In this document: piece after piece, positions 1 to 64,000 of the stretch
Layout of the letters: the number at the start of each line of letters is the position of its first letter
How positions within the stretch are numbered: the stretch's first letter is position 1
Assembly (NCBI GenBank): GCA_963827655.1
Contig: CAWHCF010000023.1
Coordinates: 64,001 to 128,000 of the forward strand
Direction: 5' to 3'
DNA: 64,000 bases
From: an uncultured Acidobacteriota bacterium
Lineage (GTDB): Bacteria; Acidobacteriota; UBA6911
Translations under genes and position numbers: made by a program
Notes under the pieces: model-generated
What the model was told of the DNA's origin: nothing
The model's input: only the letters and a program-made list of their open reading frames with translations
Databases searched by the model: none

Positions 1-64
1 CGAACGCGAGTACACGGAAGTCGCGCGTTTCGGGCAATACGAAATTACCCAACGACGGCAGTAA
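1..64 (+). CDS. 3' end of an unidentified CDS entering the window (...EREYTEVARFGQYEITQRRQ*)
   Basis: Open frame from position 2 ending in TAA at 62-64; too short to assign a function. Confidence 0.35.
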   Translation, partial: EREYTEVARFGQYEITQRRQ

Positions 65-152
65 ACGCAGATGGCGTATAGGAAATTCGGACTCTATCGG
101 ACATTCAGCCCGAGCTGATAGCTGACCGCTGATCGCTTAGCGGGGTCTACAC

Positions 153-171
153 TGCGAAATTATCACCAACC
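153..171. repeat. 19-bp direct repeat TGCGAAATTATCACCAACC, copy 1
   Basis: Exact second copy at 845-863. Confidence 0.9.
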
Positions 172-172
172 T

Positions 173-299
173 TGATCGGGACCTTCGCGATGGTGCCCGC
201 CTCGACGCTCCGCTCGATGGGCGCCCACTCCGCGCCCGCTGTAGTGCGCCGTCTTGATCCCGACGATCACGTCCTTGTGCTCGAGGCGCCATCTCGGGC
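173..299 (-). pseudogene. Diverged internal fragment of the amidohydrolase gene (homologous to ~4186-4310)
   Basis: Manual alignment over ~125 bp shows about 6 substitutions and 2 single-base insertions. Confidence 0.9.
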
Positions 300-434
300 G
301 AGACCTTAGTCTAATCAAGCGCGCGGGCCTTCTAACGTCACAATTCGCCGATCACGGTCCCCGCGTCTGCGCAAAAAACCGCTCATCGGGACGGGTCCGC
401 GAGTCTCTCGCATCCGCACAACGCGTGCGATCGT

Positions 435-463
435 TTGACAATTTCACACGTATCCGCCACCAT
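435..463 (+). promoter_or_regulatory. Possible sigma70-type promoter for the structured RNA
   Basis: TTGACA (435-440), 17-nt spacer, weak -10 CACCAT (458-463). Confidence 0.4.
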
Positions 464-496
464 GGGGCGGTCTGCACTTTGCGCCGATGTGATCTC

Positions 497-779
497 AGGC
501 AGGTGCGGCGGCTCTGGTGAGGCTTCGGCGGCCTGAGGAGCCGGGCGGATTGGGTTCCGCCGATTACGGTCACGCCTGGAAAGGAGGTGGTCCAGTGAAT
601 CTGAGTGATTACGTTTGGACGGAGGTGGCGTCCTCGTAAGGGGAACCGCCGGACACGTGGTGCTTTTGCGATATCTGGAAAGGGAACCCGATGAGGGAAC
701 CCAACGCCACCAATGCCCACGGGAAGAGGCCCGCGAAGCGAAAGCAGATCCGGGCCTCTTCTGACTACCGAACCTGCCT
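497..779 (+). ncRNA. Putative structured RNA of unrecognised family
   Basis: Closing stem 497-508/768-779 (11/12 pairs) followed by TCGTTTTT; internal helices 509-514/538-543, 544-549/556-561, 576-580/591-595, 723-733/751-761; GUAA and GAAA tetraloops. Confidence 0.6.
595..639 (+). CDS. Candidate small peptide MNLSDYVWTEVASS (14 aa)
   Basis: AGGAGG at 582-587, 7-nt spacing, GTG start, TAA stop. Confidence 0.35.
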   Translation: MNLSDYVWTEVASS

Positions 780-844
780 TCGTTTTTCAACGCTCCAGCA
801 CTTCAGTTGGACGATGACTCAGTGAGCACGCCGCGCTGAGCCTG

Positions 845-863
845 TGCGAAATTATCACCAACC
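845..863. repeat. 19-bp direct repeat, copy 2
   Basis: Identical to 153-171; preceded by GAGCCTG, which resembles an IS terminus. Confidence 0.9.
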
Positions 864-964
864 CTCGGTCACTCTGCGGCGTCTATTGTCTAGCGCATCG
901 AGAAAAGTAACCGATGCGTGTCTTCATCGAGTCTTCGCGTCTTTGTGGTTATTGGTGCTGAACC

Positions 965-3433
965 ATGCACGATTTGCGTCTCGCCTATCGCGCGCTCCGC
1001 GCGACCCCACTGGTTTCGATCGTGGCAATGCTGTCCCTGGCGCTTGGCATCGGCGCCAACACTGCCATCTTCTCCATCGTCGACAGCCTGCTCTTGCGCG
1101 CGCTCCCCGTGAAGCAGCCCGAGCGGCTCGTCCTGCTCGCCTACGAAAACGATCTTCCCACCGCCTGGACCAACCCGATCTGGGAGCAGATCCGCGACCG
1201 GCCTGATCTCTTCGACGGCGCCCTTGCGTGGTCGTCCACGCGCTTCGATCTTGCCCAGGGCGGCCAGACCGAATTCGTCGACGGCATCTGGGCCAGCGGA
1301 CGCTTCTTCGACGTGCTGGGCGTGCCGGCGATCCTCGGCCGCACCTTCACCGAGGCCGACGACCGGCGCGGCGGCGGTCCTGACGGCGCGGTCGCGGTCA
1401 TCAGCTACAACTTCTGGCAGAGCCGGTTCGGAGGCGCGGCCGACGTGATCGGCCGGTCGCTCACGGTGTCGCGCATACCGTACACGATCGTCGGTGTCGC
1501 CGGCCCCGACTTCTTCGGTCCGGACGTGGGCCGCACCTTCGACGTCGTGATCCCGCTCGGCACCGAGCCTCTGGTCCGCGGAAAAGAAAGCAGCCTGGAT
1601 CACCGGTCGAACTGGTGGTTGAGCGTGATGGCGCGGCTGAAACAGGGGCAGACAGTCGGGTCGGCAATCGCCTCGCTGCGCGCTGTGCAACCGCAGATTC
1701 GCGAGGCGACGATGCCGCAAAAATGGCGGCCGGAGCATAAGGCGAGCTACCTTAATCAGTCGCTGACCCTGAAGCCGGCAGCGACCGGCGCATCCGGGCT
1801 TCGGCGCCGCTATCAGCGGCCGCTCCTGACGATTCTGGTGGTGGTCGGGCTCGTGCTGCTCATAGCCTGCGCGAACATCGCGAACCTGCTGCTTGCCCGG
1901 GCGACCGCGCGCCGGCACGAACTGAGCGTGCGGCTTGCGCTGGGCGCCTCGCGCCTGCGGCTCGCGCGGCAACTGCTGGCCGAGAGTCTCCTGCTGTCAG
2001 GGATGGGCGCGGCGCTCGGCCTGGTCTTCGCGCAGTGGGGCAGCCGCCTGCTGGTCAGCCAGCTCTCCACGCAGACGAACTACGTGTTCCTTGACCTGTC
2101 GCTCGATGGGCGCGTGCTCGGATTCACCGCCGCGGTCGCGATCGGCACCGCGGTGCTGTTCGGCACGGCCCCGGCTTTCCAGGCCGCGCGCGTGCCGCCG
2201 ATCGAGGCCATGAAGGAGCACGGACGCGGGGTCAGCGGCGACGCTCGCGCGAGTCTCGGCAGCGCACTGGTCATCGCCCAGGTCGCCCTCTCGCTCCTGC
2301 TCGTCGTGGCAGCCGGACTCTTCATCCGCACCTTCGCCAGCCTCGCGAACCTGAACCTCGGGTTCGACCGCAACGGCGTCCTCGTCGTTACAATAAACGC
2401 TCAGCGGCTCCAGCTCGAGCCGGCGGCGCGCGCCGCGCTGTACGAGCGCGTGCGGCAGGCGGTTCTGCCTGTGCCGGGCGTCGCAAACCTGGGATTGTCC
2501 GTTATCACACCTGTGAGTGGAAGCGCGTGGAATGACCTGATCGTGCTTCCGGACGGCCCTCCGCTGGCGGAACGGGATCGCATTGCCTACTCCAACATGG
2601 TCAGCCCGGGGTGGTTCGCAACCTACGGGACGCCCATCCGTACCGGCCGTGATTTCACAGAAGCCGACCGAGCGGGCGCGCCGCGCGTGGCGATCGTCAA
2701 CGAGACCTTCGCGCGGCGCTACTTCAATGGCCAGAACCCTATCGGGCGAACGTTCAAGCTGATGGACCGTCCGGACAAGCCCGCTCCTCTGATGGAGATC
2801 GTCGGCCTGGCCGGCGACGCCGTCTATCGCTCACTGCGCGATCCGGTGCCGCCGACGATGTACTTCCCGATTCCGCAGGTGGATGAGCCGCCCTCGTCGA
2901 TGAGCCTCAGCGTGCGCGCGGCCGGCCGATCACCCGCGCTGCTGACCCGCAGCGTGGCCGCAGCCATAGGCGACGTCAATCGCGACTTGTCGCTCACCTT
3001 CCGACCCCTGGCAGATCAAGTCAACGCGGCGGTGATTCAGGAACGCCTGGTCGCGATGCTCTCCGGCTTTTTCGGGGCGCTGGCGCTGCTCCTGGCGGGA
3101 CTCGGCCTGTACGGCGTCACCTCGTACGCGGTGAGCCGCCGTCGCACGGAAATCGGCATCCGCATGGCGCTCGGCGCGGCGCCCGCCGGCGTCGTGCGCC
3201 TGGTCCTGCGGCGTGTCGCGGTCCTGGTGGGAATGGGAGTGATAGCGGGCGCCGGCGCCAGCCTGTGGGCGTCTCGATTCGTCGCGACGCTGCTGTACGG
3301 AACGCAGCCCTGGGACGTGTCAACGCTGACCGCAGCAATAGCGGTGCTCGCGGCCATCGGCGCGCTGGCCGGCTTTCTGCCGGCGCGGCGGGCGGCCAGG
3401 ATCGATCCGGCTCGAGTCTTGCGCGAGGGATGA
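965..3433 (+). CDS. ADOP-family duplicated ABC permease (MacB/FtsX-like)
   Basis: LALGIGANTAIFS, VLLIACANIANLLLAR, EIGIRMALGA and PARRAARIDP motifs; two permease halves; no adjacent ATPase. Confidence 0.95.
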   Translation: MHDLRLAYRALRATPLVSIVAMLSLALGIGANTAIFSIVDSLLLRALPVKQPERLVLLAYENDLPTAWTNPIWEQIRDRPDLFDGALAWSSTRFDLAQGGQTEFVDGIWASGRFFDVLGVPAILGRTFTEADDRRGGGPDGAVAVISYNFWQSRFGGAADVIGRSLTVSRIPYTIVGVAGPDFFGPDVGRTFDVVIPLGTEPLVRGKESSLDHRSNWWLSVMARLKQGQTVGSAIASLRAVQPQIREATMPQKWRPEHKASYLNQSLTLKPAATGASGLRRRYQRPLLTILVVVGLVLLIACANIANLLLARATARRHELSVRLALGASRLRLARQLLAESLLLSGMGAALGLVFAQWGSRLLVSQLSTQTNYVFLDLSLDGRVLGFTAAVAIGTAVLFGTAPAFQAARVPPIEAMKEHGRGVSGDARASLGSALVIAQVALSLLLVVAAGLFIRTFASLANLNLGFDRNGVLVVTINAQRLQLEPAARAALYERVRQAVLPVPGVANLGLSVITPVSGSAWNDLIVLPDGPPLAERDRIAYSNMVSPGWFATYGTPIRTGRDFTEADRAGAPRVAIVNETFARRYFNGQNPIGRTFKLMDRPDKPAPLMEIVGLAGDAVYRSLRDPVPPTMYFPIPQVDEPPSSMSLSVRAAGRSPALLTRSVAAAIGDVNRDLSLTFRPLADQVNAAVIQERLVAMLSGFFGALALLLAGLGLYGVTSYAVSRRRTEIGIRMALGAAPAGVVRLVLRRVAVLVGMGVIAGAGASLWASRFVATLLYGTQPWDVSTLTAAIAVLAAIGALAGFLPARRAARIDPARVLREG

Positions 3434-3501
3434 CTTCGTGTCCTGGTGTCCTGGTGGTATTTGTTTCGCAGCGCCAACCACAAAGACACGAAGACGCCAA
3501 G
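3434..3501. repeat. REP-like 9-mer repeat palindrome between convergent genes
   Basis: CTTCGTGTCCTGGTGTCCTGGTGGT ... ACCACAAAGACACGAAGACGCCAAG; relatives near 930, 5790, 31525, 36425, 57150 and 59225. Confidence 0.65.
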
Positions 3502-3502
3502 G

Positions 3503-4852
3503 TCAGGGCGTCCTGCGGGACCCGCCCGAACGCCCCGCGCCTCGGGTCCCATCCCAGCGGGGATCACCGGACGTGGTATAGTCCGGCGGCAGCGTGTTCC
3601 AGTCGGGCCGGCCCAGGCCATTGAAGTCGTAGACCACCTTTCCGTTGCGCAGCGTCATCTCGCAGGTCAGCCGCTGGTTGCCTCGCAGGCGGGCGCCGTG
3701 CATGTCGAGGTAGCCGAAGCTACCCTTCTCCAGCCGCAGCACCGCCACGTCGGCCGGCGACCCGACCGAGAGGTTGCCGAGTTCCTCGCGCTGGATCTCC
3801 CGCGCCGGGTTCCAGGTCGAGCGCGCGATGATGTCATCGACCGACAGCCCCAGGGCCAGAAACTTGCTCATCACGTTCAGCATGTCCTTCATGCCGGCGT
3901 TCATGCTTCCCGTGTGCAGATCGGTCGAGATGGAATCGGGAAGGAAGCCTTCCTTGATGGCCGGCACCGCAACGCGCCAGACGAAGCTGCCGCCGCCATG
4001 CCCGACGTCGAAGATCACGCCGCGCTTGCGTCCCTCGTAGAGCGCGGGGTTCAGGCGGCCGGTCGAGGCGTCGAGCTCCGCCCGCAGTCCGGAGTACACG
4101 TGCGTGTAGATGTCGCCTTTTCGCAGCTTCCGTGTGACCGCCTCGGCCATCGAGCGCTCGGCCGATGCCCGGCCAAAATCGACCATGATCGGGATCTTTG
4201 CGATGGTTCCCGCCTCGACGCTCCGCTCGATAGGCGCCCACTCCGGCCCGCTGTAGTGCGCCGTCTTGATCCCGACGATCACGTCCTTGTGCTTGAGCGC
4301 CATCTCGGCCGACGGCTTCGCCTCCATGTCGGCGAGATCCTGCTCGTACTTCCCGCCGCGCATCCCGTGGCCGACGATGTTCAGGAACGCCAGTACGCGC
4401 GTCCGCGACCGGTCGATGATCCGGTCCTTGAAATCCGGGAAGTTGCGCCACCCCGAGCTGCCGGCGTCCACCACGGTCGTGACGCCCGACCGGAACGTGA
4501 ATCCGTCCGGGTAGACGCTGTTGTCGCCCGCGTAGGAACCTCTCTCGCCCGTCCCGGCGTAGACGTGAACGTGGATATCGATGAGTCCCGGGGTGATGTA
4601 AAGGCCGGAAACGTCGATGACCTTGAACGCGCGGGACGGCTCGATCTTGGACTCGACCGCCGCGATCTTGCCGTCCTGAATGGCGACGTCGCGCACGGCG
4701 CTGATTTTGTTTTTGGCATCGATCACGTGGCCTCCGCGCAACAGCAGGTCATACTGCGCCTGCTGTGCCGGCGCCACGGCCGACAAAAGTATCGTCAGGA
4801 ACAGCGCCGCGAGCGGTAACGCCGGGCGCCTGAAACTCTGTTTGCTTGTCAT
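3503..4852 (-). CDS. Amidohydrolase/deacetylase family metallohydrolase (dihydroorotase-like) with signal peptide
   Basis: PGLIDIHVH, VGIK, FDVGHGGGSF and ISTDLH motifs. Confidence 0.9.
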   Translation of the reverse strand: MTSKQSFRRPALPLAALFLTILLSAVAPAQQAQYDLLLRGGHVIDAKNKISAVRDVAIQDGKIAAVESKIEPSRAFKVIDVSGLYITPGLIDIHVHVYAGTGERGSYAGDNSVYPDGFTFRSGVTTVVDAGSSGWRNFPDFKDRIIDRSRTRVLAFLNIVGHGMRGGKYEQDLADMEAKPSAEMALKHKDVIVGIKTAHYSGPEWAPIERSVEAGTIAKIPIMVDFGRASAERSMAEAVTRKLRKGDIYTHVYSGLRAELDASTGRLNPALYEGRKRGVIFDVGHGGGSFVWRVAVPAIKEGFLPDSISTDLHTGSMNAGMKDMLNVMSKFLALGLSVDDIIARSTWNPAREIQREELGNLSVGSPADVAVLRLEKGSFGYLDMHGARLRGNQRLTCEMTLRNGKVVYDFNGLGRPDWNTLPPDYTTSGDPRWDGTRGAGRSGGSRRTP

Positions 4853-5735
4853 TTGGGGTTGCCCTGCCTTTTCTTGATGTATTCCTCGAGCTCCTTGGCC
4901 AGCGCCGGGTCGCGCGGCCGGCCATAGATCTCGCTCGACTTGTATTTACGCGTGTCAAACTTCTGCTTCATCCATTCGTCGCGAATCTGAGTGCTTTCGG
5001 CCGCCTTGACCACCTCCTCGGCTAGCTGGGGCGGGATGAACAGAAGCCCGTGCCCGTCGCCCAGCACCACGTCCCCAGGCATGACCGTGGCCTCCCCTAC
5101 CCGAATCGGCACATTGATGCCCGTCAGCATCACGTTGCCGAGCGAGGACGGGTGCGTGCCGCGATAGTAGGCGGGCATCCCGCTCTTTTCGATGTTGGGC
5201 AGCCAGAACATCGCGCCGTCGACGACGAGGCCCGTGCCGGTCGTCCTCCAGATGTAGTGCGCCAGCTTGTCGCCGACGAAGGTCCCGCTCTCGATCTTGC
5301 CATAGAGGTCGACGACCGCTACGTCGCCGGCTCCAGCATATCGATGACCGTCTGGTTCCGGAGCGCCGGTTGATTCTTCGCCTTCCTTGCGGCCTCCATC
5401 GCCTCGGCGACATCAGCCCGCACGGGCATGAACTGCACGGTGACGGCCCGGCCGACAAGCTTCGTCCCTGAATTCAGGACCTTCCAGTCCCCCTCGTACT
5501 GGTTGGGAAAGCCCTTGCCGCGCAGCAGCCCCCAGCCCTCTTCGATCAGCACGTTTTTGAGCTTCTCGATGACGGCGTCCGGCACCTTCGGCCGGCCGTC
5601 CGGAAAACGCTCGTAAGGGCTCTTGGTCGTGTACTCCATCATTTGCTCGCGAGTGAAGGTGAAGACCTGGGCCCGCCCGAGCTCCGCTCCCAGGAAGAGA
5701 ATCACCACCATCGTCCATAAGCTGCGCGCGTCCAT
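4849..5735 (-). CDS. RraA/HMG-aldolase family protein with signal peptide (frameshift ~5328)
   Basis: LVGRAVTVQFMP and VMPGDVVLGDGHGLLFIP; adding one base joins the two ORFs as LEPGDVAVVDLYGKIESGTFVGD; GGAGG SD. Confidence 0.8.
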
Positions 5736-5831
5736 GCTTGCCTCCAACGATCGGCTTTACCTGAATATGTGCCCCGCATTATACGTGCTTTGTGTCTTCG
5801 CGTCCTAGTGGCGGTTTTGTTTTTACGGTGT

Positions 5832-5861
5832 TTGACAAGGCTTCCGCCCCGGGACTAGACT
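5832..5861 (+). promoter_or_regulatory. Sigma70-like promoter of the TonB receptor gene
   Basis: TTGACA-18 nt-TAGACT; SD AGGAGGA at 5878-5884. Confidence 0.55.
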
Positions 5862-5891
5862 CGCTCCACTCCGTCGAAGGAGGACAATCCG

Positions 5892-8800
5892 ATGAAACTC
5901 ACCAGCGTGCTCCTGGCATGCGCCTGCATTCTTCTCTATTCCATTGCGCTGCCGGCCCAGAGTGCCACGGGACAGATCAGCGGGACGGTCTTCGATCCCA
6001 GCGGCGCCCTGATTCCGGGTGCTTCGATTAAAGTGACCAGTGTCGGAACGGGCGTGACGCGCGAGGCCGCGGCCGGCGTCAATGGCACCTTCGTGGTTCC
6101 CTCCCTCCCGGCCGGCATGTACATCGTGCAGGTCGAAATGCCGGGCTTCCGGACCTACGTCGTGCAGAACGTCGAGGTCACGGTCGGCGCCGACTACTCG
6201 CTGCGCGTCGTCATGGAGACGGGATCGGTCGACTCCACCATCACGGTGACCGCAAGCGCGGTGCAGGTCCAGACCTCCGAGGCCTCCGTGTCGAACCTGG
6301 TCGACGAGAAGACCCTGGTGACGCTGCCGCTGAACCGGCGCAACCCGCTCCACCTGCTGAGCCTGATCCCGGGCGTCGTCGGCCACAGCGCCGAGGCGAC
6401 CACCGCGACCGGCACCGTGACCCACTACGTCAACGGAGACCGCGGGCGCGGCGTCCTGACCACGCTCGACGGCATCGATATCTCGGACCCGATCATCCCG
6501 CGCGGCGAGCTGACCAACGCGCCGGTGAACCCCGACATGGTCCAGGAGTTTCGCGTCACGACGGCGCTGGCGCGCGCCGAATACGGGCGCAACAGCGGCG
6601 CCCAGATCGAAATGATCACCAAGAGCGGGACCAACGAGCTGCACGGCAACGCCTACGAGTTTTTGCGCAACACGGCGCTGGACGCCAACAGCTTCTTCAA
6701 CAACCACCTCCCCGACCCGATCACGAGATCCGCGCCGATCCCGCGCGAGCTCCTGCAGCAGAACCAGTTTGGCGCCGCCGTGGGAGGTCCGATCATCAAG
6801 AACAAGATGTTCTACTTCTTCAACTACGAGGGGATAAGGCGGAAGCAGGCCTTTCTGACCTCGAGCACGGTCTTCACTCCTGCGGCGCGCCAGGGAATCT
6901 TCCGTTTCGTGCGCGGAAACATAACGCTATCGGACGGCCGCGTCTTCAACCGGCTCAACCCGGCCCTGGTCGATCCGGGAAGCGGCTCGGTCCGCGGCGA
7001 CGTCCCCCTTTGCGGCGGCTCGGTCGCGACCGATTGCCTCGACACCTACAACATCGTCGCCAGCGACCCGCGCCGGTTGGGCCTCGATCCCGTCATGCAG
7101 CAACTGATCAATCTTTATCCGGCGCCGAACGACTACACCACCGGCGACGGCCTCAACACGGCCTTCTTCCGCTGGAACTCGCCCAGCGAGGCGCCGGCGG
7201 ACGTCTACGCCGGGAAAGTGGATTACATCTTCAACTCGCGCTACGAGATGTTCGCGCGTTACAACCTGGCCTGGCGCAACGATCTCATCGGGGACTTCAT
7301 CAACGACGCGCTCGGCCGCACGCCGCGAACCGTGCCGGCGCGCTCGCGGCTCTCGCGCAACCAGGGGGCCGCGGCCGGTTTCAAGATGATCTGGTCGCCG
7401 AGCCTGCTCAACGATCTGCGCTTCGGCTTCACGCGCACTTCGCTGCAGTTTGTCGACACCACGCATCCAATCCGATCCGGAGCCGATGACTTCGGCAAGG
7501 TCCCGGAACTGCGCACGACGGCGATGAACACGCCGTTCGTCTACTGGGGAGGCACGTTCCGCTACCCCGAGCACTTCCAGCTGCGCGACGGCATCAGCTG
7601 GCAGCGGGGACCGCACGCGCTCCGCTTCGGCGGCGACCTCCGGTTCTATCGCTTCAACAACCGGCGTGACGTCGGTTCGAACCCGCAAGGAAGCGGCATC
7701 AGCGTGTTTCCCAGCGTCCGGTTCACCGAAGGCGTGGTGCCGTTTACCGGCACGACGCCGCTCAACGTTGTACCCAACGCGACCGACCGCACCACGCTGG
7801 AACGCATGTACAACGAGCTCCTCGGGATTGCGGCCCAGGTGGACCAGATCATGTACAGCGACGGAAGCCAGTACGCTCCCGGCAACGGTCTGATCATGTA
7901 CCAGCGCCAGCGCGAATACTCCCTCTACTTCCAGGACGACTGGCGCCTGCATCGACGCTTCACGCTGAACCTGGGGCTGCGCTACGAGCTGTTCGGCGTT
8001 CCATACGATGATGGCGGGCTGCAGGTCGTCCCCGACAAGCCGCTCCAGCAGGGTCCCGTCACCTTTCTGAAGGCCGGGCCGGGAACGGGCCGGCAGTGGT
8101 ACGGCTCCGACACCAATGACCTGGCGCCGGCCCTCGGCTTTGCCTGGGACTTCATGGGCGACGGACGCACGGCGCTGCGCGGAGGCTACCGCATCAACTA
8201 CAACCGGCTGGTCGCGTGGGCCCTGAACGTCGTCGAGCAGCGCCAGCCTGCGATCGGACTCGACCCGCAGATCCGCGGCGAGTGCCGAGATCCGAATACC
8301 GGCGCTTTCGGCGCCTGCGGCGGCGCCTTCTCAGACCCGCTGCGGCTGCCCGAGATCGCGCAACACCCGCGCGTGGTAGTCAACGACGGACTCCCGAGCC
8401 TCCGGTCGCCGGTGCCGAACCAGATCAACGCGACCCCGCCGGACACGCGCCGCGAGTCTCCCTTCTTCTTCGCCGACGACTTCCGCTCGGCCAAGGTGCA
8501 CCAGTTCTCGCTCTCGCTACAGCGCGAGCTGGCGGCCAATACGGTGCTCGAAGTCGGCTACATCGGAAGCCGCGGGCTCGGCCTGTTCCGTTTCCTGAAC
8601 GTGGACGACATTGAAATCCGTTCCAATGGCTTCCTCCAGGAGTTCGTCAACGCCAGGAAAAACCTGGAAGTGTGCCGCGCCAACCCGGCCGCCTGCCGGA
8701 CCGCCGCCGGGAGCACGTCTGCCACCTTCGCGAGCTTCGCGGACCTCGGCCTGCCGGGTCAGGTTCCGGTGCCGATCTTCACCTCCCTCTTCTCGGCGAC

Positions 8801-9761
8801 CGGCTCGCGCACCGCTGCCGGGTTCACCGATGCCACCAGCCTCACGAACCTCGACCAGAACAACATTGGCACCCTGGCCGACCGGATGGACAAGAGCCAG
8901 GGCGGGAGCCGCGGCCCCCTGGCTGCCTTCGCCCGCGACAACTTCTTCCGGCCCAACCCCCAGTTCGACGTGGCGGGGCTCGGCGCGTCGGTCTCGCGTT
9001 CCTGGTACAACTCGCTCCAGCTGCAGATCCGGAGCAACTACCGCAACCTTCTGCAATACGCGTTCAACTACACCTTCCAGAAGTCGATCGACGACACCTC
9101 GAACGAGACCGTCGCCGCCGGCACGGCTTTCGACTTTCCCTACGACTCGAAGAACCTCCGGCTGAACCGCGCTCGCTCGGACTTCGATGTCAGCCAGGTC
9201 TTCCGCGGCTATGCCATTTACGACCTGCCCGTCGGCCGGGGCCGCCGCTTCGGCTCCTCGCTCCATCCGGTGTTCGATCAGATCGTGGGCGGCTGGCAGG
9301 TCAATACGATCATCGATATCTCGACGGGCTTTCCGTTCACGGTCAGCTCCGGCAGCCAGACTAACGGCTACTTCACCGCGTCACCGGCAGACTGCGGCGC
9401 CGGCGGTCGCGGGACGGCGAACGTTGACAAGAACGACGCGCGCGGCGGGGTCTGGCTTTTGGGTGCGGACGATTCGAGCAACCTCAGCATTCCGGCGGCC
9501 GGCATGCTCGGCAGCTGCGGGCGCAACACCTTCACCGGCGCGGGCTATACCCAGTTCGATTTCGGCATCTTCAAGAGCTTCCGGATGAGCGAGCGCTCGA
9601 GGCTCGATTTCCGGGCCGAGATGTTCAATGCCTTCAACCAGGCGAATTTCAACAATCCGACCGAAGCCAACCGGAGCATCCAGAGCGCCACGTTCGGCAA
9701 GGTCACGAGCCTGCGGGCGCCGAACCGGGTGATGCAGTTCGCATTGAAGCTGATTTTTTGA
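5892..9761 (+). CDS. Oar-like TonB-dependent receptor with N-terminal carboxypeptidase-regulatory-like domain
   Basis: Signal peptide; ITKSGTNELHGNAYEFLRN, YFQDDWR, LNLGLRYE; C-terminal RVMQFALKLIF. Confidence 0.95.
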   Translation: MKLTSVLLACACILLYSIALPAQSATGQISGTVFDPSGALIPGASIKVTSVGTGVTREAAAGVNGTFVVPSLPAGMYIVQVEMPGFRTYVVQNVEVTVGADYSLRVVMETGSVDSTITVTASAVQVQTSEASVSNLVDEKTLVTLPLNRRNPLHLLSLIPGVVGHSAEATTATGTVTHYVNGDRGRGVLTTLDGIDISDPIIPRGELTNAPVNPDMVQEFRVTTALARAEYGRNSGAQIEMITKSGTNELHGNAYEFLRNTALDANSFFNNHLPDPITRSAPIPRELLQQNQFGAAVGGPIIKNKMFYFFNYEGIRRKQAFLTSSTVFTPAARQGIFRFVRGNITLSDGRVFNRLNPALVDPGSGSVRGDVPLCGGSVATDCLDTYNIVASDPRRLGLDPVMQQLINLYPAPNDYTTGDGLNTAFFRWNSPSEAPADVYAGKVDYIFNSRYEMFARYNLAWRNDLIGDFINDALGRTPRTVPARSRLSRNQGAAAGFKMIWSPSLLNDLRFGFTRTSLQFVDTTHPIRSGADDFGKVPELRTTAMNTPFVYWGGTFRYPEHFQLRDGISWQRGPHALRFGGDLRFYRFNNRRDVGSNPQGSGISVFPSVRFTEGVVPFTGTTPLNVVPNATDRTTLERMYNELLGIAAQVDQIMYSDGSQYAPGNGLIMYQRQREYSLYFQDDWRLHRRFTLNLGLRYELFGVPYDDGGLQVVPDKPLQQGPVTFLKAGPGTGRQWYGSDTNDLAPALGFAWDFMGDGRTALRGGYRINYNRLVAWALNVVEQRQPAIGLDPQIRGECRDPNTGAFGACGGAFSDPLRLPEIAQHPRVVVNDGLPSLRSPVPNQINATPPDTRRESPFFFADDFRSAKVHQFSLSLQRELAANTVLEVGYIGSRGLGLFRFLNVDDIEIRSNGFLQEFVNARKNLEVCRANPAACRTAAGSTSATFASFADLGLPGQVPVPIFTSLFSATGSRTAAGFTDATSLTNLDQNNIGTLADRMDKSQGGSRGPLAAFARDNFFRPNPQFDVAGLGASVSRSWYNSLQLQIRSNYRNLLQYAFNYTFQKSIDDTSNETVAAGTAFDFPYDSKNLRLNRARSDFDVSQVFRGYAIYDLPVGRGRRFGSSLHPVFDQIVGGWQVNTIIDISTGFPFTVSSGSQTNGYFTASPADCGAGGRGTANVDKNDARGGVWLLGADDSSNLSIPAAGMLGSCGRNTFTGAGYTQFDFGIFKSFRMSERSRLDFRAEMFNAFNQANFNNPTEANRSIQSATFGKVTSLRAPNRVMQFALKLIF

Positions 9762-9838
9762 TTTCGACCGGAGCGGGCGGCTTCGTGGGCCTGAGCGCTC
9801 GTGAATCGGACAGAACGGCAGAACATGCCGCTCGATTG

Positions 9839-12800
9839 CTAGAACGTGCCCATGACTGACAACTTCCTGATGGTCTCCAGCACGGATCCGCGATAATAAG
9901 GATTCGCGTCATAGTACGCGCGATTGAGCGCGATCAGGACCGGGCGGAGGTTTTCTGGGTTGTTCTTCCAGTCCAGCATCCCGAGGCTGGACAAAAGGCC
10001 CCAATTTTCTTTACGCACGGCGCGACAGAGGGCGGCGACGATGTCGCTGCGGGCCAGGCGGAGTTCACCCAAGCAGGAGACGGCAGCACCATGGTCGAAT
10101 CCAATCGTGTCGTTCGTCTTGCTCAGCAATTTCGCGATAAGCTCTTCACTAACCGCACCCAGGCGTATCAGACCGACGGCTGCCGAGCGCCACACATCAT
10201 GGTCGTAATGATCCATCGCTCTTCTGAGCGCGTGGATCACCGGCTCTGTCGCGCGTCCAAGCCGCGTCAGAGCCACGGCTGCCGCCCGTTTCACGAAAAT
10301 GTCAGCATCGTCCAGTGCACTAACAAGTACGGCGATCGTCTCATCGCTCGGATCTGAAAGGTGCGCGAGACCGAATGCAGCAGCCGTCTTTATGTATCTG
10401 CTGCCATCATCCTGCCGAGAGAATGACGTTCTCTCCAACATTTGGAGGTAGAAATCCAGATCCTTGTTCGGCGCCGGAGATTTATGGTCGATAGCCCGAA
10501 GCAACGCTCTCAGCGCTCCGGGGTTTTCGGAAGCCAGCATTCCCAAGCTGCGCGCCGCGGATTTGCGCGCGCTCAACTTTGTCATGTCGCGCCGCATAAC
10601 GATCTCGTCACCATGGCTCTGCGCGATAAGAACACGTTCCAGTTGGCCTACTACCCGGTCCTGCGATTGATGAAGCTCTCCCAGCGCCTCCGCCGCGGCG
10701 GCGACAAGACCATCGTCTTTGCTCCCCAACGACTGAACCAGTCCGGTCACGATATCGTCGCGAACACGGCCGAGCTTTGCCACGCTCCTTGCCGCCTCGA
10801 CTCGAGCGCGAGGATTCTTATGCTGCAGGGCGCTTACGAGTCCGGCCAGAACCTCGTCTGTAGCGCGCCCGATTTCCCCGAGACGGGCCGCAGCATCCTC
10901 GGCGTCAAGATAGCCGTCCAATTGCCGCAGTAATGCCGCCAGGACCTGATCATTCGTTCGACCGAGCTCCACGAGCACCTTTGCGGAAGCTCTTTGAGCA
11001 GGTAGCGTCTGCGATCCGTGTGCACGTGTCAGGATCGAGATCACTGGCTCTGTCACCTGTCCGAGACGTGCCAGCCCGACCGCCGCTGACATCCGGACTT
11101 CCCAGTCGGAATCCTCAAGCGCTCGCATAAGAAACGGCAGCGTCGCAGCGTTGCAGTGGGCGGCAAGGCTGTCGACCGACGAGCGCCGAATGTTCACGTC
11201 GGGGTCGCTGAGCGAGTCCGTCAGGATCCTGGTCACGCGCGGGTCTCGGTAATCTGCATACGACAGGGCGGTCAAGGCCGCATCTCTGGCCCGTCCTGAC
11301 GCGCTTTCACCCGCGCGAACAATCGCCGCGAGGGCTTCGGCGTTCGACACGGACAGTCTGCCCAGGAACCCAATGGCAAATCGCCGTGCGTCGAAATCAT
11401 TGCTGTCGAAAGCGCGGCTCAGAAGCGATGTCACGGGTTGCGGGAGAGCGCTACGTAAGACGTTAAGAGTGGCTAAAGCCAGCGGACTGAGGCGTCCCTC
11501 GGAGTCGGCTGCTCTCGCACGATCATCCAAAAGCTCAAAGATGAGATCCGACGCCTCGGATTGGAGCCGCGCTTGGACTCGGGACATGTTGGCGTGCGGC
11601 ACACTTTCGGCCCAGGCTGCCGCGACGAGTTCGAATTCGCGGCGCAGCATGCCCGCTATGCGGCGTTCGAGCTGAACACCGGCGAGGTATCGCCCCGGTT
11701 GAATGCGCGGGTTGAGCTTTGGATTGAACCGGAGGATCGAGAGGGGACGGGAGCACAGGCCCAGAATGCGCGATACCAGCTTGACCGTCTTCTCCGGGTC
11801 GTCGCCTGCGGATATGAGGTGCGCGATTGCCAGAACATGGACCTCATGCCACCACTCCTGGTGCAAGTGTTCGAGCACGGCATCAACGCACTTGGCCTCG
11901 GGCAGGCGCGCAATGTATAACGCGGCGAGATACTCTTGCAGCGTCTGATGTGGAAATCCGTACTGGTCGGGACCAAACCGCTGGAGAACTCCCGACCGCA
12001 CCGCCAGGCTGTCGAGCAGCGCTCCCGCCTCGACGCCGCCCATCGCCGAGGCCTCCTGGACTATCATGAGCAGATCCGAGCGGCCGGCCCGCGACTGTCC
12101 GCGCGAGTGAACGGCGTAGGCTACGGCAGCAAGGATGCGGGTCGGGCGCTCTTCGTCAATCGCCGCTTGATGTTCCCGTCCTATCTCCCGAACGCTCTGC
12201 CACTTCATCAGCATCCGGCAGCACCGGTCGTAGAGCTGCACTTTCAGCTCCGGCAGATATCCCTCGTTGCGCCAGATGAGAAACAGGATGGTTGCCAGCA
12301 GCGGTGTCCCGGAAAGGTCCGCCAGGCGGGGGTTCGACTGGATTCTCGAAAACAGAGCCTGAGCCTCGGTCTTGGACTGTCCGGCAGTCAGGTTCGCATC
12401 TCGAGAGTACCAGCGTTCGAAGTATGCCTGAACATTTTCCGAAGTGAACGGCTTCACCTGACAGACTCGGAATCGAGTTCGAAGCACGGTCTCGGTTTCC
12501 GCCAGCGGACCCGGCCGGGTCGTGAGGATCACCCGATGGTTGGGATAAACGCGCGAGAGTTCCACCAGCGACTCGCTGATTCGAAGGCGTGCTTGCGCGC
12601 TCGCGACCTCATCGAGACCGTCGAATAGCAGCAGGCAGTCGCGCGAGGCCAGCGCGTCCGCAAAGAACGTCTGCGGTATGCCCGCGAAAGCCTGCTGCCG
12701 CGCCAGCATCTCCGGAAGAACCGCAGGCCAGGATGGCGAAACCCGGCCGCTCGAGATCTCGTCGGGTAAGCGGCCGAGTTCAATGAGAATCGGGATGCGA

Positions 12801-13543
12801 CCCCCTCGCTCCACGGAGGTCACGGCCAGCCAGCGGAGCAGGGCGCTCTTACCTGCCCCGGGCGTTCCGGAAAGAACCACATTCCCTTGCAATATCGCGT
12901 CGAGCGAGACCCGCTCCGAGACGGTAACAACCATCTCTGTGTCCTGCCTGCCGCGGGACTTATCTTTAGGCGCCGGCTGGCGAACTAACTTGAGCTCGTC
13001 AATCGAAAGAGGCACGTAAACGTCGAGCAGCGATACGCCACCGGTGAAGACATCGCTGCGCTCGAATGCGGCGAAGCTGACAGTGTTGTAAGCAAGCGCA
13101 AGGCGGTTCACGTACTCGCGTTCGGCTGCCCTCGGGTGCGCACTCCCGAGTGTTTCGATAATTGAAACCCTTAGCCGTTCTGCCAGAGTCTCCAATTCAC
13201 CGGGACCGCCGTAGGTCAGCGACCGATGGTGCCTGACGTCAAACGGGAGCGAATCGGCGGAGTCCACGAGCAGGATCGCCGGAACCTGGGTCCGGCCGAG
13301 CTCGAAGAACACATTCGGATTGTTTCCGGTGAGAAGTGCGATGACGAGATCCGCCCGCGCGAGTTCGTCCTCGACATGATCCATGATCACGCCGGCACGG
13401 CTGATACGGGCCGGATGGACAAGTTCGATGCCCGCGCCCCTTCCAGCCGCACGGATCGCGTCCTGGACGGCCGCAAACACTGCCGCGTCCTCGTTCCCTG
13501 CGCGTTCCGGCGTGAACGGCGTGATCAGGAACGCACGGCTCAT
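9839..13543 (-). CDS. NLR-like STAND protein: nucleoside-deoxyribosyltransferase/TIR-like N-terminus, NACHT NTPase, HEAT repeats
   Basis: ADLVIALLTGNNPNVFFELG...LPFDVRH; Walker A GTPGAGKS; Walker B LLLFDGLDEV; FPHQTLQEYLAA; many HEAT-like repeats. Confidence 0.85.
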   Translation of the reverse strand: MSRAFLITPFTPERAGNEDAAVFAAVQDAIRAAGRGAGIELVHPARISRAGVIMDHVEDELARADLVIALLTGNNPNVFFELGRTQVPAILLVDSADSLPFDVRHHRSLTYGGPGELETLAERLRVSIIETLGSAHPRAAEREYVNRLALAYNTVSFAAFERSDVFTGGVSLLDVYVPLSIDELKLVRQPAPKDKSRGRQDTEMVVTVSERVSLDAILQGNVVLSGTPGAGKSALLRWLAVTSVERGGRIPILIELGRLPDEISSGRVSPSWPAVLPEMLARQQAFAGIPQTFFADALASRDCLLLFDGLDEVASAQARLRISESLVELSRVYPNHRVILTTRPGPLAETETVLRTRFRVCQVKPFTSENVQAYFERWYSRDANLTAGQSKTEAQALFSRIQSNPRLADLSGTPLLATILFLIWRNEGYLPELKVQLYDRCCRMLMKWQSVREIGREHQAAIDEERPTRILAAVAYAVHSRGQSRAGRSDLLMIVQEASAMGGVEAGALLDSLAVRSGVLQRFGPDQYGFPHQTLQEYLAALYIARLPEAKCVDAVLEHLHQEWWHEVHVLAIAHLISAGDDPEKTVKLVSRILGLCSRPLSILRFNPKLNPRIQPGRYLAGVQLERRIAGMLRREFELVAAAWAESVPHANMSRVQARLQSEASDLIFELLDDRARAADSEGRLSPLALATLNVLRSALPQPVTSLLSRAFDSNDFDARRFAIGFLGRLSVSNAEALAAIVRAGESASGRARDAALTALSYADYRDPRVTRILTDSLSDPDVNIRRSSVDSLAAHCNAATLPFLMRALEDSDWEVRMSAAVGLARLGQVTEPVISILTRAHGSQTLPAQRASAKVLVELGRTNDQVLAALLRQLDGYLDAEDAAARLGEIGRATDEVLAGLVSALQHKNPRARVEAARSVAKLGRVRDDIVTGLVQSLGSKDDGLVAAAAEALGELHQSQDRVVGQLERVLIAQSHGDEIVMRRDMTKLSARKSAARSLGMLASENPGALRALLRAIDHKSPAPNKDLDFYLQMLERTSFSRQDDGSRYIKTAAAFGLAHLSDPSDETIAVLVSALDDADIFVKRAAAVALTRLGRATEPVIHALRRAMDHYDHDVWRSAAVGLIRLGAVSEELIAKLLSKTNDTIGFDHGAAVSCLGELRLARSDIVAALCRAVRKENWGLLSSLGMLDWKNNPENLRPVLIALNRAYYDANPYYRGSVLETIRKLSVMGTF

Positions 13544-13633
13544 CTCTGTCACTATACCTTTGGTGTCACCCTTGAAAATTCAATTCTGTTAACCGACTGG
13601 CGGCGGCGACGCGTCAGACGATTTTCCGAATTT

Positions 13634-16172
13634 TCAAGGCCTGACACCATCCTTACGCTTGACATAGATCGCGCGCGCTTCCCGGTACTGAGCCAGGACG
13701 TGCTCTTTCTCCCAGTCCGAACGCCAACCGGGATGGGCCTTGGTTAGTTCCGTCAGCTTGTCAATCCAGCGAATGAAGTAGTCGGCGGATGCCGCCGAAC
13801 GGATCGGAGCTTCGCCGACGTACACGAAGATGGGGTTGGTCGTGGCCATGGGACGACTGTCTTCGACGGGATGGCGCGCCTTCTCCGAAATCGCCTGAAG
13901 CGTGAACCATCCCGACCGGTGACAGAAACTTCCTTGTCGAATTTTGCCTGACGGCGTTCGCCGTCAAGCGGGATCTTCTCGAGTACCGACCCGTTGCGCA
14001 CCACCTCGAGGCGATCCACGGGCGCGATCGAGTTCAGCGTTCCGCGCAAGCGCACGGTTCCACCTCCGGCCGGCAGGCGGATGTCGTCCCCCGGCATGGC
14101 CTCGTTCACGGTGAACTCCAGGAGCGGGCCGTTGGTCACGAAACCGCGCCCCTTCAGCAGCGCGTTCTTGAAGTTCTCCCAGCTCAGGTTCCCGGGTCCG
14201 AGGAAGAAGTAGCCCCGCGTGGCTCCCACCAGCCGCGTTCGGTGCAGGTTGGAGATCGAATCCTCGCCGCCGGTGGCGGGAAGCTTGAATCCGTTATTGA
14301 GCACATGGTGCCACACAATCAGCCCGCCCGCGCCTGCCGTCGACCAGAGCTCAAGATAGCTCATTGACTCGAGGGCGGCGTCCACCGGAAGACCTTTCGC
14401 CACGCCCAGATCGGATTCGAGCGGATCGCGCTCGCCATAAGGGTGCACGTAGGCTCCGATGCCGCCCTGCTGCTTGGCCAACCGGAAGATATCCGGTGTT
14501 CGAAGGATAGAGGCTCTCGATCGCCGTCCCCTCGTATCCCGTGGTAAAGGGCGAGATCAGATGCTCCTTCAGATTGAAGAGCGAGATGTGGCCGTAGAAA
14601 GGAGGACGATACTCCTGGCCTGTGTGCATGATCTGCTCGCGCGTTGATGCGGGATGGGTCATGCGGCCGGCTGCGTAGTGCTGATAATCGAGAATGCGGT
14701 TATCCTTGTTAGCAATCTGGTGTCCGATAATGTCGGCATCCTCGGCGGCATTCATGAACACCAGGTTCTCCGGCGTGTTGTGAAGATTTCCGCCGTAGTT
14801 CATGTGAACGTGGTTGCTGCCTGAGTACCATCCCTTCGCCTTCAAGTTCACCATGCGGCGCAGCGTCAGGGTGAGCGAGGCGGTTTGCCCGGCAGTAATA
14901 TTGGCGGTGGCCTTGGCAGGCTCGTATTCGAAGCCTTTGACCGCCTCGACCGAATACGAGCCGGGCGGGACTTCAGTGACAAATTCTCCTCGAGTGTGAA
15001 ACAAAGGCTGGTTGAGGGAGGAGAGGCGCTCGTACGAATCGGGCGGGGTGTAAGACTTGCCATCAGCGGCACGCTGGTAGATGCGCGCCGGCGTCGGCTT
15101 GCCGGTTTCACCGTCGACAACACGCACCTCGACCTTGCCCATCGGGCGAGCCCAGCGCTTGGCGGAGATCCGGACCAGCCGCTGCGTGCCTCCCCACGCC
15201 TTGAGCAGCTTCAACTGCGGCAATCCCTCTTCATTGGATACGTAGGCAATCCACTCGCCGTCGGGCGACCAGCGAGGGTGGAAGCTGTCGTACTCGCCGA
15301 AGGTCAGCTTGTAGGGCTCCCCTCCGGCGGCCGGCAAGACAAAGAGGTTGCTGTATTGATGCCCGAGGTGAGAGCTGTAGACAATCCGCTTGCCATCACG
15401 CGACCAGTGAGGACGAGTCCGGTAAAGGGTCTCCTCCTTGTGAATCATCTGGGCGCGGGAAGAGTTCATCACGTCCGCAACCACCGGGGCGCGCCAGATC
15501 GCGCCCGATCCGAGCGGGATCCCGCGGTTACTGACAAATATGATTTCACGGCCGTCCGGCGACCAGGTGGGCGAGATATGCAGATCGTGATCGCCGAAAT
15601 AGAGCCGGTCTCTGCCAAAGCGATGATCGGAAGTCAGGGCCGAGACGCTTCCCTTCTTGCCGTTCTTGAGCTCCATGACGTAGATGTTGTAGTAGCCGTT
15701 CGGCTCCGTGGAGACGTAGGCCAGCCGGGTGCCATCGGGTGACCAGGCCGGATCGAGATTGAGGTGGTTCCCGGAGGTGAGAGTCTCGGACTGCCCGGTT
15801 TCGATATTCAATATCTTCAGATTTATCGTCCGTGCCGTCATCCGCCGTGTAAACGAGCCATTTGCCGTCGGGCGACCATTCGGGCGAGGAGAGATACTCT
15901 TTCGAGTAAACCATCTCCTGCGCGACGGTTTCGCCCAATCCCATCTTCCAGAGCGAACCATCCATCGCGAAAGCGATCCACTTCCCGTCGGGTGACCAGG
16001 ACGGCCACCAGGGTGTGCTGCTGCCCGAAGGGGGGAGATAGAAGTTCAGCATGTAGTTCCCGCCGGTCCTGGCAACCGGGTGGGGCTGGCTTCCGAACTG
16101 CGCACGGGCCGGCTCAAAGACCATACAGCTGAGACTGAGATACAGGAGCGGAACGACCATGTTGCCTTTCAT
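13634..16172 (-). CDS. TolB-like PD40-repeat protein fused to a CehA/McbA-family PHP-like metallohydrolase (frameshifts ~15835, ~14495, ~13915)
   Basis: Repeated PxWSPDG; GWYSGSNHVHMNY, YVHP, GGEDS, FVTNGPLL, TNPIFV; four consecutive ORFs join into one gene. Confidence 0.85.
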
Positions 16173-16317
16173 AGACTCTCCTCCTCCCTCCACCATCGCC
16201 GCGCTTCAGGCTGGTCGAGTAGGTAGTGCTCGCGTGCTACACTTTCCTCGAATATACGGAGGCTATCATGACGGCGTCGCTCGACCATCGAGAATTTCTT
16301 CAGCAGGCAGCTATCGC

Positions 16318-19107
16318 ATGAGATACAAGCGCAGCTTCTGGATTCCTGGTTTGCTTTGCCTTGTCCCCGTACTCAACGCGCAGTCTCGCGTGCCGCCGTA
16401 TGACCTGTGGAATCCCCAGGTTCTCTCCCAGATTCGAGACCGCTCGACGCTTGAGCTCTCGACCGCGGTTCACCTCGGATACTCGGATGTGTTCTTTACC
16501 TCGAATCCATCCGCCAGCTGGTTCGAGGCGGTCCCTCCTTATGCCGAGCACCGCAACGAGCGAATCCGGATTCATGGGTTTCTGGCTTCGCCTCTGGTTG
16601 GCGGCCCTTACCCCGCGCTGGTACTCGGGCATGGACACGGCGGGAGAGCGGATCGTGACACGGCTCTCCTGGTAGCGAGCCTGGGCTATGTTGCCCTGTT
16701 CATCGATGGTCCGGAGGCAGGCGAGTCTACGGGCGGTCCCGAGGATGAGAACCAGGCATGGATCTCGGTCGATCGAGGACCCCAGTATGGCTACCTGTAC
16801 CATTATGCCTACGCCGGCATGCGAGCGCTCACCGCGCTGGAGTCCCTGGCCGCGCTGCCGGGAAATCCCTTCCGCATCGACGCCGCCAGGCTCGGCGTCG
16901 TCGGCGCGTCCATGGGGGGAATCATGGCGACTTACCTCAACGGAATTGATGAACGCGTGAAGGCGGCCGTGATTGTCGCGTCGGCGGGCAACTGGCACCA
17001 CGCGCTCCGTTATCCTAATTCCTGGCTGTATCACGGCATTTACAACGGAACCCGCGATCTTCCCTATAACGGCAGCGATCCACTCAACTCGATCGAGAAC
17101 ATCGACACCGACGCGACGGCCGTGACCTTCTTGAATTACTTCGACCCGATTCGATACGCGCCGCGCCAGCACGCGCCTGTCTTGACCGTGATTGGAACTC
17201 ACGACCAGTACTTTCCACTCCCAAGCGCCAACCTGATGGAACAGGCGATCACCTCGGCCGGGACTCAGGCAAACTTCGAGAAGCGCCTCTGGCTTCTGCC
17301 CAACACGCCTCATGGATTTGGCGGGGCGGCCGACCTGCTCACCCTCGCGAGTGGTTTGCGGCAGTGGCTGGATTATGCCTTCGGAAGGCGGGACCGGCCT
17401 CTGGCTGCGCCTCAGGTGACGCCATTCCAGGAAGGAGGCGGCCTGCGGTTCGAGATCACCCTGGCGGAGAGCGCCGCGCGGCTCTCGGGCGCACAGGCGA
17501 CCCTTTATGCGGCGACGCGCGTGGATTCGACTATCGCGCCGATCCGCGACTTCAAGGCATACCCCGCGGCTCGGCAGGGAGATCGATTCGTCGCCCAGAT
17601 TCCGCCGGGAGAAACCAGCGGCTCCGGGGATATCATCCAGATCGGCAACGTGATCTTCTACGCAACCATCACCGACGCGCTCGGCCTGCCGGTCTCTTCT
17701 CTGATGTACAAGGGGAGGGCTCCTATGGATTTGTCCTCCGACTTCACTCCCAAGCTTGATCCCTTCTCCGGCAACAGCGCGGCTCCTCTACCACCGCCAC
17801 CCTCGGATGCAGCCGTCAGGGTCTTGAGCTCGATACCGGTGTCGGAAGGCGCGTTCCAGGGAGTGGCGCTCTCCAATACGACTGACAATACTCTGACCGT
17901 GCGGGTCGAGGCCCGCTCCCTTGACGGAAGGATCGCAGCGGCGGAGGGGCTCATGAACCCCGCGTTTGTGACTCTCGCTCCGCGCTCGCAGAACGTATTC
18001 CTTGCCGAGGAGTGGTTGGGACCGGGCGCAAGGCGCTTTGACGGGAGTTTCCAGGCGGCCTGGAGCGAGACCCGGACGTCCTTGCTGGCATTCCGCGGCA
18101 GCGCCATTCCTTCCGTGCTGGAGAGCATCGGTCCGTTACCCGCGCCCGCCGTCGATTTGTGGCTGCCGCTTGCTCCCGAACACGAGGGCGCGGCTTCACG
18201 GCGAATCCGAATCTTCTCCTCGGGGAGCGCGGCCACGGCCGAGGTGATCTTCCGTAACAAGTTCGGTACGACGGTGCAGACCCGTCAGGTCGCGATCGCG
18301 GCCAACGGTACCCTGGATGTGGCTCCGCCCGCCGGGTCCGGATTTTTTGAACCCGCTTCCGCCGAAGTGCGCTCCTCCGCGCCCGTGTCGGCGCGTCTCG
18401 AGGTAACGGGCGCCGGCGACTCCTGGAGCCTGGATGCGCGGCCGGGCCCGTCGCTGACCCGGTACGTTCAGCCCCATGTAGAATGGAACGGAGCTTTTCA
18501 GACACGGCTGATCTTTGTAAATCCCTCGGCCCAGACCCGCAGCGTCGCGTTGCAGCTCCGTTCCGCGGATGGAGTCGTAGCCGCTCCCAATTCGTTGCTG
18601 GTCATGATGGGCTTCTCCACCGCGAGCCTGACCGTCGAACAGCTCTTCGGCGGCATTCAGACGACCCGCGGGGCGGGATGGCTGGAGGCCAATGCTCTCG
18701 GCGGGCCGGTCCTGATAGCCGCGCTCGCCGCCGACCCGAACAGCGGGGCCGCGGCGGCCTCGTTTCTGGAGTCGAGCGGACCTGGTTTGTGGTCGATGCC
18801 TTTTTTCATCGAGAATTCGGGTTATTTCACGGGACTCGCGCTGGCGAATCCGGGCGATACGGCGGCCTCCATAGCGATCACGGCGTACGACCGCGCGGGC
18901 GTGGTGCTCGGGGGCGCCACCATCACGCTCGGTGCGCGCCAGGCGCAGACACGTCTCATCTCGCAATGGCTTCCCGAACTCAGGCCGGGTGCATCCGGTC
19001 ATATTTCGATCTCGTCGGACGGCGCGGCGGTGCCGCTGGCCTACTTTGGTACGACCGATGGCGCAACGCTGGCCGCGCTTCCGCTGCAACCTGTGGCGCC
19101 TCGGTAA
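16318..19107 (+). CDS. Secreted alpha/beta hydrolase (acetylxylan-esterase-like) with C-terminal beta-sandwich repeats
   Basis: Signal peptide; LGHGHGG, GASMGG nucleophile motif, GTHDQYF, NTPH; C-terminal GVALSN/GLALANP repeats. Confidence 0.75.
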   Translation: MRYKRSFWIPGLLCLVPVLNAQSRVPPYDLWNPQVLSQIRDRSTLELSTAVHLGYSDVFFTSNPSASWFEAVPPYAEHRNERIRIHGFLASPLVGGPYPALVLGHGHGGRADRDTALLVASLGYVALFIDGPEAGESTGGPEDENQAWISVDRGPQYGYLYHYAYAGMRALTALESLAALPGNPFRIDAARLGVVGASMGGIMATYLNGIDERVKAAVIVASAGNWHHALRYPNSWLYHGIYNGTRDLPYNGSDPLNSIENIDTDATAVTFLNYFDPIRYAPRQHAPVLTVIGTHDQYFPLPSANLMEQAITSAGTQANFEKRLWLLPNTPHGFGGAADLLTLASGLRQWLDYAFGRRDRPLAAPQVTPFQEGGGLRFEITLAESAARLSGAQATLYAATRVDSTIAPIRDFKAYPAARQGDRFVAQIPPGETSGSGDIIQIGNVIFYATITDALGLPVSSLMYKGRAPMDLSSDFTPKLDPFSGNSAAPLPPPPSDAAVRVLSSIPVSEGAFQGVALSNTTDNTLTVRVEARSLDGRIAAAEGLMNPAFVTLAPRSQNVFLAEEWLGPGARRFDGSFQAAWSETRTSLLAFRGSAIPSVLESIGPLPAPAVDLWLPLAPEHEGAASRRIRIFSSGSAATAEVIFRNKFGTTVQTRQVAIAANGTLDVAPPAGSGFFEPASAEVRSSAPVSARLEVTGAGDSWSLDARPGPSLTRYVQPHVEWNGAFQTRLIFVNPSAQTRSVALQLRSADGVVAAPNSLLVMMGFSTASLTVEQLFGGIQTTRGAGWLEANALGGPVLIAALAADPNSGAAAASFLESSGPGLWSMPFFIENSGYFTGLALANPGDTAASIAITAYDRAGVVLGGATITLGARQAQTRLISQWLPELRPGASGHISISSDGAAVPLAYFGTTDGATLAALPLQPVAPR

Positions 19108-19353
19108 CCGGGAGTTTCTGAAGCCTTATGTGCAAGTGCGACGCCTTAGACGCTCAGGTTTGTTGTCCCGGCCCCACAGAAGGCTGTGAAAGTGCGGGTC
19201 ATTAGATGACCGGATGCAAGAACTTTCCGAAGCCTTATTGGCGACGGATCAATCAGAGACGCTGTTGCAAAACTCAGCCGCGACCCGGCCGACGGGCTTG
19301 ATAGCCCGTCCGCACATGGTCGGTGGTTTTTGCACCCCGCTGAGGGTTGACTC

Positions 19354-20318
19354 GTGACCAAGATGCTCTCGACTCTGATCCTGCTACTCGCAGGCCTGTG
19401 TGTCTCGTCATTCGGCCAGACAGAAGGTCCTCAACCAATCCACAGCGTGCCGTCGCGGTAACCTTCGACGACCTCCCTTACGTCGCTGCCGGCCGCGATC
19501 CTTATCTGCCGCACGCACAGCGAGCGACAAGCCAGATCCTGCGTGTGCTGAAATCGCATCGCGCTCCGGCCATAGGGTTCGTCAACGAAAACAAGCTGCA
19601 CGCGCCAGGCGAACTCGACCGTCGCGTCGCGCTACTGCAACAATGGATTGATGCCGGGATGATACTGGGCAATCACACTTATTCGCACCCCGATTTCAAC
19701 CGGGTGACGGTTCAAGAATTTCAAGACGAAATCATCAAGGGCGAAATCATCACGCGGCGCCTGATGCATGCGCGCCAGCCATACACCCTCTATTTTCGTC
19801 ACCCGATGACGCACACCGGCGATACAAAGGAAAAAAAGGAAGCCATCGAACAATTCCTCGCCGCGCGAAGCTATCGCGTCGCACCGCACACAATCGAGAA
19901 CAGCGACTTCGTCTTTAATGTTGGTTATGTTCGAGCGCTGGCGGCGAAGGACGAAGCAATGTCGCGGCGGCTGCGCGACACCTATCTCGGTCACACCATG
20001 GCCGTGACCGATTTCGCTGAAAAAATTTCGGTCACCATCTTTGGCCGTGAGGTAACCCAGACCTTGCTGCTCCACGTCAATGACATCACCGCTGACTGCC
20101 TCGATGAAATGCTCAACCGCTATGAATCTCGCGGCTACCGTTTTGTCACACTCGATGAGGCAATGGGTGATCCGGCCTATCAGACGAAAGACACCCTTGT
20201 CACCAAGTACGGGCCGTCATGGCTGTGGCGGTGGATGAAGAGCCTGGGAATGAACATCAGCCTCGCCGGCGATCCCGAGCCGCCGCCGTGGGTGATGGAT
20301 CTTTATAACCAGCGATGA
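19354..20318 (+). CDS. Polysaccharide deacetylase (CE4/NodB) family protein, probable frameshift after the signal peptide (~19435)
   Basis: VAVTFDDLP, GNHTYSH, YFRHP, LLLH; signal peptide MLSTLILLLAGLCVSSFG lies in a different frame. Confidence 0.85.
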
Positions 20319-20347
20319 AGTAGGCAGTAGGCAGGGCGCGGCTCGGA

Positions 20348-21307
20348 TCACTTCAACCACATAGAAAGATCACGCCCCAATAGTCCCGAGAGCCTGCGGA
20401 TATCGTCCCGGTAGAGGTCCACCAGGTAGGCCCTGTCTTTCGGGTCCATCGTAGTCGTTTCACGCCGGCTGAAACCCAGGACTCGAAGGACCTTTCGAAC
20501 GGGGTACGGAACCACCTCGCGCGCTTTCTTGAGGAAGCCTTGTCGCCGGAGAACGAAGCCGAGCGCCGAAAACCTCGGCAAGAGCGGTTCCATGTATTTC
20601 TTCGATACGTCGACCTGGAAATCCGCTGCTACGTTCAGGAAGCGAAAAATATCTTCGAACACCGCCAGGGTTTGGAGCTTGTATTCTTCATAAAGGTAAA
20701 TCCGAACCCGATCTGCAGTGAAAGTCTCCAGGTACCGCTGAACCTGTATGTGATATCGCCCATAGTCCAGGAAGGGATAAAGGATGCTGAAGCCTATGCC
20801 ATTCCGCCTGGCATCCAGCTCGACCAGTTCTCGAAAAGTGCTGCGCACCCACCCGCTCGCGAGGGCTTGAAGGTATTGAGAAAACGCCCTCTCGACCGGA
20901 TTTCTCAGGACCATAATGATTTTTGCCGCGGGGACACGCTGGCGGATATTCAAGGCTGCCGTTTCAGACCACAGATAACAAACACTGGCCTCGCCGATTG
21001 CCGTCTCGTTCTGGACATTCTTGAAGAGTTTGAGATAGTCCTCCCATTCCAGGACCAGCGCCGCCACTCCCTTCTCCTGCATAGGGCCATCGAGGTAGGC
21101 GCGCAGTTCACGCGGGTCGTGGCGTATGAGTGGCCGAGCTTCATGGCTGAGCAATTCGAGCCTGATGTCCGAGGCGAAAAAACTGGGCTCCTTGACCGGA
21201 CTCATATAGATCTCCGGGTGCTGGTCAAGGCAATGATAGAGCGAGGTTGTTCCGGATTTGGGCGCGCCGACAATAAAGAAGTTGGGCAAGGCTTGTCTGC
21301 TCTTCAT
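20348..21307 (-). CDS. Sulfotransferase
   Basis: PAPS-binding PNFFIVGAPKSGTTSL and LRNPVERAFSQY motifs. Confidence 0.92.
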   Translation of the reverse strand: MKSRQALPNFFIVGAPKSGTTSLYHCLDQHPEIYMSPVKEPSFFASDIRLELLSHEARPLIRHDPRELRAYLDGPMQEKGVAALVLEWEDYLKLFKNVQNETAIGEASVCYLWSETAALNIRQRVPAAKIIMVLRNPVERAFSQYLQALASGWVRSTFRELVELDARRNGIGFSILYPFLDYGRYHIQVQRYLETFTADRVRIYLYEEYKLQTLAVFEDIFRFLNVAADFQVDVSKKYMEPLLPRFSALGFVLRRQGFLKKAREVVPYPVRKVLRVLGFSRRETTTMDPKDRAYLVDLYRDDIRRLSGLLGRDLSMWLK

Positions 21308-21470
21308 GCCTCTCCGTTGAGCGCAAGAGCATTCGGGCTAGAATCGGGATTTGATTGTACGGGCAACGAGTCCAGGACGCGTTTCTTTGAAGCGCGCGCG
21401 AGCAAACGGCCTGCAAGCTGCCGCTTTAGTAATACGACGTTGATCGCTCGGCGTTTCCGTTTGGGTTCAT

Positions 21471-21548
21471 TGGAGTGCGGCAGCTCTGCTATCGCATTGG
21501 CTGTGCGAAGCTTGCTTCGCCTGGCGCAAGCAAGCTAGCGCGCTCCAC
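21471..21548. repeat. REP-like palindromic element
   Basis: TGGAGTGCG...CGCGCTCCA termini; internal AGCTTGCTT...AAGCAAGCT. Confidence 0.55.
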
Positions 21549-21581
21549 GGGGGCCGCCTGGTTCCGCGTATAATAGCCGTC

Positions 21582-23123
21582 ATGCGCCTCGCCGGTCTGG
21601 TGGAAGTGGTCAGCAAGATTCGGTCCACCACAAAAAAGACGGAGAAGGTTGCCCTGCTTGCTGACTTTATTCGCCAGACTCAGGGCGACGAGACGGAACT
21701 GGCGGCACTCTATCTGTCGGGCGTGCTGCGGCAAGGCAAGATCGGCGCCGGCTGGCGCATGATCCAAGGCGCCATGGTCGAAGGTCCGCCTGCCGGAGAG
21801 ACGTTGACATTGACGGAAGCAGACCGCGCCTTCGATGTAATAGCGGCAGAACAAGGCCCTGGCTCGACCGAGCGGAAAATCGGCGCACTGCGCAGGCTCT
21901 TCGAATCGGTCAGCCCCGACGAACGCCGTTTTCTCGCGCAACTGGTGATGGGTGAAATACGGCAAGGCGCGCTCGAAGGCCTGGTGCTCGATGCCATCGC
22001 CAAGGCTTCTACCATTCCTTCCAGCCAGGTGCGCCAGGCGATGATGTTCTCCGGCAACATCGGCGAGGTAGCCCGCGCTGCATTGCACGAAGGAACGGCT
22101 GGACTCTCCCGGTTTTCACTGCGGCTCTTTACGCCCGTCGCGCCCATGCTCGCCCACAGCGCCGAAGATGTGGCGGAGAGCCTTTCGCGCCTGGGGGGAG
22201 CGGCGTTCGAATTCAAGTTCGATGGCGCGCGCATCCAGGTGCATAAGAGCGCGGACGACATTCGGATCTTCACGCGGCAGCTCCAGGACGTGACTGGGCG
22301 CTTGCCGGAGGTAGTGGAGTGGGCGCGGGCCTGGCCGATCCGGGAGGCCGTTCTGGAAGGCGAAGCGATCGCTCTGCGGCCGGATGGACGACCTCTTCCA
22401 TTTCAGATTACGATGCGGCGGCTCGGCCGAATCAGGGACGTGGAGGCGGTCCGCCGCGAGATTCCGCTGTCCTCTTTCTTCTTTGATTGCCTGCACCTGG
22501 AAGGCGACGGCCCCTTGATAGCAAGGCCCTATCACAAACGCATGCAGGTCTTGACCGCAATCGTGCCGCCGGCTGCCCAAGCCCCGCGAATTGTAACCAG
22601 CCGGCAGGATGAGGCTGAAAGCTTTCTCCAGAAGGCGCTCGCTGCAGGGCATGAAGGATTGATGGCCAAGTCGCTTGACGCACCTTATGTCGCAGGCCAG
22701 CGTGGTTTTCACTGGCTCAAGCTGAAAGCGGCTACGACACTGGATCTCGTGGTGCTCGCGGCGGAATGGGGACACGGGCGGCGCTCCGGTTGGCTCTCGA
22801 ACCTTCATCTCGGCGCGCGAGATCCGGAGAGCGGGAAGTTTGTGATGCTCGGAAAAACTTTTAAAGGCCTCACCGACGAAATGCTTCGGTGGCAAACAGC
22901 GAAACTCTCTTCTCTGGAAACGAGCCGCGATAATTGGACGGTCTACGTACGACCGGAATTGGTGGTTGAGGTCGCGTTCAGCGACATCCAGGAGTCGCCA
23001 CGCTATCCGGCCGGCCTGGCGCTCCGCTTCGCGCGTGTCAAGCGCCACCGGCCCGATAAGACCGGCGGCGAAGCCGATACCATCCAGACCGTCATGGCGC
23101 TGTTCCAGAAACAACGGGAATAA
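21582..23123 (+). CDS. ATP-dependent DNA ligase
   Basis: EFKFDGARIQVH (KxDG), EGLMAK, WLKLK, LRFAR. Confidence 0.95.
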   Translation: MRLAGLVEVVSKIRSTTKKTEKVALLADFIRQTQGDETELAALYLSGVLRQGKIGAGWRMIQGAMVEGPPAGETLTLTEADRAFDVIAAEQGPGSTERKIGALRRLFESVSPDERRFLAQLVMGEIRQGALEGLVLDAIAKASTIPSSQVRQAMMFSGNIGEVARAALHEGTAGLSRFSLRLFTPVAPMLAHSAEDVAESLSRLGGAAFEFKFDGARIQVHKSADDIRIFTRQLQDVTGRLPEVVEWARAWPIREAVLEGEAIALRPDGRPLPFQITMRRLGRIRDVEAVRREIPLSSFFFDCLHLEGDGPLIARPYHKRMQVLTAIVPPAAQAPRIVTSRQDEAESFLQKALAAGHEGLMAKSLDAPYVAGQRGFHWLKLKAATTLDLVVLAAEWGHGRRSGWLSNLHLGARDPESGKFVMLGKTFKGLTDEMLRWQTAKLSSLETSRDNWTVYVRPELVVEVAFSDIQESPRYPAGLALRFARVKRHRPDKTGGEADTIQTVMALFQKQRE

Positions 23124-23163
23124 ACCCTTTGCGCCTCCGTCCTGGAGCTGCGAGTTTCTCGGA

Positions 23164-24150
23164 TTAAAATGTTTGAGAGAGGAAGGCGAGCGATTCCGGA
23201 AGATGCGAGGCTACCAGAGCCCAGCCATGGGGCTCACCCGGATACTCCTTGAACGAATGCGCCACACTCGCCTCTGTCAGGGCCCGATCGAGCGCTTTCA
23301 CGCCCTGGTCCAGGCGAATGCTCTGGTTGTAACGATCCCCGGTCCCGTAATCGAAGTGGATCTTCAGCTTTTCCAGCTTGCCGCTCCTGGCCAGGAGCAA
23401 AGGATTGTTAGCGTCCCAAAGCTCCTGCCGGATCGGGTCCCCAAACAGAGGCCGCAGGATGTTCACGAAAAACTGGTAGTAGCGCGACCCCTTCATCTCG
23501 TCTGGAACATCCAGGGGGTTCTTGCCTAGAAAAATAATGGGCGAATGCCCGACCGTGGCGGCATAGCGATCGGGAAACTTCATCGCGATCTTCAGCGCGC
23601 CGAACCCACCCATGGAAGTCCCCCCTATGGCGCGGTTCTCACGCCCTCTTTTCGCGCGATAGCCTGATTCAACGTAATCGACCAGCTCCTGGGTCACGAA
23701 ATCTTCGTATCTCTTGCTGCCGTCGGCGTAGTTGCAATAGAAGCTGTTGTCTGCCTTGGGATGCACCATGATGATCTCGGGCAATTTCTTGGCCAGGATC
23801 ATTTCTTCCAGCTTGTTCTGGAGGTTGCCGTACCGGTCGACGGTCCAGCTGGTGTGATCGTTGTTCAATCCGTGAAGGAAGTAGATCACAGGATAGGTTC
23901 GCGAGGATTCCTTTGAATAGGACGGCGGCAGAAAAATGCTATAGGGTTGATTCGTGCCCAGCAACTGCGAGTTCATCGACTTGAATTCGACCACCGATCC
24001 GCCCGGCAGCGGAATCGATGCCAGCTCCCCTCTTCTCCGCTCTTCGCCGAACTGCGCCTGGACTGGCCGCAACAGTTGCAGGGAAGCTATGGCTACCAGG
24101 ACAAGAACGGATGCCTTGGCAATATTTCGGTCACGGCTCGCGCTAGTCAT
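23164..24150 (-). CDS. Secreted esterase (alpha/beta hydrolase, FrmB/CE1-like)
   Basis: YPVIYFLHG, GTSMGGFG, PHGW; AAGGAG SD. Confidence 0.88.
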   Translation of the reverse strand: MTSASRDRNIAKASVLVLVAIASLQLLRPVQAQFGEERRRGELASIPLPGGSVVEFKSMNSQLLGTNQPYSIFLPPSYSKESSRTYPVIYFLHGLNNDHTSWTVDRYGNLQNKLEEMILAKKLPEIIMVHPKADNSFYCNYADGSKRYEDFVTQELVDYVESGYRAKRGRENRAIGGTSMGGFGALKIAMKFPDRYAATVGHSPIIFLGKNPLDVPDEMKGSRYYQFFVNILRPLFGDPIRQELWDANNPLLLARSGKLEKLKIHFDYGTGDRYNQSIRLDQGVKALDRALTEASVAHSFKEYPGEPHGWALVASHLPESLAFLSQTF

Positions 24151-24280
24151 CAAATGTTCTCCTTGGAACAACAATCGACTGCCGGCAAAGGCGCAACTGC
24201 TCAATCTTTGGGTGCCCAGTATAGACCAAAGGTCACCGCCAATCACTTTCTCTGACCGCCATTGAGCGGCGCGCCGCCTA

Positions 24281-25312
24281 CTACCTCTTGAAATTCGCGA
24301 TGATTGCCCGCGCGACTTCGTCGGTCGTAGCCTTACCGCCCAGGTCCGGGGTAAGGGTTTTCCCCTCGCGCAAGACTTGCCGCACCGAACGGTCGATTCG
24401 GGCTGCCATCTTGCTCAGTTTCACGAACTCCAGCATCAAAATGGCCGAGCGCAGCAAAGCAATCGGGTTGGCGATTCCCTTCCCGGCGATGTCCGGGGCG
24501 GTCCCATGCACGGCCTCGAATATGCCGCAACCGTCACCATAGTTAACCCCGGGTACGACTCCCAGGCCCCCAACCAGGCCTGCTGCCAGATCCGACATGA
24601 TGTCACCATAAAGATTCTCGAGCAGCATGACATCGAAGTGCTCCGGCCGCGAGATGAGCTGCATGCAAGCGTTATCGACGATGTATTCGTCGCACTTGAT
24701 TCCAGGATAGTGGCCGGCCACATCACGGCAGGCCTGCAGGAAGAGACCGTCGCTCATTTTCATGATGTTCGCCTTGTGAATTACCGTTATCTTCTCGCGC
24801 CGCGCGCGCCGGGCAAATTTGAAGGCGAAATGGGCGATCCGCTCGGTGGCTTTTCGAGTGATGATCTTGAGGCTCTCCACCACTCCTGGAACGACCTCGT
24901 GCTCTATTCCCGAATAGAGCCCTTCGGTATTCTCTCGTATGACGACGAGGTCCAACCCGCTCCATTTTGAGGGAATCCCTTCCAGGCTCTGAATCGGACG
25001 AAAGTTGGCATAAAGGTTGAAGTGCTGGCGCAGGGTGACGTTTACACTCTTGTAGCCTGTGCCGATCGGTGTTTTCAACGGACCCTTGAGCGCGACACGG
25101 CTTCGCGTGATGGATTCGATCAGATCGGGAGGGAGCGGAGTGCCCAACTTTTCCAGAGCGGCATCGCCGGCGAGAACGGTTTCCCACTTCGGGCGAAACC
25201 CAGCCGCCTCGAGGACCTTGACCACGGCTCGGGTTATTTCGACGCCGATCCCATCTCCGGGAATCAAGGTGACTACCGAACCGAGCCGAGCCTTAGCCTT
25301 GCGATTCTTCAA
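24281..25312 (-). CDS. Isocitrate/isopropylmalate dehydrogenase family (NAD-IDH-like)
   Basis: IPGDGIG, RENTEGLY, HKANIMK, NLYGDIMSDL, FEAVHGTAPDIAGKG. Confidence 0.93.
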   Translation of the reverse strand: MKNRKAKARLGSVVTLIPGDGIGVEITRAVVKVLEAAGFRPKWETVLAGDAALEKLGTPLPPDLIESITRSRVALKGPLKTPIGTGYKSVNVTLRQHFNLYANFRPIQSLEGIPSKWSGLDLVVIRENTEGLYSGIEHEVVPGVVESLKIITRKATERIAHFAFKFARRARREKITVIHKANIMKMSDGLFLQACRDVAGHYPGIKCDEYIVDNACMQLISRPEHFDVMLLENLYGDIMSDLAAGLVGGLGVVPGVNYGDGCGIFEAVHGTAPDIAGKGIANPIALLRSAILMLEFVKLSKMAARIDRSVRQVLREGKTLTPDLGGKATTDEVARAIIANFKR

Positions 25313-25622
25313 GGTTCCCCTCCAGATCTACTTCAATGCGAATGGTTCCGCCGGGGTCGATGTCCTTGAGATGCTGTATCATTCCCCGGATCGTATCGCG
25401 GACCATAATCTCGGCAAAACCCTGACTCTTGTCGAGCGGGACCGGAGTCTGATCAACTCTAAGCTCTATCAGATCTCCCTTCAGAATAAAATCTATATGG
25501 CTGGTGAAGCGCGGAGTCTTGAGGGAACTTACGATGGCCTGGCAAACATTCGCCGTGAATTTAGAGACAAAGGGCTTCACCTCGGTCTCGGACCCATTGC
25601 AATAGAGGCGCACGCGCGTCAT
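25293..25622 (-). CDS. Small hypothetical protein with two similar halves, overlapping the IDH start
   Basis: 109-aa ORF; extended -10 (TGgTAGAAT) 6 nt before ATG. Confidence 0.7.
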   Translation of the reverse strand: MTRVRLYCNGSETEVKPFVSKFTANVCQAIVSSLKTPRFTSHIDFILKGDLIELRVDQTPVPLDKSQGFAEIMVRDTIRGMIQHLKDIDPGGTIRIEVDLEGNLEESQG

Positions 25623-25674
25623 CGCGCTATTCTACCAGAGTGCACAGGCACTTTCGTGCCCCCTCGATCAGGCG

Positions 25675-26622
25675 CATCCGCTGGGCAAGTTCAGTGTCAG
25701 TCATTTCGCGCGTCTTGCAATTGGAACCGAGAGTATCGGGTTGCGCTATGTCGTCGATATGGCGGAGATTTCCACGTTTCAAGAATTGGAAAGAATTGAT
25801 ACGGATGGCGACAGGTCTTTTTCAAAAGCCGAATACGACGCTTACTCCGAGGTCGTGGGAAGGCAATTCGCAGACAATCTATGGAATACTGTTGACGGCT
25901 CGCGCGTGCCGTTGCGAGTAAGCGCGAGGAAAGTCAGCGTGCCGCGCGGCGATGGCGGACTGCCGATCCTGCGCATCGAGTGCGATTTCACGGGCGATTT
26001 TCCTCGGTCCGGCTCTGGCACGGCCCGCCGGCTACGCCTGGAAGATACGAACAGACCCGATCGCAGCGGCTGGCGTGAGTTGGTGGTAAAGCCGGAGGCC
26101 GGCGTCACGGTTTTTGATAGTACGGCTTTTGGTAATGGAATCACGGACGAGCTGAAAGCTTATCCGCAAGACGGGGTTTCCGCGCCGCTTAACAAAAGGA
26201 CCGCGGAGATGTCGTTTACTGGAGGGGAAATTCCGTCGGGCGTTGCGCCGCCCCGCATGCGGGACAGCCGTCCAGTCGAGACGAAAGAGCGCGACCGTCT
26301 GGCTGAGCTGATTGGAGTCCGCGACCTGACGTGGCCGAGAGCGCTGTTTGGATTGTTGATTGCTGCGATGCTGGGGGGCCTGCATGCGCTCTCGCCAGGA
26401 CATGGCAAGGCCGTGGTCGGCGCCTATCTGGTCGGGTCGCGCGGCACTCCGAAACACGCAGCTTTCCTCGGCCTGACGGTGACCGTTACGCATACAGCAG
26501 GCGTCTTCGCCCTGGGACTGGTTACGCTGCTCGGATCACACTACGTAGCGCCGATCGTCGTTCGAGCAGCTACTCCGACTGATGAATCGGACCCCTCGAT
26601 TGCCATCGCGGCTCCACTCTAA
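25675..26622 (+). pseudogene. Truncated Ni/Co transporter (RcnA/HoxN-NiCoT-like with periplasmic N-domain)
   Basis: HPLGKFSVSH mature N-terminus without start codon or signal; LHALSPGHGK and THTAGV motifs; stops after ~2 TM helices. Confidence 0.75.
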
Positions 26623-26634
26623 TATTCTCGTCGA

Positions 26635-26697
26635 CTCGACTCTGTTCAGGCTTTTTTATTGAACAGGCAACTTCAAAAAAGACTGAACAAAATCGAG
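26635..26697. promoter_or_regulatory. Long imperfect palindrome upstream of the TonB receptor
   Basis: CTCGACTCTGTTCAGGCTTTTTT...AAAAAAGACTGAACAAAATCGAG. Confidence 0.55.
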
Positions 26698-26725
26698 CCC
26701 CCGGGGATGTATCTCAGGGATTCGC

Positions 26726-29497
26726 ATGCATCGTAACAGCCGTTGCCTCATGGGATCAACGCTTCCACGTGCTTTGACCCTGTTGTGCTTCGCCTGGACC
26801 ATTTCGGCGTTGCCGGTGTTCGGCCAGCGTTCCGCAGGTGAGGTTCGCCTGGAAGTAAAGGACCCGTCCGGAGCGGCCGTGGAGGCCAGCGGGACGCTGG
26901 AGAACCTGGCGGTGGGAGCGAACCAACCATTTCAGACAGACGCTGAGGGCCGGCATGTGTTCAGAAACCTGGTTTATGGCCGTTACCGGTTGCAAGTCTC
27001 GAGGGCCGGATTCGCCACACAATACCTTTCTTTGAACGTGCAGTCTGATGAACCCGTCTTGAGCACCGTTGTGCTCGCGTTATCAGCACCGGCCTTCCAG
27101 GTCGACGTCGCGGGAACTACGCCGCTTCCCGGTGTGGATCGCTCGCTCGATGAGATCCCCGCTCCGGTCCAGGCCGCGACCGCCAGCGATATAGAGCAGA
27201 GCGGAGCACTCGATCTCTCTGATTTTCTGAACCGGCGTATGAACGGCGTGTACCTGAATGAAGTGCAGGGAAACCCGATTCAGCCGGATTTGAACTATCG
27301 TGGATACACGGCTTCTCCACTGCTCGGAACACCCCAGGGCATTTCGGTATACATGGACGGAGTGCGTCTGAACCAGCCCTTTGGTGATGTGGTAAGCTGG
27401 GATCTGATCCCGCGCATCGCCATCTCGGAAACCACGCTGATCCCGGGGTCGAGCCCGTTGTTCGGGTTGAACACCCTGGGCGCCGCGATCTCAATCCAGA
27501 CCAAGGACGGCCGGAGCCATACGGGTACCTCGCTGGAGCTGAGCGGCGGGAGTTTCGGGCGCGGGGCGGCGGAGTTTGAGCACGGCGGTTTGAACTCGAA
27601 AGGATTGAACTGGTACCTGGCGGGGAATCTTCTGTTCGAAGACGGATGGCGTGAATCCTCGCCTTCGAACGTCCGCCAGTTCTTTGGCAACGTCGGCTGG
27701 CAAGACTCCAAAACTGTCCTGGGCCTGACCGTGGGGTACGCGAACAACTCGCTGATAGGTAATGGACTTCAGGAACAGCGCTTCCTCGCCGGTGACTACA
27801 GTAGTGTGTATACCAAGCCGGACAATACCGCCAACCTGGCTCCCTTCGTCAATCTCAGAGTTGCGTCACAGCCCGAGCAGCAGATTGACGTTCTCGAGTA
27901 ATGTTTATTATCGCTATATCCGCACCAACACGTTGAACGGCGACATAAACGAGGACTCGCTGGATCAGGCGGTTTACCAGCCAAACGCCGAGGAACGCGC
28001 CGCCCTGACGGCGGCAGGATACACGGGGTTTCCCGTCGCCGGCGAAAATGCCGCCAACACGCCCTTCCCATTCTGGCGCTGCATCGCACAATCCCTGCTG
28101 CGTGATGAACCGGCGGAGAAATGCAATGGCCTTCTGAATCGCTCCAACACGAAGCAGCAAAACTTCGGCTTCTCGGGACAGATGAGCTGGTTTGGCCCGC
28201 TGGGCGGCAAACCCCATCAATTCACGGCGGGTGCGGCTTACGATCGGAGCACGGTGGATTTCGTTCAGTCGTTGCAGCTGGGCTATCTGAATCCCGACCG
28301 CAGCGTCACGGGTGTGGCCTCGTTCGCCGATGGCGTTACCGGCGGCGATGAAGACGGAGTGCCGTTCGACACGCGGGTCGATCTGGGCGGGGAGATTGAT
28401 ACCGGGAGCGTGTACGCCACCGATACGCTTTCCTACCGCAATGCCTGGAATGTTGTGCTGTCCGGGCGGTACAATCGCAGCTCGATTCAGAATCGCGACC
28501 GCATCCGGCCCCTTGCCGGTACGGGTTCGCTCACCGGTGATCACGTGTTCGAGAGATTCAACCCCGACGCAGGAGTGACTTTCAGAGGGGCGGACTGGTT
28601 CAACCTCTTTGCGAGATACAGTGAGGGCAGCCGCGCGCCCAGCTCCATCGAGCTCGGCTGTGCCGATCCGGAACAGCCGTGCAAGCTTCCCAACGCCATG
28701 GCGGGCGACCCTCCTCTCGATCAGGTGGTTACCAGGACCGTTGAATCGGGTGTGCGAGGCGGACTGGAACGGAATCTGAGATGGAACTTCGCGTGGTTCC
28801 GCTCGGATAACCGCAAGGATATTCTCTTCGTGACGTCAGAACAGAGCGGCTTCGGTTACTTCAAGAACATCTCCAAGACGCTCCGGCAAGGATTCCAGGT
28901 CGACATTAACAGCCGCATATCGCGGGTCAATTTTGGAGGCGGGTACACGTTTCTCGATGCAACGTTCCAGAGCGAAGAACAGGTCAACGGAACGGGGAAC
29001 AGCACTAATGAAGAAGCCGAAGACGGCATCCCGGGCGTCGAGGGCACGATCGAGATCGAGCCGGGCAATCGGATTCCACTCAGCCCCCGGCACATGTTCA
29101 AGGCCTACGCCGATATCGAAGTCGCCTCAAAATTGCTGGTTGACTGGGGCCTGGTCGCCAGCTCGAGTTCTTATGCCCGCGGCAATGAAAACAATTTGCA
29201 TCAAGCCGACGGCACCTACTATCTTGGGCCGGGAACATCACCCGGCTATGCCATAGTCAACCTGGGAGCGCGTTACCAGGTGCACAGGCGGCTGGACCTG
29301 TTCGTCCGAATCAATAATTTGTTTGATCGGCAATACGACACGGCCGCACAACTCGGTCCGACCGGATTTACAGATACAGGCAATTTCATTGCGCGCCCTT
29401 CCCGGCGGTCAATGGAGAATTCCCGGTCCAGCAAGCGACCTTTTTCGCGCCGGGCGCGCCCAGGGGCGCCTGGGGTGGAATCAGACTCCGGTTCTGA
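26726..29497 (+). CDS. TonB-dependent receptor, LutH-like (frameshifts ~27860, ~29400)
   Basis: Plug [44 protein letters not shown]; ELGCADP..PCKLPN; corrected C-terminus [14 protein letters not shown]. Confidence 0.85.
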
Positions 29498-29526
29498 CCG
29501 TCAGGTTGAGGCTCGAGGCAAACCAT

Positions 29527-30612
29527 ATGGCAAAGACCACGCTGTTTTCACTCATCTCGTTTGTCGCTTTCCTGTCGGGTTGCGGTACGGCGACAGTGAC
29601 CAAAGAGACGGCCAAGGCGCCGAAGCCGGAAGGCATGTACCGCATATACGTCACAAACGAGTCCTCAGGTGATCTGAGCATCATCGATTCAGCGCGAGCA
29701 TGAGGTCATCGCCACGGTAAAGCTGGGAAAACGTCCCCGGGGCATTCACGCCAGCCCGGACGGGAAGACGATTTACGTCGCGTTGAGCGGGTCCCCATGG
29801 CTCCGCCCGGCGTTGACGAAAGTAAACTCCCGCCGCCCGATCGCAGCGCCGACGGGGTCGGCGTTTTCGATGTGGAAACCCACCGGCTGGTACGGGTCAT
29901 CGCGTCGGGGAACGACCCGGAGGAGTTCGACCTGAGCAAGGACGGCAAGCTGCTCTATGTATCCAACGAGGACGCTGCCAAGCGTCAGCATTGTCGATTC
30001 GCGGCGGGCAGGGTGATCCATGAACTGCCGGTCGGCGAGGAGCCGGAAGGAGTGACGACGAGCCCGGACGGCAAGTTCGTGTACGTAACCTCCGAGGACG
30101 ATGGCGCGATCTTAGTTATTGACACGGCTGCCGCCAAGGTGGTCAAGAGCTTCAAGGTAGGGTTGCGTCCGCGCGACGTGGCGTTCCTGCCCAATGGGAC
30201 CAAAGCCTACGTGACCCGGGAGAATGACGGGAAGGTAGGTGTGATCGATGCGGTGAAACATGCACCCATGGGCGAAATCGAGTTGGCCGCCACTGGAGAT
30301 AACGCCAAATCCCCAGGGGTTGAGATCAAGCCGATGGCAGTGACGCTGTCACCCGATGGCACAAAAGCCTACGTCAGCACCGGCCGCGGGAAGAGAGTCT
30401 TTGTCGTTGATACCGCTCGGGACAAGATCCTCTCGTCGTTCGAAGTCGGCCAGCGGCCCTGGGGCATCGGAGTCTCTCCGGACGGCAAAATGCTCTATAG
30501 CGCCAATGGGCCGAGCAATGACGTCTCCGTGGTAGACCTCGCAACAGAGCGGGTAATAAAGAAGATCAAAGTCTCCGATCGGCCGTGGGGCATACTCGTG
30601 TTGGCTCGGTGA
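29527..30612 (+). CDS. YVTN/YncE beta-propeller lipoprotein, PQQ-catabolism-associated type (several frameshifts)
   Basis: Lipobox LSGC; [40 protein letters not shown] repeats. Confidence 0.8.
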
Positions 30613-30627
30613 GACGCATCGGACCTA

Positions 30628-30690
30628 GAGAAGTCAGAAATCAGAAGTCAGAATTAAGAAGTCGGTGCCGATGCTGACTTCTGAATTCTT
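30628..30690. repeat. Heptamer (AGAAGTC-type) array with inverted partner
   Basis: AGAAGTCAGAAATCAGAAGTCAGAATTAAGAAGTC ... CTGACTTCTGAATTCT. Confidence 0.7.
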
Positions 30691-30750
30691 GCTTGGAGCT
30701 CGCCTGGACTCACAACCGGCTGCAGCCGTCCGAAGTTTCAGCCGCGAAGA

Positions 30751-31188
30751 TCAGGGTATCAGATGCAGCCCGACAAGACGGGCGATCTCTCGGAGCCGCG
30801 CGTCGGTTGCCACGAGTTCCGTAATCTTGCTCGACAACGCCGTAGAGATGTGAATCACATCCAGGCTTCGCATCAAGACCGGCTGCGATAAGCGATACTC
30901 TCTCCTCACGAGCTTTTCGGCTTCGGCTTCAACATCCTGACTGTAGGGAATTGTCAGAATCCTGCCGGCCTTCACGTCAGACTTGAACTTCTGGTATATC
31001 GGCTTCGCTCCGCCCGGTTTCAGTGCGCGAGCCTGCTCCTTCCGATACAGCACACAGAGCACCTCTGTGGCCACTATTGCCGACGAGACGATGGGTTCGT
31101 CCGTGTTGCCGAGCAGTTGCAGGAAATAAGGAGAGTCGACTTCAGCGACGTAGAGCTTGACGAGGGCGGAGGTGTCCCAGTAGCTCAT
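30751..31188 (-). CDS. vapC: PIN-domain VapC toxin
   Basis: YWDTSALVKLY, RSLDVIHISTA, ATDARL. Confidence 0.9.
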   Translation of the reverse strand: MSYWDTSALVKLYVAEVDSPYFLQLLGNTDEPIVSSAIVATEVLCVLYRKEQARALKPGGAKPIYQKFKSDVKAGRILTIPYSQDVEAEAEKLVRREYRLSQPVLMRSLDVIHISTALSSKITELVATDARLREIARLVGLHLIP

Positions 31189-31191
31189 GTC

Positions 31192-31446
31192 TCACCTGCG
31201 GTCTTCGCGGTTTTCAGACAGGATCTCGTCGACCGTCGGATGAACCGCACGGCGGCCGTAAGATTTATGAAGTCTACGCAATTCTTGCACCCAGAGCGTC
31301 CTGTTTGAAGCCCGCGTGGGGGCCGTCGCACGGGTCAATCTGGCTTTGATCTTTCCCCGCACGCTGATCAACACGTCCTGGCCGTGGCCGGCCAGGTCCA
31401 CCAGTTCGGAGAGCTTGGCTTTACTTTCCCTCAACGTCTTGATCAT
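31192..31446 (-). CDS. Phd/YefM-family antitoxin
   Basis: TLRESKAKLSELVD...VLISVRGK; immediately upstream of vapC; TGACcattgtaGTCA palindrome over the -10. Confidence 0.88.
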   Translation of the reverse strand: MIKTLRESKAKLSELVDLAGHGQDVLISVRGKIKARLTRATAPTRASNRTLWVQELRRLHKSYGRRAVHPTVDEILSENREDRR

Positions 31447-31719
31447 GTGACCATTGTAGTCATCTCGTCCGATCAGGTCAATTGAGTCCGTCATCTCCCC
31501 GGCTCGCCTGGTTGGCAGCCTAACCGCGAAAACACGAAGAAAGCACTAAGAGCACTTCGGTTGCGGCCGCAGACTACGTTGTGAAACAAGGTACAAAGTC
31601 AACCTGAAGGGCGGCGTTATTACCTGCCATACCAAATCAGGTTTTGGCTAAGTACAACCATGTCTGCTAAGATAGGTGGCCTGTTCGCGCGCCGGGAGCC
31701 GGTAGACGAAAGGTAGCTT

Positions 31720-32688
31720 ATGGAAAAAATGGCAGTAACCGGCGGTGCCGGCTTTATCGGGTCCAACCTGGCCGAAGAGCTTGTCTCCCGCGGATGCCAG
31801 GTCGTCCTGGTAGACAATTTCTCCACGGGAAGAGAAGAAAACCTCTCCGGATGGGTCGCAAAGGCGGGAGATCGAATTCAAGTCCTGCGATCCGATATCA
31901 ATGATACCGACAAGTTGCGCGAAGCCTTCCGCGGCGTGCGGTACGTTTTCCATCAGGCCGCAATCCCTTCGGTCCCTCGTTCCATTTCCGACCCCCAGGC
32001 TACGCAGTTCGCGAATCTCAACGGCACGCTGTCAGTGCTCGTCGCCGCGCGTGACTCCGGAGTAAAACGGGTCGTCGTGGCATCTTCATCTTCGATTTAC
32101 GGCGATGACCCGACGCTTCCCAAGGTGGAGACTCGCGTCGGCCGGCCGCTCTCGCCCTATGCGCTGACTAAACTGGTTTGCGAGGAATACTGCGGTCTCT
32201 TCTACCGGATTTACGGTCTGGAAACATCCTGTCTTCGTTACTTCAATGTGTTCGGGCCCCGTCAGGACCCTGAATCGCAATATGCCGCAGTCATTCCTCG
32301 CTTCGCAACACGCCTGCTGGCGGGCAAGTCTCCGATCGTTTACGGCGACGGCGAGCAGACGCGGGATTTCACCTTTATCAGCAACGTCATTGACGCAAAC
32401 TGGCTTGCCGCGACATCTCCCTCCGCCGCTGGAGAAGTGTTCAACATAGGCTGTGGCACTCGGACAAGCTTGAATCAGCTCATAGGCGAGCTGAATCAGA
32501 TCCTTGGGACTTCGATCGAATCGATCCACGAACCGGCTCGAACCGGCGACGTCCGGCATTCTGTGGCCGACGTCAGCAAGGCAAAGCAGTTGCTCGACTA
32601 CGCTCCCAGAGTCTCGTTCCGAGATGGCCTTCAGCGGGTTTTGGATTGGTATCGTCTTCACAGGGAGGCCGCAAATGGCGCTGCGTGA
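31720..32688 (+). CDS. UDP-Glc(NAc) 4-epimerase, extended SDR (WbpP-like)
   Basis: GGAGFIGS, SSSSIYG, YALTK, LRYFNVFGPRQD. Confidence 0.92.
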   Translation: MEKMAVTGGAGFIGSNLAEELVSRGCQVVLVDNFSTGREENLSGWVAKAGDRIQVLRSDINDTDKLREAFRGVRYVFHQAAIPSVPRSISDPQATQFANLNGTLSVLVAARDSGVKRVVVASSSSIYGDDPTLPKVETRVGRPLSPYALTKLVCEEYCGLFYRIYGLETSCLRYFNVFGPRQDPESQYAAVIPRFATRLLAGKSPIVYGDGEQTRDFTFISNVIDANWLAATSPSAAGEVFNIGCGTRTSLNQLIGELNQILGTSIESIHEPARTGDVRHSVADVSKAKQLLDYAPRVSFRDGLQRVLDWYRLHREAANGAA

Positions 32689-33968
32689 AAAAATCCTTGA
32701 TCGATCAGCCAGGATTGGGGTGATCGGGCTCGGATATGTCGGACTACCGCTCGCAGTGGAATTTGCCAGAGCAGGGTATGCCACCGTCGGAATCGATGTA
32801 GACCAGCAGCGAGTGGATAAAATTTCGGCAGGTGAGTCGTATATTCAGGACGTTCCTGCCTCTGTGGTCTCTGACCTGGTTTCGAGCCGGCAGGCTGAAG
32901 GCGACGACTGACTACAAGGTCCTGAAGAACCTCGACGCGGTGAGCATTTGCGTTCCAACACCGTTGAGAAAGACCCGCGATCCCGATATCCAATACATCG
33001 CGGATGCCACGGCCAAGATTCGCGAATGCCTGCACCCCGAGATGCTGGTCACGTTGGAGAGCACAACTTATCCCGGGACCACCGACGAAATTCTCCTGTC
33101 CGAGTTCCGCGACGCCGGCTTCGAGGTGGGTCGGGACTTCTATCTGGCATTTTCTCCCGAGCGCATCGATCCGGGGAATTCTCACTGGAACACCCACAAT
33201 ACGCCGAAAATCATCGGCGGCGTCACACCGGAGTGCACCAGCCTGGCGAAGCTTTTGTACGAACAGGTGGTGGAGCGAGTGATTCCGGTTACGTCCACCA
33301 AGAGCGCCGAAATGGTGAAGCTGCTCGAGAATACTTTCCGCGCGGTAAATATCGGGCTGGTCAATGAAATCGCCATTATGTGCGATAAGCTGGGAATAAA
33401 TGTGTGGGAAGTTATCGAGGCTGCTGCCACAAAGCCGTTCGGCTTCATGCCCTTTTACCCCGGCCCGGGTCTGGGAGGACACTGCATTCCGATCGATCCT
33501 CTATATCTGTCGTGGAAGCTCAAGCTGCTCAACTACACTGCCAGGTTCATCGAGCTTGCCAGTGAAGTCAACACCAGCATGCCGGAATACGTGACCGCAA
33601 AGGTGGCCCGGGCGCTGAATAGCGCCCGGAAGCCGGTCAACGGCTCCAAGGTTCTAGTCCTTGGAGTAGCCTACAAGAAAGACATCTCCGATATTCGCGA
33701 ATCTCCCGCTTTGGACGTGATTCGCCTGCTTCAACAGGAAGGAGCCGAGGTGGCTTACTCGGATCCGTACGCGCCGGAGCTCCGGATGGATCACGTCAGT
33801 CTTTACTCCCGGGAGCTCACACCGGAAACCATACGCGGTTATGATTGCGTTGTCGTGGTCACGGATCACACCGTGGTTGATTTCGACATGATCGCCAGAG
33901 AGGCGGTGCTCGTGGTTGACTGCCGGAACGCAATCCGAAGCAAAGCGTCCAACGTGATAAAACTCTGA
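32675..33968 (+). CDS. UDP-N-acetylhexosamine 6-dehydrogenase (WbpA/TviB-like), frameshift ~32885
   Basis: GLGYVGLP, CVPTP, ESTTYPGTT, KLLENTFR, GGHCIPIDP. Confidence 0.92.
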
Positions 33969-33975
33969 TTTCGCC

Positions 33976-34048
33976 TGGCGATTGCCGATTGGCGATGAAC
34001 CTCCTCGGGACTCCAATCGTCAATCGTCAATCGTCAATCGTCAATTGC
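33976..34048. repeat. Palindromic heptamer element 1
   Basis: TGGCGATTGCCGATTGGCGAT, spacer, (CAATCGT)4 at 34014-34041. Confidence 0.9.
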
Positions 34049-34049
34049 A

Positions 34050-35159
34050 ATGCCGGCTTCCTTTTTCTTCATCGACACCGAGCGGGTTTGGAGAGGCGGG
34101 CAGGACCAGCTCTTCACGCTGGTGCGCGGATTGGTGCAACGCGGAAACAGAGTCCATCTGGTGTGCTTCCCGGGGACTCTCCTGGAAACTCGGGCTCACG
34201 AGCTCGACATAGGCGTGGATACGCTGGCCATTCGATGGGAATTCAACCCGGTTTCATTCTTGCGGCTGACAACGCTCATGCGCCGCTTCCGGCCTGACAT
34301 TGTCGCGTTTAACACGCCGCGCGCAATTTTAATGGGAAATCTGGCCTCCAGGTTGACGGGAGCGCGTGCTCGAATAATATTTCGACGAGTCAACTTCCCG
34401 CTGAGAAAGAATCCGATCACTCGCCTCAAGTACAATTGGGGAATCCACCGCATCGTGGCCATCTCCGAAAGCATACGCCGCCAGCTGGAATCAAGCGGGA
34501 TACCCTCATCAAAGATTCAAACCATCTACGAGGGCATGGATCTTTCGCGCTATCCCGAACGGGACTTTCGCGACCCGCGCAGCCTGGGTGAGCCCGTGGT
34601 GGTCGGAACCGTGACGCACCTGAGCGAGGAGAAGGGACTGAAGTATCTGGTCGAAGCCGCTGCCACAATTCCCGATGTCCAGTCGCGGTACCGCTTTGTC
34701 ATTGTAGGAGATGGCGATTGCCGCAGCGCTCTCGAGCTGCGGGTCCGCGAACTTGGTCTCCAGGAATGTTTTCTCTTTGCCGGTTTTCAGAATCGCCCCG
34801 CCCAATACTTCAGAACTTTTGATGTGTTTGTCCTTCCCAGTCTGTCCGAAGGGCTGTCATCGGCCATTCTTTATGCCATGGCAAACTCACTTCCGGTAAT
34901 TGCATCGAATATCGGAGGAATACCTGAACTGGTCCGACCGGGAGAGAATGGCCTGTTAATTCCGCCCGCCGATCCGGATTCGCTGGCTTCCGCGATCCAG
35001 CATCTGGCCGATGATCCCCAGCAAGCCTTCCAGATGGGACAGGAAGGAAGGCGCCGCATAGCAGAGCGATTCACCCTGGAACGTAAGATTCTGGAAACCG
35101 AGGAGCTTTGCTTGTCTCTCTTGGGACAATCGGCGCCTCTGTCTCCCGCCCATGCCTAA
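34050..35159 (+). CDS. GT4 glycosyltransferase
   Basis: WRGGQ, FVLPSLSEGLSSAILYAMA. Confidence 0.92.
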   Translation: MPASFFFIDTERVWRGGQDQLFTLVRGLVQRGNRVHLVCFPGTLLETRAHELDIGVDTLAIRWEFNPVSFLRLTTLMRRFRPDIVAFNTPRAILMGNLASRLTGARARIIFRRVNFPLRKNPITRLKYNWGIHRIVAISESIRRQLESSGIPSSKIQTIYEGMDLSRYPERDFRDPRSLGEPVVVGTVTHLSEEKGLKYLVEAAATIPDVQSRYRFVIVGDGDCRSALELRVRELGLQECFLFAGFQNRPAQYFRTFDVFVLPSLSEGLSSAILYAMANSLPVIASNIGGIPELVRPGENGLLIPPADPDSLASAIQHLADDPQQAFQMGQEGRRRIAERFTLERKILETEELCLSLLGQSAPLSPAHA

Positions 35160-36408
35160 AGTCCTGAGCAGCTACCTGCCGGCCTCGCTAGTAGATGAGG
35201 GACCGTCGCGCGCTGTTTTTCTCGTCCTTGCCCTTTCCATAGCGATGGTGCTGGTCTCTATTGCCGTTTCACAGCTACTGCTCGCCACGGCGCTTCTGGG
35301 CCGTTTCTGGCAATCTCGACGGGAAGGTTGGCCCGGAATGGAGGCCATCGCCACGCATCCCGCGCGACCGGGCTATTACCTCGGGATGCCACCGATCGCG
35401 TGGCCTCTGCTTTTCTTCTTTCTATGGACGATTCTGTCCGCCCTGGTCTCTCATGATCCCCTGAGGGGGCTTACGATCAGCAAGAAATTCTTTATCTTTC
35501 TTCTCGTCTTTCTGGTGCCGCTCGTCCTTAAGGGAAGGGGGAAGACAGCCTGGATCTATCACGCGGTGTTCCTGGTGGCCGGACTCTCGTCCGCCCTGGG
35601 GCTGGGGCAATTCATGGCCAATCCTGACCGAAGCTTCTTGGATCGAATCTCCGGGTTCATGGGTCAATGGATGACCTATTCGGGGTTGCAGATGCTGGTG
35701 CTTGTCATGTTGTGCGCTTACGCAAGCTACTTCTCCTGGCGGCGGCGATGGTGGATCCTGCCGCTCTTAGTCCTGCTCGCGGGCTCGCTCTACCTCACTT
35801 TTACCAGAAACGCCTGGCTGGGCGCGGTGGCCGGAATTGCGGCCGTCCTATGCTTGACGCGCCCTCGCGCCATCGGAGCGTTCGCGCTCTTGCTGCTCGC
35901 CCTCTTTATTGTCGCGCCTGAGAGCGCGTACCAACGCTTGCGCGCGGGCCTCGATTCTTCTGATGCCACAACCCGCGGGCGCATCGAGTTAGTCCAGACC
36001 TCTCTGCGCCTGATCCGCGATAATCCATGGTTCGGCGTCGGTCCGAAGAGCGTCAACACCGAAGCGTTGCGGTACCGGGGCAGTCAGGAGTTTCCAGACT
36101 GGATGTACCAGCACATGCACAACAATTTCCTGCAGATCGCCGCAGAACGTGGCATACCCGGCCTGCTGCTATGGATCTGGTTCATGATCCAGCTTGTGCG
36201 AGACCCGATTCAGGTTTTTCGTAGGCGCGCGTCGACAGACCGCGAATCCTTTGCCATCGTCGCCTCCGTCGCAGCCATGGGGTCCTGGCTGGCCTTAATG
36301 GTAGCGGGAATGTTTGAATACAATTTCGGCGACTCCGAGGTCTTGACTCTGTTCCTCTTTATCATGAGCGCTCCCAATGCGCCTCAATTGACAAGTGAAA
36401 ATGCGTGA
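35152..36408 (+). CDS. O-antigen ligase (WaaL/Wzy_C) family protein
   Basis: Multiple TM helices; TFTRNAWLG, PWFGVG, HMHNNFLQIAAERG. Confidence 0.9.
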   Translation: MPKVLSSYLPASLVDEGPSRAVFLVLALSIAMVLVSIAVSQLLLATALLGRFWQSRREGWPGMEAIATHPARPGYYLGMPPIAWPLLFFFLWTILSALVSHDPLRGLTISKKFFIFLLVFLVPLVLKGRGKTAWIYHAVFLVAGLSSALGLGQFMANPDRSFLDRISGFMGQWMTYSGLQMLVLVMLCAYASYFSWRRRWWILPLLVLLAGSLYLTFTRNAWLGAVAGIAAVLCLTRPRAIGAFALLLLALFIVAPESAYQRLRAGLDSSDATTRGRIELVQTSLRLIRDNPWFGVGPKSVNTEALRYRGSQEFPDWMYQHMHNNFLQIAAERGIPGLLLWIWFMIQLVRDPIQVFRRRASTDRESFAIVASVAAMGSWLALMVAGMFEYNFGDSEVLTLFLFIMSAPNAPQLTSENA

Positions 36409-36469
36409 CAGGGTATGTCTTAGTGTTTCTTCGTGTCTTTGCGGTTAGCGCGCACTCCAAGAGAAATCG

Positions 36470-37573
36470 TTGAAAATCGCTATTCTCGGAACTCGGGGAA
36501 TTCCCGCGAACTACGGCGGCTTTGAAAGGTTTGCCGAGGAATGCGCCGCGGGCCTGGTGGAGCGCGGGCACGAGGTGACTGTGTACGCGCGCTCCCATTA
36601 TATTCCCCGATCGCTGCGCAGCTACCGCAACGTGCGGGTGGTGGTGCTTCCGACACTGCGCTGGAAGTACACCGACACGGTCGTTCATACCTTCTTCTCC
36701 GTTCTCCACGCAGTTCCGGAGAGGTACGACGCCATTATCATTTGCAATGCCGCCAACGCCATCTATGCCACCCTGCCCAGGCTATTCGGCGTCCCGGTAG
36801 CGATCAACGTAGACGGTATTGAACGTAAGCGAAAAAAGTGGGGATGGATAGGACGCAGTTACTATTCGGTTTCGGAACGCCTCTCGACCTGGATCCCCAG
36901 CGCCATTATCACCGATGCCCGCGTGATCGAGCGCTACTACCGCGAACGATATGGCGCCCGGTCTGTCTTCATTCCATACGGCGCCATCACGGAAAAAATC
37001 GCGACCCGTGAGACGCTCGCAAGGCTTGGATTAAGCGCGGGCGAGTACTTCCTTTACGTGAGCCGGCTCGAGCCGGAGAACAACGCCCATCGCGTGGTGG
37101 CCGCATTTGAACAAGTCCGCACCGACAAGCGTCTGGTCCTGGTCGGCGATGCGCCCTATTCGAGACTCTACATCGAACGATTGAAGGAGACTCGCGACTC
37201 CAGGATTCTTTTCCCCGGCGCTATTCATGGCGCGGGATACTGGGAACTGCAGGCCAATGCCTTCTGCTACATCCATGCTAAAGAAGTGGGAGGAACCCAC
37301 CCGGCCCTGATCGAGGCCATGGGCCAGGGCAACCTCGTGGTCGCCAATATTACTCCAGAAAATCTGGAAATCCTGGGCGGCGCCGGTCTGATGTATCGAA
37401 TGGAGGACCGCGAGGACCTGGCGCGCTCCCTGCAGGATGTCAGCGATAATCCGGAAAAATACGCGCCTTTGAAAGAAGCCGCTGTGGAGCGCGTCCGGCA
37501 AAGCGTACTCGTGGGACAGCGTCGTCACCCAGTACGAGCAACTCCTGGCGAGCCTGGTTTCAGGGGAGCGTAA
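36470..37573 (+). CDS. GT4 glycosyltransferase (DUF1972 type), probable C-terminal frameshift ~37500
   Basis: GTRGIPANYGGFE, RLEPENN, EVGGTHPALIEAM; AYSWDSVVTQYE lies in a shifted frame. Confidence 0.88.
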   Translation: MKIAILGTRGIPANYGGFERFAEECAAGLVERGHEVTVYARSHYIPRSLRSYRNVRVVVLPTLRWKYTDTVVHTFFSVLHAVPERYDAIIICNAANAIYATLPRLFGVPVAINVDGIERKRKKWGWIGRSYYSVSERLSTWIPSAIITDARVIERYYRERYGARSVFIPYGAITEKIATRETLARLGLSAGEYFLYVSRLEPENNAHRVVAAFEQVRTDKRLVLVGDAPYSRLYIERLKETRDSRILFPGAIHGAGYWELQANAFCYIHAKEVGGTHPALIEAMGQGNLVVANITPENLEILGGAGLMYRMEDREDLARSLQDVSDNPEKYAPLKEAAVERVRQSVLVGQRRHPVRATPGEPGFRGA

Positions 37574-37752
37574 GTCCGAAATAAGTCCATTCTCTGCGCG
37601 CTGCTCGAGACGTCTACGCGTACGTGGGAGCAGCGAGCCTGCGGAAGACGCTCGAAGAAACCACATAAGACTCGAAGAAGCTCGCCATCAAGAATTGAAA
37701 GTCCGCGGCCCCTGCGATTGCTATAATAGGGCGTTTCGTGGGAGGTTCAAAC

Positions 37753-38595
37753 GTGACGGCGGGCGCGAGAATCCATCCGGCTCAGGCGCCATGGATCATT
37801 TTTTCCAGCTTCCTGCGCAAGCTTTACCTTCAGCGGGGATTGATTCGAAGCTTTGTAGTCAGAGATCTGAAGGCTCGCTATATCGGTTCCTTCATGGGTA
37901 TCTTCTGGAGCGTGATCCAGCCGGTTGTTCTACTCGTCAGCTACACCTTCGTTTTCTCGGTGATTTTTGGGCTCCGGCCGCAGCCGGACAGCGGCACGAC
38001 CAGCTTTCCCCTTTTTCTCTTCTGCAGCATTCTGCCCTGGCTTTTCTTTCAAGACACGTTGATGCGCTCCAGCACCACGGTCATTGACAATGCCAACCTG
38101 GTGACCCGGACGCTGTTCCCCACCGAAATCCTCCCCCTTACCGTCGTGCTGGCGGGCGTCGTGAACCACCTGATCGGGTTCGTGATTTTGCTCTCAATCC
38201 TTTTGATCACTGCCGGCAAGCTTGGTCTCCCTATGCTCCTGGTGCCAGTCTATTTCGCCTGCTTGCTGCTTTTCACCCAGGGATTGGCCTGGCTGGTTTC
38301 GAGCCTGAACGTTTTCATAAGAGATACTTCCCAGGTACTGGGCGTCATTCTGACCTTCTGGTTTTGGTTTACTCCGATTTTCTTTTCAGCGGATCGTTTT
38401 CCTCAAAGTCTCAAGTTTCTGGTCTACTGGAATCCGCTCGCCCACGTTGTCACCGGCTACCGCGACTGCCTTCTGCGAGTGCGCCTGCCTGATTTCCAGG
38501 CGCTGGGATTTCTGGTCATTGTTTCACTGGCCGTTTTCATCGCGGGTGGCGTGTTCTTTCGTCAAACCAAGCGTGAATTCGTGGACGTCCTTTAA
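37753..38595 (+). CDS. wzm: Polysaccharide ABC exporter permease
   Basis: RDLKARYIGS, WFWFTPIFF, KREFVDVL; GGAGG SD 7 nt before GTG. Confidence 0.9.
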   Translation: MTAGARIHPAQAPWIIFSSFLRKLYLQRGLIRSFVVRDLKARYIGSFMGIFWSVIQPVVLLVSYTFVFSVIFGLRPQPDSGTTSFPLFLFCSILPWLFFQDTLMRSSTTVIDNANLVTRTLFPTEILPLTVVLAGVVNHLIGFVILLSILLITAGKLGLPMLLVPVYFACLLLFTQGLAWLVSSLNVFIRDTSQVLGVILTFWFWFTPIFFSADRFPQSLKFLVYWNPLAHVVTGYRDCLLRVRLPDFQALGFLVIVSLAVFIAGGVFFRQTKREFVDVL

Positions 38596-39920
38596 TGCCG
38601 GCCGTCGAAGTCCGAAATCTTTCAAAGAAGTACCAGATCTATGGCCGTCCATGGGAAAAGTTGCGCGAGATACTCGCTTTGGGGCCAAGGACCATACGGC
38701 AAGAGTTCTGGGCGCTGCAGGATGTTTCCTTCGCCATCAACAGCGGCGAAACCCTGGGAATCATTGGGGAAAACGGATCGGGCAAGAGCACTCTCTTGCA
38801 AATCGTGGCCGGAATCATGCGCCAGACACGCGGCGATTGCTTTGTGCAGGGTAAAGTTGCCGCTCTTCTGGAACTCGGTTCCGGTTTCAACCCGGAATTT
38901 ACCGGCCGCGAAAACGTTTTCATGAACGGGGCCATCCTGGGATTCGATACCAGCAAGATGGAAGAGCGTTTCGACGCCATTGCGCGCTTCGCCGAGATCG
39001 GCAGTTTCATGGACCAGCCTGTGAAGACCTACTCAAGCGGAATGTTCATGCGGCTTGCCTTCGCCGTAGCGATCAACGTTGATCCTGACGTGCTCCTTAT
39101 CGACGAGGCGCTTGCGGTCGGCGATTTGATTTTCCAGCACCGCTGCATGCACCGCATGAATCAGCTGCGAGATCAAGGGAAGACGATCCTGCTTGTGACC
39201 CATGATCTGGCAGCCGTGACCAAATTTTGCGACCGGGCGATCCTGCTCGACAAAGGACAGTTGCTCGAAGACGGCAAACCCGATCTCGTCGTTCAAAAAT
39301 ATCGTGCCCTGGTTTTCGAGCGCGAGCGGCGCTACGGCAGTCCTGATGGCAGCGAGCCGGCCGATTTGTCCGTCCAGGCGACGATCGAAAAAGGAGAGAT
39401 TCCCGTCGTCCGTTCCATCCCGAACATGGACCATCGTTTTGGCAACGGCGAGGCCGTCGTCCTCGGTGTCGACCTGCTTGATGAAGAGGGGAAGCCGACA
39501 CGCGAAGTCTTCGGAGGTCAAAAAGTCGTGGTGCGGGTCTCGGCACGGTTCACCCGGGACATCAACCGGCCGATCATAGGCTACACGCTGCGGGACCGGA
39601 TGGGTGTCGAGATAGCCGCCTGCAACACATCGTATGCCGGCCAGATCCTGCCTCCCGCGCGCGGCGGGCAGATCTTCACCAGCGACTTCAGTATAGTCGT
39701 GCCGCACATGGCCGCTGGAAGCTATTCCATCTCACCGGCGGTGGCCAAAGGAAACGTACTGAAGCACGACATGTGCGATTGGGTCGACAATGCCATCATT
39801 TTCAGCTTGAAGTCCGAGTATCTCGTCTATGGGATGCTAAAAATGGATGTTGATGTCCAAACCTATTCAATTGACGATTTACGATTGACGATTGACGATT
39901 TATCAAACCCGACGGATTGA
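38595..39920 (+). CDS. wzt: Polysaccharide ABC exporter ATPase with C-terminal carbohydrate-binding domain
   Basis: GENGSGKST, YSSGM, DEALAVGD; C-terminal extension from RFGNGEA. Confidence 0.92.
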   Translation: MPAVEVRNLSKKYQIYGRPWEKLREILALGPRTIRQEFWALQDVSFAINSGETLGIIGENGSGKSTLLQIVAGIMRQTRGDCFVQGKVAALLELGSGFNPEFTGRENVFMNGAILGFDTSKMEERFDAIARFAEIGSFMDQPVKTYSSGMFMRLAFAVAINVDPDVLLIDEALAVGDLIFQHRCMHRMNQLRDQGKTILLVTHDLAAVTKFCDRAILLDKGQLLEDGKPDLVVQKYRALVFERERRYGSPDGSEPADLSVQATIEKGEIPVVRSIPNMDHRFGNGEAVVLGVDLLDEEGKPTREVFGGQKVVVRVSARFTRDINRPIIGYTLRDRMGVEIAACNTSYAGQILPPARGGQIFTSDFSIVVPHMAAGSYSISPAVAKGNVLKHDMCDWVDNAIIFSLKSEYLVYGMLKMDVDVQTYSIDDLRLTIDDLSNPTD

Positions 39921-40023
39921 GCGATGACGGTTCATCTAACCCGGCGCGCATCAGTCTTTCAATCGTCAATCGTCAATCGTCAATCGTCACAATCGTCAAT
40001 CGTCAATCGTAAATCGTAAATCG
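39870..40023. repeat. Palindromic heptamer element 2
   Basis: (ATTGACG)n 39870-39900, ~59-nt spacer, (CAATCGT)n 39960-40023. Confidence 0.92.
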
Positions 40024-40027
40024 AAGG

Positions 40028-42421
40028 ATGATGTTTCTTCTTCGCCGCCTCCTCCTGATTCTCCTCACGGTGTCGATCACGCCACTGCTCGCGCTGCTGG
40101 CTGTGGTGCTGCTCTACTTGAATCTGATTCACCTCCTGACTCGCTTCACCCGCAAGCGCGTGCCGCACGAAGCTCGCCCAACGTCCGGCCACGCCTCGAT
40201 CGTGATCCTCAACTGGAACGGCAAGGAACTTTTGGCGCAAGGCATCCCCTCGGTCCTCGAAGCCGTGCAGGAGGACGGTCTGGATCATGAGATTCTGGTT
40301 GTTGACAACGGGAGCACCGACGGTTCGGTCGAATACCTGAGGAAAGAATTTCCCCAGGTCCGCGTGATTCCGCTGCCTGAGAACCTGGGCTTTGCCGCCG
40401 GTAACAATATCGGCGTGGATCAGGCGCAGCACGATACCGTAGTCCTGCTCAACAACGACATGGTCGTCGACCGGAGATTTCTCAGGCCCTTGCTCGAAGG
40501 GTTTGGTCCCTCGACCTTCGCGGTCTCGAGCCAGATTTATCTGCAGGATGCTTCCGCCCGCCGCGAGGAGACCGGCAAGACCACGGCACACTTTCGCCGC
40601 GGGATGATCGACTTCACGCATTGCGCTCTAGACGGACGAACCCTGGAACGGCGCTATTATCCGGCGCTCTGGGCCGGCGGCGGGTCCTCGGCCTTCAACA
40701 GGGAGAGGTTCCTGGCGCTCGGAGGTTTCCAGGAAATCTACTCGCCCGCCTATGTTGAAGATACCGACCTCTCGTACCAGGCGTGGAAGTTCGGGTGGGA
40801 AGTCCTCTTTGCTCCGGAATCGATCGTGTATCACAAACACCGCGCATCGAGCAGCCGCCGCTTCTCTCCGGATCAGCTTCAGGCTCTGATCCAGCGCAAT
40901 CAGTTTCTTTTCATCTGGAAGAATATCCGTGACTGGCGTCTCCTGCTCCTTCACTGCCTCCTGCTCCCATGGACCTGTTACCGCCTGGCCCGGGATCATG
41001 GTCTCAGGATCTGGAAAGCCGTCCTGCACGCTGCCGGCAGGTTCCCCTCGGTCGCAATAAGCAAACTCTCGGCATCCTTTCGAGCCGTGCGATCCGACGC
41101 CGAGATTTTTCGAATGTTTGAGAATCCAGCTCTCTATTTTGCCGGGCTGCGCGCCCTGCCCAAGTCCGGATACACTTCCGGGCGTGTTTCCATGCAAGCC
41201 GCGCGCCCGCATCTTCTCTGGGTCACCGCCTACCTGCCGCACATCGGACGTCATGCAGGCGCAGGCCGCATGTACCAGCTCCTGCGGCGTCTATCATGTC
41301 ACTACAGGATTACGCTGCTCACTTTTCTGGAGAGTGAAAGCGAGCAGGAGTTCTTGCCTGAGGTCGAGCCTTTTTGCCGGCGCGTCGTAGCCATTCGCCG
41401 CAGAGTTCCCGGGCGCTGGCAGTTATTTGCCTACGAACCTTTCGAGGAGTTTCGGACGCCGGAGATGGAGCAGGCGCTCAAGGAATGCCTGGAAGATCTG
41501 GATTTCGACCTCATCCAGTTGGAGTATTCCCAGATGGCCTGCTACGCTTCCAAAGACCTGGGCATCCCGACTCTGCTTACCAAGCATGAGGTTGACTTTG
41601 CCGCATGCTTGCGGCGCGTGCGAATCGAAACCCGTCCCTGGGCCAAGATTCGCTGGTTCTACAATTACCTCCAGGTTGTCGACCGGGAAACCCGCCTTAC
41701 CCGGCGCGCCGACGGCGTGATTTGCATGACCGAACCCGATGCTCGAGAACTGAAGAAGTTCTGTTCTTCGGTTCCAATTCATGTGATCAATACGGGCGTG
41801 GATCTCGATTACTTCCAGCCGCCGGCGCGAGAGCCGGACGACCCCAGGCTGGTTTTTGTGGGAGCGTTCCAGCACCTGCCCAACGTCGACGCCATGATTT
41901 ACTTCTGCCGTGAGATCTTTCCTCTCATTCGCGCCCACGTTCCGGACACGAAATTGGTCATAGTGGGGAGCAACCCGCCGCCCTCGGTGCTCGATCTGGG
42001 TGAGATACCGGGCATCCAGGTCACCGGATTTGTGCCTGATATACGGCCAGCCATGGCGGCCAGCGCCGTCTATATAGTTCCTTTACGGCTTGGGGTAGGA
42101 ATTCGCGGCAAGATTCTGGAAGCGTGGAGCATGGCGCGGGCTGTGGTCGCCACCTCGATCGCGTGCGCCGGCTTGCGTTATGAAGCAGGAAAGAACTTGC
42201 TGGTTGCGGATGATGCCGCACTCTTCGCCAGGCATGTGGTATCCCTGCTCAGAGATCCCGTCCGGAGAGCAAGTCTCGGCAATGAGGGGCGCAAGACGGC
42301 TGAACGGCATTACGGGTGGGAAACGGCCGCGCACGAGCTCGATTCACTGTATCAACACTACCTGGGAACGCTTCAGAAAGAATCGCTTCTCTCCGTGGCC
42401 GGGGAAAGGAGCCGCGCATGA
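40028..42421 (+). CDS. Bifunctional GT2 + GT4 glycosyltransferase
   Basis: VVDNGSTDGS, LLNND, YVEDTDL; FVGAFQHLPN, GIRGKILEAW. Confidence 0.9.
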   Translation: MMFLLRRLLLILLTVSITPLLALLAVVLLYLNLIHLLTRFTRKRVPHEARPTSGHASIVILNWNGKELLAQGIPSVLEAVQEDGLDHEILVVDNGSTDGSVEYLRKEFPQVRVIPLPENLGFAAGNNIGVDQAQHDTVVLLNNDMVVDRRFLRPLLEGFGPSTFAVSSQIYLQDASARREETGKTTAHFRRGMIDFTHCALDGRTLERRYYPALWAGGGSSAFNRERFLALGGFQEIYSPAYVEDTDLSYQAWKFGWEVLFAPESIVYHKHRASSSRRFSPDQLQALIQRNQFLFIWKNIRDWRLLLLHCLLLPWTCYRLARDHGLRIWKAVLHAAGRFPSVAISKLSASFRAVRSDAEIFRMFENPALYFAGLRALPKSGYTSGRVSMQAARPHLLWVTAYLPHIGRHAGAGRMYQLLRRLSCHYRITLLTFLESESEQEFLPEVEPFCRRVVAIRRRVPGRWQLFAYEPFEEFRTPEMEQALKECLEDLDFDLIQLEYSQMACYASKDLGIPTLLTKHEVDFAACLRRVRIETRPWAKIRWFYNYLQVVDRETRLTRRADGVICMTEPDARELKKFCSSVPIHVINTGVDLDYFQPPAREPDDPRLVFVGAFQHLPNVDAMIYFCREIFPLIRAHVPDTKLVIVGSNPPPSVLDLGEIPGIQVTGFVPDIRPAMAASAVYIVPLRLGVGIRGKILEAWSMARAVVATSIACAGLRYEAGKNLLVADDAALFARHVVSLLRDPVRRASLGNEGRKTAERHYGWETAAHELDSLYQHYLGTLQKESLLSVAGERSRA

Positions 42422-43419
42422 CGCGCGTTCTGCTGGTGGAAACCGCGTCTCCGAAGCGGGTCCGGGCGACTGCCGAAGCGATCCTGGCGGGAAATACCTA
42501 CTCGGACCCTCAGATCACGATTCTCTGCAGTTCCGATCCGAGGACGATTGAATATTTTCAGGAAATACCGGGCATTCAGGTGACCACCCTGAAAACAAGA
42601 GAAGGTGGGCGTGCCCGGGACGAGCTGGGTGAGCAGAAGTTTGATGTCATGCGCATCTTCTGGACCGGAGAAAAGAAATACCGCCGCCTAAAAATACGCG
42701 CCCTCACGATCCCTGCGGCTCACATCGATGTCGATAGCGGTGACGGCAGTGTCTTTCGCCTCACCTGGAGAGCCTTGCTCCGCTTCTGGTTGTTTCGTCT
42801 GCAGCATCCGCTGCCATCCGACCACTACACCTTCGTACCGCCGCGCGCCGAGGTCGAGCAAGAAGTCTATTACCAGGGCGAAAAGATCCTGATCGTCGAG
42901 TCTGCCGAACCTCCGTACATACTCAGGGCCCTCGAGCATCTGAGCGAGCGGCACCTTTTTCGAAATCCACGGTACACTCTCTTTTGCCGCAACCGGCCCG
43001 ACGTTGTGGGCAGGCTGCAGACTCACCCGATGATATCCGAGGTCCGCACGCACACGGAGACCCAGGGAAGCTGGGAACACCTGAAGCATCTAAGGAAAGA
43101 GCGATTCGACGGCGTGGTCGTCTTTTTCACTGGCGATCCGAGCTACTGGAAGATAAAGTATTTTGTCTTTCTGCTCGGAGCACGCCACAAGGTAATCTTC
43201 AACGAGAACAACGATTGTTTCTTCTTCGCTTGGAGTGAGTGGCTGGCTTTGCTCGCCCACAGGCTGGGCGAAAGATCGCGCCATGGATCGGGTCCGCGCT
43301 GGCTCTACCAGGCGCGCCTTATGCTCTTTCTTTCGATCAAGTGCCTGCTGTTTCCGTTCCGCTTCGTTTGGCTCCTGCTGGTGTGGGTCAGGCTAAGAAG
43401 ATTGACGATTTACGATTGA
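42418..43419 (+). CDS. Hypothetical protein with a tandemly duplicated GT9-N-like domain and hydrophobic C-terminus
   Basis: Two similar ~130-aa halves; ATGA overlap with the upstream gene. Confidence 0.75.
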   Translation: MTRVLLVETASPKRVRATAEAILAGNTYSDPQITILCSSDPRTIEYFQEIPGIQVTTLKTREGGRARDELGEQKFDVMRIFWTGEKKYRRLKIRALTIPAAHIDVDSGDGSVFRLTWRALLRFWLFRLQHPLPSDHYTFVPPRAEVEQEVYYQGEKILIVESAEPPYILRALEHLSERHLFRNPRYTLFCRNRPDVVGRLQTHPMISEVRTHTETQGSWEHLKHLRKERFDGVVVFFTGDPSYWKIKYFVFLLGARHKVIFNENNDCFFFAWSEWLALLAHRLGERSRHGSGPRWLYQARLMLFLSIKCLLFPFRFVWLLLVWVRLRRLTIYD

Positions 43420-43556
43420 CGATTGACGATTGAAAATGAACATTGGGAGATGGCAGGACAGATGCTGGCATTCAATGAAGGCGCGCAAACCATGACGCGC
43501 GATTTCAATCGTCAATCGTCACAATCGTACAATCGTCAATCGTAAATCGTAAATCG
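43400..43556. repeat. Palindromic heptamer element 3
   Basis: (GATTGAC)n 43400-43432, ~73-nt spacer, (CAATCGT)n 43506-43556. Confidence 0.92.
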
Positions 43557-43558
43557 AT

Positions 43559-44695
43559 ATGTTTGTCCACTACGACTGCCGATATTTTCTTGGATACAAA
43601 CCTTGCATCTTCCGCAGGGAGTGCGACGGGTGTCCGCACTATGCTCCTTTTGGGACCAGGATCCTGATCATCAAGCTCGCGGCCATGGGAGATGTAATTC
43701 GCACTACTCCCTTGTTGCGCGGTTTGAGGAAGACCCACCCCGATAGCCATATCACCTGGCTCACCGAAGCCAACGTCTTGCCGGTGCTCCAGGGAATTGC
43801 TGAAATTGACCGGCTGCTCCCGTATACGTTCGAGAATGTTCTCCAACTGGAAAACGAGACCTTCGACCAGCTTTATTGCTTCGACAAGGAGCCCAAAGCG
43901 ACCGGGCTGGCCATGAAAATTCAAGCCGGACGCAAAATCGGCTTCGGCCTGAGCCGGTGGGGTAATGTCATGCCCCTCAACAAGGAATCGGAATACACTT
44001 TCCATCTAGGGATCAACGACCCGCTCAAATTTCGCCTCAACACCAAGACCTACCCTGAGCTTATCTTTGAATGCGCGGGCTTGGAATACGACTCCTTGCA
44101 GGAATACATTCTCCCCGATTTCTCCGCGGAAGCCGCGGCGGCCTGCGACTATTTGCGCGGCCAGGGTGTCCGGCCCCAGGATTTCACAATCGGGCTCAAT
44201 ACGGGAGCCGGCGATGTCTTCGCCACCAAGAAATGGACTGAAGAAGGCTATGCGCAGCTGGCCGATCGGCTGGTTGAGGAGCTCGGCGCCAGGGTGCTTC
44301 TCTTGGGCGGGCCGGGCGAGGTGGAACGCAACGCGCGGATTATGCAGGCTGCCCGCCACCCTCTGGTTGCTACCGGAACCGACAATCCCATCCGGACCTT
44401 CGCGGGAATCGTGGGTAATTGTGACCTGATGGTGACGGGAGACACCCTCGCCCTGCACATCGCCATAGGGCTCAAAGTGCCGGTCGTGGTCATCCTGGGA
44501 CCCACATGCCACCAGGAGATCGAGCTGTATGGACGCGGGGCCAAGATTGTTTCCGATTTTGAGTGCAGTCCCTGCTACCTCAGTGTCTGTCCCAAGGAAA
44601 TCACCTGCATGGAAGCGACCCCCGCCGACCTGGTTTTCGATACGGTGAAATCCGTCGCGCGTTCAGCCAAGCTGGCGCAGATTCCCGGAGCCTAG
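43559..44695 (+). CDS. GT9 heptosyltransferase-like protein with Cys-rich N-terminus
   Basis: ILIIKLAAMGDVIRT, KKW, GDTLALHIA, CSPCY. Confidence 0.9.
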   Translation: MFVHYDCRYFLGYKPCIFRRECDGCPHYAPFGTRILIIKLAAMGDVIRTTPLLRGLRKTHPDSHITWLTEANVLPVLQGIAEIDRLLPYTFENVLQLENETFDQLYCFDKEPKATGLAMKIQAGRKIGFGLSRWGNVMPLNKESEYTFHLGINDPLKFRLNTKTYPELIFECAGLEYDSLQEYILPDFSAEAAAACDYLRGQGVRPQDFTIGLNTGAGDVFATKKWTEEGYAQLADRLVEELGARVLLLGGPGEVERNARIMQAARHPLVATGTDNPIRTFAGIVGNCDLMVTGDTLALHIAIGLKVPVVVILGPTCHQEIELYGRGAKIVSDFECSPCYLSVCPKEITCMEATPADLVFDTVKSVARSAKLAQIPGA

Positions 44696-44802
44696 AAAGT
44701 CCCTCCCGGCATCTGAGCGCGGAGTCAGTGACGCCGCGAGGCCCGACGACCTCTTGATGTGTCCACATGAGTCCATAATGTAGCTACAAAGGAGAAGGCC
44801 CC

Positions 44803-45072
44803 ATGACCTCGGTTGGTATCAGAGAATTAAAGAATCATCTTAGCGCATTTCTGAATCGAGTGCGGTCCGGAGAGCGACTCGAAGTTACCGACCGTGGCCG
44901 CGCGATAGCCATCATCTCACCACCGGCAAAGACGGAAGCCGACCAGAGGATCCAGGCTATGCTCGTGGACGGTGTCGTTCGATGGCAAGGCGGTAAGCCC
45001 AAAGGCACGAAACGTCCACCGAGGATCAAGGGGGAATCGGTGGCTCAGGCCGTGATTGAGGGAAGGCGTTGA
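44803..45072 (+). CDS. Phd/YefM-family antitoxin
   Basis: VGIRELKNHLSAFLNRV..GE..VTDRG; upstream TGTAGCTACA palindrome and AAGGAG SD. Confidence 0.9.
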   Translation: MTSVGIRELKNHLSAFLNRVRSGERLEVTDRGRAIAIISPPAKTEADQRIQAMLVDGVVRWQGGKPKGTKRPPRIKGESVAQAVIEGRR

Positions 45073-45250
45073 TGCTCTACCTGGACACGAGTGTGCTGGT
45101 AAAGATCTGTAGTGGAATTGCTTTTGTAGCGTCTGGGCTGCCTTTGCTCGCCGACGCCGAAAATCGCCGGCGGATCGCGACAGTCCGGGCTTAGTAGTCG
45201 ATAGCGATTGGGAACACTCTACCTGTGGGATCACGGACTCGTCTAATCCG
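45072..45250 (+). pseudogene. Decayed VapC/PIN toxin
   Basis: TGATG coupling; MLYLDTSVLVKI start then AAFARRRR-like pieces out of frame; most of the domain missing. Confidence 0.7.
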
Positions 45251-45322
45251 TGCGGATGGTTTTGCTTTCTGCTAGCGTCTTAGCGGTGGGCGCGCACAAA
45301 GAAGTGAACCTAACAATCTTTT

Positions 45323-46006
45323 TCAGTCGACGAAGCGGTACTTCAAGATGAAGTAGATCGCCGCAACTCCATCCTTCCACCCGATCTTCTTCCCTTCGAA
45401 ATAATCACGCCCACTGTAGGAGATCGGGACTTCATAGACGCGGCAACGGGCCTTCGCGATCTTGGCCGTGAATTCTGGTTCAAACCCGAAGCGGTCTTCC
45501 CGAAGCTTGATCTCTTTCAGAACACTGGCACGGAATACTTTGTAGCAGGTCTCCATGTCGGTCAGGTTCAAGTCCGTCATCATGTTCGACAGCGTCGTGA
45601 GCATCTTGTTGCCCAGGTAATGCCAAAAGAGAAGGACACGGTGCGGACCACTCAAAAAACGGGATCCATACACAACATCGGCCTTGTTGGCCAGGATCGG
45701 CTGGACCAGAACGGGATACTCCGCCGGATCGTACTCGAGATCGGCATCCTGGATGACAACGATGTCTCCCGTTACTGATTCGAAGCCGGCCCGCAGCGCG
45801 GCTCCTTTCCCCATATTGCGCGCTTGAAGAACGACCTTCAGGTCGTCGGCGGAACCAAGCTCCTGAAGGATTTCGCGGGTGCCATCCGTCGAAAAGTCGT
45901 CCACAATGATGATCTCTTTGGGAAGGTTTACCGCGCGGACACGTTCTAGAATTTCGCGAACAGTAGCCTTTTCGTTGTAAACCGGAATCACGACGGATAG
46001 TTTCAC
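45323..46006 (-). CDS. GT2 polyprenol-phosphate glycosyltransferase (DPM1-like)
   Basis: [29 protein letters not shown]. Confidence 0.93.
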
Positions 46007-46061
46007 GGGTCGGTTACACTCGGCTGTTCAATTCGAGCAGGTGGCTTCGTGACCCTTCGGC

Positions 46062-46964
46062 TTATTCCTGGGATCGCCCCAAGGCGGCGCGCTCCGCATT
46101 CACGGCGGCGCCTATAATCCCGATTTCGTCGCTGGTCGAGACGATTTCGAAAAGGCTTCCCTGCAAGGGACTCATTTTGACCATTTCTCCAAGGTAGATA
46201 TTGAGCCATCCGAGGTCGACATAACAGGCATTCGGCCCCGAGATGAAGAACTTGCCGGGGCCCTCCAGATGGATGCTGGTGGCGGTGGCCGCTGCCAGGG
46301 CGCGATGCCAGAACTTCAGGAACGTCACGCAGCGGCCATCTCCCCTTCTGGCATTCTCAAACACTTCTTCCGGTTCGAGATCCAGAAAACGAAGCCGGAT
46401 CCCGCGGTGTCCCATAATCCCCTCGAGGTGCCCCACACCACCACAAGCACAGAAGTTCTCCTTGGGATCGAGCGTCACGACGGTATGTCCTCCCTCCCAG
46501 ACGCCCTCTACCGCCGGGTAGCGTCCATAGCCGATCCCTTCGCCCAAGGTCCAAACCCTGATCATCCTGTGGAGCTGTCCTTGGGTGGCTGCAATGCCGG
46601 CGGCCATGACATCGGCGTCGTTAAAAACCAGCACTGGAACAGCATCCCGGTCACGCCGCAGCCCGGACGCGAGCGCCGCCTGCAGATTGAACCCTTTGAC
46701 CTGCTGAAGGTTCGGGGATTCCTCTATGACACCTTCGCGGGTGATCCCCGGAAACCCGACCCCGACAGCACGGATCTTTTTTCCTTTGATTACCTCCTCG
46801 ATCTGGCGCCGGATACCCTCGCTGATAGTCTCGGCCGGGAGTCCCTGCAGGGATCTCACCTCCGGTCCCGATCCCGGATAGATGCGAGGAGCGCCGACCA
46901 GCTGGTTGTTTTCGACCAGCCCGACGGCAACATGTTCCGCTGCCAGTACTCCGACCGTTGCCAT
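46062..46964 (-). CDS. ROK family protein
   Basis: VGVGFPG, NDAD, TLGEGIG, EGGH, CACGGVGHLE. Confidence 0.85.
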   Translation of the reverse strand: MATVGVLAAEHVAVGLVENNQLVGAPRIYPGSGPEVRSLQGLPAETISEGIRRQIEEVIKGKKIRAVGVGFPGITREGVIEESPNLQQVKGFNLQAALASGLRRDRDAVPVLVFNDADVMAAGIAATQGQLHRMIRVWTLGEGIGYGRYPAVEGVWEGGHTVVTLDPKENFCACGGVGHLEGIMGHRGIRLRFLDLEPEEVFENARRGDGRCVTFLKFWHRALAAATATSIHLEGPGKFFISGPNACYVDLGWLNIYLGEMVKMSPLQGSLFEIVSTSDEIGIIGAAVNAERAALGRSQE

Positions 46965-47013
46965 ATTCTCTACACACTCCACTACGCAAGAGAGAAGAGT
47001 CTTGTGAAGCTCC

Positions 47014-48402
47014 CTAGTATCGAGCCACCTTGTTGAGACCATTGAAAGCGGCGGCCTTGTAACATTCCGCCAGTGTCGGGTAGTTAAATACCGTATTGAC
47101 GAAATACTCGACCGTCCCGCCCAGGATCAAGACTGCCTGGCCGATATGAAGAATCTCCGAGGCGCCTTCCCCGATGATATGCACACCGAGGAGCGCTTTG
47201 GTCTCGCGATGGAAAATCAGCTTGAGGCGCCCGGTCGTATCACCGCGAATCTGCCCGCGCGCTATCTCGCGATAGTAAGCAATACCTACCTCGTAAGGAA
47301 CGTCCTCTTCGGTGAGTTGTTCCTCGGTCTTTCCTATGAAGGAAATCTCGGGGATGGTGTAAATGCCGTAGGGATAGTTCGCTGGATTGGAATGAACCAT
47401 CAGGCCGAGAGCGTTCGCGGCCGCAATCCGTCCCTGTTCCATGGATACGGACGCCAGGCTGGGAAAACCAATCACGTCGCCGGCGGCGAAAACATGGGGC
47501 TGGGACGTATGGTAATCCTTGTCAACGGAGATGCGGCCCCGTGAGTCAGATTCGATTCCAGCAGCCTCGAGATTCAGATCGTCGACATTCCCTTGCCGGC
47601 CTACAGCATAGAGTAACGCATCGGCAGTAATCTTCTTCTTGCTTTCCAGGTTCGCTACTACCAGTCCTTCCGGGGTCTCTTCCACGCTCTGGACTTCCTC
47701 GTTAAGGCGCAACGTGACCCGGCTGTCGCGTAAATGGTAAGAAAGCGCTTCGACGATTTCGGCGTCGGCAAACTCGAGTAATCGCGGCCGTTTCTCAACC
47801 AGGATGACGCGCACTCCCAGGGTGGCAAACATGCAGGTGTATTCCACCCCGACGACTCCGCCCCCCACGACGATGAAGGTCCTGGGTATATTGGGCATCT
47901 GCAGAATCTGGTCGCTGTTGATAATCGTCCGCTGATTGAATGGAACCTTGGGCGAATCCGCGGGCCGGGTCCCGGTGGCGATGACTATGAAAGAAGCTTC
48001 GTAGTCCGACTGTCCGCGCGAATTCTGAACCCGGATATGGTGGGGATCCAGAAAACTGGCGGCCCCCGTCACCACTTCGATTCCATTGCGCGCAAGCTGA
48101 GCCTGGGTCACGTCCGTTTCCGTCTTGATTACATGCTGAACCCTGAAGGCCAGGTCCGCAATCGTGATCTTATCCTTGACGCGATAATTGACACCGTAAA
48201 TGTTTTGATAGTAGTAGCCGGAGAGATGAAGTACCGCCTCACGCATCGTCTTGCTCGGAATAGTGCCCGTGTTGATGCATGCCCCGCCGATTACTTCCCG
48301 CTTCTCAATCAGGGCGACGCGCTTGCCGCACTTCGCGGCCTGGATGCCGGCACGCTGGCCGGCAGGTCCGGAACCGATCACGATGACATCGTAGGTTTGC
48401 AT
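47014..48402 (-). CDS. sthA: Soluble pyridine nucleotide transhydrogenase
   Basis: GSGPAGQ, CINTGTIPSK (CxxxxT), FNYPTLAECYK. Confidence 0.92.
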   Translation of the reverse strand: MQTYDVIVIGSGPAGQRAGIQAAKCGKRVALIEKREVIGGACINTGTIPSKTMREAVLHLSGYYYQNIYGVNYRVKDKITIADLAFRVQHVIKTETDVTQAQLARNGIEVVTGAASFLDPHHIRVQNSRGQSDYEASFIVIATGTRPADSPKVPFNQRTIINSDQILQMPNIPRTFIVVGGGVVGVEYTCMFATLGVRVILVEKRPRLLEFADAEIVEALSYHLRDSRVTLRLNEEVQSVEETPEGLVVANLESKKKITADALLYAVGRQGNVDDLNLEAAGIESDSRGRISVDKDYHTSQPHVFAAGDVIGFPSLASVSMEQGRIAAANALGLMVHSNPANYPYGIYTIPEISFIGKTEEQLTEEDVPYEVGIAYYREIARGQIRGDTTGRLKLIFHRETKALLGVHIIGEGASEILHIGQAVLILGGTVEYFVNTVFNYPTLAECYKAAAFNGLNKVARY

Positions 48403-48489
48403 GTTCGATGAGTCATCACAGCTCGCGGTTTCGCTGCGCCTTCCGGCCCGATCATACTTCACCCCTTTTCCCTTCTCAAGTCAGCCTCT

Positions 48490-48552
48490 CGATTGACGAT
48501 TTACGATTGACGATTAGGTTCAATCGTCAATCGACAATCGTCAATCGTAAAT
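48490..48552. repeat. Palindromic heptamer element 4
   Basis: CGATTGACGATTTACGATTGACGATT-AGGTT-CAATCGTCAATCGACAATCGTCAATCGTAAAT. Confidence 0.92.
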
Positions 48553-48567
48553 TCTATAATCGGTCCG

Positions 48568-49611
48568 ATGGTTTCAATGCGCGCGACCCCTTCGGTCTCG
48601 GTCGTGATCCCCAACTATAACGGCGCTGCCTTTCTGGAAACGTGCCTTGCATCCCTTGCGCGCCAGACCTGCTCGCCGCTCGAGATTTTACTGGTCGACA
48701 ACGCTTCGCAGGATGATTCTCTAGAAATCACCCGGCGCGTGATTCCATCGGCGGTAATTCTGGGACAAAAGCAAAACCTCGGTTTCGCTGCCGCGGTAAA
48801 CGCCGGCATCAGGGCAGCGCGCGGGGAATGGATAGCGGTCCTGAACAACGATACGGAAGTTTCGGATGGCTGGCTGGAGACCGCGGCAGCCGCACTCGAC
48901 CGGCATCCCGAGGCTGCGTTTGTCGCCTGCCGCATCATGGAGTTTGAGGATCGCAATCGTCTTTACAGCGCGGGAGATTGCTTCCTGCGAACAGGCATTG
49001 GATACCGCCGGGGACAGGAGCAGCGCGATGCGCCGATGTATCGAGAGGAGATCGAAATTTTCTCGGCCGGCGGTTGCGCGGCCCTTTACCGGAAGTCGGT
49101 GCTGGACGAGTTACAAGGCTTCGACGGAAAGCTGTTCGCCTACCTGGAAGATGTCGATCTCGGACTGCGACTTCAAGCCGCGGGCTACCGCGGCTACTAT
49201 GCGCCGCAGTCGGCGGTTTTTCATCGAGGTGGCGGAACCAGCGGAGGAGAGATCTCGCCTCTTGCCGTGCGCCTCCGGACGCGCAACTCTATTCTCCTGC
49301 TCATGCAGAGCCTGCCGGCACGAATCTTGTGGCGCTGCCTGCCGATGATTCTCGTGGGGCAAGCTTCATGGCTTGTCCGCGTCGCTAAGTGGGGCCGACT
49401 GGGCAGCTACCTGCGAGGGCTTGCCGGCGTTGTTCCTCTGATACCGGCAGCGATGAAGCACAGGAGCAGGATTCGACCCGCATGGAAGGCTGCCCCGGGA
49501 CGGCTGTGGAAAGCCATCCTCCAGTCCGAAACGCTGGCCCGGAAGGATTTCCCCAGAAATGGGAGCGAGCCAAGGTCGACCTTTCTGACCTGGTATTTTC
49601 GCTGGTTCTGA
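48568..49611 (+). CDS. GT2 glycosyltransferase
   Basis: VIPNYNG, LNND, YLEDVDL. Confidence 0.9.
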   Translation: MVSMRATPSVSVVIPNYNGAAFLETCLASLARQTCSPLEILLVDNASQDDSLEITRRVIPSAVILGQKQNLGFAAAVNAGIRAARGEWIAVLNNDTEVSDGWLETAAAALDRHPEAAFVACRIMEFEDRNRLYSAGDCFLRTGIGYRRGQEQRDAPMYREEIEIFSAGGCAALYRKSVLDELQGFDGKLFAYLEDVDLGLRLQAAGYRGYYAPQSAVFHRGGGTSGGEISPLAVRLRTRNSILLLMQSLPARILWRCLPMILVGQASWLVRVAKWGRLGSYLRGLAGVVPLIPAAMKHRSRIRPAWKAAPGRLWKAILQSETLARKDFPRNGSEPRSTFLTWYFRWF

Positions 49612-49620
49612 ACGCGGTCT

Positions 49621-50574
49621 TTGCGCCTTGTGGTTGATCCTGTGATCTCTATTGTAATCGTAAACTGGAACTCCGCCTTCTTCCTGGAAAAATGCGTTCG
49701 GTCGCTGATGGCGCATGCGCCCGGATGCGAACTCGTGGTTGTGGATAACGCCTCCAGCGATTCCAGTCTGGACTTTGCCGCAAAACTCGACGCCGTCGAC
49801 ATTCTGAAGAATAACGAAAACCTTGGCTACGCCGCGGCTGGTAACCAGGGATGGCGCCACAGCCGGGGCGACCACGTGCTCTTCCTCAATCCGGATACGG
49901 AAGCCAAGCCTGGCGCCGTGGACCGGCTTGCGCGGGCGCTGACGGCCGACCCGGCCCGGTGGGCATCCGCGGGCAAGCTCATCGATTCTTCCGGTGCAAC
50001 CCAGGTCGGCTTCAATATCCGCTCTTTTCCAACCGCCGCCAGCGTCGCCGCCGACATGTTAATGCTCGATGAAATCTGGCCCGCCAATCCCTGGACCTGC
50101 CGCTATCGGATGTCGCATGCGGATCACGATGCGCCCAAGGAAGTCGATCAGCCGGCTGCCGCATGCCTCATGGTTCGGCGAGCCGCGCTGGAGCGTCTGG
50201 GCGGTTTTGACGAAAGCTACCGCCCCGCCTGGTTCGAAGATGTCGACCTGTGCCGGCGCATCTGGAGTCTCGGAGGCCGGATCGTTTTTGAGCCGGGAGC
50301 CGAGTTCGTTCACTACGGCGGATCGAGTCTGCGCCGCCTGACACCTCGAGAGTTCTTGCTGTACTTCCACACCAACCAGCTCCGCTACTTCTATAAGCAC
50401 CATGGCGATGCCTATGGCATGCGGATCCGGAGGCTCGTGATTGCGGGAATGTACCTTCGCAGCGTCGCGTCGCTGCTGCTCCCCTTGCTGCCGCATTCGA
50501 CCAGGGCCTCGTCGGCAACAACGTTCTGGCACGCTGCCCGGCATTTCGCGCTCAACCGCGAGGCGGGCCGATGA
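49621..50574 (+). CDS. GT2 glycosyltransferase (WbbL-like)
   Basis: IVNWN, LNPD, WFEDVDLC; exact start uncertain. Confidence 0.9.
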   Translation: MRLVVDPVISIVIVNWNSAFFLEKCVRSLMAHAPGCELVVVDNASSDSSLDFAAKLDAVDILKNNENLGYAAAGNQGWRHSRGDHVLFLNPDTEAKPGAVDRLARALTADPARWASAGKLIDSSGATQVGFNIRSFPTAASVAADMLMLDEIWPANPWTCRYRMSHADHDAPKEVDQPAAACLMVRRAALERLGGFDESYRPAWFEDVDLCRRIWSLGGRIVFEPGAEFVHYGGSSLRRLTPREFLLYFHTNQLRYFYKHHGDAYGMRIRRLVIAGMYLRSVASLLLPLLPHSTRASSATTFWHAARHFALNREAGR

Positions 50575-51569
50575 GCCCTCGGGTGCTCGTCAGCATCGTC
50601 ACCTATAACTCCGGCCCCTACCTGGACGCGTGTGTTCAGAGTCTCAAGGCTCAGACCTTTCCCGATTTTGTCGTTTCCGTATGGGATAACGCGTCCGATG
50701 ACGAGTCAATGGAGCTGATCGCACAGCACGCCGATTTTTTTCTTGCCACGCACTTCTCCAACACCAACATCGGCTTTTGCGCGGCCCACAACCGCGTCCT
50801 GGCCTCCTTGACCACCGACTATGTGTTGGTCTTGAACCCCGATGTCGTGCTGGATCCCCGGTTCATTGAAACGCTGGTTCAAGCGCTGGACCAGGACCCG
50901 ACGGCCGGTTCGGCTAGCGGGAAACTATGGCGCATGAATTCCCCCAATCCAGGGGAACCGATTCTGGACTCCACCGGAATCTACTTCACGCCCAATCAGC
51001 GCCACTTCGATCGAGGCTCCGGAGACAGGGATGTCGGGCAGTACGAGACTCGCGAGTATGTGTTCGGGGTCTCGGGCGCGGCGGCGTTTTATCGACGCTC
51101 CATGCTCGAGGAAATCCGGGCGGGCGGGGAATATTTCGATGAAGCATTCTTTGCCTATCGCGAAGATGCCGACCTGGCCTGGCGCGCCCAATGGCTGGGC
51201 TGGCGTTGCCTCTATGTGCCGGAGGCGCGCGGCTTTCACGCCCGGCGGGTTTTACCCGAGCGGCGCGCTTCCCTTCCCGGCGCGATTAACATGCATTCCT
51301 TCAAGAACCGGTTTCTCATGCGGGTCAAGAACATGGATGCCGGGACTTACTGCCGCTTCTTCATCCCGATCACGCTGCGGGACCTCATGGCCCTGCTTTA
51401 CGTTTTGGGACTCGAATGGACCTCTCTGCCGGGCATCACGCTTTTCTTTCGCGCTCTCCCGCGCGCCTGGGCGATCCGGCGCGCCCTTCGGCGCCACCGT
51501 CGCGTGGCCCCAGCCGACCTCCGCTCATGGTTCTCACGCAAGCCGGTCGCGCGCCCTGTTTCTCAATAG
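50571..51569 (+). CDS. GT2 glycosyltransferase
   Basis: IVTYN, LNPD, YREDADL. Confidence 0.9.
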   Translation: MSPRVLVSIVTYNSGPYLDACVQSLKAQTFPDFVVSVWDNASDDESMELIAQHADFFLATHFSNTNIGFCAAHNRVLASLTTDYVLVLNPDVVLDPRFIETLVQALDQDPTAGSASGKLWRMNSPNPGEPILDSTGIYFTPNQRHFDRGSGDRDVGQYETREYVFGVSGAAAFYRRSMLEEIRAGGEYFDEAFFAYREDADLAWRAQWLGWRCLYVPEARGFHARRVLPERRASLPGAINMHSFKNRFLMRVKNMDAGTYCRFFIPITLRDLMALLYVLGLEWTSLPGITLFFRALPRAWAIRRALRRHRRVAPADLRSWFSRKPVARPVSQ

Positions 51570-51740
51570 CGTCTTTGAACAACAAGAGAAAAACATCTTG
51601 TTTTCCGGCAAGATTTTCCACAAGCAGAGAGCAAAAGCATCTGCACGAATTTCACCGAGCCAACTGATTCGTGAAATTCGTGGAATCCGTGGCGAGTATT
51701 TGGTGTGGCCAATAGCGTCTTTGCGGTTGGTTTTTCCGGG

Positions 51741-52790
51741 TCAGCAAAGGCGAAGGTCGGAGAAGGCGTTCAGATCCAGCTCGAGCGGCGGAGCGGCGCG
51801 GAGCCTGGGTGTTCCAGCCGCAGCGATCATCGCGGCATTGTCGGTGGTAAGAACCGGCGCCGGATAATACACCGGGATGGTAAGAGCCGCCCCTTCAGCA
51901 GAAACCGGGCTCTCGAAGGTCTCCTTGAAGGTCCGGCGCAGCAGCGTGTTGCAAGCCACGCCTCCGACCAGCAGGATGGATCGCGGCTCGAGCCGCTTGG
52001 CAGCCCGGATCGTCTGGGTCAACAACGTGTCGACGATGGTCTGCTGGTAACTCGCGATCAGATCGAGGATCGTCTGGGGCACTCGCGCGCCGGCGCGCGC
52101 CAGCGGCTGGATTCCCGCCTGGGCAATATGCCGCAGGGCCGCGGTCTTGAATCCGCTGAAACTGAAATCAAGGCTGCCGTCACTGATTTTTGGAATCGAA
52201 AAAGGGAACGCGCGAGGATTTCCCCGGGGGGAAAGTCGATCGATGACCGGTCCCCCCGGGTATCCCAGTCCGAGGAATTTCGAAATCTTGTCCAGCGCCT
52301 CGCCCGCGGCGTCGTCGCGCGTCCTGCCGGCGCATTCGTATCTCCCTTCCTCGGGAGAAAAGACCAGAGAGGTATGTCCGCCCGAGACGACCAGCGCCAG
52401 CAGCGGGAACTGAATATCGGGATGCTCGATGAAGGCCGAATAGATATGCCCCTCGAGATGATTCACCGGGACCAGCGGCTTCTGCAGAGAGTAAGCCATC
52501 GCTTTGGCAAAGGAGACACCCACCAGAAGGGAGCCAATCAAACCCGGACCCTGGGTAACCGCGATGCCGTCAATATCGGCATATTCCTTGCCGGCCTCGC
52601 CGAACGCGCGCCGGACCACGTAGCCGATGTTGCGCAGATGTTCGCGACTGGCGAGCTCCGGCACCACGCCCCCGAAGCTGCGATGGGTTTCGATCTGAGA
52701 AGCGACGACATTGGACAGGACCAGATGCCCATCTTGAACCAGCGCGGCCGCCGTCTCGTCGCACGAGGATTCGATTCCCAGTACCAGCAT
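51741..52790 (-). CDS. tsaD: tRNA N6-adenosine threonylcarbamoyltransferase
   Basis: GIESSCDET, HLEGH, SGGHT, DNAAMI. Confidence 0.97.
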   Translation of the reverse strand: MLVLGIESSCDETAAALVQDGHLVLSNVVASQIETHRSFGGVVPELASREHLRNIGYVVRRAFGEAGKEYADIDGIAVTQGPGLIGSLLVGVSFAKAMAYSLQKPLVPVNHLEGHIYSAFIEHPDIQFPLLALVVSGGHTSLVFSPEEGRYECAGRTRDDAAGEALDKISKFLGLGYPGGPVIDRLSPRGNPRAFPFSIPKISDGSLDFSFSGFKTAALRHIAQAGIQPLARAGARVPQTILDLIASYQQTIVDTLLTQTIRAAKRLEPRSILLVGGVACNTLLRRTFKETFESPVSAEGAALTIPVYYPAPVLTTDNAAMIAAAGTPRLRAAPPLELDLNAFSDLRLC

Positions 52791-52879
52791 GATGATTGGT
52801 GATTCCTTGCAGCCAGGATCTTCGCGGAAATGCCTAATCGCGTTCGGAAACGGGCTGGCTAACGAAAACTGGGGATTTC

Positions 52880-53005
52880 CTCCTCGTACACGTTCCCGCT
52901 CCCGTTCCCGTTTTCCGGCGATATCCTATGGCAGCCGTTTGATCACCAGCGCCTCGACGTCGATTCCATCGGGAACGCGTACGGGTGCGGGAACGAGGAC
53001 GATTC
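52880..53005. repeat. Hexamer-array palindrome between mtnA and tsaD
   Basis: CTCGTACACGTTCCCGCTCCCGTTCCCG ... CGGGAACGCGTACGGGTGCGGGAACGAG. Confidence 0.7.
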
Positions 53006-53015
53006 CCAAAAACGG

Positions 53016-54083
<1,068 letters not shown>

Positions 54084-54173
54084 GGGTCCTCGGACCGGCA
54101 GTCTAGCGTATTGAAGTTCTTTTTTGAAGAGGGGCCGAATACCGCCCGACGCAAATACGCCAAGAAACCCTGA

Positions 54174-54201
54174 TTGACAAAGGATTTGAGGCGGTGATAC
54201 T
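54174..54201 (+). promoter_or_regulatory. Sigma70-like promoter of the BtuB-like receptor gene
   Basis: TTGACA-16 nt-GATACT, followed by a short leader with a GGAA-capped hairpin. Confidence 0.55.
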
Positions 54202-54246
54202 CATTTTTCGCGATGAGGGGAACCTCGTTCGCAACAAGAAAAAACC

Positions 54247-56454
54247 ATGAATCTTGCGCTGGTGTTGTTGTCGGCGGCTCTGCTCGCCCAATCCGCAATC
54301 CGCAATCCGCAATCCGCAATCGAAGTGACCGGATTCGTGGTCGACGAAAGCGGAGCCGGACTGCCTCGAGCCAAACTGGAATTCCGAGACCGTGGCGGAA
54401 GTGTCATTGCCTCAACCCAGACCAACACGAAGGGAGAATTCGCCCTATCGGTGCCGGAAGGCTCCTACATCGTGGATGCCATGCTCGCAGGATTCGCGCC
54501 GCTCCTCGGCCAGATCGTCGACGTCGGTCCATCCCCTCCGCCGCTGATGCTGACGCTTCGAATACCCGAAGTCGAGCACCAGATTGTCGTCACCGCAACC
54601 CGGACCGAGGCAGCCGTTCCCCAGGTGGGAGCCAGCATGACCATACTCACCCGGGAACAGCTCTCGCGCGACGGGATCGCCACGGTGGCGGAGGCACTGC
54701 GCAAGGTTCCCGGCCTGGCCCTGGTCCAAAGCGGAGGGCAAGGCCAATTGACGTCGGCCTTTGTGCGCGGAGGAGAATCAGACTACACCAAGGTCCTGCT
54801 CGACGGAATTCCTTTAAACGATCCTGGCGGGAGTTACAACTTCGCCAACCTTTCCGCCACGGCCATCGATCGCATAGAAATAGTGCGCGGGCCGCAGAGC
54901 GCTCTGTTCGGCTCGGATGCCATCGCGGGCGTGATCCAGATTTTTACCCATCGCGCCCGCGAAGATGGGATTTCTCCCACCCCCAGGCTGCTCCTGGAAG
55001 GAGGTACGTTCAGCAGCTTTCGTTACGCCGGCGGCGTCTCGGGCCGGGGAGAACGGTTGGATTACTCCACCTCGTTCTCGCGAACCGACACCGACAACGA
55101 CGTCCTCAACGGATCCTTCAACGAGGCGACTTTTACCGTAAACGCGGGGTTCATTACCTCACAAAAAACGGCGCTGCGCGCGATCTTCCGCAGCGAGGCA
55201 GGGCGCGCCGGTGTGCCGGGGCCCTGGGCCTTCCGGCGGCCCGAGCCGGACGAGCATTTCGAGCGGCGGGATCTTTCGGGCGGACTGGAATTCACGCACT
55301 TCGCGGCAATCTCCTGGAATCAGAAGCTGTCCTACACGGTCAACGACTCGCGTCAGTTCTCGGAAGATCCAGGCGACTCGGGAAGCTTTGTATCGGAGTT
55401 TGAGGGGCACCGGGCTCCCTTCGTTTCGCTGGACTCGCCGTTTCAGTTTCTCAACCACACGAGCCGGCAAAAGATCAACTACCAGAGCGACATCGTCATG
55501 CCGCGCGGGCATCTGCTCACGGCCGGCGCCGACTACGAGCGCGAATCAGGAACCATCGGCGATCCTCAGTCGCTGACCGAAGCGGTTCGCAACAATTTCG
55601 GCTTCTTCGCTCAGGATCAATGGGCGGTACAAAACCGGCTCTTTGCCGCGGCTGGTGTGCGGCTGGAAAACAACGACAGCTTCGGGTTCTTCGCCGCCCC
55701 CCGGCTCTCGCTGGCTTTTCACGCTCACCAGCCCTCCGCCGGCAGCGCCCTGGGACTCACTAAAATCAAGGGAAACTTCGGATTGGGAATCAAGGAGCCC
55801 ACCCTGGTCGAATCCTTCAGCCAGTCGCCGTTTTTCCGGGGTAACCCCGATCTCCGGCCGGAGAAATCGGTGAGTTTCGACGCCGGCATCGAGCAGCATT
55901 TCGGCGCCGGAAGTTCGCTGCTCGAGCTGACCTACTTCGACAACCGCTTTCGCGACCAGGTGGGTTTCGTAACAACGGACTTCACGACTTTCGAGGGATC
56001 GTTCTTCAATATCGGGAAAACCAGGGCGCGGGGGGTCGAAAGCGCCTTGCGGCTCGACCTGAGTCCGCGGTGGGAGGCCGGCGGCGCTTATACCTTCCTG
56101 AATTCCCGCGTGCTGGAAAGTACATCTCCTGATCCCGTATTTGCCCCCGGACAGGAATTGTTCCGCCGGCCGCGGCATTCGGGTTACGTTGACCTGCGCT
56201 GGAAACCGGGAAGCTGGACTCTCGGGGCCACTGCGATACTTGTCGGCAGGCGCGTGGACTCCGATTTCTCCGGCCTTGGTTTAACTCGCAATCCGGGGTA
56301 CGGGGTGCTCAACCTCCTGTTGAGCCACCGCCTGAGCGACTCCATCTCATGGTTTGTTCTGGTGAACAATGCGCTGGATAAGGAGTACATGGAAGTGCTC
56401 GGTTATCCAGCCTTGCGCGCGCACTTCCGCATCGGATTGCGCGCAGGCTTCTGA
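54247..56454 (+). CDS. TonB-dependent receptor, BtuB-like
   Basis: IVVTATRT TonB box; FVRGGESDYTKVLLDG, RIEIVRGPQSALFGSDAIAGVI; C-terminal F. Confidence 0.9.
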   Translation: MNLALVLLSAALLAQSAIRNPQSAIEVTGFVVDESGAGLPRAKLEFRDRGGSVIASTQTNTKGEFALSVPEGSYIVDAMLAGFAPLLGQIVDVGPSPPPLMLTLRIPEVEHQIVVTATRTEAAVPQVGASMTILTREQLSRDGIATVAEALRKVPGLALVQSGGQGQLTSAFVRGGESDYTKVLLDGIPLNDPGGSYNFANLSATAIDRIEIVRGPQSALFGSDAIAGVIQIFTHRAREDGISPTPRLLLEGGTFSSFRYAGGVSGRGERLDYSTSFSRTDTDNDVLNGSFNEATFTVNAGFITSQKTALRAIFRSEAGRAGVPGPWAFRRPEPDEHFERRDLSGGLEFTHFAAISWNQKLSYTVNDSRQFSEDPGDSGSFVSEFEGHRAPFVSLDSPFQFLNHTSRQKINYQSDIVMPRGHLLTAGADYERESGTIGDPQSLTEAVRNNFGFFAQDQWAVQNRLFAAAGVRLENNDSFGFFAAPRLSLAFHAHQPSAGSALGLTKIKGNFGLGIKEPTLVESFSQSPFFRGNPDLRPEKSVSFDAGIEQHFGAGSSLLELTYFDNRFRDQVGFVTTDFTTFEGSFFNIGKTRARGVESALRLDLSPRWEAGGAYTFLNSRVLESTSPDPVFAPGQELFRRPRHSGYVDLRWKPGSWTLGATAILVGRRVDSDFSGLGLTRNPGYGVLNLLLSHRLSDSISWFVLVNNALDKEYMEVLGYPALRAHFRIGLRAGF
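54289..54321. repeat. (CAATCCG)4 + CAATC tandem repeat inside the CDS
   Basis: Read directly; encodes QSAIRNPQSAI. Confidence 0.95.
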
Positions 56455-56478
56455 GAGGCGACAAGGCTCGTGGCCGGC

Positions 56479-57183
56479 ATGAAAGAACCGCTGGTAGTCT
56501 CCTGGAGCGGGGGCAAGGACTCGGCTCGGGCGCTGTATGAGATCCTTCAGCGAGATGAATTCGAAGTCCTTGCTCTTTTAACCACGCTAACCGACGTCTA
56601 TGATCAGATCAGCATGCACGGCGTTCCCCGGGTCCTCCTCGAGGCCCAGGCGGCGGCGCTTCGCCTGCCGCTTGATATTATGCGGATTCGAAAGGGAGCT
56701 CCGAACACCGAGTACGAATCGACCCTGCTCGACACACTCTCGAGATACGACAAACGCGGCGTGAGGCGCGTCGTCTTCGGCGACCTCTTCCTCGAGGATA
56801 TCCGGCAGTATCGACAGGCGGTCCTGGCCAGGATCGGGATGACCGGGTTGTACCCGTTGTGGCAGCGCGACACGGCTCAGCTGGCGCAGGAGCTGATTGG
56901 CCTCGGTTTCCGCGCCATCGTGACCTGCGTCGATCCCAAGGCTCTGCCCGAATCATTCGCCGGCAGAGAGCTCGATGCAGACTTTCTGCGCTCACTTCCT
57001 TCCGGAGTCGATCCGAGCGGCGAAAACGGCGAGTTCCACACTTTTGTGTTCGACGGTCCGAACTTCCGTGAGCCGGTAAGATTTGAAACAGGTAAAGTCG
57101 AATTCAGAGACTCGTTCCACTTCTGCGGTTTGATCCCGCCAGAGAATCCACCGCGAAGTCGCGAAGACGCCAAGGAACAGTAA
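56479..57183 (+). CDS. PP-loop ATPase, diphthine-ammonia ligase-like (DUF71/MJ0570 family)
   Basis: SWSGGKDS, FGDLFLED, GENGEFHTFV. Confidence 0.9.
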   Translation: MKEPLVVSWSGGKDSARALYEILQRDEFEVLALLTTLTDVYDQISMHGVPRVLLEAQAAALRLPLDIMRIRKGAPNTEYESTLLDTLSRYDKRGVRRVVFGDLFLEDIRQYRQAVLARIGMTGLYPLWQRDTAQLAQELIGLGFRAIVTCVDPKALPESFAGRELDADFLRSLPSGVDPSGENGEFHTFVFDGPNFREPVRFETGKVEFRDSFHFCGLIPPENPPRSREDAKEQ

Positions 57184-57253
57184 GAATCATTGGTCTTGCC
57201 CGGTCCGGAGTGGTAGAAAGTACCTCTGGATGGAGAGATGGAGGAAATTTTAG

Positions 57254-59209
57254 ATGGCTAAAGCTGTTGCAGATATCGAGTCCATTCTGCGTGAGAACCG
57301 GGTCTTCAAACCGCCGAAGCGTTTCAGTGAGAAAGCCCACATCCAGAGCATGCCCAAGTACGAGAGGATGTACCGGGAGTCGATTCGCGATCCGGAGAAG
57401 TTCTGGGCCAAGCGCGCGGCTGAACTGCACTGGTTCAAGAAGTGGAAACGAGTGCTCCAGTGGAAGCCTCCGTTCGCCCAGTGGTTTGTGGGCGGCAAAA
57501 CCAACATCTCGCACAACTGTCTTGACCGCCATCTCTCGACCTGGCGCAAGAACAAGGCGGCCCTTATCTGGGAAGGAGAGCCTGGCGAAATCCGTACTCT
57601 CACCTATCAACAACTTCACCGCGAAGTCTGCAAGTTCGGAAATGTTCTGAAGGAACTGGGGGTTCAAAAAGGGGACCGCGTGGTGATCTACATGGGCATG
57701 GTGCCCGAACTCCCGATTGCCATGCTCGCCTGCGCCCGAGTTGGCGCCACTCATTCTGTAGTATTCGGCGGGTTCTCGGCGGAGGCGCTCCGGGACCGGA
57801 TCAATGACGCGCAAGCCTCGGCCGTCATCTGCGCGGATGGCGCTTTTCGCCGGGGAACGGAGGTCAAACTGAAGGGCGCGGTCGATGAGGCGCTGAGAGA
57901 ATCTCCGTCGGTCAAGAAGGTAATCGTCTTCAAGCGCACCGGCTCCCCTGTGGAGATGGCCGCCGACCGCGACTACTGGTGGCACGAGCTGATGGCGCGC
58001 GCGCCGGCCGAACTGGACGCCGTCCCCGTGGACTCGGAGCATCCTCTATTCACGCTTTACACCAGCGGGACCACGGGGAAGCCGAAGGGGGTCGTCCACA
58101 CAACGGGCGGCTACATGACCTACGTCTACCTGACCACAAAGTATGTCTTCGACTTGAAAGACGAAGATACGTACTGGTGCACGGCAGACATCGGCTGGGT
58201 CACCGGCCACAGTTACATCGTTTACGGTCCTCTTCTCAACGGCGCCACCAGCATGATGTACGAAGGCGCGCCCAACTATCCCAACCCGGACCGTTTCTGG
58301 GACATTGTAGACCGGCACAAGATAAATGTTTTTTACACGGCGCCCACCGCCATCCGCGCCTTCATAAAATGGGGAGAGGAATGGCCCCTGAAGCACGATC
58401 TCTCAAGCCTCCGGCTCCTGGGAACCGTGGGAGAGCCGATCAATCCCGAAGCCTGGATCTGGTATCACAAGATAATCGGAAAGGGGCGCTGCCCCATTGT
58501 GGATACATGGTGGCAGACTGAAACCGGCGGCATATTGATTACCCCGTTACCGGGAGCCACTCCCACGAAGCCGGGGACGGCAACGCGACCGTTCTTCGGC
58601 ATCGTTCCCGACGTGGTGGATCGGTCCGGCAAGAGTGTTCCTGCCAACTCGGGCGGATACCTCGTGATCCGGAAGCCCTGGCCCGCCATGCTCCGCACCA
58701 TCTGGGGCGACGACGAGCGCTACAAACGCCAGTACTGGTCGGAGATCGAAGGAGTTTATTTTTCCGGTGACGGCGCGCGCAAAGACAAAGACGGTAATTT
58801 CTGGATTATGGGGCGTGTGGACGACGTTATCAACGTAGCCGGCCATCGCCTCGGAACCATGGAGGTCGAGAGCGCGCTGGTTTCCCATCCCAGGGTCGCG
58901 GAATCAGCCGTCGTGGGCCGTCCGGACGATCTCAAGGGCCAGGCCATCGTCGCCTTCGTTACCCTGGAAGGCGGCAACAGTCCGTCGCCGAACTTGGGAG
59001 AAGAGTTGCGCGCGCATGTAGCCAAGGAGATCGGATCGCTCGCGAAGCCCGACGACATTCGATTTACCGATGCATTGCCCAAGACACGATCCGGGAAGAT
59101 CATGCGCCGGCTCCTGCGCGAGATCGCCGCGGGCGGCGCGGTCAAGGGAGACGTGACGACTCTCGAAGACTTTACAGTGCTTGAAAAACTCCGCGCCGCG
59201 GAAGAATAA
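57254..59209 (+). CDS. acs: Acetyl-CoA synthetase
   Basis: [29 protein letters not shown]. Confidence 0.97.
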
Positions 59210-59288
59210 GGGACACAGTCTGAACCACGAAGACGCGAAGACGCCAAGGATTCCTGGCCATGAAGACCGAAGGCTGGGAGCACGTGAC

Positions 59289-59888
59289 GTGATACTCACC
59301 TACGCCAATCAGCTGACGATCTTGCGAATGATCTTCATTCCCTGTTTCGTTCTGCTGCTGATTTACGGCTACTTGAAGAGCGCCACGGCGGTGTTTATCT
59401 TCGCCGGCATTACCGACGGACTCGATGGCCTCCTGGCCCGCAAGCTCCAGCAGAAGACTGCGCTGGGATCATTTCTGGATCCCATGGCGGACAAGCTGCT
59501 CATCACCGCCGCCTTTGTGACCCTGACCCTCCCTTCAGTTCCGGTCGCGTTTCACATTCCAATCTGGCTCACCATAACTTCGATCAGCCGGGATCTCCTT
59601 ATCGCGCTGGCCGTGTTGATCATCCACCTTCACACCAGGCACACGCAGTTCCCGCCGTCGTTCCTGGGCAAATGCACCACGACGGCCCAGCTGGTAACGG
59701 TCGGCGCCGCGCTGGTCGGGCATTTCTACACTGGATTTGGCATGGAAATTTTCCCACCCGTGGTCTACTCTACTTTGGCTTTGACGGTGGTTTCTGGGCT
59801 TCACTACTTCTACCGTTCGGTGCAGATCATCGAACGCTATCAGAGACCGGACACAGCCAATGGCGGGGCAAGGCATCAAGGTCCATGA
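59289..59888 (+). CDS. CDP-alcohol phosphatidyltransferase (PgsA-like)
   Basis: ANQLTILR, DGLDGLLAR...GSFLDPMADK. Confidence 0.9.
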   Translation: MILTYANQLTILRMIFIPCFVLLLIYGYLKSATAVFIFAGITDGLDGLLARKLQQKTALGSFLDPMADKLLITAAFVTLTLPSVPVAFHIPIWLTITSISRDLLIALAVLIIHLHTRHTQFPPSFLGKCTTTAQLVTVGAALVGHFYTGFGMEIFPPVVYSTLALTVVSGLHYFYRSVQIIERYQRPDTANGGARHQGP

Positions 59889-61209
59889 AGTCGAAACGGG
59901 GTCGCCGGCCGAAAAGGCCGGACTTGTTCCCGGCGACGAAATCCTTTCGGTTAATCAGCATCGGATCCCGGATGAGCTCGCGCTCAAGTTTTATCTCGCC
60001 GAAGAGCTGGTGCAGGTACAGGTACGCAAAGCCGATGGTAGCGAAGAGTTGCTGGATCTGGACCTTTCCGATGGGGCCGGGCTTGGAATCCGGGTGGAAG
60101 ACTTCAAGACCCGCACGTGTAACAACGCCTGCATGTTCTGCTTCATCGACCAGCTCCCTCCCGGAGCTCGATCGACACTGCAGGTCAAGGACGACGATTA
60201 CCGGCTCTCGTTTCTTCACGGCAATTACATAACCCTGACCAATCTGCCCGAGAAAGAGCTGGATCGGATCATCGAACAAGCCCTCTCGCCGCTCTACGTT
60301 TCGGTCCACGCTACCGATCCCGACCTGCGCACACGCATTCTGGGGCGGCGCAAGGTGGATGATCTTGACCGCAAGATGCGCAAGCTGATCGAGGGAGGCA
60401 TTCGACTCAACACTCAGATTGTCCTGATGCCGGAGATCAATGATGGGAAGCATCTCGAGAAAACTGTGTCCGACCTGTACCGATACTATCCGGGCGTGAA
60501 TTCCGTCGCCATCGTGCCGCTGGGTCTGTCCGACCACGGGAACGCGCGAGCGCACTACGCCGCGGTGACGGCGCCGTATTGCCGCAGGATCATACAGGAG
60601 GTATCCCCCTGGCAGGAGCGGTTCCGGGCTGAAATAAACCGAACCTTCGCTTACCTCGCCGACGAGTTTTACATCCAGGGGGAAGTCCCGCTGCCGGAGA
60701 CGGATTATTACGACGATTTTGCGCAGATCGAGGACGGAGTGGGAATGGTGCGGAAGTTTCTCAACGAGTTCAGGTCGGAGATGGCCCGGTGGCGCAAGCC
60801 ACGCCAGCAGCTCTGCGGCACTCTGGTTACCGCCAGACTCTTCTATCCGTATCTGCAGCAGTCCATCCACCGATTCAACGAAAAGTTCGCATCTCGACTG
60901 AAAGTGCAGCTCGTGGACAACCGATTCATGGGCAACGACATTACGGTCGCTGGACTGCTGTCCGGAAGCGATATCGTGGCCGCCTTGCGGGATCGTCCGC
61001 TGGGAGATTTCGTGATCATCCCAAACGAAGCCATCTCCAGAGTGGACGGCATCCTGGTCGACAATATGTCACCCGGACACATTTCCACTCACCTGGGAAC
61101 CCCCGTTTACTCCAGCGGGTCGACCGTGCGCGATTTCTTCACGCTCCTCTTTCCGGTGTCAGGCCGTGAATATTCAAATCGGTGTTTTCTAAAGGCCACC
61201 CCCAGATAA
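59860..61209 (+). CDS. PDZ + radical-SAM-like DUF512 Fe-S protein
   Basis: GSPAEKAGL, CNNACMFC, DDDYRLSFL, QIEDGVG. Confidence 0.9.
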   Translation: MAGQGIKVHEVETGSPAEKAGLVPGDEILSVNQHRIPDELALKFYLAEELVQVQVRKADGSEELLDLDLSDGAGLGIRVEDFKTRTCNNACMFCFIDQLPPGARSTLQVKDDDYRLSFLHGNYITLTNLPEKELDRIIEQALSPLYVSVHATDPDLRTRILGRRKVDDLDRKMRKLIEGGIRLNTQIVLMPEINDGKHLEKTVSDLYRYYPGVNSVAIVPLGLSDHGNARAHYAAVTAPYCRRIIQEVSPWQERFRAEINRTFAYLADEFYIQGEVPLPETDYYDDFAQIEDGVGMVRKFLNEFRSEMARWRKPRQQLCGTLVTARLFYPYLQQSIHRFNEKFASRLKVQLVDNRFMGNDITVAGLLSGSDIVAALRDRPLGDFVIIPNEAISRVDGILVDNMSPGHISTHLGTPVYSSGSTVRDFFTLLFPVSGREYSNRCFLKATPR

Positions 61210-61213
61210 AAAA

Positions 61214-63304
61214 ATGAATCTTCAAGGCCTGACATCCATTCTTCTGCTGGTGCTTGCTGTCGCAGACGCGGCACTCAAACCGCCAGTAGCGCAGAAAAAA
61301 CCGAAGATCACCGAAATCCACGGCGACCGGCTCGTCGATGAATACTTCTGGTTGCGAGACAAGTCCAACCCGGACGTGGCGGCTTACCTCGAAGCGGAAA
61401 ACACTTACACCGATAGTGTGATGAAGTCGACCGTGCCCTTCCAGGAAGCTCTTTACCAGGAGATGCTGGGGCGGATCAAGCAGACCGACTTGACGGTTCC
61501 GTATCGCCTAAGAGGCTATTACTACTACTCACGCACCGAGGAAGGGAAGCAGTATCCCATCATGTGCCGGAAGAAAGGAAGCCTTGACGCGGCGGAAGAG
61601 ATCACGCTCGATGTCAACGAGCTCGCCAAAGGTCAGAAGTTCATGTCGCTTGGAGCCTACGAGGTGAGTGACGACGGCAACCTCCTGGCCTATTCCACCG
61701 ACAACACCGGATTTCGCCAGTACACCCTCCAGATCAAGGACCTCAGGACCGGAGAGCTGCGCCCTGAGAAGATCGAAAAAACGGTCTCGGTAGACTGGGC
61801 GGCTGACAACGCGACTCTTTTCTATACCGTCGAGGACCACGCAAAGAGACCGTACCGGCTTTACCGTCATAGGCTGGGCGCTTCGTCGGACGATATCGTG
61901 TACGAAGAGAAGGACGAGAGGTTCTCGCTCTCCACGAACCGGTCACGCAGCAACGCCTACATTTTCATGGCCTCCGAGAGCCTTACGGCGTCCGAGGTAC
62001 GCTACTTGCCGGCGGATCGACCGGCGGAGACCTGGAAGGTGATTCTGCCGCGTGAGGTCGAGCATGAATATGAGGTGGACCACCGCGCGGATCTCTTTTA
62101 CATCCGGACCAATCAAGGGGCGCGCAACTTCAGGCTCGTGTCTGCGCCCGTCACCAAGCCCGGCAAAGCGAACTGGAAGGAGGTGATTCCACACCGACCC
62201 AACGTGATGCTGGAAGGGATGGATTTCTTCGCTCATCACTATGTGCTCTTCGAGCGCGAAGATGGGCTTCCTCAGCTGCGGGTAACGAATCTGCATAACG
62301 GCAACACCCAACGCATCAAGTTCCCCGAACCAGCCTACTCGGCTTTTCCCTCGGCCAACCCGGAATTCGAAACGGCTCTCTTTCGTTACAACTATCAGTC
62401 TTTTGTCACGCCGAGTTCCGTTTTCGACTACGACATGGAAAACGGAACGTCAAAGCTTCTCAAGGAGACCGAAGTGCTCGGAGGCTATGATCGGTCGCTC
62501 TATGCGTCCGAACGCCTGGCGGCTCCGGCACCTGATGGCACTCGCATCCCGATCTCAGTCGCCTACCGAAAGGGCATGAAACGCGACGGCGCTTCACCGA
62601 TGCTGCTGACCGCCTACGGTTCCTACGGCGCCTCGAGTCCGGTGAGTTTCTCCTCCAATCGACTCAGCCTCCTCGATCGAGGCGTGACCTTCGCCCTCGC
62701 CCACATTCGGGGCGGAGGTGACCTGGGAAAGGCCTGGCATGACAATGGGCGCATGCTGAAAAAAAAGAACACCTTTACGGACTTCATCGCGGCCGCGGAG
62801 TTCCTGATCGCCGGCAAGTACACAAGCAAGGACCGGCTTGTTATCGAGGGGGGGAGCGCCGGCGGGCTGCTCATGGGCGCCGTGACCAACCTGCGCCCCG
62901 ATCTCTTCAAGGCGGTCGTCTCGCACGTCCCGTTCGTCGACGTGATCAATACGATGCTGGACGAGTCGCTTCCTCTCACGGTCGGGGAGTTCGAGGAATG
63001 GGGAAATCCGAAGAAGAAACCCGAATACGACTACATCAAGACCTACTGCCCGTACACCAACCTCGGGAGCAAGAATTATCCGGCCGTCCTGGTCAAGACT
63101 TCCTTCAACGATAGCCAGGTGATGTATTGGGAGCCGGCCAAGTACGTAGCCCGGCTCCGGACCCTCAAGACCGATTCCAACGTCCTGATCCTCAAGACCA
63201 ACATGGCGGCCGGCCACGGCGGCTCATCGGGCCGGTACGATCGCCTGCGTGAGATCGCATTCGACTACGCGTTCATTCTCGGCCAGCTCGGCATCAAAAA
63301 CTAG
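61214..63304 (+). CDS. ptrB: Oligopeptidase B (peptidase S9A)
   Basis: DEYFWLRD, GGSAGG, NDSQV, AGHGG. Confidence 0.93.
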   Translation: MNLQGLTSILLLVLAVADAALKPPVAQKKPKITEIHGDRLVDEYFWLRDKSNPDVAAYLEAENTYTDSVMKSTVPFQEALYQEMLGRIKQTDLTVPYRLRGYYYYSRTEEGKQYPIMCRKKGSLDAAEEITLDVNELAKGQKFMSLGAYEVSDDGNLLAYSTDNTGFRQYTLQIKDLRTGELRPEKIEKTVSVDWAADNATLFYTVEDHAKRPYRLYRHRLGASSDDIVYEEKDERFSLSTNRSRSNAYIFMASESLTASEVRYLPADRPAETWKVILPREVEHEYEVDHRADLFYIRTNQGARNFRLVSAPVTKPGKANWKEVIPHRPNVMLEGMDFFAHHYVLFEREDGLPQLRVTNLHNGNTQRIKFPEPAYSAFPSANPEFETALFRYNYQSFVTPSSVFDYDMENGTSKLLKETEVLGGYDRSLYASERLAAPAPDGTRIPISVAYRKGMKRDGASPMLLTAYGSYGASSPVSFSSNRLSLLDRGVTFALAHIRGGGDLGKAWHDNGRMLKKKNTFTDFIAAAEFLIAGKYTSKDRLVIEGGSAGGLLMGAVTNLRPDLFKAVVSHVPFVDVINTMLDESLPLTVGEFEEWGNPKKKPEYDYIKTYCPYTNLGSKNYPAVLVKTSFNDSQVMYWEPAKYVARLRTLKTDSNVLILKTNMAAGHGGSSGRYDRLREIAFDYAFILGQLGIKN

Positions 63305-63412
63305 CGCGTCATTCTTAAGACGCCTGCGGAACTCAAAGGGCTTGTAACCGGGCCGGCGCTCTTGCAGAATGAGTGCCCGCTCGAACCTGCTGAAATACGG
63401 CGGAGAACTTGA

Positions 63413-63877
63413 ATGGCCAAAATTATTCAAGGCAATCTGGATGCCACTGGAGGCCGTTTCGCCATCGTGGCCAGCCGCTTCAACTCTTTCATCGTGGACC
63501 GGCTGCTGTCCGCGGCTCTGGATGCCCTGGAAAGAAATGGCGCCCAGCCGGATGATATAACGGTAGTACGAGTTCCGGGTTCGTTCGAAATCCCTCTGGT
63601 CGCCAAAACCCTGGCGATTTCCAAGAAATACGATGCCGTCATCTGCCTGGGCGCGCTGCTGCAGGGGGAAACCCCTCATTTTGACTACATCTGTTCGACC
63701 GTGACCAGGGGAATTGGTTTGGCGAGTCTCGAGTCCGGCGTTCCGGTGATCTATGGCGTTCTGACCTGCAACACGATGGAGCAGGCGATTGATCGGGCAG
63801 GGCTGAAATCAGGCAACGAGGGTTTCGCAGCGGCGATGGCGGCCTTGGAAATGGTTCAAGTTATGAAGCAGATTTAG
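63413..63877 (+). CDS. ribH: 6,7-dimethyl-8-ribityllumazine synthase
   Basis: SRFN, VPGSFEIP, GETPHFDY. Confidence 0.96.
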   Translation: MAKIIQGNLDATGGRFAIVASRFNSFIVDRLLSAALDALERNGAQPDDITVVRVPGSFEIPLVAKTLAISKKYDAVICLGALLQGETPHFDYICSTVTRGIGLASLESGVPVIYGVLTCNTMEQAIDRAGLKSGNEGFAAAMAALEMVQVMKQI

Positions 63878-63930
63878 GGAGCCGCCGGCCGCCTGCTCCT
63901 TCATCGTATTCACAAGCCGAATCACTTGAA

Positions 63931-64000
63931 ATGGGTATGAGACGCGTTGCGCGCGAATGCGCGCTTCAAATGCTTTACGAGATGGACGTCGGCAAGCACG
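63931..64000 (+). CDS. nusB: Transcription antitermination factor NusB (5' part, runs out of window)
   Basis: MGMRRVARECALQMLYEMD directly after ribH, the conserved gene order. Confidence 0.88.
   Translation, partial: MGMRRVARECALQMLYEMDVGKH

Follow-up and report, generated by a model that had tools for sequence, protein, structure and literature searches.

A putative rre-type mini-mRNA for ribosome docking, extended by a folded 5' domain, in Acidobacteriota and other phyla

Introduction

What is the use of an RNA that offers the ribosome a complement as long as the whole tail of its 16S rRNA? This question is raised by a locus in the genome of an uncultured Acidobacteriota bacterium, located within a 64-kb stretch of DNA (hereafter the window, i.e. 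the whole stretch that was analysed; coordinates are window positions, and all features described are on the + strand). A preliminary description, made from the sequence alone, had presented the locus as a stand-alone structured RNA and had offered two alternatives, an RNA that captures 30S subunits or a dual-function RNA. All of the sequence elements that it listed were found again at their positions; a GUG start at 595 and the 14-codon open reading frame (ORF) that it opens were absent from it.

RNAs of a comparable kind are the rre small mRNAs, described from Alphaproteobacteria only as rreB (Bradyrhizobiaceae) and rreR (Rhodobacterales) (Hahn et al., RNA Biol 14:1353, PMC5711450). The criterion applied there is a complementarity to the 16S rRNA 3' end of at least 16 nt, which reaches to both sides of the canonical Shine-Dalgarno (SD) sequence and ends on the first base of the start codon. 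According to the same account, the rreB mRNA measures 165 nt, its 17-nt complement extends onto the G of its GTG start, and its ORF has 14 codons; the RNA co-sediments with 30S subunits, is weakly translated, and its half-life rises from 10 to 37 min when GUG is replaced by UAG. Its 20-fold overproduction left growth unchanged and ribosomes far exceed the RNA in number, and Hahn et al. argue that simple ribosome titration is not its main function. The RreB and RreR peptides are reported to be conserved clade-wise (PMC5711450).

Results

The box AAAGGAGGTGGTCCAG (580-595) was compared with the 3' end of the 16S rRNA gene of the same genome. Because this gene ends with GGCTGGATCACCTCCTTTCT, the box forms 15 Watson-Crick pairs and one G:U pair with the organism's own 16S tail, as had been claimed before. 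AAAGGAGGTGGTCCAG is unique in the window, and with up to two mismatches it gave on average 0.04 matches per shuffled sequence (at least one match in 4/100 shuffles). The final base of the box (595) is at the same time the first base (G) of a GUG start codon, and since the ORF opened by this codon is conserved in all relatives examined, the box is a real, if extreme, ribosome-binding site.

Relatives were collected in two ways, i.e. by a pattern scan (119 loci, which with the window copy and four relatives make 124) and with a covariance model (40 loci, being all those fetched from its matches). The two positions of the box left free in the pattern scan were occupied solely by A/G and solely by C/T in 124/124 loci, and both base choices preserve pairing with U and G of the 16S rRNA. 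In the model-found loci, the contiguous 16S complement (G:U allowed) spans 9-18 nt; it measures at least 15 nt in 32/40 and at least 16 nt in 22/40, is shortest (9 nt) in two of the 40, and extends to the start codon in 23/40, and therefore a complement of at least 16 nt and its extension to the start are typical, not universal, features of the family. The 16S rRNA genes could be located in three of five carrier genomes with differing SD flanks, and all their tails were identical to that of the window genome. It had also been proposed that part of the complement is exposed in the loop of a CTGGA/TCCAG stem. Such a stem is present, but it is weak (-5.1 kcal/mol) and is not conserved in relatives.

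The ORF (595-639; MNLSDYVWTEVASS) starts with GTG and comprises 14 codons followed by a TAA stop codon (637-639). Its length is 13-15 codons in 123/124 pattern-found loci and 14 or 15 codons in all of the model-found ones (14 in 26, 15 in 14), where the frame is kept even if one to three additional bases are present in the spacer before the start. The start codon is GTG in 34 of these 40 loci, TTG in five and ATG in one. Indels between the SD and a second, SD-like box are exclusively multiples of three, and the stop codon, variable in identity (TAA, TAG, TGA), is always in frame. The second box, GGAGGTGG (621-628), lies within the ORF (codons 9-12) and confirms the recurrence reported in the preliminary description; in the pattern-found set it was fixed by design, and in a few model-found members it reads AAGGTGG, so its SD-like character is not universal, while the GGTGGC core is.

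Signs of coding were found between close relatives, where changes concentrated at third codon positions (304, compared with 88 at first and 133 at second positions; the pairs compared are not independent) and the synonymous share was 0.42 in frame vs 0.08 and 0.30 in the other frames. No synonymous excess was detected family-wide (29% in frame vs 16% and 34% in the other frames). The peptides share the pattern D-[KR]-[HC]-G-[LS]-x-E-V-A-S-[SP], with an N-terminal half that varies freely among clades. The codons for the invariant C-terminal EVAS are fixed at all three positions and lie inside an RNA helix (P5, described below), and codons 7-9 lie inside another (P4); therefore RNA pairing accounts for much of this conservation.

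As to the folding of the RNA, relatives and covariation, which the preliminary description had named as its check, were both found (the covariation by pair counts set against slid and shuffled controls). In an alignment of 72 representatives, 94.6% of the cells of the structure are paired vs 34-49% when the partners are slid, and compensatory changes occur in 29/41 pairs; the observed values were reached by 0/500 shuffles. The folding energy of the RNA region as a whole is unremarkable (z = -1.38, with 9/100 shuffles folding as well), and it is the conservation and covariation across relatives, not folding energy alone, that place this RNA above chance.

The 5' domain consists of helix P2 (509-515 with 537-543; 94.2% paired, 6/7 pairs compensatory), which encloses hairpin P2a (521-523 with 531-533; 92.1% paired, 3/3 pairs compensatory), and of hairpin P3 (544-561; GGCGGA / TCCGCC), which carries a conserved UUGGG-type loop and is 97.8% paired with 5/6 pairs compensatory, e.g. 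G-C to A-U in 20 sequences (69 sequences in each case). The P2a loop (525-530, TCGGCG) pairs with 573-578 (CGCCTG) in a pseudoknot whose 3' strand stops just 5' of the SD. Five of its six positions pair in the window copy, and in the family (alignment A4, 69 sequences) 94.4% of the pseudoknot cells are paired, the slid controls for the whole structure in this alignment giving 36-50%; changes on both sides were seen in 3/6 pairs. Loop lengths in the 5' domain vary by 1-2 bases, which breaks any frame, and an antisense protein gene was rejected on this ground.

Downstream of the SD, the alternative pairing claimed earlier for 624-631 turned out to be the best-conserved long-range helix of the family. 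In this helix, P5, GGTGGCGT (624-631, ORF codons 10-13) is the exact complement of ACGCCACC (704-711), the latter belonging to a conserved 3' box, GGGAACCCAACGCCACC (695-711). P5 is 99.3% paired in 72 sequences and has a median ensemble probability of 0.83 (71 sequences); it is nearly invariant (double change in one pair only), so covariation cannot prove it. For P4 and P1, helices formed by cognate strands were longer than those of non-cognate ones (5.79 vs 5.13 and 6.09 vs 5.46, respectively), and 0/200 shuffles reached either value; P4 is weak in the window copy (4 pairs). Both of the GNRA-capped hairpins of the preliminary description exist: CCUC-GUAA-GGGG (632-643), which holds the stop codon in its loop, and GC-GAAA-GC within the terminal hairpin. 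The stop codon is wholly unpaired in 36/71 minimum-energy folds of family members. The terminal G+C-rich hairpin (724-761; -27 kcal/mol, z = -4.8) occupies the terminator position of the family, whose terminator helix is 93.4% paired with 11/11 pairs compensatory; in the window copy no U-run follows directly 3' of it. A closing helix between the two ends had also been described. It is indeed present in the minimum-energy fold (497-508 with 768-779, 11/12 pairs) and is followed by a U-rich tail (TTCGTTTTTC, to 788), but it is particular to the window copy and is not conserved in relatives.

The TTGACA candidate noted earlier (435-440) proved to be the -35 element of an arrangement conserved across the family. 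Together with a 17-nt spacer and the -10 element CACCAT (458-463) it forms a promoter with a predicted transcription start near 470. This promoter emerged only via family comparison; a consensus promoter/terminator scan of the window copy called neither a promoter nor a terminator on the + strand. The arrangement TTGACA/TTGACT-17-CAnnAT was found in 85/115 distinct family loci, and the distance from the end of the -10 element to the SD peaks at 115-119 nt (41 loci), being 118 nt in the window copy.

The RNA is expressed. Contigs from four soil metatranscriptomes (four studies), which carry no strand information, cover the locus from about 490 to 772, and up to 858, at a depth of 15-56, and none was found over 150-489 or 864-1000. 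The contig ends exactly at 490 in three runs from three studies (with adapter sequence adjoining this position in one run), and in the fourth run it starts at 495. Position 490 lies 20 nt 3' of the predicted start and may thus result from processing. The 3' ends differ: 772, or onward to 843 or 858. Since the RNA assembles from small soil metatranscriptomes and its flanks do not, these data suggest that it is among the more abundant transcripts of these slow-growing soil bacteria.

Judging by record titles, the carriers belong to Acidobacteriota, Krumholzibacteriia, Fibrobacteraceae, Latescibacteria and Eiseniibacteriota. Each carrier always has one copy, and carriers amounted to 24/151, 40/81 and 4/41 genomes; within the organism's own family, 3/40 other genomes carry the RNA. 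Carriage this patchy implies that the RNA is dispensable. In 55/101 loci the best downstream ORF is co-directional with the RNA, in 46/101 it is on the opposite strand, the flanks vary even within the own family, and the neighbouring ORFs, both long and short, showed no shared family beyond lineage synteny (a downstream family recurs in at most 16/124 loci). An upstream ORF common to 24 loci had no Pfam match. No match to the RNA was found in the plasmids and phages searched. A search for a trans-acting seed gave no signal: the complement of the conserved 3' box (up to one mismatch) occurs 17 times in the own genome vs 22 times for the reversed control. Being structured and covarying, present in metatranscriptome contigs and unlinked to its neighbours, the RNA justifies the earlier label of a stand-alone structured RNA.

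The RNA also lies outside the known families, as had been anticipated. At Rfam gathering thresholds, 0 matches were obtained for the whole window, riboswitch and leader families included, and the E-value mode gave weak matches only. The single recurring one, seen in three diverse members, was CC2171 (RF01867), with 26.7 bits for the window copy and 27.5 and 22.7 bits for loci L010 and L051, the gathering score of 75 not being reached; when RF01867 was searched against the own genome, the locus under study was the sole match. The consensus of this model starts with GAAAGGAGGUGAUCCAGUG, i.e. the same box and GUG as in the studied RNA, a helix a few bases past the GUG closes a multi-stem body, and a terminator follows at a similar distance. 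However, only the SD-GUG box and the terminator align with the studied RNA, the body does not, and the model is devoid of a 5' domain. CC2171 is described as a Caulobacter sRNA of unknown function, Northern-validated in Methylorubrum (bioRxiv 10.1101/2022.01.24.477521). CC2171 may itself be an rre RNA. The idea of a tmRNA or a 6S RNA in disguise was rejected, since canonical genes for both (170.9 and 84.7 bits, respectively) are located on other contigs of the same genome; within the window neither RF00023 nor RF00013 gave a match.

Discussion

The locus is a free-standing gene, present in single copy, whose RNA of about 300 nt probably works as an rre-type mini-mRNA that docks on the ribosome, with a folded 5' domain added to the design; this assignment is based on likeness to the published descriptions of rre RNAs. 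Under a sigma-70-like promoter, the transcript would be composed of four parts: (i) a pseudoknotted domain of about 100 nt, the final strand of which stops a few bases 5' of the ribosome-binding site, (ii) the extended SD box, predicted to pair with 14-18 bases of the 16S 3' tail and running into a weak GUG start, (iii) the 14-codon ORF, the second half of which would be base-paired with the conserved 3' box, and (iv) a hairpin at the presumed transcript terminus.

Features shared with the rre RNAs, as far as the published account describes them (PMC5711450), are a small transcript that stands alone between a promoter and a terminator of its own, a 16S complement of at least 16 nt ending on the first base of the start (16 nt at 580-595), and a GTG start (595) with a very short ORF, of 14 codons in both rreB and the studied RNA and 18 in rreR. 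In both cases the peptide is conserved inside clades and not across them, and the genomic context is unconserved. The studied RNA differs in its length (about 300 nt vs 165 nt for rreB), in the covarying pseudoknotted structure of about 100 nt located 5' of the SD (the rreB box is described as lying near the 5' end, with no long folded leader), in a long-range helix by which the conserved 3' box locks the later half of the ORF, and in its occurrence in Acidobacteriota and other phyla and not in Alphaproteobacteria. A search of one literature library, including papers that cite Hahn et al., yielded no such RNA described outside Alphaproteobacteria, and a search with the box sequence returned only 16S primer listings and oligonucleotides. 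The novelty is thus an enlarged and structured rre-like design outside Alphaproteobacteria, the core design being already known from the rre RNAs.

By analogy with rreB, the extended SD would dock a 30S subunit very tightly. Because full pairing would also occupy the spacer and base one of the start codon, this codon could not sit in the P site at the same time; this constraint and the GUG itself would make initiation slow. An initiating ribosome would have to unzip the P4/P5 helix and would terminate within a hairpin loop, where the stop codon lies, so translation may remodel the RNA and would probably destabilise it. Weak translation and start-codon-dependent decay are carried over from the rreB experiments, performed in a different phylum, and may apply here as well. 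The 5' pseudoknot domain, in turn, might gate docking. Between the two alternatives of the preliminary description, "dual-function RNA" is closer than "captures 30S", and the cell may use the RNA for control at the ribosome, for its 14-residue peptide, or for both purposes.

Whether the peptide itself is the product that matters, with the structure and the extreme SD setting only its amount and timing, deserves consideration, although we judge this unlikely. Such a peptide would resemble small proteins or trans-acting leader peptides, and its conserved frame, length and stop, the common D-[KR]-[HC]-G-[LS]-x-E-V-A-S-[SP] pattern, the third-position periodicity and synonymous excess between close relatives and the reported clade-wise conservation of RreB and RreR (PMC5711450) all agree with it. 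On the other hand, the close-relative pairs behind the periodicity are not independent, a family-wide synonymous excess was not seen, P4/P5 pairing explains much of the codon conservation, and the N-terminal half differs freely among clades. A conserved pseudoknotted leader of about 100 nt would be odd for a peptide gene, and so would features that depress translation (a non-ATG start in 39/40 loci, an over-long SD). The first alternative of the preliminary description, taken as an untranslated decoy that soaks up 30S subunits beside an incidental ORF, appears improbable. It would account for a complement that far exceeds the need of a working SD and, by the geometry of pairing (a point also made for rre RNAs), is incompatible with P-site placement of the start; it also fits an RNA abundant enough to be assembled from small soil metatranscriptomes and the reported co-sedimentation of rreB with 30S (PMC5711450). 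Yet the frame is kept in 40/40 loci despite start shifts of one to three bases and coding periodicity is present, patchy carriage within the family speaks against core ribosome housekeeping, and in the published account a 20-fold excess of rreB, far outnumbered by ribosomes, had no effect on growth (PMC5711450).

A riboswitch or a leader-peptide attenuator acting in cis on the downstream permease gene (965-3433) could also show an aptamer-like pseudoknot adjoining an SD, pairings that exclude each other, an ORF the size of a leader peptide and a hairpin resembling a terminator, and two RNA contigs do continue past the hairpin, to 843 and 858. These contigs, however, end before the permease gene, leaving 864-1000 uncovered. 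In addition, only 55/101 loci have their best downstream ORF in the same orientation, recurrence of a downstream family (at most 16/124 loci) does not go beyond lineage synteny, the flanks vary within the own family and no known riboswitch or leader family matches, which makes a cis-acting leader very hard to believe.

The rre-type mini-mRNA that we favour may be set beside two further systems. STAB-SD in the cry3A mRNA of Bacillus thuringiensis is a start-less SD that stabilises the RNA. In it, as in the studied RNA, an SD-type sequence complementary to the 16S tail may serve chiefly to retain a 30S subunit on the RNA and not to promote protein synthesis; STAB-SD differs in lacking a start codon and in residing within a long mRNA leader, whereas the studied RNA stands alone and has a conserved start and ORF. 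6S RNA, which is structured, abundant and encoded by one gene copy, imitates the nucleic acid that a core machine naturally binds and is released when the machine uses it as a template for a short product. The analogy is speculative and concerns the way of working, not family: the studied RNA would mimic an initiation site, the short product would be the 14-residue peptide, and the target would be the ribosome in place of RNA polymerase. Taken furthest, it would make the studied RNA a member of a ribosome-directed regulatory class, spread over at least five phyla, which acts on the ribosome as 6S RNA does on RNA polymerase. Such an RNA would park 30S subunits through pairing with the entire 16S tail, its covarying 5' pseudoknot would act as a sensor (of a ligand, of a protein or of the growth state) that gates docking, the parked ribosome would be freed by translating the 14-codon frame, whereby the RNA would be unzipped and marked for decay, and the rre/CC2171 RNAs of Alphaproteobacteria would represent this device in trimmed form. 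We regard this bold extension as rather doubtful.

Conclusions

The rre mini-mRNAs are, in their published account, an unsolved case confined to one bacterial class: they bind the small subunit tighter than ordinary messages, are barely translated and have no known role (PMC5711450). Many Acidobacteriota and members of several distant phyla maintain a design of this kind as one expressed gene copy per genome, in which an SD matching the full length of the 16S tail is joined to a weak start codon and some 14 codons of reading frame. The recurrence of this design across phyla argues for selection and against a quirk. The covarying pseudoknot domain beside the docking site provides a new handle on these RNAs and could be a sensor. 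If docking and release by translation are real, they would constitute a new layer of control over ribosome availability, and should the peptide turn out to be the effector, it would rank among the smallest conserved proteins of bacteria.

An extended Shine-Dalgarno sequence in a structured RNA

The sequence AAAGGAGGTGGTCCAG at positions 580-595, an extended Shine-Dalgarno box (SD box), occurs only once in the 64-kb window, while shuffled sequences contained on average 0.04 matches to it with up to two mismatches. The 16S rRNA gene of the same genome, located on a different contig, ends with ...GGCTGGATCACCTCCTTTCT, and therefore the box gives 15 Watson-Crick pairs and one G:U, exactly as a preliminary description of this region had stated. 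All elements listed in that description were recovered from the window sequence at the positions claimed: the closing helix 497-508/768-779 (11 of 12 positions pair) and two GNRA-capped hairpins folded as described, and so did the CTGGA/TCCAG stem, though it is weak. The RNA had been reported as unrecognised, and indeed the window contains no match to an Rfam 15 family at or above gathering score; in permissive mode the sole notable match, CC2171 (RF01867), scored 26.7 bits where 75 are required. Identity with tmRNA or 6S RNA was rejected, as canonical genes for both are located elsewhere in the same genome. Taken alone, the whole stretch folds with ordinary energy (z = -1.38), and it is the comparison with relatives that argues for a real RNA.

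Distribution of the family

Of 40 related genomes, 4 gave BLAST matches to the element, and the alignment of these relatives revealed conserved blocks and, right after the box, a GTG start with a 14-codon frame (mini-ORF; window 595-639, plus strand) whose stop is found at the same position. A pattern composed of two conserved blocks, scanned over contigs of one genome per species, matched at least 119 stretches; according to record titles, the matches listed come from Acidobacteriota (Thermoanaerobaculia, Vicinamibacterales, Terriglobia and others), Krumholzibacteriia, Fibrobacteraceae, Latescibacteria and Eiseniibacteriota. When genomes were searched with a covariance model (R1) covering the 5' domain and the ORF, 24 of the 151 sampled from the window's phylum carried the element, each as a single copy; here taxonomic families were wholly positive (5/5, 6/6, 2/2, 2/2) or wholly negative (0/8, 0/10). 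In the phylum containing a Krumholzibacteriia carrier, R1 hit 40 of 81 genomes, again once in each. Within the taxonomic family of the window's organism, the RNA is present in 3 of 40 other genomes, in flanks without any likeness to those of the window locus. Searches of plasmids and phages gave no matches to the RNA family.

Conservation of the reading frame

An ORF of 13-15 codons is present in 123 of 124 pattern-found loci, the exception being truncated by the locus end, and the gaps between the blocks in the loci listed are in-frame only, though 18-26 bases were permitted. Since the pattern fixes part of the ORF, 40 loci were also taken from model hits, namely 22 of the 23 hits in the window's phylum outside its own genome and the 18 lowest-scoring of the 40 hits in the Krumholzibacteriia-containing phylum (excluding the centre genome of that search, whose locus was already sampled). 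In all 40 the SD box is followed by an ORF, of 14 codons in 26 loci and 15 in 14, starting with GTG (34), TTG (5) or ATG (1) and ending with TAG (27), TAA (10) or TGA (3); frame and length are retained where extra spacer bases precede the start. The contiguous complement of the 16S tail (G:U allowed) spans 9-18 nt in these loci, reaching at least 15 nt in 32 and extending to the start codon in 23.

Tested family-wide, there was no excess of synonymous changes. Close pairs, which are not independent, differ at 304 third, 88 first and 133 second codon positions, and their synonymous share is 0.42 in frame versus 0.08 and 0.30 out of frame. None of the three positions varies in the C-terminal EVAS codons, which fall within helix P5 (see below), and constraints on RNA and peptide are therefore entangled.

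Secondary structure

Structure was assessed in 72 representatives (all pairwise identities below 88%), counting the 5'-domain helices P2, P2a and P3, the pseudoknot, the long-range helix and the terminator. Pairing was found in 94.6% of cells, compared with 34-49% when partners were slid, with compensatory changes in 29 of 41 pairs; none of 500 shuffles reached the observed values. In the pseudoknot, the P2a loop pairs with six bases that end just 5' of the SD box; the pairing amounts to 94.4% in the cleaner alignment of 69 sequences, with both-side changes in three pairs. The long-range helix P5, GGUGGCGU/ACGCCACC (window 624-631 with 704-711), is 99.3% paired and so nearly invariant that it is not provable by covariation; its median ensemble probability is 0.83 (71 sequences). 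In helix P4, derived from single folds, ORF codons 7-9 pair with the bases following ACGCCACC (cognate strands 5.79 versus non-cognate 5.13, attained by none of 200 shuffles), and the variable 5' hairpin P1 behaves similarly (6.09 versus 5.46). The stop codon is in or next to a hairpin loop and wholly unpaired in 36 of 71 folds. The window copy has a weak P4, no U-run behind the terminal hairpin and a copy-specific 5'/3' helix.

Two local variants were seen in alignment A3 of the family. In one clade (L010, L011, L029, L038), the P1 sequence includes CCUCCUU(CC), which repeats the 16S tail, is absent from the window copy and pairs with the SD in minimum-energy folds; it could mask the RNA's own SD. 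Three other loci (L008, L089, L015) have an insertion of ~30 nt between P3 and the pseudoknot 3' strand, presumably an extra hairpin.

Promoter, expression and genomic context

A promoter of the form TTGACA/TTGACT-17-CAnnAT precedes 85 of 115 distinct loci among the matches listed, its distance from the SD box peaking sharply; the window has this family-wide motif at 435-463 (plus strand), with a predicted transcription start at ~470. The best downstream ORF has the same orientation in 55 of 101 loci and the opposite one in 46, and no recurring neighbour family, among long and short ORFs, was found around the loci beyond lineage synteny. A divergent upstream ORF of ~330 codons (e.g. L034:1914-2960, minus strand), without a Pfam match at E <= 0.01, is common to 24 of 124 loci and most likely reflects such synteny.

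The stretch is contained in 20 public runs from 17 studies, six of them metatranscriptomes. Four RNA runs from four studies were compared over window 150-1150; their contigs, which give neither strand nor true ends, extend from 490 or 495 to 772, 843 or 858 at a depth of 15-56, or cover 490-719 in pieces. Three runs have a contig ending exactly at 490, in one of them with adapter adjoining that base. No contig in the four runs covers 150-489 or 864-1000, and this silence of the flanks argues against DNA carry-over. The locus is well supported as a genuine RNA gene, independent and expressed.

Window 169-312 duplicates 4182-4323 (92-100% identity), an internal piece of a gene at 3503-4852 (minus strand). 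Both this gene fragment and the RNA gene lie between two exact copies of a 19-nt direct repeat (153-171 and 845-863). The arrangement suggests that the RNA gene came in with a local duplication or insertion, in keeping with the patchy carriage and unrelated flanks within the taxonomic family. A contig of metatranscriptome run X18 tracks the window to 843 and continues with 73 bases of other sequence resembling the 19-nt repeat, and therefore represents a close relative with a different 3' flank. An 822-codon ORF (965-3433, plus strand) starts 170 nt after the RNA; its hydrophobic N-terminus suggests an ABC-transporter permease of the MacB/FtsX type. Short conserved parts of this ORF at 1029-1083 attract metatranscriptome contigs from other organisms.

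Relation to rre RNAs and possible mode of action

The closest counterparts are the rre RNAs, small alphaproteobacterial mRNAs. In the published account (PMC5711450), rreB is a stand-alone mRNA of 165 nt with a 14-codon ORF and a perfect 17-nt complement of the 16S 3' end that takes in the first base of its GTG start. The ribosome fraction holds most of it, and it sediments together with 30S; its translation is weak (the extended SD and GTG each hinder it), and its lifetime is 37 min with UAG versus 10 min with GUG (PMC5711450). In the same account analogues are confined to four alphaproteobacterial orders and the function of rreB is given as not known (PMC5711450). Compared with this description, the window RNA shares every sequence-level feature that defines rre RNAs, but it differs in its long covarying pseudoknotted leader, in the long-range helix that ties up its ORF and in the phyla carrying it. 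The weak match to CC2171, seen in three diverse family members, is limited to the box and the terminator. Our literature search found no description of such RNAs outside Alphaproteobacteria and, as judged from sequence, the family is a further form of the already known but enigmatic rre-type small mRNA design.

The preliminary description had read the RNA as a sponge for 30S subunits or a dual-function RNA. The complementarity beneath that reading is confirmed, but the sponge itself is supported only in part: 20-fold overproduction of rreB left growth unchanged, and the authors of that work therefore doubt simple ribosome titration (PMC5711450). The architecture, complementarity, conserved frame and expression of the window RNA are matters of observation; that it docks tightly on 30S, initiates weakly and decays in a ribosome-dependent way would follow by analogy with rreB. 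Since full pairing of 14-18 bp would extend across the spacer and into the start codon, as far as its first base, it would have to melt in part before GUG enters the P site. An elongating ribosome would need to unzip P4/P5 starting around codon 7, and docking could be gated by the pseudoknot abutting the box. An SD-like GGAGG within the ORF would have initiation-like spacing once a ribosome is at the last codon; it is given no weight, because some members have AAGG there. Between the RNA-ribosome complex and the peptide as effector, we favour a role at the RNA level in which translation would be part of the mechanism.
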